Part shown: one piece after another, positions 1 through 34,667 of the stretch | Position numbering within the stretch: the stretch's first letter is position 1 | Layout: each line of letters begins with the position of its first letter | IMG/VR virus record: IMGVR_UViG_3300024520_000267 | Span: 1-34,667 of that record | DNA length: 34,667 nucleotides | From: a virus | Taxonomy: Duplodnaviria; Caudoviricetes | Strand: one strand, 5' to 3' | The notes under the pieces: generated by a model | The model's database searches: none | Told to the model about the DNA's origin: nothing | Seen by the model: the letters and a program-made list of their open reading frames with translations, nothing else | Translations under genes and position numbers: made by a program

Positions 1-52
1 CATTAAAAGCAGTTACTAACAGTAGTGAATGTTCTATTAGGAGTAGTGAGTC

Positions 53-244
53 ATGAGAGTAACAACAAAAAATATAAACGAAACCGACTGTGTAAAAACC
101 CTTAATGAAATGTCACGTCATATTGACGTTGAATGGGACTTTGCAAAAAAGCAATGGGATATGGCGCATGATCTTCATGACAATTTACAGCGCGGAATAA
201 AGAGAAGATTTTTCGAGTTAAAAGAGAAGAAACAAACAGTTTAA
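53..244 (+). CDS. hypothetical protein
   Basis: 63 aa ORF; AGGAG upstream; ATG overlaps the TGA (54-56) of the junction-spanning ORF. Confidence 0.7.
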   Translation: MRVTTKNINETDCVKTLNEMSRHIDVEWDFAKKQWDMAHDLHDNLQRGIKRRFFELKEKKQTV

Positions 245-271
245 CAAGTACTGTTAACAAAAAGGTAGAAC

Positions 272-637
272 ATGATTTGTCCTAAATGTAAAAATATCGG
301 TCTTGGTTTTGTCACAGAGAAAAGACCTGAAGGTAATTCTGTCTGTAATAATTGTGAATATAAAGGCGCAACGTCAGAGTTTTTTCCTCATGACGGTCAT
401 GATCCGTATCGTGGTGACATACCTCCGGCTAGCGACGAAATGTTAGCTAGTAAATTTTCTGAATGGTATGAAAACTTATTAAAACCCAGTAACAGCACAG
501 GGAAATGGTTGCTCGCTGCTGACGTTATCGCACTCAAGGGCGTAGCAGCACAGTTGTATGTCGACGGTTACCGTCAATGCGAAAAAGATAACAGTATTAA
601 CAAAACCATTGGGGGTTTAAGTGATGACACTAGATGA
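272..637 (+). CDS. hypothetical protein with N-terminal zinc ribbon
   Basis: CPKC...CNNC pair; AAGG upstream. Confidence 0.7.
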   Translation: MICPKCKNIGLGFVTEKRPEGNSVCNNCEYKGATSEFFPHDGHDPYRGDIPPASDEMLASKFSEWYENLLKPSNSTGKWLLAADVIALKGVAAQLYVDGYRQCEKDNSINKTIGGLSDDTR

Positions 638-794
638 ATATATAAAATTAAACCACAAGGAACTTGCGGAAGATATTGAAGCGCACATTTCACTTTATGT
701 GGAAGAGTACTCTTCGTGTAAAGGTTTATACCGTTGCATTATGGCATCAATAAGACAGCATGAAACCAATGGTACAGGAAATACTGATGAATAG
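624..794 (+). CDS. hypothetical protein (56 aa, not in ORF track)
   Basis: MTLDEYIKLNHKELAE...TGNTDE; GGGGG upstream; tiles with neighbours. Confidence 0.6.
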   Translation: MTLDEYIKLNHKELAEDIEAHISLYVEEYSSCKGLYRCIMASIRQHETNGTGNTDE

Positions 795-909
795 AGACTA
801 TTTTAACTTTAAGTTTAGAGTTATGAAGAAATGGTATTGGAAGCCTTATTACTTAAATCATATTAGTAGTTTTGGTTGGGGTTGCTTCATTATTCACATA
901 AACCAATAG
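787..909 (+). CDS. small aromatic-rich hypothetical protein (40 aa)
   Basis: MNRDYFNFKFRVMKKWYWKPYY...; AGGA upstream; fills the gap between neighbours. Confidence 0.5.
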   Translation: MNRDYFNFKFRVMKKWYWKPYYLNHISSFGWGCFIIHINQ

Positions 910-922
910 TAGAGGATAAACT

Positions 923-1057
923 ATGAGTAATCACATAGCGGATATAGTCGCAATAATGCTAATACAATACGCGCTTGTAATAATTTTAGGGTTAGGCGCT
1001 TTCGCTTGTCTATACTTATACTATTCGATATTCGTGGACGTGAGAGTAAGGAGATAG
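923..1057 (+). CDS. small membrane protein (44 aa)
   Basis: MSNHIADIVAIMLIQYALVIILGLGAFACLYLYYSIFVDVRVRR; GAGGA upstream. Confidence 0.6.
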   Translation: MSNHIADIVAIMLIQYALVIILGLGAFACLYLYYSIFVDVRVRR

Positions 1058-1058
1058 A

Positions 1059-1259
1059 ATGACGAATCTTATAATAGCAATAATAATGAACGTGCAAGTA
1101 TGCGACGACTTTCCGAAAACGAGACTCCGGTGCATAAAAGATATGGCGAACACGATTAAGATGTGCGACACGGTTAGATGTATCGAGGATGAAGCAACGA
1201 TAATTTGGTCGATGCACGATTACTTGAACGAGACGAAGCCGAACGAGGAAAAGAAATGA
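1059..1259 (+). CDS. hypothetical Cys-containing protein, possibly exported
   Basis: AAGGAG upstream; hydrophobic N-terminus; four Cys. Confidence 0.65.
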   Translation: MTNLIIAIIMNVQVCDDFPKTRLRCIKDMANTIKMCDTVRCIEDEATIIWSMHDYLNETKPNEEKK

Positions 1260-1813
1260 AAACAGTTAATTTTATAGAGGGATATGTGGGGTTGTACTCT
1301 ATAACAGAAGAGTATCATGTTTATTCGCACTATAAAAATAAGCAACTCAAACCGCAGATAATGAATGGATATTTTTGTTATAGACTTCACAAAAAAGGCG
1401 TAGCTAAAACAAAATCGCTTCACAGGATATTAGCAGAATCGTTTATAGAAAGAGTCGACGGTAAAAATCATGTTAACCATATAGACGGCAATAAGTGTAA
1501 TAACAACATTCACAATTTAGAGTGGTGTACTGTATCTGAAAACACGAAGCACGCATGGGGTAACGGTTTAATAGACAGAGAAAATATTAATTTAAAAAAT
1601 GCGTTTAACAAAAACAGAGTGAGCCACCACAGGTCAAACAATTTAAGAAAATTAACGCTAAATGATTGTAATTGGATAGAATCAAACTACGTTAAAGGAA
1701 GTAAAGGGCTGTTTAGCGCAAAAGAGATAGGTATAAAATATGGCGTTACAAAACATTTAATATACAAAGTTGTTAGTGGTAAATATAACTTCAAAAAAGA
1801 ACTAGGGTTTTAA
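1256..1813 (+). CDS. HNH homing endonuclease (NUMOD4/HNH_3-like)
   Basis: HRILAESF...VNHIDGNKCNNNIHNLEWCT..EN..HA motif; C-terminal HTH-like segment; start placed at the ATGA overlap (1256). Confidence 0.9.
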   Translation: MKTVNFIEGYVGLYSITEEYHVYSHYKNKQLKPQIMNGYFCYRLHKKGVAKTKSLHRILAESFIERVDGKNHVNHIDGNKCNNNIHNLEWCTVSENTKHAWGNGLIDRENINLKNAFNKNRVSHHRSNNLRKLTLNDCNWIESNYVKGSKGLFSAKEIGIKYGVTKHLIYKVVSGKYNFKKELGF

Positions 1814-2083
1814 ATGGGAAGCAATAGCGAGAGTTTTGAAGCTTGGTTTAGCGAGAGTTTGAAAAGCAAGATGCAGAATCTTCCTTACAATAGAGATTCT
1901 TTAATAAGAGACGCTTGGAACCACCAACAAGCAAATATTGATAAACTAGAGAAAGAGAACGAGATGCTTAGAGAGTGTGTTGAATTAATGAGAAAAACTA
2001 TTCAAGGCAATAAGTATTTATGCTTACAAGAAAAGATTAGAGCAACATTAAAAGCAATAACAGAAACAAGGAAGGGGAAGTGA
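1814..2083 (+). CDS. hypothetical coiled-coil protein, paralog of the ORF at 34421
   Basis: Shares ESF, I(D/E)KLE..N..LR and TLKA(I/V)T blocks with the junction-spanning ORF. Confidence 0.7.
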   Translation: MGSNSESFEAWFSESLKSKMQNLPYNRDSLIRDAWNHQQANIDKLEKENEMLRECVELMRKTIQGNKYLCLQEKIRATLKAITETRKGK

Positions 2084-2331
2084 GTGAAGAGATAAGTAAC
2101 CTTAACATGGTAGAGCATTGTCATAAAATTATATCTTTATATGAAGGTTCTCAAAACGCAATGAGGTCACACATGAGTGAAAGCAAGAAGCTTGGAGCTG
2201 AACGCGACCAACTTAAAGAGCTATTGAAAGAGGCTTGTGATTATATAGATAGATTCACGCTCGAAATGCATAAACGAGACGATGAAGAGCATTTTTTAAA
2301 CAAGAAAGAAATAAAAAAACTCAGAGATTAG
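2080..2331 (+). CDS. hypothetical protein
   Basis: GTGA start/stop overlap; GGGG upstream. Confidence 0.65.
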   Translation: MSEEISNLNMVEHCHKIISLYEGSQNAMRSHMSESKKLGAERDQLKELLKEACDYIDRFTLEMHKRDDEEHFLNKKEIKKLRD

Positions 2332-2427
2332 ATATGGTAATTACATATCAGGGTCAATGAGCCTTAGTGAGATGAGTTTATTATACACTAAGTAACCCAG
2401 AAATTAAAAAGATACTAAGCGAGTAAT

Positions 2428-2457
2428 TTGACGCCCCATATTCCTTTACAGTAAGAT
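2428..2457 (+). promoter_or_regulatory. candidate sigma70-type promoter for the packaging/structural operon
   Basis: TTGACG (2428-2433) N18 TAAGAT (2452-2457), in the gap upstream of terS. Confidence 0.45.
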
Positions 2458-2506
2458 TGATATAACCCAACGGGTAACATTAATTTGACTACGTTAAAGG
2501 AATGAT

Positions 2507-2986
2507 ATGGCAAAGAAGAAAGCGACTAAGAAAGTTGCTAAGAAAACTACCAAGAAAACTGGTAGACCTACCAAATACACTCAACAACAAAAAGATACAT
2601 TATTGCGACTTGCTCCACTAGGGTACACTAATAAAGAAATGGCTAACCTTATAGGGTGCGCGGAGTCCACATTTTACAAACTTATGGAAGACGATCCAAT
2701 CTTTTCGGAGTCCTTAAAGATATCTAAAGACTTGGCAGACTCACTTGTAATAGACTCATTGTTTAAAAAAGCTACGGGGAAAATATCTACAAAGGAAGTG
2801 GTAAGCGGCATTTGTCCGAATACCGGTAACATAATCGAAAGTACGAGAGTGAAAGAAATCGCTCCCGACACTACATCAATGATCTTCTGGCTCAAGAACC
2901 GTAGACCGGACCAATGGCGAGAGAAGCAAGTTATCGAACATCAAGATGCAACAATAAAGATCGACGTTGACGACTCGGGACTTTAA
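2507..2986 (+). CDS. terS: terminase small subunit
   Basis: GRPTKY, HTH segment and PDTTSMIFWLKNRRPDQWREK motif; directly upstream of terL. Confidence 0.9.
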   Translation: MAKKKATKKVAKKTTKKTGRPTKYTQQQKDTLLRLAPLGYTNKEMANLIGCAESTFYKLMEDDPIFSESLKISKDLADSLVIDSLFKKATGKISTKEVVSGICPNTGNIIESTRVKEIAPDTTSMIFWLKNRRPDQWREKQVIEHQDATIKIDVDDSGL

Positions 2987-4269
2987 TGAGCTTTAAGAAA
3001 ACCGAAATACAAAAGAAAGCCGTAAAACTCCTAGGAGGTATCGCCAAGCACAATATGTTGTTTGGCGGCTCATGATCTAGGTCCGGCAAAACTTTTATCG
3101 CATGTTACGCTATTATAATACGAGCCTCTAAAGTTAGGTCGCGGCACGCAATACTTAGAAAAACGTTTAACAGTGTTAAAACGTCTATATGGATGGATAC
3201 AATACCGAAGATTGTTGACATCGCTTTTCCCGAATTGAAAGATTCATGGTCTAATAGAAACAAAACCGATTATGTTTGGGTGTTACCTAACGGCTCGGAG
3301 GTATGGGTCGCAGGGTTAGACGATGATAAACGTGTCGAGAAGATTCTAGGGAAAGAGTATTCAACTATCTACTTCAACGAGTGTTCACAATTAAGTTATG
3401 CGTCTATTCAAATCGCCCTTACAAGACTAGCAGAAAAGAACACACTATCTAAAAAGGTGTATTACGACTGTAATCCGGCTTCTAAAAAACACTGGGCTTA
3501 CTGGCTCTTTGAGAAAAAGGTCAATCCGGTCGAGTCGGAACCTCTTAACAATCCCGATAATTACGTCAGTTTGTTAATGAACCCGTCAGATAACATCGAA
3601 AACATAGATGAAGAGTATATAGAATTTCTTCAAGGCTTACCAGAGAAGGAGCGAGCAAGATTTCTTCGCGGCGAATATTCAGACGGAGACGACGGGCTAG
3701 CATATTACTGTTTCGATCAAGAGTTACATATCCACAATGTCGAAAGACAAGCAAGATCTACGACGCATATCGGAATGGACTTTAACGTTATGCCAATGAC
3801 AGCGGCGTGTGCTTCCGTTGTTAATGGAGAGATTCACGTATTCGATGAAGCTTTCTTAGAGAATAGCGATACGCAAAGAATGGCTCATCATTTAGCAAAG
3901 AAAGGTTATCACGGAACGATATATCCCGATTCAACGGGGAAGAACCGGAAAACGTCAGGGAAGACGGACCACCAAATCTTAAGAGATAACGGGTTCCACG
4001 TTCAATACGTACACAATCCTATTCAGTATGATCGAGTGAACAACGTTAATAGACTTTTACAGGACGGTAAGGTTAAAATTAATCCAAGATGTAAAAAACT
4101 TATAAACGACTTAAATAAGGTCTCTTGGAAAGATAATAAGCTAGATCAAAAGACTGATAAGATGTTGACCCATGTTTCAGATGCGTTCGGTTATTTATGT
4201 TGGAACCTAATGCCCTTCTTTGAAGCACCAAAACAGTTAACACATACGCACATGAGGGGCGAAAAATGA
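2986..4269 (+). CDS. terL: terminase large subunit (PBSX-like), interrupted by an in-frame TGA at 3073-3075
   Basis: ATG 2986 overlaps the terS TAA; reads MSFKK...NMLFGGS*SRSGKT...; same frame as ORF 3193-4269, which has a Walker B-like TIYFNE, DCNP and nuclease motifs GMDFN and HVSDAFGY. Confidence 0.9.
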
Positions 4270-4448
4270 TTAAGATAGAAATGATAACAGATATAAGAGA
4301 CTCCGTTTTCATCGAGAAGATCGAGAAGATAGTAAACGAGAAGAACGCAACAATTCACTATATCGGTTACAAAATGGCATACGCTCATTACGAAGATGAG
4401 CCAACAAAGCCCGTTAAGAAGAAAACAAAAAAGAAAGTAACAAAATAA
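4266..4448 (+). CDS. small hypothetical protein with Lys-rich C-terminus
   Basis: ATGA overlap with terL; GAGGGG upstream. Confidence 0.7.
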   Translation: MIKIEMITDIRDSVFIEKIEKIVNEKNATIHYIGYKMAYAHYEDEPTKPVKKKTKKKVTK

Positions 4449-4460
4449 GGAAGCATAATC

Positions 4461-5951
4461 ATGGATGAAAGATTATTAGATCAGGCATATAGAAAACAGT
4501 TAATAGAAGAGATTAAGGGAACGGAAAACCAAGAACGTTTACAAAACTCACAGGAAGAGTGGGACGTTTACGCCGGTAATATCCGCCCATACGTTGAGCA
4601 AAAGATATGTGACCGATTCAACGCGGAACTTGTAAAAGAGATTCCAATTGTTAGTTCGATTAACATACTGAAAAAGGTCGTAGATAGTCGCGCTTCACTT
4701 TACAAGGGCGAACCAACAAGAGACTTTACAGACTTATCAGAAGAACAAGAGGAAGCGGTCGAGCTTATCTATAGAGACATGCGTACCAACTTCTCTCTAT
4801 TAGAATCTAATAAGCTTTATGAATTGCAGAAGCTTCAAACACATTTATTAATAGAGCCTAAAAACGGTAAGCTAGTAATGCGTCCAGTAAAAGCGCATCA
4901 ACTTAATGTTGTACCCGATCACATGGACCCAGAAACGGGAGAAGTGTATATATTCTCTGCATATAATGAAATGGTTAACACAAATAAAGCTTCGTTAAAG
5001 AATCAAAACAACGTTAACGAGAAGATCGCAGACGTTGACGATTATCAAGCGGCAGAAGATCGCTTTATCGTTTGGTCTAAAGAGTATCATTTCGTAATGG
5101 ACGGCAACGGATTAATCTTAAATGAAGATATAGAGTCGCCTCTTGCTAGCGAAGGTGTCATGCCAGTAGTTCCAATTTCAGCAATGAAAGATTTCACATA
5201 TTGGCGAGAAGAGACAAACGATGTGGCAGAGTTTTGTGTTGATTATAACGTACATCAATCTATGCTCGGTCAAATTGTCGAGACTCAAGGCTTTGCACAG
5301 GCTTTCTTAAAGGCTCCATCTAACTTAATGCCTTCATACATAAACGTGGGTCCTAACAGAATCTTAAAGCTTGTAACGGACCCGAATAATCCAGACTCTA
5401 ACGTTGAGTTCGGATATGCAACACCTAACAGTGATATCGCAGGAGCGCAGGCATATAATGAATCGCTGCTAGCTCAATTCTTATCATCTCAAGGACTAGA
5501 GACAACTTCGATTAGTGGGCAAGCGTCTACAGATAAGTTTTCTAGTGGAACCGAAAGACTCTTAGCTCAGATTGAAAAGTTCGACGCGAGTAAAGAGACA
5601 ATGGCGATCTATAGAGACGCAGAAGCAGAAATCTACAAGATTGTTAAAGCATGGCATAACGTTCTTAAAGGAACGGGCTTACTTCTTTCTAAGTATGAAA
5701 CGACAGACTTTCCAGAAGATAGTGAAGTTATTGTTAAGTATAAAGAGCCTCAACACATGTTAAGTGAAATGGAACGCCTCGACATTGCGGAAAGGAAAAT
5801 GGATATGGGTATCTATGACAAGATAGACGCTATCGCTTTTCTAGAAGAGATTCCAAGAGATCAAGCAGAAGAACTTATTCCAAAAGAGGGTGATATATTA
5901 GTCGAGCCTAATGTTGAAACAGAAGTTATCGACGAAGAGAATAAAGCGTAA
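4461..5951 (+). CDS. portal protein
   Basis: 496 aa; follows terL; SPP1-like C-terminal layout (SSG...VIVKYKEP). Confidence 0.8.
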   Translation: MDERLLDQAYRKQLIEEIKGTENQERLQNSQEEWDVYAGNIRPYVEQKICDRFNAELVKEIPIVSSINILKKVVDSRASLYKGEPTRDFTDLSEEQEEAVELIYRDMRTNFSLLESNKLYELQKLQTHLLIEPKNGKLVMRPVKAHQLNVVPDHMDPETGEVYIFSAYNEMVNTNKASLKNQNNVNEKIADVDDYQAAEDRFIVWSKEYHFVMDGNGLILNEDIESPLASEGVMPVVPISAMKDFTYWREETNDVAEFCVDYNVHQSMLGQIVETQGFAQAFLKAPSNLMPSYINVGPNRILKLVTDPNNPDSNVEFGYATPNSDIAGAQAYNESLLAQFLSSQGLETTSISGQASTDKFSSGTERLLAQIEKFDASKETMAIYRDAEAEIYKIVKAWHNVLKGTGLLLSKYETTDFPEDSEVIVKYKEPQHMLSEMERLDIAERKMDMGIYDKIDAIAFLEEIPRDQAEELIPKEGDILVEPNVETEVIDEENKA

Positions 5952-6568
5952 TGAAACGACTCGCCGGCAAATCGACACGTACAAAAGACAAGGTTGAGCA
6001 AACGTTAGACGTTAGTAAGATTCTTGGAGTTGACGTTTCCGGCAATCCTCGCTTAGTTCAAGAGGTCGGACAAGCTTTATTAGATCGAATTATTGATAGA
6101 ACAGTAGACGACAATGAAGATGTTTCAGGTAATAGATTCGACAGTTACTCGAAAGCTTATCGAGAGTCTGAGGATTGGGATGAGTTCGGAAAGAGTGCGA
6201 GTGATATCAACTTGTCTCTAACGGGCGACATGATGGACTCTCTCGACTTTAAAACGAAAGGCTCGAAAGTAACAATCAAAGTCTCAAAAAATGAGACGGG
6301 CAAAGCGTTTGGTAACATCTCAGGAATAAGAGGTAAAAACAAAAGCGTTATCAATCCGCGTGATTGGTTTGGCGTATCCGCTAAAGACGTAAAGAAAGTG
6401 AAATCAAAGTTCAAGGATGATATTGCTAACATCAAGGATGAAGTTAGTACCGCGAATGAACAGGCAGTTACCGATCTATTGACTGTTTCATTCGTGGACC
6501 AAGAGTCGCCGGAAGATGTTTTCAATTTAGCGTTTTCAGAACTATTCGAGGTTAACGATGGCAGTTAA
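5951..6568 (+). CDS. virion morphogenesis protein (Mu gpG / Phage_tail_S-like)
   Basis: G..F..YS..Y...NLSLTGDMMDSL...PRDWFG pattern. Confidence 0.6.
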   Translation: MKRLAGKSTRTKDKVEQTLDVSKILGVDVSGNPRLVQEVGQALLDRIIDRTVDDNEDVSGNRFDSYSKAYRESEDWDEFGKSASDINLSLTGDMMDSLDFKTKGSKVTIKVSKNETGKAFGNISGIRGKNKSVINPRDWFGVSAKDVKKVKSKFKDDIANIKDEVSTANEQAVTDLLTVSFVDQESPEDVFNLAFSELFEVNDGS

Positions 6569-7064
6569 GATTAAGAACGGTAAAGCTATAGAGAGGAGAA
6601 TTAAAAAAGCTGTACACGACTTTAAAAACAACCCGAAAGAGTTAAAGAAGTCGGCGGCGACTGTTCAAAACGAAATGCGTCGAAACATACGAGCCGGATT
6701 ACAGGTTAACGACACTCCTATGCCGCTATTGTCCGCCGAAACTATTAATAGACGCGTTGATATAGTCGAACTTAACACGAAATCCAAGTATTATAGCAAG
6801 TTCAAATCAAACGCCACTATAACGGGCGACTTTGTTAGAAAGTTATTCGCTAAACCGAAAGGCAACAAGATTATAATAGAGGGCTTGGGTACTCATAAAG
6901 GATATATCAATTCTGACGGGCTTATTCCTATTAAGAGTATGGTTAATATTAGCGACATTGTTAGAGGGTTCGCTTCTAGAAACGTAAAGCTTCTAGGGGT
7001 AACAGATAACGCCAAAGCTAAAATTAAAAATCAATTTATAAGATTCTTGCGACGCAAGAGATAA
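6558..7064 (+). CDS. second virion morphogenesis-like protein
   Basis: MPLLSAETI...NATITGDF...LLGVT resembles the previous gene; very basic. Confidence 0.5.
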   Translation: MAVKIKNGKAIERRIKKAVHDFKNNPKELKKSAATVQNEMRRNIRAGLQVNDTPMPLLSAETINRRVDIVELNTKSKYYSKFKSNATITGDFVRKLFAKPKGNKIIIEGLGTHKGYINSDGLIPIKSMVNISDIVRGFASRNVKLLGVTDNAKAKIKNQFIRFLRRKR

Positions 7065-7111
7065 TAACGAACGTCAAACTTATTTGACACGTAACATTTA
7101 CGGAGATTACA

Positions 7112-7714
7112 ATGGATGTAACGAACCAAAACGAGTCTACGACTCAAACTTTAGAGCCTACGGCGACAGAGACAGCAGCGAACATTGAAACAGTTAAGAA
7201 CCCAGAGGCGGTTTTAGCTAAGAATCGTGACTTATTGGCACAGCTTAAGAAGCAGAAAGAACAACTTTCTGGTTATGAAGAAGCTGACAAGGCGAGAAAC
7301 TTAGATAAAGAACAGGCAAAAGGGAACTACGAGGGCGTTATCTCTGCATTAAGAGACGAGCTTAAAGAGGTAAAAGGTAGAAGTGCCGACTCTGATAAGA
7401 AATATGCTTTCAATCGTTTCAGTGAACAGATTAAGTCTGCCGCTGTTAAGGAGCATTGTAAAAACCCAGACACGCTTATGAAGCTACTAAGTGTAGAGCA
7501 AATGAAGAGTGTTGAGATTGACGGAGACTTTAACGTCAATGCTGATGATCTTAAAAGATTGTTAGATGAAGTTAAGGAGCAATACTCTGATATAAAGTTG
7601 TTTGACAGTGGCAAAGTAAATATTAACCACGTTACAGGAACGCCAAGACAAGAAAGTAAAAACGTTGAGCCTCAAACTAAACAAGATATTATAGCTCAAC
7701 TAAGAAATTTATAA
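7112..7714 (+). CDS. capsid scaffolding protein
   Basis: Coiled-coil, charged; immediately before the capsid gene; GGAG upstream. Confidence 0.75.
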   Translation: MDVTNQNESTTQTLEPTATETAANIETVKNPEAVLAKNRDLLAQLKKQKEQLSGYEEADKARNLDKEQAKGNYEGVISALRDELKEVKGRSADSDKKYAFNRFSEQIKSAAVKEHCKNPDTLMKLLSVEQMKSVEIDGDFNVNADDLKRLLDEVKEQYSDIKLFDSGKVNINHVTGTPRQESKNVEPQTKQDIIAQLRNL

Positions 7715-7739
7715 ACCACATACCATAGGAAGGTAAAAA

Positions 7740-8591
7740 ATGGCTGCTAACAATCTAGCACAAACAAAAGCGGAACTATTTTCTAGTCTCGTACAGAAAG
7801 AACTTTTAGATGCAATTTCACTTGCTCCATTAGTAGAAGACCTATCAAGCATGGCTGTAAAAGGCGTTAATGTTGTTTCAGTTCCTAAGCTTACAAGCTT
7901 TACTGTTTCAGAAAGAGGTTTCGGAGACGCAGGTGCTGATAACGCTCCACTAGTAGACAGTGTTGATCAAATTCCACTTTCTCAAAACCCAATCGTTAAA
8001 TGGAATTATGATGCTGCAGACGCAATGCAATCATCAATTAACTACCAAATCAAAGCGGCAGAAAGAGCAGCAACTGCACATATCAGAAACTCTAACTCTA
8101 AGTTAATTGTTGGTATGATCGCAGCTTCTAACTTTTCAGCAGGACTTGTTGGTGCTGATATTACAGAAGACGCAATTCTTGCTATGAGATCGCACATTCT
8201 TAAAAACGAAGGTGATCTTTCTAAGACTGCTTTAATCGTTCCAGTTGATCAAGAAGAAGCAATGCTTAAGATTCCTAACTTTATCAGAAATGATTATAGA
8301 GGACTTGGTACGCCAATCGTTGACGGACAAATCGGAACTGTTTACGGTGTTAAAGTTGTAATTACTAACGCTACTTCTATGCCAGTTGATGAAGCTATCA
8401 TGGTAGAAATGTCAGGATACGGTTATGCTGTTCAAAGAGAAGCTAAGTATGGTGAACAACCTAACCTAGATTATGGAACTGAAGGTGTGAAAGCCGTTGT
8501 AGACACTACTTGGGGACATGGTCCATTACAAGTTAATGAAGGATACGCTGCGGCGGCTTCTAAGTCTGCATTAATCGCGACTATGAAATAG
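7740..8591 (+). CDS. major capsid protein (HK97 fold)
   Basis: 283 aa; VSVPK, GQIGTVYGVKVVITN motif; strong codon bias; synteny. Confidence 0.85.
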   Translation: MAANNLAQTKAELFSSLVQKELLDAISLAPLVEDLSSMAVKGVNVVSVPKLTSFTVSERGFGDAGADNAPLVDSVDQIPLSQNPIVKWNYDAADAMQSSINYQIKAAERAATAHIRNSNSKLIVGMIAASNFSAGLVGADITEDAILAMRSHILKNEGDLSKTALIVPVDQEEAMLKIPNFIRNDYRGLGTPIVDGQIGTVYGVKVVITNATSMPVDEAIMVEMSGYGYAVQREAKYGEQPNLDYGTEGVKAVVDTTWGHGPLQVNEGYAAAASKSALIATMK

Positions 8592-8809
8592 TGATTAATC
8601 ACAAAAAAACAATACCTAATTACATTGAAGCGACAAGCCCGAGAGGGCTTCGTCGTCTCATGTTTGATACGAACGTAAAAGCAAAATCAATGCACCAATA
8701 CTTCGATATCCAAACTCATGTTAATCGTAGAGGGAAAACTCTATGGATTGCATGGTACTACGCAGAAATGAAACCACAAGATTTAGAAACCTTAACTAAG
8801 GAAGACTAA
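8591..8809 (+). CDS. hypothetical protein
   Basis: GTG start overlaps the capsid TAG. Confidence 0.65.
   Translation: MINHKKTIPNYIEATSPRGLRRLMFDTNVKAKSMHQYFDIQTHVNRRGKTLWIAWYYAEMKPQDLETLTKED
8630..8656 (+). terminator. GNRA-capped hairpin after the capsid gene (terminator or stabiliser)
   Basis: GCGAC-AAGCCC-GAGA-GGGCTT-C-GTCGT; no clear U tract. Confidence 0.45.
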
Positions 8810-9052
8810 ATGACAAAATATACAGTTAAAGGCTCTACGATAGGTAAAGAGCGTAATAAGTTTACTGGAGATTCTAGTAATAACGTAAGTGTTAGAACAA
8901 TATCACCAAACTCTGACGCATTTTTAGCGGCGACACTCACTCTCAAATTTTGGGAATGTACGGGAGTCGATTGCTCATCAATTAATTTCATAACACTAAA
9001 CGCAGGCGAACCCGTTATTAGTAACGAGGGCGCTTATATATTAGAGAGCTAG
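8810..9052 (+). CDS. hypothetical virion-associated protein
   Basis: AAGGA upstream; within the structural operon. Confidence 0.65.
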   Translation: MTKYTVKGSTIGKERNKFTGDSSNNVSVRTISPNSDAFLAATLTLKFWECTGVDCSSINFITLNAGEPVISNEGAYILES

Positions 9053-9055
9053 ATA

Positions 9056-11263
9056 ATGACAAAGATACACTCAACTATAACAGACACTGACGAAATACAT
9101 GTACCAAAAGGCTTTACAGAAGCAGGCGCGGACACGATACCCTCTAAGAATGTTGGTGGTGTATTAGAATGGATTAACAAAGATGAAGTTAGCGGACCTC
9201 AAGGACCGGCAGGACCGGCAGGCTCTCTCGCAACAATTACAGTAGTAGACGCAGCGGACCCAGTTGAACTCTCGACGATATCTGATTTAGATGTTGGTAT
9301 CGAAGTAATTGTTAGACAAGTATCGACAGGCGAAATTGACACTCAAACGCTTTATATCTACGATGCAGACGCAAGTAATTACCCTAAGATTGCACCTTAT
9401 ATAATGGCGACTTCAAAAGGTGGGGATACTGCTTGGGTAAGTGGCGTTGGTGCATACGAAATTTCTGGACCAATACAGACGTTAACTGGCGATAGATACA
9501 TGACGTCTAGCGAACAACACGCGGTCGCATTAAGTGATTCAACTGGTATCGTTAACGGTGGTGAAATAACTATCAATGGTGGTGATAATACAAAATTTGA
9601 TATCGCAGACGGTATCGGACATATAGTTGATAATCATACCGACCCAACTAATCCAGTAACGGCAGAGATTAAATGGACGGGATTAATAGCTCAAACAGAT
9701 GATTTACTTCTTACTAAGGTAAATACCTTTATCGGCATAGAAAAAGGCGCGCTCGACCCTACAGATGGAAAGTATTTTGGTGAAATAGTACAACAAGAAT
9801 TCGGCTTTAGTGATGAAGAACAAAGAGACATTATTAACATCGGGTTAACTACACATATTGGAATGACTGTCATTGAAGCAGTTACACAAACTTCTAGGTT
9901 CATTGCTTCACCATATAATCAACTGAATGATATGGCGGCTGCAATTGGTATTATTAATACTAGTGGAAATGTCTACTCTGCCAACGGAGCAAACCTATTA
10001 TTAAATAAATCGGGTGGAACTTCTTTCTCGATGGGTATTAACTACGGGGTTAACAAGAAGAACCCTAACGAATCAGCTAACGCAGCATCGGTCGCAGGTT
10101 CATTCTTTATGAATTATAGAGATGGATTGGGCGGTTTTACTATCGTTCCAAGTGTTTTCAATTTAGACGTGGGTAACTACGATGACGGGTCGGGAAGCTT
10201 GGCATCAGTCGCCAATAATCGATTCAGTATCTTTAGACTGTTTTATAGTCAATCAGGCGTCACGATTGCACACTATGGGCAAGCTTTATATACATCAATC
10301 GCAGCAGCAGAAGCAGCTCTTAATACAGAAGTTTTTGAAAAGAACCCTCAACTTAATACTATCCCGATAAGAGGATGGATTATTGCAAAAGGTAATGCGA
10401 CAGACTTAAGTGACTCAGCGAAAGCGCGTTTTATAAATGCAGGAAAGTTTGGAGAAGGTGCAAGTGGCGGAGCAACGTCGGCAACGACAACTCTTCAAGC
10501 CGCCTATAATAATTCTATAGAGCCAGAAATTAAAACGAACGTAACGAACGGTGCTTTAGTTGTTCAAGACGCGGACACTCCCACAGGACTTCCTTTATTT
10601 GAAGTTAAAGACTCAGCGGCAGCAAACACTTTGTTATGTGTTGATTCTGTTAGCGTGGGTATTAACGGAGTGTCGTCTACGGCGGTTTTAACTGTTCATG
10701 ATAACGGTACAAGTTTAAACCCTATTGTAAACATTGCTGCCGATGATGAAAACCCATGGGCGTTAGTTGTAAATAATGAAACTTATTCGGGAACGGATAC
10801 GCATGGTTTAAAGTTTTCGGTTGGTGATGATGGCAACTCTTTAATCTATGCAGCTGATAACGGTACACTTGCAGGGGAATTGAGGCTAGGAGTTGATAAC
10901 ACAAATAAAATAGTTGTTGATACAACTTCAACAAGAGTTGAAACGCAAGCATACGCATTAACTAATAACTTAGTTGACGGCGCTAACATCTCAACAGATT
11001 GTGCGCTATCAAACGTGCACGAGGTTATTCTCGCAGGCGACAGAGTTCTTGATAATCCAACTAATTTAAAGGATGGCTCAACTTATATATTCATTATTAA
11101 GCAAGATGCTACAGGTACAAGATTATTAACATACGGCACAGCATTTAAGTTTGTTGGCGGTGAAGTTCCAGTATTATCAACGGATGCTTTATCGGTCGAT
11201 ATCTTAACAGGAATAAGTGATGGGACAAATATTTATTGCTCTCTTGGGAATGGGTTCGCGTAA
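9056..11263 (+). CDS. fibre-like structural protein (possible head fibre)
   Basis: 735 aa, G/T/N-rich; short collagen stretch GPQGPAGPAG; C-terminal NPTNL..G.TY.FIIKQDATG.R...FKF.GG..P.LST module. Confidence 0.6.
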   Translation: MTKIHSTITDTDEIHVPKGFTEAGADTIPSKNVGGVLEWINKDEVSGPQGPAGPAGSLATITVVDAADPVELSTISDLDVGIEVIVRQVSTGEIDTQTLYIYDADASNYPKIAPYIMATSKGGDTAWVSGVGAYEISGPIQTLTGDRYMTSSEQHAVALSDSTGIVNGGEITINGGDNTKFDIADGIGHIVDNHTDPTNPVTAEIKWTGLIAQTDDLLLTKVNTFIGIEKGALDPTDGKYFGEIVQQEFGFSDEEQRDIINIGLTTHIGMTVIEAVTQTSRFIASPYNQLNDMAAAIGIINTSGNVYSANGANLLLNKSGGTSFSMGINYGVNKKNPNESANAASVAGSFFMNYRDGLGGFTIVPSVFNLDVGNYDDGSGSLASVANNRFSIFRLFYSQSGVTIAHYGQALYTSIAAAEAALNTEVFEKNPQLNTIPIRGWIIAKGNATDLSDSAKARFINAGKFGEGASGGATSATTTLQAAYNNSIEPEIKTNVTNGALVVQDADTPTGLPLFEVKDSAAANTLLCVDSVSVGINGVSSTAVLTVHDNGTSLNPIVNIAADDENPWALVVNNETYSGTDTHGLKFSVGDDGNSLIYAADNGTLAGELRLGVDNTNKIVVDTTSTRVETQAYALTNNLVDGANISTDCALSNVHEVILAGDRVLDNPTNLKDGSTYIFIIKQDATGTRLLTYGTAFKFVGGEVPVLSTDALSVDILTGISDGTNIYCSLGNGFA

Positions 11264-12672
11264 TGTTAACTTTCCCTTTCACATTGTTTGCTGCTGCTAA
11301 AAAGTTTGTTAACGAGTTCGCCACATATTTTAATGGGGTTGATGAATGGGTTAGATGTGGACCTAACTCTATTACAAATGACTTGTCTGTTTTTGCTTGG
11401 ATTAGAGTTCCGAGTAATAACTTAACTAGAACAATTGCCTCCAATTATCATAGTGGTATAGGTCAACGGGCGTGGTCTTTGAGTTTAAATGCTACCGGTA
11501 GTTTAAGATTAAGAATGTCGGAAAATGGTACTTCAGATGCGAAAACTTTAAACACTACCTCTTTTAATGTAGAAGATGGGGAATGGCATTTCGTAGGGTT
11601 TACATTCAACACTGCTAATCAGGCAGAGATATATGTTGATGGAGTTAAAGAGACTTCATATTCTGGTACCGACAATCCGATGACAAATATTCACAACTCG
11701 ACCACTGATTTCTCTATAGGAGCATTAAGAAATGGAAGTGAAAAAGGTTTAGGGCACATTGATGAGGTGACAGTGTGGAAAGATACTGTCTTAAGTGATA
11801 GCGAAATAACTAATCTTTATAATTCAGGGGTACCTACTAACCCTACTAAACTATCAACAAGCGCGACGCTTTCAAACTGGTATAGAATGGGAGATGCTGA
11901 CACAGCACCGACTATTGTAGATCACATCGGAGGCATTGACGGGACTATGATAAGTATGGATCAATCTAATTTTACTAGATTACCACTTGTCCCGAATCTC
12001 GGTGTTGATATGAATGGCGTAGATGAATACGTTAAGGTAAGTGACATATCCGGTGTACTTCCTGTTAATGATTTCACATTACACGGTTGGTTTAAGCTTA
12101 ATGCAGGGACTACTACAGATAACTTAATAAGTAAGTTCGGTTTTGCCGGTAGCTACAGCGTTCTAATTGCTCAACAATCTACAAATAAAATTCGAGTTTA
12201 CATGTCAACGGACGGCTCTGCTTTAATCTCTCATGATACACCTTCGACTTTCGCAAGAGGTGGGTGGCGACATGTTGCTTTAACATACGGTACAGCTGGA
12301 GAATTAAAGTTATACGTAGACGGAAACTTAGAGTTAAATCAAACAACGGCTTTCACAACTATGCACGTCGATAACGAAGCAGATTCTTGGAGAATCGGAG
12401 CGCAAGGTTCAAGCGGCGCAGGAGCTTCAAACTTCCTAGACGGTGTTGCAGGTTCATGTGCAATCTATAACAAAGAATTAAGTTTAGCAGAAGTACAAGA
12501 AATAAACGATGCTGGAAAATGGGGCGATACTCAATTACTGAGCACATCGGCAAGTTTGGTTTGGCTTATGAACGGCGGCGATAACTTTAGCGCAAACACG
12601 TTACCAGACGTTGTTGGTTCTAACACTATCGATACTGTAAATATGACAGCTTCTAATATGGTAGGTATCTAA
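11263..12672 (+). CDS. tandem LamG / concanavalin A-like lectin domain protein
   Basis: Two repeats: (F/M)NGVDE(W/Y)V; DGEWHFVGFTF / GGWRHVALTY; IYVDG / LYVDG; IGA. ATG 11263 overlaps the upstream TAA. Confidence 0.85.
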   Translation: MLTFPFTLFAAAKKFVNEFATYFNGVDEWVRCGPNSITNDLSVFAWIRVPSNNLTRTIASNYHSGIGQRAWSLSLNATGSLRLRMSENGTSDAKTLNTTSFNVEDGEWHFVGFTFNTANQAEIYVDGVKETSYSGTDNPMTNIHNSTTDFSIGALRNGSEKGLGHIDEVTVWKDTVLSDSEITNLYNSGVPTNPTKLSTSATLSNWYRMGDADTAPTIVDHIGGIDGTMISMDQSNFTRLPLVPNLGVDMNGVDEYVKVSDISGVLPVNDFTLHGWFKLNAGTTTDNLISKFGFAGSYSVLIAQQSTNKIRVYMSTDGSALISHDTPSTFARGGWRHVALTYGTAGELKLYVDGNLELNQTTAFTTMHVDNEADSWRIGAQGSSGAGASNFLDGVAGSCAIYNKELSLAEVQEINDAGKWGDTQLLSTSASLVWLMNGGDNFSANTLPDVVGSNTIDTVNMTASNMVGI

Positions 12673-13307
12673 TGGAAAGATGGATAGTAATTAATAATCA
12701 TGAGCTAATAGAAGAGTATTATGGGGACTATACGCCTCAAGTCTTGAATGACGAGCAACATATATTAAGGCTTCCGACGGGAGCTAAGTATGAGAAGCAT
12801 TATCGAGGGTATCTGAAGTTTAATAAAGAAGAAATGATTCTTCTGCAAGAGTCGGGCGAAACAACTAATAATAAGTTCGGAAAACCTGTTCACTCATACC
12901 CGAATGCGTTTGCATCAAAGAGAACAAAAGAAGGTTTTAATCTCTTTAAAAGAGTTCATGGGCTACCATGTAAAGAAATAGCAATGGGAGAAGTTGTAAC
13001 CTTCGATCTAGAGGTCCCGTATGAGTGGACTAAAATGCAAGCGATTGAGCTTATAGGTGCTAAAGAGTGCATTACAGTTAGCTTGTCTGTATTAGATAAT
13101 CAATATGGTACATTCTCGACAATTCCTTATATGAATCTTAATCAGTTCGGTTACGACGTTAATGTTTCTCCAGACTTTTACCGTTTTTCATCGAACTATG
13201 ACGCAAACGTGTACAAGACAATGATTATTAGAGTCGAAGTAACTAACTCAAGCTCAGTAATTAGCACAATCGGGGTTAACGTTGAGCTAAACGAAGTTCA
13301 AAAGTAA
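12672..13307 (+). CDS. hypothetical structural protein
   Basis: 211 aa; coupled by TAATG; beta-rich C-terminus. Confidence 0.7.
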   Translation: MERWIVINNHELIEEYYGDYTPQVLNDEQHILRLPTGAKYEKHYRGYLKFNKEEMILLQESGETTNNKFGKPVHSYPNAFASKRTKEGFNLFKRVHGLPCKEIAMGEVVTFDLEVPYEWTKMQAIELIGAKECITVSLSVLDNQYGTFSTIPYMNLNQFGYDVNVSPDFYRFSSNYDANVYKTMIIRVEVTNSSSVISTIGVNVELNEVQK

Positions 13308-13347
13308 CTAAAACGAATGATTAACATATCTTAACAAAGGCTTATAC

Positions 13348-13599
13348 ATGAACAAGTGGAAAAACATCACTATATACGTAACAATTTTAGCGGTAGCCAT
13401 TCTTATTGGTTACGACTTCGTAGCAATCGCAAAAGGCGGAACCGAAGCGAGCATTTCACATCTCGTTAAGGTCTGGGGACATAAATATCCTATTATACCG
13501 TTTGTTGTAGGTGTTTTAATAGGTCATTTCTGGTGGAGCGTTAAACCAACGAAAGACCTAGAAGAAATCGAGCGCATGGTCAAAAAATTGGACGAATAG
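13348..13599 (+). CDS. two-TM membrane protein, holin candidate
   Basis: Two hydrophobic segments and a charged C-terminal tail. Confidence 0.5.
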   Translation: MNKWKNITIYVTILAVAILIGYDFVAIAKGGTEASISHLVKVWGHKYPIIPFVVGVLIGHFWWSVKPTKDLEEIERMVKKLDE

Positions 13600-13637
13600 C
13601 CCGATTCTATGGATAATAAATAAGACAGGGAAAATGA

Positions 13638-14330
13638 ATGATTTTTATAAAGATACTCACAGAGAAAGTGGTTCAAGAAAATGATAAAACACGAATTGAT
13701 GTATCTAGTACGTTCGCTAGTGGTGTTACAAGCGGTATTCTATCTTATGAGATCGAGCCTTATACTGGACATGGATACATTGATGTTACTTCTGATAAGT
13801 ATCTCGATTGGGCGTATAGTGCAAGTGGCGATCAAATTATTTCTGTCAAAATAACAGAAGTAGACCTTACCGAACACGACCTAACGTCAACACTTACAAT
13901 TAAAACAATCGCAGAAGATAATCTCTTCTCGGAAGATACGGATATTTCTCCATACGAGCCTAATTTACATAACTGGGTACAAGAGGGAAGAAATAGTTTT
14001 CTTGATAAGCATAGAACAGCACAAATCGACATACTAAATGATCTTGATGCTGCTAGAATATGGAAGAATGACGGGACTAGATACGAAGCTTCTGACATTG
14101 TAGACATACAAGAGTTTAAAGAGTGGAGTAAATTTCTAACTCTTAAGATTATATTCGAAGGTATTTCAAACGATATCGGAGATGTGTTTTCTGTTAAAGC
14201 TACAAAGTACGACACGCTAGCAGTTAACGCTAAGAAACGAGCAACACTCCGACTTGATCCAAACGCAGACGGTGTAAATACTATCTCGGAAAACGTTGAT
14301 AACTTTACAGGTGAGTTGGTTCGCGGATGA
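13638..14330 (+). CDS. head-tail adaptor with an extra N-terminal beta (Ig/PKD-like) domain
   Basis: Synteny; helical C-terminal half ending LRLD.N.DG. Confidence 0.55.
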   Translation: MIFIKILTEKVVQENDKTRIDVSSTFASGVTSGILSYEIEPYTGHGYIDVTSDKYLDWAYSASGDQIISVKITEVDLTEHDLTSTLTIKTIAEDNLFSEDTDISPYEPNLHNWVQEGRNSFLDKHRTAQIDILNDLDAARIWKNDGTRYEASDIVDIQEFKEWSKFLTLKIIFEGISNDIGDVFSVKATKYDTLAVNAKKRATLRLDPNADGVNTISENVDNFTGELVRG

Positions 14331-14767
14331 TATACAGTAAAGTACGCACATATTTAAAAGCAAGAATAGCGGCAGTAGATAGTGACTTCAAAGAACACAA
14401 AGACGCGTTCAATGACGACAATATCGCAAAGACCGGCTTTAATAAGGCTTATCATATTCTTTATAGTGTGCCGTCGATATCTAAAAGCGATTATCTTATA
14501 GATTCTGAAATAGAAGTTATCGTTAAGTTTTTCTTTAGAGGATATAGAGACACGCAAGCGGCGCTTGACGACTCAATGGACTTAGTTAATTCAGTAGCTC
14601 TTGACTGCGGAAGTCTCGAAAACTTATCAGCATTTAGAGTGACTGACGATTTTCCTATTCAGTATTGTAACCCTACCGGACAAGTGCCGGAACCTTTAGA
14701 GAATAACGACAATTCAATAATAGTAACATTAAACTTAAACATGAGTGTACTTCAAACACTCTGTTAA
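14327..14767 (+). CDS. tail terminator/completion protein
   Basis: 146 aa, directly before the tail tube; ATGA overlap. Confidence 0.55.
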   Translation: MIYSKVRTYLKARIAAVDSDFKEHKDAFNDDNIAKTGFNKAYHILYSVPSISKSDYLIDSEIEVIVKFFFRGYRDTQAALDDSMDLVNSVALDCGSLENLSAFRVTDDFPIQYCNPTGQVPEPLENNDNSIIVTLNLNMSVLQTLC

Positions 14768-14791
14768 TAATAAAACAACAAGGAAGTTAAA

Positions 14792-15688
14792 ATGGCATGT
14801 GTAACAAAAACGACCGAAATCGTATTAGAGGCTTCTTCTGCGACTTTCGGTAAAGAACAAAGAGAATGTGTAACTCCAATACTAGGACTAACAGGCGGAG
14901 AATCTTTTCATATCTCTAACGTAGATACTGATTTCTATGTATGGTTTACAGTAAACGCAGTTGGTGTTGATCCGGCTCCGGCAGGAAAGACAGCTATCGA
15001 AGTTGATCTTCCTACAGGATATACAGTTGCTCAGGCAATCGCATTAATTAAAACAGAAGTAGAAACTGCTAAAGCATTTTATGGGCGTCTATGTCCTGAT
15101 AATACTTGTGTAGTTTTAGAAAGTTATAGAATAGGTGCGTCTTTGAGTGTTCTTGCTGACGTTGATACTGGTTTCACTTTTGAAGAAGTCACGACAGGTT
15201 TAACGGAAGCTCTTGGAAAGACTAAAGAGGGTATCACAGTAAACTTTGAAGCGACTACGTTCGATGTAAAATCAAACCAAACGGGTGAGCTACTTTTAGA
15301 TCAGATAATTCAAGGTACTTCTGCAAACATGGAAATGAGTCTCTTAGAAGTTTCTAAATCTAAACTTGAAACTATTCTAGCAGAAGGTTACGGAGACAAG
15401 TATACTCCGGCAGCAGGTACGACTCTTGTTGGTTTCGGTACTACTAAGAACTTTAAATCTTCTTTTGAGAGTGCAGGGCGTGTTGTTCTTCATCCTCTAA
15501 GATTAGACGCCTCGGATAGAACGGAAGACGTTACTTTTTGGAAAACGTTACCTATGCCTAGCTCAATTAACTATGACGGTTCGGACACAAAAGCGTTATC
15601 TATTACTTTCAACGCTCTAGTTGACGAGAATAGACCGTCAGAGATTAGTGTGTTTGCAGTAGGCGATTCGGCACAATATTTAGCATAA
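14792..15688 (+). CDS. major tail tube protein
   Basis: LGKTKEGITVNFE...QTG...LVGFG...VLHP...ITFNAL pattern; precedes chaperones and tape measure. Confidence 0.8.
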   Translation: MACVTKTTEIVLEASSATFGKEQRECVTPILGLTGGESFHISNVDTDFYVWFTVNAVGVDPAPAGKTAIEVDLPTGYTVAQAIALIKTEVETAKAFYGRLCPDNTCVVLESYRIGASLSVLADVDTGFTFEEVTTGLTEALGKTKEGITVNFEATTFDVKSNQTGELLLDQIIQGTSANMEMSLLEVSKSKLETILAEGYGDKYTPAAGTTLVGFGTTKNFKSSFESAGRVVLHPLRLDASDRTEDVTFWKTLPMPSSINYDGSDTKALSITFNALVDENRPSEISVFAVGDSAQYLA

Positions 15689-15696
15689 TTAACAAC

Positions 15697-15712
15697 GCCC
15701 TCGAAAGGGGGC
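15697..15712 (+). terminator. GNRA hairpin after the tail tube gene
   Basis: GCCCTC-GAAA-GGGGGC followed by TTATCT. Confidence 0.55.
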
Positions 15713-15718
15713 TTATCT

Positions 15719-15985
15719 ATGGAGATGGATATGGACATGATATTTGAAAGAACGATTTATAAGTTAGTTATTTACGGAACGGAAGTAAAGTTTCGTGCGC
15801 CGATTGTGAAAGAATACAAGGCTTTAATAAAGAAAATGGAAAAGGGTGACAAGAGTGAGTTCGATTTAATGTCGGAATTTTTAGTGTCGCTTGGTATGGA
15901 CAAAAAAGTAATTGAAGAACTTGAAGCATCACACTTAAACGAAATTATCGTCATGATAACTAAAGGTGAATCGGGAAAAAAGTAG
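15719..15985 (+). CDS. tail assembly chaperone (lambda gpG-like)
   Basis: Between tail tube and tape measure; ends G-K-K on a slippery sequence. Confidence 0.8.
   Translation: MEMDMDMIFERTIYKLVIYGTEVKFRAPIVKEYKALIKKMEKGDKSEFDLMSEFLVSLGMDKKVIEELEASHLNEIIVMITKGESGKK
15973..15982 (+). other. programmed -1 frameshift site
   Basis: G GGA AAA AAG just before TAG; the -1 frame is open to 16269. Confidence 0.85.
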
Positions 15986-16269
15986 ACGAGGACATTTTAA
16001 GTTTCGCACAGGTAAGTAGATTCTACGGGTTTACTTACGATTACATTCTGACAATGTCGCTTGATATTTTCAGAGAGTACCAAAAGGCGATTAAAGTCCT
16101 CAAAAGCGAAGAGTATCTAAACCAAATACAAGTAAGCACATATCCTCATATTAAAAACAAAGAGGACAGAGACAAGATTAGAAAATCATATACACAGCAT
16201 AGTGGTACAAAAGCAGTTACTGGTATCGAGATGGCAAGGAAACTAGCAGGATGGCAAACGAAAAAGTAA
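15979..16269 (+). CDS. gpT-like frameshift extension of the tail chaperone
   Basis: -1 frame reads KVDEDILSFAQVSRFYGFTYDYILTMSLDIF..., continuous with ORF 16054-16269. Confidence 0.8.
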   Translation, partial: KVDEDILSFAQVSRFYGFTYDYILTMSLDIFREYQKAIKVLKSEEYLNQIQVSTYPHIKNKEDRDKIRKSYTQHSGTKAVTGIEMARKLAGWQTKK

Positions 16270-18005
16270 TAATCGAACTAGATTTAATTCTTAATAAAGG
16301 CTCGGTAAGAAAGACTACCGCCGACATTCCTAAAAAGTTTGGGGGTGCCGGTGTCGCTTCTGGTAACGCTTTTTCAAAAGGCTTCTCGATAGGCTTGGGT
16401 AAAGTAAAAGGTTCCGTTAGCAGTGCGCTCGGCGGATTAAAGAGTCAATTTATTGCGTTCGGCGCAGTAGTAGCAGCAGGGTTTAGTTTTAAAGCGGCTA
16501 TAAATGGCGCGGCAGAAATGGAAAATTCTTTTAAAGGACTTGCCTCAGTTTCGGCAGCGTTCGGCTCCGATCTTGATCTTCTAAAAGAAAAGGCGAAAGA
16601 ATTTAGTGCCGACGGTGTTATTCCGCTAGCAGAAGTAACTACGTCCTTTAAAACACTACTAGCAAATTTTAATGGAGACGCAAAGAAAACAGTCGACGTG
16701 TTTCTAGCATTAAGAGATGCGGCAGCGTTTAACCGTCAAGGGACTTTGTCATTAGGTGAAGCAATTGTCGGAGCGTCGGAAGGTTTAAAAAACGATCTTT
16801 CAATCAAAGTCGATAACGCCGGTATAACTAAAAACTTAAGTATATTACAAAAGGAATACGCGGAATCTATAGGTAAGACAGTCGGAAAATTAACCGCTGC
16901 AGAAAAGGTTCAGGCGGAATATGTTGGAATCTTAAAAGAGGGTTCGATATTTCAAGGAGACTATAATAAAAGTCTCGACACTTTTTCAGGTTCACTTGAT
17001 AAGGTTAGCGGTTCATTTAAGTTTCTACTTGCGGAACTTGGTAAGTTCGCGACGCAATCGAGTACGGTTCGCAGTATTTTAGACGGTCTATCGTCGGGGT
17101 TTAACGGTATAAGAATACGGTTAAGACAGTTTCGAGAAGAGACAAAAACGGATGAAATTAAAACAATTACGGCAGAGATAGAACGTCTTGGCGAGGTCGT
17201 TGCGACAAGTAAGCAGCAAATCGAAGCTAGTAAAGGTGGGCGCATATTCGAGAGTTACTTCGGAAAAAGAGGGAAACTCGAAGAGGATATAGAAGACTCA
17301 CTAGGGAAAATACAAATGTTTCAAGAACGTCTTGCGGAGTTAACCGGCGCGGATGAAGAAACAACAAGACCTTCAATTATCCCACCGTTAACCTCTCCAG
17401 AGGCTCAAGAAGAGGTCGACACTACTTTAGACATGTTCAATAGTCTACAAGCCGGTTTTGACAATACCGCGAAAACAATGGCAAATACCTCTAAAAAACT
17501 GGCGTCTACAATAAAAGGTGCTTTAGTTAAAGGTATCGTCGGCGGAGTTCAAAACATCGTTAACTCTCTTATGAACGGGGAAAACGCTTTTAAGAACTTT
17601 GGTAAGTTCGTTCTTGGAATGATGGGAGAAATGGCGACTCAAATTGGTACTGTTTTAATTGGTGCAGGGCTTGGTGTCGAGGCTCTAAAGGTTACGGGCG
17701 GCGGCGCGGCGATTGCGGCAGGGATAGGTTTAGTCGCAGTTGGAGCGGTTATAAGTAATTTAGCAGGCGGCGGTGGTGCCACGGGCGGCGGTTCTTTCTC
17801 GGACGGCGGCGGTAGTACCCTAGTTAGTGACACGGGCGTAATTGATGAAGATGAGCCGGAGTTAAAAGAGGAAAAACTAGGCGTTACGGTAAACATAACC
17901 GGCGACATACTAGACTCTAATGAGACAGGTTCCAGAATCGTACAACTTATTAATGACTCAGTAGACGGCGAAGGTGTAACTATTAGACGTAATGCGATTG
18001 CATAG
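16251..18005 (+). CDS. tape measure protein
   Basis: 584 aa, Ala/Gly-rich helical; VDNAGITKN motif; hydrophobic C-terminal segments. Confidence 0.9.
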   Translation: MANEKVIIELDLILNKGSVRKTTADIPKKFGGAGVASGNAFSKGFSIGLGKVKGSVSSALGGLKSQFIAFGAVVAAGFSFKAAINGAAEMENSFKGLASVSAAFGSDLDLLKEKAKEFSADGVIPLAEVTTSFKTLLANFNGDAKKTVDVFLALRDAAAFNRQGTLSLGEAIVGASEGLKNDLSIKVDNAGITKNLSILQKEYAESIGKTVGKLTAAEKVQAEYVGILKEGSIFQGDYNKSLDTFSGSLDKVSGSFKFLLAELGKFATQSSTVRSILDGLSSGFNGIRIRLRQFREETKTDEIKTITAEIERLGEVVATSKQQIEASKGGRIFESYFGKRGKLEEDIEDSLGKIQMFQERLAELTGADEETTRPSIIPPLTSPEAQEEVDTTLDMFNSLQAGFDNTAKTMANTSKKLASTIKGALVKGIVGGVQNIVNSLMNGENAFKNFGKFVLGMMGEMATQIGTVLIGAGLGVEALKVTGGGAAIAAGIGLVAVGAVISNLAGGGGATGGGSFSDGGGSTLVSDTGVIDEDEPELKEEKLGVTVNITGDILDSNETGSRIVQLINDSVDGEGVTIRRNAIA

Positions 18006-18034
18006 ATTAGAATAGAGTATCAAGGAAATAATTA

Positions 18035-18796
18035 ATGTTAACTACAAGATCGGCTTTTTATTACGGATATACAGTTGACGCAACGTCAAACACAATAAGA
18101 ATGAACGAAGGAAGTGGCGACATTGACGTCACTTTACCTTCTGGAAAATACACACTAACAGACTATATAAATGCGGTTAGTATCGCTATAAACGCGGCAT
18201 TAACTCAAGACTATACAATAGCAGTAGACCGAGTCACGAGGCTTGTCACAATATCGGCACCTTTAGACTTTGAGCTTAAGATTGCCGACATATTCCCTCT
18301 TAATAGTGGGTACCCGATTATGGGCTTCACTGTCTTATCGAATCTTTCTGGTTCAAACGCGTACACGTCCGATTCGGCTAGCGGCTCGATCTACTTACCT
18401 CAATTCTTTTTACAAAGGTACGTAGACTTTGAAGACTGGAAAGAGTTTATCGACGGTTCGGTAAAAGAGTCTGCCAACGGATTAGAAGAAATCGTCTCGT
18501 TTGGTCTTAAGCAGTTTATGGAGTTTGATATCAAGTTCATAACAGACAGAGAAATGGGCTTTGATGCTCCAATAGAAAACAATAATACAGCGATACAAGA
18601 TACGCGCGACTTTATGGATTACTTAACCGCGAAAGGCGATCTAGAGTTTATGAAAGATAGAGACGATAGAAACTCTTTTTTAGAGTGTCGCCTCGAAAGA
18701 ACGTCGAGCAGTAGTAAAGGTATCGGATACAAGTTAAAAGAGCCGCGCTTTGACGGTTACTTCGAAACAGGAAAACTTAAATTTAGGAAGATATAA
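18035..18796 (+). CDS. distal tail (Dit-like) protein
   Basis: Position right after the tape measure gene; size. Confidence 0.55.
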   Translation: MLTTRSAFYYGYTVDATSNTIRMNEGSGDIDVTLPSGKYTLTDYINAVSIAINAALTQDYTIAVDRVTRLVTISAPLDFELKIADIFPLNSGYPIMGFTVLSNLSGSNAYTSDSASGSIYLPQFFLQRYVDFEDWKEFIDGSVKESANGLEEIVSFGLKQFMEFDIKFITDREMGFDAPIENNNTAIQDTRDFMDYLTAKGDLEFMKDRDDRNSFLECRLERTSSSSKGIGYKLKEPRFDGYFETGKLKFRKI

Positions 18797-20913
18797 TGAC
18801 CGTTGATTTTAAAAGCCCAGTAAGTTCTACAAATGTAAACTCTGCATACATAAGCCGAAAAGAAGATTCAACATCTATCGGAAAGATCGACTTTCTAGAC
18901 ACTGGCGGAGTTCAAAACCCTTCACAGTTAGACGTTAAGAAAGACACGGAAGCGAATCTTATAACATACGCAGCAACGGCGACAGACGGACAGGTTTGCT
19001 TTTCAACGGACACGCTAAAGTTCTTCATTATTCATACAAGCATTTTAAACGAAGCCGGCGGCGGTGGTGGCGGTCTAGACGAATGGGTTTCGGCAGCACC
19101 TTATCTTGTCGGCGATATCGTTTGGCTTTCAACAACGAACACAATTTATAGATGTATCACTCTTAACTCTGACGTAACTTTCATATCTACTAACTGGCAA
19201 CGGTTATCAAACGACGCAACATTGTCTCTATATGATAATTCAACGTCAGGACTAGCGGCGACAAACACACAAGATGCAATCGACGAAGTAGAAAACAGAG
19301 TAGACACGAACGAAACAGATATAGCGAGCAACATAATTAACATCGATGAATTAGAGTCGAAAACAACGAACACTAAAAGAACCGAAGACTTTGAGGTTAA
19401 TCTTCCAAGTGCGGTCTACTCAGAAACGGGTGTGACTAATACGGTTGTTGATGAAACGACTACGCCTTTAGACGGCTCAACTTCTGCAAGCTTTACAATT
19501 ACGACGGGCGATAGTGGCGGCGAATTAATTGGTGCGGTTTACACAACACTTAAGCCGGTTGAATTTGAATTACAAGGACGTTTACTTGATTGGAAGTATG
19601 ACGGAGACAATGAAGATGTTTCACTTTTCATAGAAGAGTCAAGCGACGGTGTTGTTTATACAAACGCCTCGAAAGAGTTAAAGCTTCCAAGTACAGAAGC
19701 AAAGACTATTCAAGTTAATTTTCAACTTGAGCCAACGACAACACACTATAGACCGAAGTTCGTAATTAACACTGATAACGATACTAAGGTTATGGGGTGG
19801 ACAAACGAAAGAACAATATCAAACCCTAATCAATACATGTCACTTGTAAAAGAGAATACTTATAGTGCAAGAATTGCAAATAATGGAACGGCTACAGTAA
19901 CAAGCGACAACGAGTCTTTTGTCGACACGGCAGTAAGGACCTCTTTAGGAATAGTTAGGGTAACATTAAAGTCTGGGTTCTTTTCTGTACCTCCGTCTAT
20001 CGTTGCAACAGTTGAAAGTGACTACCATTTTAGAGCAGGGGTTAACCTAGTGTCTACCAATGTGTATGACATACAGTCGAATAATAGAACGGGCGTTTTG
20101 GCGGATAAAGACTTTAACATTTCTCTACAGCGTCAGCTACTAGACTACACAAGCCCCGAAACCGGAGTAGTATTTCAAGGGCAGACTTCTGAATTAGATA
20201 CAATTGCGTACACTCCTACTATTCAGGGAGCTACCGGCAATACAGGAGTAGATTTTACTTGGAGAAGAGAGGGTGACTCTCTCTATATTCAAGGTAAGTA
20301 TATAATCGGGACTACAAACGGCTCCGAGTTACAACTAGGGCTACCGACAGGGTTAACCATAAAAAGTGGACAACCTGTAAAGAATATAGGGACGTTAGGA
20401 AGAGGGGCAAACACAACAACTTCCTATCAAGTGCTTTCTACGGGTGGCGACAACTTTTTAAACGTTGCTGCTATGGGCGGCGGCGGTATGGGTCTTGCAC
20501 CTACTAACGGTAATTCGTTTTTTATTAACGGAGATGCGGTTTCATTTTATGCGACAGTGCCGATCGAAGGTTGGAAGGCTTCTGATATTCTTTATACAGT
20601 GGCAGGAGTAGGGCTTAAAAATAAAACAGGTGGGGCAGAATATCTTACAGGGGAAACTCTAGACGGAAAAAAGGTCTGGAAAGTGTATGTTTCTGCGAGT
20701 ACAGCAAGTGCCGCTTTGATAGCTACAGGAGTCGATAAGATAGTTTCACAAGGAGGTACATTTACAGTATCGCCAACAAACATCAAGCCAGTACCTTTTG
20801 ATAACGGAACAAATAGTTCATTCTTTTTATTCAGTAGCTCAAGTAATGAGATAACTTGGATTGCAGACGCTACCAGAGTGATAGACGCTTGGGTAACATA
20901 TACAAAGGTTTAA
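18796..20913 (+). CDS. tail fibre / receptor-binding protein
   Basis: 705 aa modular, Thr-rich; CBM5/12-like W....Y.VGD.V....IYRC; L.ATNTQDAIDEV fibre motif. Confidence 0.7.
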   Translation: MTVDFKSPVSSTNVNSAYISRKEDSTSIGKIDFLDTGGVQNPSQLDVKKDTEANLITYAATATDGQVCFSTDTLKFFIIHTSILNEAGGGGGGLDEWVSAAPYLVGDIVWLSTTNTIYRCITLNSDVTFISTNWQRLSNDATLSLYDNSTSGLAATNTQDAIDEVENRVDTNETDIASNIINIDELESKTTNTKRTEDFEVNLPSAVYSETGVTNTVVDETTTPLDGSTSASFTITTGDSGGELIGAVYTTLKPVEFELQGRLLDWKYDGDNEDVSLFIEESSDGVVYTNASKELKLPSTEAKTIQVNFQLEPTTTHYRPKFVINTDNDTKVMGWTNERTISNPNQYMSLVKENTYSARIANNGTATVTSDNESFVDTAVRTSLGIVRVTLKSGFFSVPPSIVATVESDYHFRAGVNLVSTNVYDIQSNNRTGVLADKDFNISLQRQLLDYTSPETGVVFQGQTSELDTIAYTPTIQGATGNTGVDFTWRREGDSLYIQGKYIIGTTNGSELQLGLPTGLTIKSGQPVKNIGTLGRGANTTTSYQVLSTGGDNFLNVAAMGGGGMGLAPTNGNSFFINGDAVSFYATVPIEGWKASDILYTVAGVGLKNKTGGAEYLTGETLDGKKVWKVYVSASTASAALIATGVDKIVSQGGTFTVSPTNIKPVPFDNGTNSSFFLFSSSSNEITWIADATRVIDAWVTYTKV

Positions 20914-20915
20914 TA

Positions 20916-21191
20916 ATGGACGCTTTAGAAGTTAGATTGATAGAAATTATTTTCGGCTTATTACTAGCGGCGGTTTGCTACTTTTTAAGCAGACTCATAG
21001 GAAAATTCGACGACTTAACGTTATCGGTTAATAGTCTACACACGGAAGTAAAGACCGAAATAGTTAAAAGAGAAACGGACTCGCTAAGAGTGGACGACCT
21101 TGCAAAGTCGATTCATAAAAACAACGGGCGAGTAATGAAGATAGAAACAAAGATAGCTAAGATTGAAACAATTATAAATATGGATAAATAA
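20916..21191 (+). CDS. single-TM coiled-coil protein, holin candidate
   Basis: Start ATG 20916; TM IIFGLLLAAVCYFL followed by coiled coil. Confidence 0.5.
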   Translation: MDALEVRLIEIIFGLLLAAVCYFLSRLIGKFDDLTLSVNSLHTEVKTEIVKRETDSLRVDDLAKSIHKNNGRVMKIETKIAKIETIINMDK

Positions 21192-23599
21192 TGGCTTATG
21201 TATTAACAGAAGCGGCAAAGCTCGCAGCGTCTCAAACGGCAAAGACTCCTAACTTAATAATAGATATTATAGGCGTTGGCGTATTTGGGTATTTTCAAGA
21301 CTTAAAGACGCTTAAGTTTGACGACGGGTATGACTTCGACGAGGGTTTATTTTTTGATACTCCCGTTCCGAATAATACAACATACCCTTTTGTTTCTAAA
21401 AGCAAGACCACTAAAAGACTAACTCAACAACTTAATCAAGATAAGGGTGGAACGGGTTCAATCCCTTCTATGAAAGTTTCGCTTATAGACTATCGCGGAA
21501 TAGTGACGGACCTTATCGGAACTAAGGAACTTCTCGGCGTTAAATGTAACGCTTACTTATCTTTTGACGGTTTAGAGCATCCTAAAGACTCTATAAGAAT
21601 ATTCTCAGGAGTTATCAACGGCGTTGAAAGTTTAGCCGGCGAATATGTTATTACAATCGACAATCCCGACTCTCTTAAAAGACAAGAGTTGTTTATTCAA
21701 TACGTGGACGAGCTAACGGCTCCAATAGATAACGTCGCAACTGCTTTACAGGTAAGAGATAACGCGAATTTTATCGGCTCTCAGGCGGAGTTAACATCGT
21801 ATTTGAGAGTTGACGACGAGATAATGAGAGTGAATATCATCGGCGGTAGTTCAACGGACTTCGCTCAAGTGACACGTGGAGAGCTTGGAACCACTCCGGC
21901 GGCGCATGATGATGAAGCGGAAATAGTTAGTGTTTATAGACTTGTCGGCAATCCTATTGAGTTAGCTCTTGCAATCATGTTATCTAAAAATTCAAGCGAC
22001 GGATATTATGAAACGGATGCCTTTAGTTTTGAAGATATCGGAAGTCAAACGTTTACAAATTCAATAATCATAGAAGAGTTTAATGTAGCAGACGAGCAAT
22101 CTATCACAGCCGGAGATATCGCAGAGATTAAAAACTCTAATGGTGTCGATGGACAATATTTAATTCTAGATGTTGGGGTCGTTAGTGACGATTTTAGTTT
22201 TGTCAAAATTGACGGGTTTATTAGCCCGTCACAATATCAAATCGGTACAACGGTCGAGTTTTTCTCGCAATATAATAGTCTCTCCGAAGGGTGCGGCATG
22301 TCTCCAGACGAGGTGGATGTTGCTCAACATAAATTAATAGACGGCACCTTCGGCGCTCAATTTCCGACCGTAGATGTGTTGCTAGACGACACAATTAATG
22401 CGAAAGATTTTATCGAGAAAGAGTTGTACGCGCCGATTGCAGCATATTTTATACCAAGAAAAGGAAGAGCTTCGGTAGGCTATACCGCTCCGGCGGTTGC
22501 AGGAGAAGGCTCTATAACTTTGAGTGCTGACAATATTTCTAAAGCGTCTAAAATCAAAGTTAAAAGAAGTACAAACAAAAACTTTTACAACTCGGTTATA
22601 TATAAGTTTGGATATGATATTGTTCGAAACAAGTTTACCGATAATATTATTTCTACAAGTGAAGATTCTGTTAATAGAATTAGAACAGGTTCGACACCGT
22701 TAACAATAGAAACGAAGTCATACGCCGCTGGAGATATTAACAGAAACTTCTTTAGTTCATTATCATTAAGGCTATTGGATCGCTATAGATTCGCCGCTAC
22801 ACACTTCACGGTAGAACCGAGTTACGGAATAGGATACGGCGTCGAAGTCGGAGACATATTACTTCTCGACGGTACAGAGTTACAAATATATGACTCTAAT
22901 ACAGGTAGGCGTGACACCTTTAAGAGATTGATGGAAGTTACAAACAAGACTCTCGATATTACATCGGGAAAAGTGTCGTTAGAAATGACAGACACCAATT
23001 TCGCTTTAACGGGAAGATATTGCTCAGTAAGTCCCTCGTCGTATATAGATAGCGGATCAACTACTACAAGATTGAAGATAAAGAAATCTTTCGGTACGTC
23101 AGCTTTAGAGAATGAGTTTGAAAAATGGACGCCGTATGCCGGTCAGCCAATACAAGTGAGAGATGTTGGCTTCACTTTTCAAGAGACGATTACGTTTATT
23201 GGTATAGACCCGACTGACGTTAATTTTATGCTAGTAAGTGCGCTCTCAATAGCACCGAGCGAAGATTATATTATTGAGTTTCCTACATACGATGAATCAA
23301 GCGACTTCAACAAGCTTTTACATGGATCATTAAGCCCGAGAATTGATATTGTCTCAGGTGTAGATAATTTCTCATTTGACGTATCGCCCTCGGATATAGG
23401 AAAATTCTTTGTAGGCTCTGTTTTGGATATACATACATATTCTTTTGCAGGAGATAGGGCGGAAAACGCGGTTATAGAAAGTATATCTACCAACACAATT
23501 ACAGTGACAGAAAGTCTTGGCTTCACGCCGGACAATACATATTCAATAGATAAGATCGGGTTCTCAAGTGATAACGGCGAGTTTTATTTATATTTCTAG
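21191..23599 (+). CDS. tail tip / baseplate hub protein
   Basis: 802 aa; IFSGVI, VDDEIM, RGELGT..AAH and VEVGDILL motifs typical of tail tip proteins. Confidence 0.7.
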   Translation: MAYVLTEAAKLAASQTAKTPNLIIDIIGVGVFGYFQDLKTLKFDDGYDFDEGLFFDTPVPNNTTYPFVSKSKTTKRLTQQLNQDKGGTGSIPSMKVSLIDYRGIVTDLIGTKELLGVKCNAYLSFDGLEHPKDSIRIFSGVINGVESLAGEYVITIDNPDSLKRQELFIQYVDELTAPIDNVATALQVRDNANFIGSQAELTSYLRVDDEIMRVNIIGGSSTDFAQVTRGELGTTPAAHDDEAEIVSVYRLVGNPIELALAIMLSKNSSDGYYETDAFSFEDIGSQTFTNSIIIEEFNVADEQSITAGDIAEIKNSNGVDGQYLILDVGVVSDDFSFVKIDGFISPSQYQIGTTVEFFSQYNSLSEGCGMSPDEVDVAQHKLIDGTFGAQFPTVDVLLDDTINAKDFIEKELYAPIAAYFIPRKGRASVGYTAPAVAGEGSITLSADNISKASKIKVKRSTNKNFYNSVIYKFGYDIVRNKFTDNIISTSEDSVNRIRTGSTPLTIETKSYAAGDINRNFFSSLSLRLLDRYRFAATHFTVEPSYGIGYGVEVGDILLLDGTELQIYDSNTGRRDTFKRLMEVTNKTLDITSGKVSLEMTDTNFALTGRYCSVSPSSYIDSGSTTTRLKIKKSFGTSALENEFEKWTPYAGQPIQVRDVGFTFQETITFIGIDPTDVNFMLVSALSIAPSEDYIIEFPTYDESSDFNKLLHGSLSPRIDIVSGVDNFSFDVSPSDIGKFFVGSVLDIHTYSFAGDRAENAVIESISTNTITVTESLGFTPDNTYSIDKIGFSSDNGEFYLYF

Positions 23600-23608
23600 G
23601 AGATAGGA

Positions 23609-24160
23609 ATGGCAGATATACCAAGTGCATTGACGAAAATACAGATAGAGGAAACGAAATATAAGGCGGCAATTTCAGAAGCTTCAATGACGCGTATGGG
23701 CGGAGTTATCAATTACATGATAGATCAGTTTGTATCTATACCGTTGACGACCTTATCTAGACAAATTTCGGATAACACGGGGAATATAGCCTTTAATCAA
23801 AAGATTTATTTACCAATTAATTTTATAATTAAGGCTGTGAGTTTTCAAAGTATACAAGGCTCTTTTGCAGGAGTCGGCACCACTTCGTTTGATATTAGAA
23901 TTAACGGTGTGACTTCTATATTTAGTGCTCCCGTATCAAACGCTATGAACGGAGTGGCAGCAAGAGAAACTTCTTTCATGAAAACAAACTCTACAGATTT
24001 CTCTGGTGATTTTTCTTTAAATGTCACGGGTACGGAGACTTTAAATTCAGGGGTAGTGTTGAGCGCAGGAGACTACTTGGAGGTTTTCTTTACCGTAACA
24101 GGTAACGCTTTTCAAAACACGGCGGCGGTTGAAATATTAGGCAACAAAGATTTTCCATAG
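23609..24160 (+). CDS. minor tail / small receptor-binding protein
   Basis: Follows the hub; beta-rich C-terminal domain (FDIRING...LSAGDYLEV). Confidence 0.55.
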   Translation: MADIPSALTKIQIEETKYKAAISEASMTRMGGVINYMIDQFVSIPLTTLSRQISDNTGNIAFNQKIYLPINFIIKAVSFQSIQGSFAGVGTTSFDIRINGVTSIFSAPVSNAMNGVAARETSFMKTNSTDFSGDFSLNVTGTETLNSGVVLSAGDYLEVFFTVTGNAFQNTAAVEILGNKDFP

Positions 24161-24169
24161 GAGGAATAG

Positions 24170-24385
24170 ATGAAAGAACAAGTATTATTAAAAGTAAAAG
24201 AAATGTTAAAAGAAGAAGGTAAAGCTGAACTTATGGAGTTCGCAGAAGACCTTGCAATGATTTGTTACAAGATTGTAGTTATCATCGTAGAAGAATCTGA
24301 AACGAAACTAGACGATGTTGTTCTTGCGGCGCTTGACGGTGTTATCAAAAAAGCAATCGACAAGCTAGACGGAAAAGAAGAATAG
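24170..24385 (+). CDS. hypothetical protein in the lysis region
   Basis: AGGAGG upstream; ETKLDDVVL motif. Confidence 0.7.
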   Translation: MKEQVLLKVKEMLKEEGKAELMEFAEDLAMICYKIVVIIVEESETKLDDVVLAALDGVIKKAIDKLDGKEE

Positions 24386-24386
24386 T

Positions 24387-24563
24387 ATGCAAGCAATCGG
24401 CAAATGGTTCCTAGAATATATTGTTAAATACTTAATAGGACTTATTGCCGATGCAGTCGAGGCTTATAAAGTTAAGAAAGAAACAAAGAAGAAAGTTAAG
24501 GAAGCGAATGAAAACGAAGACCGTTTACAGGCTGCCAAAGATATTAAAGATATTCTCAGATAG
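24387..24563 (+). CDS. i-spanin candidate (58 aa, not in ORF track)
   Basis: MQAIGKWFLEYIVKYLIGLIADAVEAY followed by a charged helix; overlaps the lipoprotein gene. Confidence 0.5.
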   Translation: MQAIGKWFLEYIVKYLIGLIADAVEAYKVKKETKKKVKEANENEDRLQAAKDIKDILR

Positions 24564-24858
24564 CCCTTGTAGGGTTATTTTGTCTATCTCCATAGCCGCC
24601 GTACTTCTCACAGGGTGCGGCGGTTCTATCAAGTGGCGCCCGAATATTTACGTACATGATTACGAGAATAAGCTTATTTTAGACGCGGATAACAATAAGG
24701 TTGCGTGTAATAGTAAAGAGTTTAACAATTACGTTTCTATGTCGATTGACGATCTTGGCGAACTTGCTTTCGTTGTACATAATGCAAAAATGCCGCGAAA
24801 GGTACGAAGAAAATTAAAGAAGATAATTAAGGCGTATGAACTATCTGAGATAGAATAA
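24508..24858 (+). CDS. lipoprotein, o-spanin candidate
   Basis: VILSISIAAVLLTG-C lipobox; start ATG 24508 with AAGGA upstream. Confidence 0.6.
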   Translation: MKTKTVYRLPKILKIFSDSPCRVILSISIAAVLLTGCGGSIKWRPNIYVHDYENKLILDADNNKVACNSKEFNNYVSMSIDDLGELAFVVHNAKMPRKVRRKLKKIIKAYELSEIE

Positions 24859-24920
24859 AAAAGAGTCTCGGCAAACAACCCTTTCTACACACATCATATA
24901 TAATAAAAGCCGATATTTAA

Positions 24921-25535
24921 TTACTTAGTTAGTTTATATAGCTCATCATAAACCGCCGCTAAAGCTTTCGGCTCAATCCAATCTTTGTCGTTATCAATGA
25001 AAAAATTCTCCGACAGTATTGCTACTTTCATTCCGGCTTTTCTAGCAGCGTAAAGATTCGCATAACCACGGTCACCACTTTGAACAGTCTTCAAACCTCT
25101 ATTGTGCATATTCGGGAAATGTTTCTCCATAATACTGAGATATAGTTGAGCGTATATTTCACTCGTCTTATCTCCGGCTAGAATTAAGCATTCAAAACCG
25201 CCAACTCTCTTATTATACGCGTTTTCGTGCGGTTCAATAGAGAAGTTAACGCCCATATCCGCAAGTTCCCCGTATGCTTTAGCTAGTTGCCCTCTAATAT
25301 TAAGACGCGTTGTCCACTTAAAAGGTGTAGCGAGTTCACGATACATAAGAGCGAAGTATCCGAACTCTGATACGTTCTTAGTCTTATTAACTGCACCTTG
25401 AGCATAATTATTATGAGGTCTAACGAAGCCCATCTCTAATTTACTTGGGAGCTTCGCCGGAGTAATTACTTTTCTATCCGCTTTCTTTTTTACTTTGTGC
25501 CATAATTTTTTAAACTTTCGCTTTAACCATTTCAT
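24921..25535 (-). CDS. N-acetylmuramoyl-L-alanine amidase (Amidase_3-like endolysin)
   Basis: H...QGAV...SE, H.NA...GGFE, NRGLK, AILSENFFIDN motifs. Confidence 0.85.
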   Translation of the reverse strand: MKWLKRKFKKLWHKVKKKADRKVITPAKLPSKLEMGFVRPHNNYAQGAVNKTKNVSEFGYFALMYRELATPFKWTTRLNIRGQLAKAYGELADMGVNFSIEPHENAYNKRVGGFECLILAGDKTSEIYAQLYLSIMEKHFPNMHNRGLKTVQSGDRGYANLYAARKAGMKVAILSENFFIDNDKDWIEPKALAAVYDELYKLTK

Positions 25536-25560
25536 ACTAACTCCTTTTAGTTATGGGTTG

Positions 25561-26409
25561 TTAATTATCTTCCGTCGTTTTGTTTTCAATTCCGCAAAGT
25601 ATTTTAACTATAACATCAACAGTCCAACTATTACCAAGCGCTCTACACCTCTGAGAATCGCTAGCCGCGCTTGTGTAATTATCAGGAACGGTTTGCAATC
25701 TCTCGCACTCTATAGGCGTTAAATATCTCTCTTTGTTTCCATTAATAATAATATTATCTTTTCTAACGGTGGTTAAGCAATTAGAGGTTGCCGTGTCTTT
25801 ATTTAGTTCGACCCTTTGTATAATAGGTATATCTAACCTGTTGTCAGCGCGTTTGCCGTTTAATATTCGCCTTCCCACGCGCCTCGCCCCTAATCCAGAG
25901 ACCTCTAATATGTCGTTTAATTTATGTTTTTTTGGTGTTGTGTGAACATAAGGAATATTAGTCCAATACAGTCTCACTCTTTTTTGAGGGGAGACGCTTA
26001 AGCTGTTTATAATTAAAGGCTCTACACCTAGAAAACTGCTAATTACGTCTTGATATTGTTTCTGCATCAGTACATTTTCTAAGATAAAATACTTCGGCTT
26101 AATCGCGTCTAACACCTTAACAAACTCAAAAAAAAGAACGCTACGAGAATCTTTAAAGTTTAACTCTTTTCCGGCGAAACTAAAGCCTTGACAAGGGGAG
26201 CCGCCTAAAAGCAAGCCAACATCCTTTAAGTGTTTTGTCTTTATTTTCCGCACATCGCCTAGTTGGATAGTGTTTGGATAGTTTTCTTGTGTGATTTTTA
26301 TAGCGTGCTTATCTACTTCACTGGCGTAATAATTATTATATTTAATATTCGCCCTATTTAAAGCTATTTGTCCGCAAGATATACCGTCGAAAAGGCTTAA
26401 TACGTTCAA
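25561..26409 (-). CDS. DNA (cytosine-5) methyltransferase
   Basis: SLFDG, GGSPCQGFS, ENV, Q.R.R.YW, ECERLQ and LGNSW motifs; TTG start. Confidence 0.95.
   Translation of the reverse strand: MNVLSLFDGISCGQIALNRANIKYNNYYASEVDKHAIKITQENYPNTIQLGDVRKIKTKHLKDVGLLLGGSPCQGFSFAGKELNFKDSRSVLFFEFVKVLDAIKPKYFILENVLMQKQYQDVISSFLGVEPLIINSLSVSPQKRVRLYWTNIPYVHTTPKKHKLNDILEVSGLGARRVGRRILNGKRADNRLDIPIIQRVELNKDTATSNCLTTVRKDNIIINGNKERYLTPIECERLQTVPDNYTSAASDSQRCRALGNSWTVDVIVKILCGIENKTTEDN
25573..25589. repeat. 17-bp direct repeat, copy 1 (CGTCGTTTTGTTTTCAA)
   Basis: Identical to 26421-26437; the pair brackets the methyltransferase gene. Confidence 0.9.
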
Positions 26410-26585
26410 TTACAATCCTTCGTCGTTTTGTTTTCAAACCCCGTTACTTGATCGAGATATCTATCTATGTAACACTTCTCTCGTTTCTTTACAGGAGTGT
26501 TTGTTGGAACCCATATACCGTCTTTCTCGAAGTCGTGGTCGTGCGGCTCGCTGTCTTTTTCGTGTTCCTTGTCAAAATCTGCCAT
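26406..26585 (-). CDS. hypothetical protein (59 aa, not in ORF track)
   Basis: MADFDKEHEKDSEPHDHDFEKDGIW...GFENKTTKDCN; GAGGG upstream; TTGA overlap with the methyltransferase start. Confidence 0.6.
   Translation of the reverse strand: MADFDKEHEKDSEPHDHDFEKDGIWVPTNTPVKKREKCYIDRYLDQVTGFENKTTKDCN
26421..26437. repeat. 17-bp direct repeat, copy 2
   Basis: Identical to 25573-25589. Confidence 0.9.
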
Positions 26586-27127
26586 ATATCCCTCATTACT
26601 AAAGTGTCCGACTTTGCATCATGGTGGTTAAGCTCTAAATTAAACTGCTCCGCCAAATGCTTTAATCCTCTTTTCTTTATTCCGGCTTTCTTTGCTAGAT
26701 CAATTGTAGACTCTCGCACACTCAACGGAAAGAGTTTATAAAACTCATAATGGTTCCCATGTTTTCGAAAGGTCAATTCTAGATAATAATAATCTATCCA
26801 CGCCCACGCTCGTTTCTTTCTATCGTTATCAAACCAACTATTACTAGTAGTCTGCATTACCATTTTCGTACAAGGATATTTTTCTCCTAATTCTAGAAGA
26901 CTCGCACACATCTCTTTCGGATGCGGATATAAAGAGGCTTCGGTGTATGATATACCGTGTATGTCCTCAGCTTCCGACTCCCAATATTTTCTACTTTGCA
27001 CCTGACACCGAAATTCTTTCTCGTAGACCGTTTCGTTTTGCTCGTTATCTATTACAAGATACATAACAAGTATATCGCCACTGATCGGATCGAGGTTAGA
27101 AAATTCGGTATCAAGAAAATAAATCAT
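26489..27127 (-). CDS. DEDDh 3'-5' exonuclease (DnaQ-like)
   Basis: FLDTEF, IHGIS, HHDAKSD motifs. Confidence 0.85.
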   Translation of the reverse strand: MIYFLDTEFSNLDPISGDILVMYLVIDNEQNETVYEKEFRCQVQSRKYWESEAEDIHGISYTEASLYPHPKEMCASLLELGEKYPCTKMVMQTTSNSWFDNDRKKRAWAWIDYYYLELTFRKHGNHYEFYKLFPLSVRESTIDLAKKAGIKKRGLKHLAEQFNLELNHHDAKSDTLVMRDIWQILTRNTKKTASRTTTTSRKTVYGFQQTLL

Positions 27128-27751
27128 CTATAATATAAACTCTCGGTTCAATCCGTCTAACGCTTCTGTTAACTCATCTACTGTAAACTTATTAAGTCCG
27201 GCGCTGCTTTTTATTCCTAAGAATTTTAAAACCGCGTCCTTACTATGATCGTCGATAGCCTTTACTGCACGTGCTTTCACACTTTCTAAAAGTTTCGTTT
27301 TCGGCGCTGCTTTATCATAAATAACGATATTGGTTTTTACTTCTGCAGCTACTCTATTGTCTTGAGTGTCCGCGTCTTTATTATCGTCGATGCAAAACAA
27401 ACCGTTAAGAGCGTACTTTCTAGCATAAGAACTTGTCGCGCCTGTTAATTGTGCAGGGTCCATTCCTTTTTTACTCTCCGCCTCTCTTGCAAAGCCGTCT
27501 ACAGAAATAAAGTTTTCGTTATCTCCAAACGACGCCGTTGCCTTAATATAATAACGGTCGCCAATAAGAACTACTTGATCGGTTACAGTAACAAAGTAAT
27601 CACTATCCGAAAGATATGGCTTAACCGCCTCAAGAATATCTTCGCAACTTCTATAATTATAGTTACCAAACATATTGGTTTGAGTCTTAGCAGCTTTTAA
27701 ATTAGATTGTATGAAACATAACGCTTTTGATAACTCTTTATTAGAACTCAT
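27128..27751 (-). CDS. ERF-family single-strand annealing recombinase
   Basis: YNYRSCEDILEAVKP and AQLTGATSSYARKYAL motifs. Confidence 0.9.
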   Translation of the reverse strand: MSSNKELSKALCFIQSNLKAAKTQTNMFGNYNYRSCEDILEAVKPYLSDSDYFVTVTDQVVLIGDRYYIKATASFGDNENFISVDGFAREAESKKGMDPAQLTGATSSYARKYALNGLFCIDDNKDADTQDNRVAAEVKTNIVIYDKAAPKTKLLESVKARAVKAIDDHSKDAVLKFLGIKSSAGLNKFTVDELTEALDGLNREFIL

Positions 27752-28082
27752 TATCGGTTACCTGAGAAGCCGGAACGCTTCCGATGAAGTTCATGTTTTG
27801 AATTACGATTTCAGTTGTATATTTCGTAACTCCATCTTTTTCGTAAGAGTCATAAGAAAGTTTGCCCTCGACATATACTTCGCGACCTTTCTTTAGATAG
27901 CTCATACATATTTCGGCGAGTCTTCCAAATGCTTTTATGTTATGAAATTCGGTACGCTCTTGTTTTTGTCCGGCTTTGTCGGTCCATGTTTCGTTAGTAG
28001 CTAAGCCGAACGCACACGCGGTTCCTCTAGCTTCTGGGTCTCTTGTTAAGTTTCCAATTAGAATTACTTTGTTCACGCTCAT
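27741..28082 (-). CDS. ssb: single-stranded DNA-binding protein
   Basis: NKVILIGNLTRDPE, TEFH, YLKKG.EVYVEGKL; short tail ending DNEF. Confidence 0.95.
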   Translation of the reverse strand: MSVNKVILIGNLTRDPEARGTACAFGLATNETWTDKAGQKQERTEFHNIKAFGRLAEICMSYLKKGREVYVEGKLSYDSYEKDGVTKYTTEIVIQNMNFIGSVPASQVTDNEF

Positions 28083-28395
28083 GTTAATCTCCAGTATATA
28101 AAGCCCCTCGCAAACAACTTGGAAGTGACGTGCGAGAGGCTTATAATTAATCTTGTTTTTTACGCAAGAATATAATTTTGTTTTAGATTTTCCAAGTCGT
28201 AAAAGGTTTATAGATTCGACCGTTCGGATTGTAAAGAGGTTATTTTATTTTAATATTAGATTCGTAACGCAATACGAAATTAGACATTACGGGTTTACAA
28301 ATTGCATGTCCGCCCGTAATGTCCATGCACAATATAATTAGTGGTCGAATACTACTCTAAATCATATTCAAAAACAACATTTAATAGGAGATGAT
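28083..28395. promoter_or_regulatory. divergent control region between the recombination and replication operons
   Basis: AT-rich gap between divergent genes; inverted repeats at 28101-28142, 28261-28278 and 28283-28323. Confidence 0.7.
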
Positions 28396-29121
28396 ATGAA
28401 GTGGTTTAAACACTTTTCAAATGCTCATTTAAGCAATTCTTTAGAAGATTTAATCAATGATTTTGGTTATGAGGGTTATGGTAGATACTGGCGTTTACTG
28501 GAAATTTTAAACGAATCTTTTGACGGCGAAACCTGTTTTTTTAAGATTCACAAACGCACAATTAGAACTTCTTTGCGGTTTAGGTCGGCGTTGCAAACGG
28601 ATAGCTTCGTCGTTGCAATCGGCTTACAAGCCGGTTACAAAGTAGTTGTAAGTGAAAACCATTATGAAATAGAAGCGCCTATCTTACTGGAACTAAAGAA
28701 TAGAGACTTTAAACGGGCGCGCACCGACCGTGTCACAGACACGTCTAAGAATAAGATAAAGAATAAGAATAAGATAAAGAGTAATAGTGCGGTAACTCCG
28801 TCACCTAAAAAGGCTTGTAATGAAACAATAGAAATAGTTGATTATCTCAATACGAAGCTAGGCTCCAAGTTTAAACCTACAAGCAAAGAAACAATAAAAT
28901 TAATTCAAGGAAGATTGAAAGAAGATTTTTCTATACAAGATTTTAAAACTGTAATTGATAATAAATATAGCACATGGCACAACGACGATAAGATGCGAAC
29001 GTATTTGCGTCCATCAACTTTATTTAGGGGCGGTAAGTTTGAGGAGTATTTAAACGAGACGATACCAGAGACTCACGAGGATAGGCTTGCTAAGTTCTTC
29101 GCGGACGCTGCAAATGGATAA
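28396..29121 (+). CDS. replication initiator protein
   Basis: N-terminal MKWFKH...GYGRYWRLLE (DUF4373-like); C-terminal YLRPSTLF...KFEEYLN (Phg_2220_C-like). Confidence 0.85.
   Translation: MKWFKHFSNAHLSNSLEDLINDFGYEGYGRYWRLLEILNESFDGETCFFKIHKRTIRTSLRFRSALQTDSFVVAIGLQAGYKVVVSENHYEIEAPILLELKNRDFKRARTDRVTDTSKNKIKNKNKIKSNSAVTPSPKKACNETIEIVDYLNTKLGSKFKPTSKETIKLIQGRLKEDFSIQDFKTVIDNKYSTWHNDDKMRTYLRPSTLFRGGKFEEYLNETIPETHEDRLAKFFADAANG
28746..28780 (+). repeat. tandem A-rich repeat in the initiator linker (origin candidate)
   Basis: TAAGAATAAGATAAAGA twice with an 18-bp period. Confidence 0.55.
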
Positions 29122-29947
29122 CGTTAATCCAGAAGCCGTCTTCTCGTGCAAGGAAGAGGCTGACTTATATTTAGAAGAGTTGGACAGGGTACAGTTTCAC
29201 ACGAAATACAATTTCTTAAAAGCCCATAACGGTTTTCGAAAAGGTAACATGCATACGTTTCTTGGAACGTCCGGCGGCGGTAAGTCTACGCTTACCAGAA
29301 GTTTGATGATTGATATGTTTCAAAACTTCTCGCATAAGGAAGATAAAATTCTACTTTGGTTATCCGAAGAGAGATCGAAAGACTATATCGCACAACTCCA
29401 TAAAACCGGTATGCCCTTCGAGTTAATTAATAGAATTATAGTTTATTCAGAAGTAGACGAAAACGGAAAGAACCGGAAAGATGTTATCAAGCGGCTTGAT
29501 TGGATTATAAGCGAACATAAACCAATGGCGGTATTCTACGACAACATAACCACGAGTATGGAATACGCAACGGTCACGATTCCAGAGCAAGACAAGTTCT
29601 ATCATCGACTCAAGACGCTAGCCCTAAACTCTGACATTCCGTTTCTCATAATGGCTCATACTAACGGAAAGATAACAGAAAACTATGAACACCTAATCGA
29701 CCAAAACGATATACGAGGTTCAAAACAACCGGCAATGATAAGCGAGTTTTTCTATATCCTACAAGCCTTTTACGTAAACGAGGTTAGGCATAACACGATA
29801 AGACTAACGAAATTTAGAGGCTCAAGTGTTGAACATAGATTGTATATGCTCGACTACAAGAAAGAGATGCAACTATTTGTCACTGATAGAAAACTAGAGT
29901 TCGAAGGGTTTAAAGAAATTTTCAAGACTAGGAATACTTTAAAATGA
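29114..29947 (+). CDS. RecA-fold (DnaB-like) helicase
   Basis: GTSGGGKST Walker A, VFYDNI, IMAH, DIRGSK and KFRG motifs. Confidence 0.8.
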   Translation: MDNVNPEAVFSCKEEADLYLEELDRVQFHTKYNFLKAHNGFRKGNMHTFLGTSGGGKSTLTRSLMIDMFQNFSHKEDKILLWLSEERSKDYIAQLHKTGMPFELINRIIVYSEVDENGKNRKDVIKRLDWIISEHKPMAVFYDNITTSMEYATVTIPEQDKFYHRLKTLALNSDIPFLIMAHTNGKITENYEHLIDQNDIRGSKQPAMISEFFYILQAFYVNEVRHNTIRLTKFRGSSVEHRLYMLDYKKEMQLFVTDRKLEFEGFKEIFKTRNTLK

Positions 29948-30135
29948 AATACATATTCGAAAACGAAATAGAATTAAATAGAGTTAGAACTTTAACTTCC
30001 GAAGAGAGAGTTAAATTAAAACTATACAAGAAATGTGTACTCGGCGAAATTAATAATCCGAAACTCTTTGCCGATCTTGCTATATATACACTTGAACACA
30101 GTTTAGACTTGTCGTTAATAAAACACTTGGAGTAA
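29944..30135 (+). CDS. hypothetical protein
   Basis: ATGA overlap. Confidence 0.65.
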   Translation: MKYIFENEIELNRVRTLTSEERVKLKLYKKCVLGEINNPKLFADLAIYTLEHSLDLSLIKHLE

Positions 30136-30137
30136 GT

Positions 30138-30521
30138 ATGGAGTTCCGCTTCACAATGCCGTTGCACGTAATTGCTAAGGGTAAAAAATATTCGATCAAC
30201 TTAAACCATTATCGCAATTGGCACTACCGCACAAGCTCAGTAATCAAGAAAACATACCAAACTCTCGCGGCGAAGCAACTAATCGGGTACAAGTTTCCTA
30301 ACGGGTGTAAGATTCGCTTTATTCTTATCCGACCAGACAAGCGGAGAGTGGACCGGTCGAACTTTCTTTCCGTTCATGAGAAATTTTTTTGCGATGCGTT
30401 AGTAATCAACGGATGTCTGCCGGACGATAACGACAAGTATATTCATGAAACTTCGTATATTACGGGTAATATGGACAAAAAAGCTCCGAGAGTCGAAATC
30501 GTGGTCTACGATACGGAATAA
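30138..30521 (+). CDS. RusA-like Holliday junction resolvase
   Basis: RRVDRSN...K...DALV...LPDDN...PRVEI. Confidence 0.8.
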   Translation: MEFRFTMPLHVIAKGKKYSINLNHYRNWHYRTSSVIKKTYQTLAAKQLIGYKFPNGCKIRFILIRPDKRRVDRSNFLSVHEKFFCDALVINGCLPDDNDKYIHETSYITGNMDKKAPRVEIVVYDTE

Positions 30522-30679
30522 ACACGCTCTCAGATTAACGAGGTTTTATCGTAATCAATTTCAATGCCAAACTGATACCAATACAAGGGTTCGTATTTTA
30601 AGCGTTCTTAATCAGGCATTTCACGGGTTCGCAGAAAAATCGGCATATGTTAAATATTACGCACCGGACAAAATATGTC

Positions 30680-30708
30680 TTGACAGTATTTACGCCCCGT
30701 GTTAATCT
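30680..30708 (+). promoter_or_regulatory. sigma70-type promoter
   Basis: TTGACA (30680-30685) N17 TAATCT (30703-30708) with an extended TG. Confidence 0.7.
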
Positions 30709-30736
30709 AGCTTTAGACAAACAACGGGGTAACGAG

Positions 30737-30952
30737 ATGAAAGTATGCGTAATAGATTATCCGTCCACATTTAGCTTTAACACTCGCGCAAAGTTTCCTG
30801 CGTTTAAGTATGGATGCGACGAGAGGGCTAGAATACTAGTCCAACATATGGCTAGACAGAAAGTTCATTCTCCTTCGCACGCTTATGAAGATTACGTGAT
30901 CGAGAGTATTGAGATTGTTGACGGTGTCGAGTTTTGGCATTTGGGTTCTTAA
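30737..30952 (+). CDS. hypothetical protein
   Basis: Start ATG 30737, downstream of the promoter; GGGGT upstream. Confidence 0.65.
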   Translation: MKVCVIDYPSTFSFNTRAKFPAFKYGCDERARILVQHMARQKVHSPSHAYEDYVIESIEIVDGVEFWHLGS

Positions 30953-30966
30953 TAGAGGAGAGAGTA

Positions 30967-31164
30967 ATGAGGGAAGAACTAAAAACCTTTCGCCGTTTAT
31001 GTAAAAAGGCTCGTGTTAATCCGAAAAAGGTCCGCGAGTTTTTCAGAGTACTCCCGAACGGCAGAGAAGGAACGGAAAGCGAGGTTAATAACTATATAGA
31101 GTTTGCGATGCAAGTTGATACTAAAATGGTAGTGGACGCTATTAAACAGGAGCGCAAAAAATGA
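30967..31164 (+). CDS. hypothetical protein
   Basis: GAGGAG upstream of ATG 30967. Confidence 0.7.
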   Translation: MREELKTFRRLCKKARVNPKKVREFFRVLPNGREGTESEVNNYIEFAMQVDTKMVVDAIKQERKK

Positions 31165-31385
31165 AATATACCAACGAACAGCTAATAAAAGTACTTACAA
31201 TTCTAGCATTAAACAAAGCTTATAAAGTATCAGTCGTAGACTCTATAGGAACTCTAGCTGCGCTAGCCGAGTTACTAGACAAGGACATCAAGGACGTACT
31301 AACTTTATATATGGCGGCACATCCTGACGAAGCTATAGAAATTAAGAACGCTCTAGACGCAATGGAAGGCGCTTTTATAGTATAG
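31161..31385 (+). CDS. hypothetical protein
   Basis: ATGA overlap; AGGAG upstream. Confidence 0.7.
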   Translation: MKYTNEQLIKVLTILALNKAYKVSVVDSIGTLAALAELLDKDIKDVLTLYMAAHPDEAIEIKNALDAMEGAFIV

Positions 31386-31394
31386 GAGACTGAA

Positions 31395-31574
31395 ATGGCA
31401 AAACGAAAAATTAAAGCAACTAAGAACAAGAAGACCGATATACGAATTAATGAAGCGATTCTTGCGAAACTAAAAGAGATCGGAAGAACGCCTCAAAAAA
31501 TCATAGACGAAGAGATAGAAAGACTCTTTGACGTGAACGCAACGGTCGAAGTTACCGTTACCGAGAAAGATTAA
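31395..31574 (+). CDS. small ribbon-helix-helix-like DNA-binding protein (59 aa, not in ORF track)
   Basis: KKTDIRINEAILAKLKEIGRTPQKIIDEEI; AGGAG upstream. Confidence 0.6.
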   Translation: MAKRKIKATKNKKTDIRINEAILAKLKEIGRTPQKIIDEEIERLFDVNATVEVTVTEKD

Positions 31575-31768
31575 TCTACTGCTTCGAGCATCACATGCGC
31601 GAAAAGCAAGTCGATACCCTCAATGTACGTATTATCGAAGCCTATAGAGCTAAATAATTCGGTTTTGACGTAACACTCTAGTTTATTGGCACACCTAATA
31701 GAGTCTATATCTCCTGTTTTCTTTAATCCTTCTATAAGATTAATCGTTTTAGTGTACGTGCTTTCCAT
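31571..31768 (-). CDS. hypothetical protein
   Basis: GGGAG upstream; overlaps the end of 31749-32351. Confidence 0.6.
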   Translation of the reverse strand: MESTYTKTINLIEGLKKTGDIDSIRCANKLECYVKTELFSSIGFDNTYIEGIDLLFAHVMLEAVD

Positions 31769-32351
31769 TTTCGGCTCCCGTTTTCGGTGTATGTCTGAAA
31801 TACGTTTTAAGGTCTTTGTATATTTCTTGACTCATATCCATAATGGCGCGGAGATTATCTTGATCTACTTTCGTCTTAACTAACTCGTTTACAACCGCGA
31901 ATCTAATACTCTTAATATCCTTAATCATTTTATCGAGGCGAATATCCTCAGGGGCTTTATTAACCTCTTCCTTATATGCGGCTAGTAGGTCTTTTGGCTC
32001 ATGCCCTCTTTTAAGTTTCTTCTTTGCTCGCTTTAGTGCCGGTTTAACAATATCACCTTTCACTTTCTTTTCAACATGACTCTCGGACTCATGAAAAATC
32101 TCATAATCAGATACCCAAGTATGAAGAGTGTTATATGGGAGTCTCAAACTCCCTTTATCTAATGATTCATTCAATTCTTTACAGAATCTTTTCAAGTAGC
32201 CCCATTCTTTAACTTCGGAGCCAAGTTTTCCAATTGCTCTACGGGTGTTTTCTACTTCATCCAATTTCCCTAGAAGCTTGATGTATTCAGCTCTACTTTT
32301 ACGTAAATAACTTTTATAGCGTGTCTTATATTGTTCGCCTATTTCTAGCAT
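31749..32351 (-). CDS. hypothetical basic protein, possibly DNA-binding
   Basis: 200 aa; HTH-like LPYNTLHTWV; divergent from the RHH gene. Confidence 0.65.
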   Translation of the reverse strand: MLEIGEQYKTRYKSYLRKSRAEYIKLLGKLDEVENTRRAIGKLGSEVKEWGYLKRFCKELNESLDKGSLRLPYNTLHTWVSDYEIFHESESHVEKKVKGDIVKPALKRAKKKLKRGHEPKDLLAAYKEEVNKAPEDIRLDKMIKDIKSIRFAVVNELVKTKVDQDNLRAIMDMSQEIYKDLKTYFRHTPKTGAENGKHVH

Positions 32352-32514
32352 ATCCTACCCTTTGGTAACTTTTGTCACCGTTTGTTAACAATTGTGTACG
32401 TTATAATATGAAACTGAATTTATTTAAACACGGCGTGTAAATTATATACAACTGCGTTAAATTGTTATGATTCTTAATTTTATGTAAATAATACTTAATT
32501 AACCTATTAATATG

Positions 32515-32543
32515 TTTATATTTATAACGAAGTGTGTTATTAT
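32515..32543 (+). promoter_or_regulatory. extended -10 promoter, probably giving a leaderless mRNA
   Basis: TTTATA N17 TATTAT with TG at 32535-32536; ATG 7 nt downstream. Confidence 0.5.
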
Positions 32544-32549
32544 AGATAC

Positions 32550-32744
32550 ATGAGTAAAGATAAAGAGAAATCGGTTAAAATTAATAAAGAGATATTAAAA
32601 GCTACCGAATACATTATAAAAGCTTCCGGCGGTACTATCAAAGAGTCTCAGGCGGTCGAGATGATGATTCGAGGGTTTTCGAAACTTATAAAGAAGGACG
32701 CGAAACTCGCCCGTGAACTTATGTTTTCTTTTGAAGACGAATAA
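32550..32744 (+). CDS. ribbon-helix-helix-like regulator
   Basis: KSVKINKEILK...SQAVEMMIR pattern. Confidence 0.55.
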   Translation: MSKDKEKSVKINKEILKATEYIIKASGGTIKESQAVEMMIRGFSKLIKKDAKLARELMFSFEDE

Positions 32745-32848
32745 AACTAACGCGTAACTCGCAATGTGTTACGAATATAATATTGAAATACTTGCAAACC
32801 ATTCACATCTCCCGTTAAACTTTGGTTATACTTAAGCAAGGATGCGAA

Positions 32849-33604
32849 ATGAGTTGGCGAGTTGGAATAATTAATGATCTACATATACCGTATCATTCTC
32901 ATAAAGCTATTTCGTTAGCATTAACAGTATTTAAAGACGCAAAAGTTAACGAGATCATTTTGAATGGAGATGTTTTAGATTTTTACACGATCAATTCCCA
33001 CGGCGCAAAACATCCCGACATTAAAGAAACTTTAGAGACTGAGCTAGAAGCCGGAAAAGAGTTTCTTGTTAAGCTTAGAAAAATGTTTCCAGATGAGAAG
33101 ATAACCTTTCTCTATGGGAATCATGAGTTTAGATTAGACCGTTTCGTGATGAAAGAATGCCCTCATTTTTGGAATATCTTGAGACTAGAAAATCAACTAG
33201 GACTTGAGAAGTTAAGAATCAACTGGCTTCCTTATCAAGAAGTATATTCACTCAATAAGAAATTGAAAGTCGTTCACTCTCCGCCTAGTTACGGAGTCAA
33301 CGGTGCAAGAACGTCATTGCTTAAGAAGATAGACGTTAGTTATATCTACGGGTGTACTCACAGAGTTCAACACTCTTGCGTAACTGGAGATAGCGGCGAA
33401 GTATACCACGCTTGGTTTAACGGATGGCTCGGAGACGCAGCGTCTAACGGAAACGTCTTCTCTTTTATGAAGGGTCATGAGTCTTGGCAATCCGCTTGTA
33501 TTATCGCCGACGTCATAGACGATTACGAGTTTCATGTACATCAACTACATTTAAACGGAAATAAAACAAGTTGGGGCGAAAACTACTATGACTTTTCAAA
33601 ATAG
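32849..33604 (+). CDS. calcineurin-like metallophosphoesterase
   Basis: DLH, GDVLD, GNHE, H and GCTHR motifs. Confidence 0.9.
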   Translation: MSWRVGIINDLHIPYHSHKAISLALTVFKDAKVNEIILNGDVLDFYTINSHGAKHPDIKETLETELEAGKEFLVKLRKMFPDEKITFLYGNHEFRLDRFVMKECPHFWNILRLENQLGLEKLRINWLPYQEVYSLNKKLKVVHSPPSYGVNGARTSLLKKIDVSYIYGCTHRVQHSCVTGDSGEVYHAWFNGWLGDAASNGNVFSFMKGHESWQSACIIADVIDDYEFHVHQLHLNGNKTSWGENYYDFSK

Positions 33605-33752
33605 GCTCATGGATTACTTAGAGCAAAGTTTGGACAATTTTATCACGATTGACGGTACTACTATCGTTCTAACAAAACCGATCGAGACGGCGTTGAATTG
33701 CGACGCCTCAAATTGGTATGAAAGACTAACAGAAAAAGAAATGGGATATTAA
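33588..33752 (+). CDS. hypothetical protein (54 aa, not in ORF track)
   Basis: MTFQNRLMDYLEQ...KEMGY; TAATG coupling to the next gene. Confidence 0.55.
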   Translation: MTFQNRLMDYLEQSLDNFITIDGTTIVLTKPIETALNCDASNWYERLTEKEMGY

Positions 33753-33982
33753 TGGAGCAAAACTTCCAAATAAACGAAGCGTATTTAATAACTTTCTGGG
33801 ACCATTGTATCGGTGTCGAAGAGACGCTAGTTAAGTCTAGAGTTCTAGGGTGGGTTTATTCTGAAAATATCGACCGAGTAACTCTCGTATATTGGTCCGC
33901 CGATGAAGACAATAAAGAGTTCGTTAATATCGCAAAGACCGCAATTTTAGACGTTCAAGAAATCGCTTTACATCAAGAATAG
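33752..33982 (+). CDS. hypothetical protein
   Basis: 76 aa; ITFWDH...LGWV pattern. Confidence 0.7.
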   Translation: MEQNFQINEAYLITFWDHCIGVEETLVKSRVLGWVYSENIDRVTLVYWSADEDNKEFVNIAKTAILDVQEIALHQE

Positions 33983-34032
33983 CCCGACCTATCGTATTGT
34001 CACAACACAACACGATACGACTTGGAGCTAGA

Positions 34033-34122
34033 ATGAATGAACAACTTCACTTATTAATTCTCTTTATACTGTTTATCTTTTGCAGTATGTACCTATACAT
34101 TTTCACAGGCATTAACTTATGA
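34033..34122 (+). CDS. 29 aa hydrophobic peptide
   Basis: MNEQLHLLILFILFIFCSMYLYIFTGINL; GGAG upstream; ATGA overlap with the next gene. Confidence 0.55.
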   Translation: MNEQLHLLILFILFIFCSMYLYIFTGINL

Positions 34123-34391
34123 GTTCGAATACGACTTACTGCCGCGTGTGTGTAAGTTACGAGAAGAGATCACTTTTCACCGACCGGATGCTTAAAGGGT
34201 TAGACCCTTCTGTATGCGATCATTGTATAAAAGCAAAGGCAATGCGACTAGATAACGTTGACACAAGTGGACAGCGAGAGTGTCTTAAGTGTTCAAAAAT
34301 ATTCGGAAGCGACCACGCATACAATCGACTATGTAAAAAGTGCAATGAAGGCGAAGAAATCAAGGCATACGATAGTTGGGGATGTATGTAA
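34119..34391 (+). CDS. double zinc-finger protein
   Basis: Four CxxC motifs (CRVC, CDHC, CLKC, CKKC). Confidence 0.7.
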   Translation: MSSNTTYCRVCVSYEKRSLFTDRMLKGLDPSVCDHCIKAKAMRLDNVDTSGQRECLKCSKIFGSDHAYNRLCKKCNEGEEIKAYDSWGCM

Positions 34392-34420
34392 TAGAAGTAA
34401 TAATACTGTGAGGGTTTTAG

Positions 34421-34667
34421 ATGACAGCAAGTAAAGAGAGTTTTGATGTTGCAGAGTTTAATAAGCACTGGGAGAAAGTCAGGGCAAAATATACTAGCGG
34501 CAATTATAAAGGATTCAAGAAAGGTTATCAAATATGCTTTTTAAATATATTTGAAACATTTAAAGCAAGTACAGAGAAGACCACTTTAAAGATAGAAAAA
34601 CTAGAAAGCGATAATAAGAAGCTTAGAGGAACCTTGACGACTATTGATAAGGTTTTAACTTTAGGTA
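34421..34667 (+). CDS. hypothetical protein continuing across the junction to position 56
   Basis: Open to the window end; joined to base 1 it reads ...VLTLGTLKAVTNSSECSIRSSES*. Confidence 0.7.
   Translation, partial: MTASKESFDVAEFNKHWEKVRAKYTSGNYKGFKKGYQICFLNIFETFKASTEKTTLKIEKLESDNKKLRGTLTTIDKVLTLG

What the first reader, a model, noticed from the sequence alone, without database searches (positions are those of the whole stretch)
3061..3093. Terminase Walker A split by Ser-STOP-Ser: candidate programmed 6-nt ribosomal stop-hop
Seen: terL starts at ATG 2986, coupled to the terS stop, and reads ...TTT GGC GGC TCA TGA TCT AGG TCC GGC AAA ACT (F-G-G-S-*-S-R-S-G-K-T), then stays open to 4269. 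Relative to the GxxxxGKT P-loop (GGSRSGKT) there are exactly 6 extra nt, a stop plus a second Ser codon, so a single nonsense substitution does not explain it. Established: one tRNA-Ser (modified-U UGA anticodon) reads both UCA and UCU. Hopping over a stop between matched codons is known, and bypassing is described for T4 gene 60 and for the Streptomyces phage Hau3 large terminase. Inference: take-off at UCA (3070-3072), landing at UCU (3076-3078) and resumption at AGG gives a 425 aa TerL with a perfect Walker A. Termination instead gives a 29 aa peptide. This would be a minimal recoding valve keeping TerL scarce relative to TerS. Simple readthrough leaves a 2-residue insertion in the P-loop, and restart at ATG 3193 loses Walker A. 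The rest of the genome looks intact, which argues against decay.
Basis: partly seen in the sequence, partly recalled or inferred. Interest (0 to 1): 0.92.

Follow-up and report, generated by a model that had tools for sequence, protein, structure and literature searches.

The report
Hairpin-driven ribosome stop-hop in terminase
This marine phage's only DNA-packaging motor gene has a stop codon inside its ATP-binding loop, and 26 other wild phage lineages carry a 5-7 base stop-led gap at the same spot, each behind a predicted RNA hairpin, so ribosomes likely hop over it, a reading trick that the papers we could search describe at this tiny size only in laboratory constructs.

Summary
Real and not an assembly error. 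The genome's single terL reads GGS-stop-SRSGKT; contigs of three runs agree. Among relatives, 27 lineages (95% clusters) carry a stop-led gap at this codon: 17 of 6 nt, 5 of 5 nt, 5 of 7 nt, all three stops, genes under purifying selection. Out-of-frame forms exclude plain readthrough. New here: a predicted hairpin inside the coding sequence ends at the take-off codon in 27 of 27; it beats synonymous recoding in 26 of 27 versus 5 of 47 and 14 of 81 plain alleles. An HNH endonuclease sits directly before terL in 11 of 25 gapped versus 3 of 101 plain lineages, and the 5' segment moves between phages as a cassette. Best reading: hairpin-pushed ribosomal stop-hop (about 0.8), spread as a homing-endonuclease immunity mark like T4 mobA/gene 60 (about 0.7), not a TerL-limiting valve. 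No protein or RNA evidence. The scan noted a 5-nt case and longer gaps on other DNA.

The parts
2507..2986 (+). terS, small terminase; its TAA overlaps the terL ATG
   Evidence: PHROG 309, E 4e-41; sequence
2986..3075 (+). terL part 1: 29 codons ending F-G-G-S, then TGA
   Evidence: FKKT-x-x-Q-x-x-A pattern shared with plain relatives; pN 0.18 vs pS 0.67 against L142
3041..3068 (+). predicted RNA hairpin inside the coding sequence (3041-3050 pairs 3059-3068; weak extension 3035-3037 with 3069-3071), ending at the take-off codon; likely bypass driver
   Evidence: z -2.7 against dinucleotide shuffles; 0 of 100 synonymous recodings as stable; same register in L079, L142, L072
3070..3072 (+). predicted take-off codon TCA (Ser29)
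   Evidence: TCN in 27 of 27 gapped lineages, AGY in 0 of 27 vs 8 of 47 plain
3073..3075 (+). TGA stop, first codon of the gap
   Evidence: always a stop in relatives: TGA 14, TAG 8, TAA 5
3076..3078 (+). predicted landing codon TCT
   Evidence: TCN in 21 of 22 six- and seven-nt gaps, TTT once; ACN in all 5 five-nt gaps
3079..4269 (+). terL part 2, resuming R-S-G-K-T; rest of ATPase and the RNase H-like nuclease domain
   Evidence: Pfam Terminase_3, Terminase_6N, Terminase_6C; only terL match in the genome
1205..1813 (+). free-standing HNH endonuclease upstream of terS; link to the gap not shown
   Evidence: PHROG 59 E 6.5e-36, Pfam HNH_3; not in the starred clade of terL-adjacent HNHs

Best explanation
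The phage's only large terminase gene has a stop codon and one extra serine codon inside its Walker A loop, and ribosomes likely hop these six bases, probably pushed by a predicted RNA hairpin that ends at the take-off codon, to make a normal 425-residue protein; the gap likely spread, and likely persists, as a mark that spoils the target site of a homing endonuclease. Steps: (1, shown) 29 codons, UCA, UGA, UCU, then R-S-G-K-T in frame. (2, inferred) With peptidyl-tRNA-Ser on UCA and UGA waiting in the A site, the 5' arm and loop of the hairpin have left the ribosome while its 3' arm (the F-G-G codons) is still inside; zipping of the stem draws mRNA out, which moves the ribosome forward; the tRNA re-pairs at UCU and decoding resumes at AGG. 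Ribosomes that terminate give a 29-aa peptide. (3, shown in relatives) The 5' end of terL up to the gap, often with an HNH gene in front of it, is swapped between phages as a unit. (4, inferred by analogy with T4 mobA/gene 60) The nuclease cuts plain Walker A DNA of co-infecting phages and the 5-7 extra bases protect the carrier without changing the protein. In this genome no HNH lies between terS and terL, so it would be a cassette that has lost its nuclease or a resistance allele.
For: Recurrence: 27 lineages at 95% protein clustering, 17 six-nt, 5 five-nt, 5 seven-nt gaps, all three stops. In a stop-blind scan all 15 inserts found in this TerL family begin with a stop and none is a sense two-codon insert (48 matches examined), against about 370 plain matches estimated in the same collection. 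Selection: dN/dS 0.02-0.06 downstream in the four unsaturated pairs that include a gapped gene; pN below pS in the 24 codons before the stop in all 6 gapped-gapped pairs. Single terL in a genome estimated 100% complete. No ATG/GTG/TTG between stop and P-loop lysine in any of the 17 in-frame lineages. Hairpin: MFE of -48..+2 is -19.4 (27 gapped) vs -9.5 (47 plain); more stable than synonymous recodings at p<=0.05 in 26 of 27 vs 5 of 47 and 14 of 81 in an independent plain set; 3' end at -3..+1 of the take-off in 27 of 27; no such gap-linked excess in four downstream windows; 88 of 445 pairs are G-U. tRNA fit: TCC take-offs land on a pyrimidine-ending triplet 5 of 5 vs 11 of 22 (p 0.06). Cassette: HNH directly before terL in 11 of 25 gapped vs 3 of 42 plain (p 6e-4) and 0 of 59 further plain; three plain/gapped pairs are 96.6-98.7% identical downstream but synonymous-saturated upstream (pS 0.78-1.02 vs 0.31-0.39); the window shares 36 of 42 upstream bases with L079, whose TerL is only 58% identical; trait scattered on the TerL tree, 16 changes, 11 forced by starred branches. 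Precedent: bypass insert blocks MobA self-cleavage and can outlast the nuclease (10.1101/2022.08.31.505936); pairing of exiting mRNA proposed as forward driver (10.1101/2024.12.09.627546).
Against: No protein, ribosome or RNA data. Six of 27 landing triplets are mismatched (ACN, TTT). The hairpin has no single conserved register and shows no significant covariation: no consensus on 23 sequences, covariation at shuffle level (260 of 500), one two-sided change in the window's group of four; the fold window was chosen after a sliding scan; one gapped lineage (L061) is not significant and some plain alleles fold well (L076 -21.9). 14 of 25 gapped lineages, this one included, have no adjacent HNH, three plain lineages do, and adjacent HNHs are not shown to be one clade (8 changes, 1 forced). 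The HNH profile was seeded from interrupted loci and the window. No excess anti-Shine-Dalgarno pairing (p 0.73). Lineages are not fully independent, so p-values are optimistic. In T4-like cassettes the 5' stem-loop is reported as poorly conserved.
Confidence: 0.78

Rival explanations
1. Stop-codon readthrough here (Trp or similar at UGA), with -1 or +1 frameshifts in the 5- and 7-nt relatives; each would give a Walker A with two extra residues.
For: 17 of 27 lineages are in frame; in every length class the downstream frame would give exactly two extra residues; low-level readthrough could add to hopping.
Against: Needs three different mechanisms at one site; all three stops are used; no sense two-codon insert in 15 of 15 family inserts; +1 or -1 slips from TCN give poor re-pairing (sequence); TCN kept at the spacer with no AGY; downstream frame of most shifted forms offers no conserved shift motif.
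Confidence: 0.08
2. The 5-7 bases are removed from the RNA by a cut-and-ligate step guided by the hairpin (micro-intron).
For: A hairpin abuts the gap in 27 of 27; removal would also explain any gap length and the mismatched landing triplets.
Against: Too short for a self-splicing intron; no structure spans the gap (z about 0 in -20..+35 and take-off..+45); does not explain why the gap always starts with an in-frame stop after TCN and ends in a TCN-like triplet; no such enzyme among the 47 genes scanned.
Confidence: 0.05
3. The hop is real but its selected purpose is regulatory: a valve that keeps TerL scarce or senses host state, the HNH link being secondary.
For: 14 of 25 gapped lineages lack an adjacent HNH yet keep gap and hairpin; L061/L062 share the cassette and differ by the HNH gene; a sensor role is proposed for Hau3 (PMC10732093).
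Against: Near-identical phages package with plain terL; most of the family is plain; 25-fold odds enrichment of adjacent HNH; L076 looks like a plain allele that kept a hairpin beside gapped L179 (inference).
Confidence: 0.2
4. Split protein: the 29-aa peptide and a re-initiated C-terminal chain assemble, as in endonuclease-split NrdA or Topo2L.
For: Such splits occur with MobA and MobE (10.1101/2022.08.31.505936).
Against: First in-frame start lies 39 codons after the landing site here and 8-94 codons in relatives, past the P-loop lysine; only 6 of 10 out-of-frame forms have any upstream start in the second frame and it is not conserved.
Confidence: 0.03
5. Dead gene, sequencing error or recoded stop.
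For: The site is known only from assemblies; no raw reads were available.
Against: Three runs agree; 27 lineages, three stops, purifying selection; TGA, TAG and TAA all end genes in this genome; no tRNA genes.
Confidence: 0.02

Closest known systems
Phage T4 gene 60 50-nt bypass with the MobA HNH element and its Myoviridae homologues (10.1101/2022.08.31.505936: abstract and whole Discussion read; Bonocora 2011 seen only as cited there and in PMC5009743)
   Same: Essential phage gene interrupted at a catalytic motif; take-off codon followed by a stop; wobble-compatible landing; HNH gene upstream; replaced 5' segment of the host gene; cassette can outlast the nuclease; different nucleases can carry it; 5' stem-loop.
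   Different: Terminase, not topoisomerase; 5-7 nt, not about 50; serine take-off; no take-off stem-loop in the gap, no mini-SD room, no special nascent-peptide extension seen; the 5' hairpin is the one consistent signal here, whereas it is reported as poorly conserved there; the nuclease sits between genes and does not split terL.
Streptomyces phage Hau3 and prophage terminase bypass (PMC10732093, passages read)
   Same: Large terminase gene with short non-coding blocks (10 and 7 nt) that are bypassed; worked in E. coli when the slow codon was changed to UAA.
   Different: Trigger is the rare UUA codon, not a stop; proposed as a life-cycle sensor; found in 3 of 100 genes; a different terminase lineage (the window's TerL was not compared with it directly); no homing nuclease mentioned in the passages seen.
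Synthetic stop-hops in E. coli (Weiss 1987, seen only as described in PMC5009743 and 10.1101/2024.12.09.627546)
   Same: Nine bases specify one amino acid; matched codons flank a stop; same geometry as this window.
   Different: Low-level, without stimulators, in constructs. The 2016 review states that no natural in-frame stop-hop was known.
Free-standing homing endonucleases, intronless homing (PMC2988022, passages read)
   Same: Intergenic HNH gene beside a conserved essential gene, with co-conversion of flanking sequence.
   Different: Here protection would come from a translationally skipped micro-insert and not from base changes in the target.

Membership tests
Programmed translational bypass | Two disjoint coding parts of one conserved protein, flanking bases not coding | tested here: met
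Programmed translational bypass | Slow A-site codon (stop or hungry) directly after take-off | tested here: met
   stop in 27 of 27; 15 of 15 in a stop-blind scan
Programmed translational bypass | Landing codon able to re-pair with the take-off tRNA | tested here: met
   met in the window (TCA/TCT) and 21 of 27; 6 of 27 have one mismatch
Programmed translational bypass | Stimulatory mRNA signal | tested here: inconclusive
   predicted 5' hairpin strongly gap-linked but without covariation support and untested
Programmed translational bypass | Single polypeptide with the junction sequence; mRNA keeps the gap | not testable with these tools
   needs mass spectrometry and RNA data; no RNA holder listed
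T4 gene 60/MobA element | Insertion in a topoisomerase gene, about 50-nt gap with take-off stem-loop and mini-SD | tested here: not met
   terL, 6 nt, no structure over the gap; works like it, not a member
Homing-endonuclease bypass cassette (general) | Nuclease gene linked to the gap and co-converted flank | tested here: met
   met in relatives; in this genome no HNH lies between terS and terL
Homing-endonuclease bypass cassette (general) | Nuclease cuts the plain allele and spares the gapped one | not testable with these tools
   needs a cleavage assay
Hau3-type terminase bypass | Rare UUA codon opens the gap, Streptomyces host | tested here: not met
   stop codon opens the gap; host unknown
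Stop-codon recoding or readthrough | One stop type reassigned or read through in frame | tested here: not met
   three stops and 10 of 27 out-of-frame gaps; all stops used as stops in the genome

The most novel reading that the evidence does not exclude
A widespread natural family of minimal stop-hops, the smallest programmed bypass: homing endonucleases protect themselves with a 5-7 base stop-led insert in the terminase P-loop code, and the phage gene repeatedly evolves a hairpin inside its own coding sequence that alone pushes the ribosome across, even onto a mismatched landing triplet. It would be the first natural in-frame stop-hop and a clean, many-times-evolved test of the idea that pairing of mRNA leaving the ribosome drives bypassing.
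Probability: 0.55. Interest if true: 0.9.

Novelty: new variant of a known kind. Interest (0 to 1): 0.82.

Why it matters
Programmed bypassing is known from very few genes. A 2016 review says no natural in-frame stop-hop was known (PMC5009743), and eight literature searches found no report of a stop-led gap in terminase Walker A (open-licence PMC and bioRxiv only). The family gives 27 natural variants of gap length, stop, landing match and hairpin register in a 60-nt cassette that fits a standard reporter, so the open question of what drives take-off can be tested directly. It also shows a second, much smaller solution to homing-endonuclease self-protection, and means gene callers truncate these terminases and lose Walker A.

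Tried and rejected
Assembly error: contigs of 3 runs agree. Recoded stop or phage suppressor tRNA: rejected. Internal Shine-Dalgarno push from the Gly-Gly codons: no difference in pairing energy; the GGG excess at the first Gly (11 of 27 vs 5 of 47) is better explained by hairpin pairing (inference). Structure over or 3' of the gap: none. Terminator reading of the hairpin: no U tract, no + strand terminator in 900-3300. Single-register covariation: not found. Gap-specific nascent-peptide residues: none obvious. Search from the nuclease side: the 4 closest of 80 HNH hits were loci already known to sit before interrupted terL; the rest lie in other settings and gave no new gap. Cultured phage with this site: none close, all 1003 matches under 60% identity, Walker A not inspected. 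Host: 16 GTDB loci, one gapped (L221, a 1967-bp contig in a Vicingus MAG, binning unsure); host not assigned. Solved structures: no sequence match for plain relative L068; no fold was run. No RNA holder listed. 103 of 236 sequences had no terL match (chance pattern hits) and 3 were cut off before Walker A; these were dropped before counts. L167 is the window's own sequence and was merged with it.

Full report
Observation. The window is a 34,667-base virus record, estimated 100% complete, with one terL match that holds one TGA. Gene order is HNH (1205-1813), two small ORFs, terS (2507-2986), terL, then head and tail genes. terL starts at ATG 2986 and reads F-G-G-S-stop-S-R-S-G-K-T at 3061-3093, open to 4269. 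Contigs of three seawater runs cross the site unchanged; one may be the source, none is raw reads or RNA. TAA, TAG and TGA end 29, 13 and 6 of 48 ORFs tabulated, and there are no tRNA genes. The 9-mer itself occurs 21 times in the window, so the case rests on relatives.

Relatives. Of 80 viral loci fetched by protein similarity, 77 cover Walker A: 10 have a stop-led gap at the same codon (8 of 6 nt, 2 of 7 nt), 2 have one extra base two codons later, the rest read GGSRS[GS]KT/S. Pattern scans of viral and metagenome contigs and a GTDB scan added more. Of 236 sequences, 103 had no terL match and 3 were truncated; 130 were classified. Clustered at 95% protein identity and by allele type, there are 27 gapped lineages: 17 of 6 nt (TAG 8, TGA 6, TAA 3), 5 of 7 nt (TGA), 5 of 5 nt (TGA 3, TAA 2). 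The triplet before Arg is TCT 10, TCA 10, TCC 1, TTT 1 and ACN in all five 5-nt gaps. A scan that did not ask for a stop gave 48 matches; the 15 in this TerL family all start with a stop and none is a sense two-codon insert, while the plain pattern has about 370 matches, 120 of 120 fetched being terL-like. Scans were limited to Tyr/Phe-Gly-Gly starts and mostly to AAA lysine codons, so counts are lower bounds.

The genes are alive. Downstream dN/dS is 0.061 (L061/L062), 0.046, 0.025 and 0.018 in the three plain/gapped pairs; other pairs are saturated with pN far below pS (window/L142 0.20 vs 0.85). The 24 codons before the stop also have pN below pS in all six gapped-gapped pairs. No start codon lies between the stop and the P-loop lysine in the in-frame forms. 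So both parts are likely made as one chain (inference).

The signal. Folding showed excess structure only upstream of take-off (nine windows tried, so the window was chosen after looking). For -48..+2 the mean MFE is -19.4 in 27 gapped and -9.5 in 47 plain lineages; against synonymous recodings 26 of 27 gapped are at p<=0.05 versus 5 of 47 plain and 14 of 81 in an independent, more GC-rich plain set. The stem has 13-20 pairs and ends at -3..+1 of the take-off codon in 27 of 27; the loop centre is at -21.5 to -24.5 in 23 and at about -15.5 in four, the window among them. Four downstream windows show no consistent difference (p 0.58, 0.79, 0.02, 0.06, signs mixed). One pair in five is G-U and the sense strand is the more stable in 26 of 27, though plain alleles lean the same way more weakly. 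Against it: no common register, no covariation above shuffles, one two-sided change among the window's four. The hairpin therefore looks re-tuned per lineage, not inherited as one fold (inference). In the window it is 3041-3050 with 3059-3068, z -2.7. No Shine-Dalgarno excess was found. Wills, Parsawar and Atkins propose that pairing of mRNA as it leaves the ribosome drives forward bypassing and place the gene 60 5' tetraloop 26 nt before take-off (10.1101/2024.12.09.627546, passages); the geometry here fits.

Origin. On a FastTree tree of the part after the gap (83 rows; three short lineages and four distant GTDB rows left out) the 24 gapped rows need 16 changes, 11 forced by starred branches. 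Three plain/gapped pairs are 96.6-98.7% identical downstream but saturated upstream (pS 0.78-1.02 vs 0.31-0.39); in L005/L007 and L042/L043 DNA similarity begins at the landing or resume codon and the gapped partner has a NUMOD4-HNH gene between terS and terL. An HNH gene ends directly before terL in 11 of 25 gapped versus 3 of 42 plain lineages (seven with under 400 nt upstream, 14 distant GTDB loci and the two +1 loci left out) and in 0 of 59 further plain lineages (of 82). The profile was seeded from three interrupted loci and the window; upstream ORFs were also listed and 21 proteins checked by Pfam or PHROGs. Five adjacent HNHs form one starred clade yet go with 6-nt, 7-nt and +1 forms; the others are scattered. 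L061 and L062 share the cassette and differ by the HNH gene. The window's 42 upstream bases match L079 at 36 (median 24) although their TerL are 58% identical, and a fourth-register member, L072, has an HNH of another family next to terL. The window itself has no HNH between terS and terL, and its HNH at 1205-1813 does not group with the starred clade. This matches the MobA element, where the bypass insert blocks self-cleavage, can outlast the nuclease and can pass to other nucleases (10.1101/2022.08.31.505936, Discussion read), and intronless homing with co-conversion (PMC2988022, passages). Cleavage was not tested.

Mechanism and odds. Hop about 0.78-0.8; readthrough or frameshift with two extra residues 0.08; RNA removal 0.05; split protein 0.03; dead or erroneous 0.02. 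Given a hop, immunity to a homing nuclease as origin about 0.7, regulation as the main purpose about 0.2. Shown: anatomy, recurrence, selection, cassette exchange, HNH linkage. Predicted: hairpin. Inferred: take-off, push, landing, immunity. That one tRNA-Ser reads UCA and UCU, and that UGA-C is a weak stop context (9 of the 10 out-of-frame gaps have C after the stop), are recalled, not from a call.

Novelty. It works like T4 gene 60/MobA but is not a member, and differs from Hau3 in trigger (PMC10732093, passages). Its geometry equals the synthetic stop-hop, of which the 2016 review knew no natural in-frame case (PMC5009743, passages). Eight searches found no printed report; subscription journals and preprint supplements could not be seen. 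This scan has already noted a 5-nt case with an endonuclease cassette and 16-, 42- and 51-nt gaps in other terminases; my cassette reading was recorded before that look-up, and those notes are not counted as support. Verdict: real, new variant of a known kind, interest 0.82.

Noticed in passing
L041:930-960, L039:1-30: Two relatives (88% identical TerL) have one extra base after the second serine (TCC-Y-GGC), no stop, no strong hairpin in L041; L041 has an adjacent HNH of the same starred clade as gapped loci. Possibly a +1 frameshift version of the same immunity trick.
   Followed up: partly
L076/L078 versus L179, 5' end of terL: Plain allele with a strong hairpin (-21.9) in the short register, next to a gapped sister 98.6% identical downstream: possible revertant that lost the gap.
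   Followed up: partly
L012, L015, L064, gene before terL: NUMOD4-HNH directly before a plain terL with no gap and no hairpin; protection by base changes or another target.
   Followed up: partly
L313, L328, L336, L343, L350, L352, L354, L356: Related HNH domains sit inside intein-like genes whose splice end (HN) is followed by SGKS/SGKT, i.e. inteins at Walker A motifs of other ATPases (L352 and L356 match terL): the same motif draws several kinds of mobile element.
   Followed up: no
L074:2637-2915: 93-aa ORF with no Pfam or PHROG match lies directly before a gapped terL whose landing triplet is TTT.
   Followed up: partly
window:15719-16269: Two short ORFs (88 and 71 aa) before the tape-measure-like gene, the usual place of a tail chaperone frameshift (recalled arrangement, not checked).
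   Followed up: no
window:3034-3040: Perfect AGGAGGT inside terL part 1, at the 5' edge of the hairpin extension; GGAGG is also present in L079, L142 and L072; no start codon at usable spacing.
   Followed up: partly
window:25561-26409: DNA methyltransferase gene (PHROG 116) on the minus strand; the gap region contains GATC and the palindrome TCATGA, link not tested.
   Followed up: no
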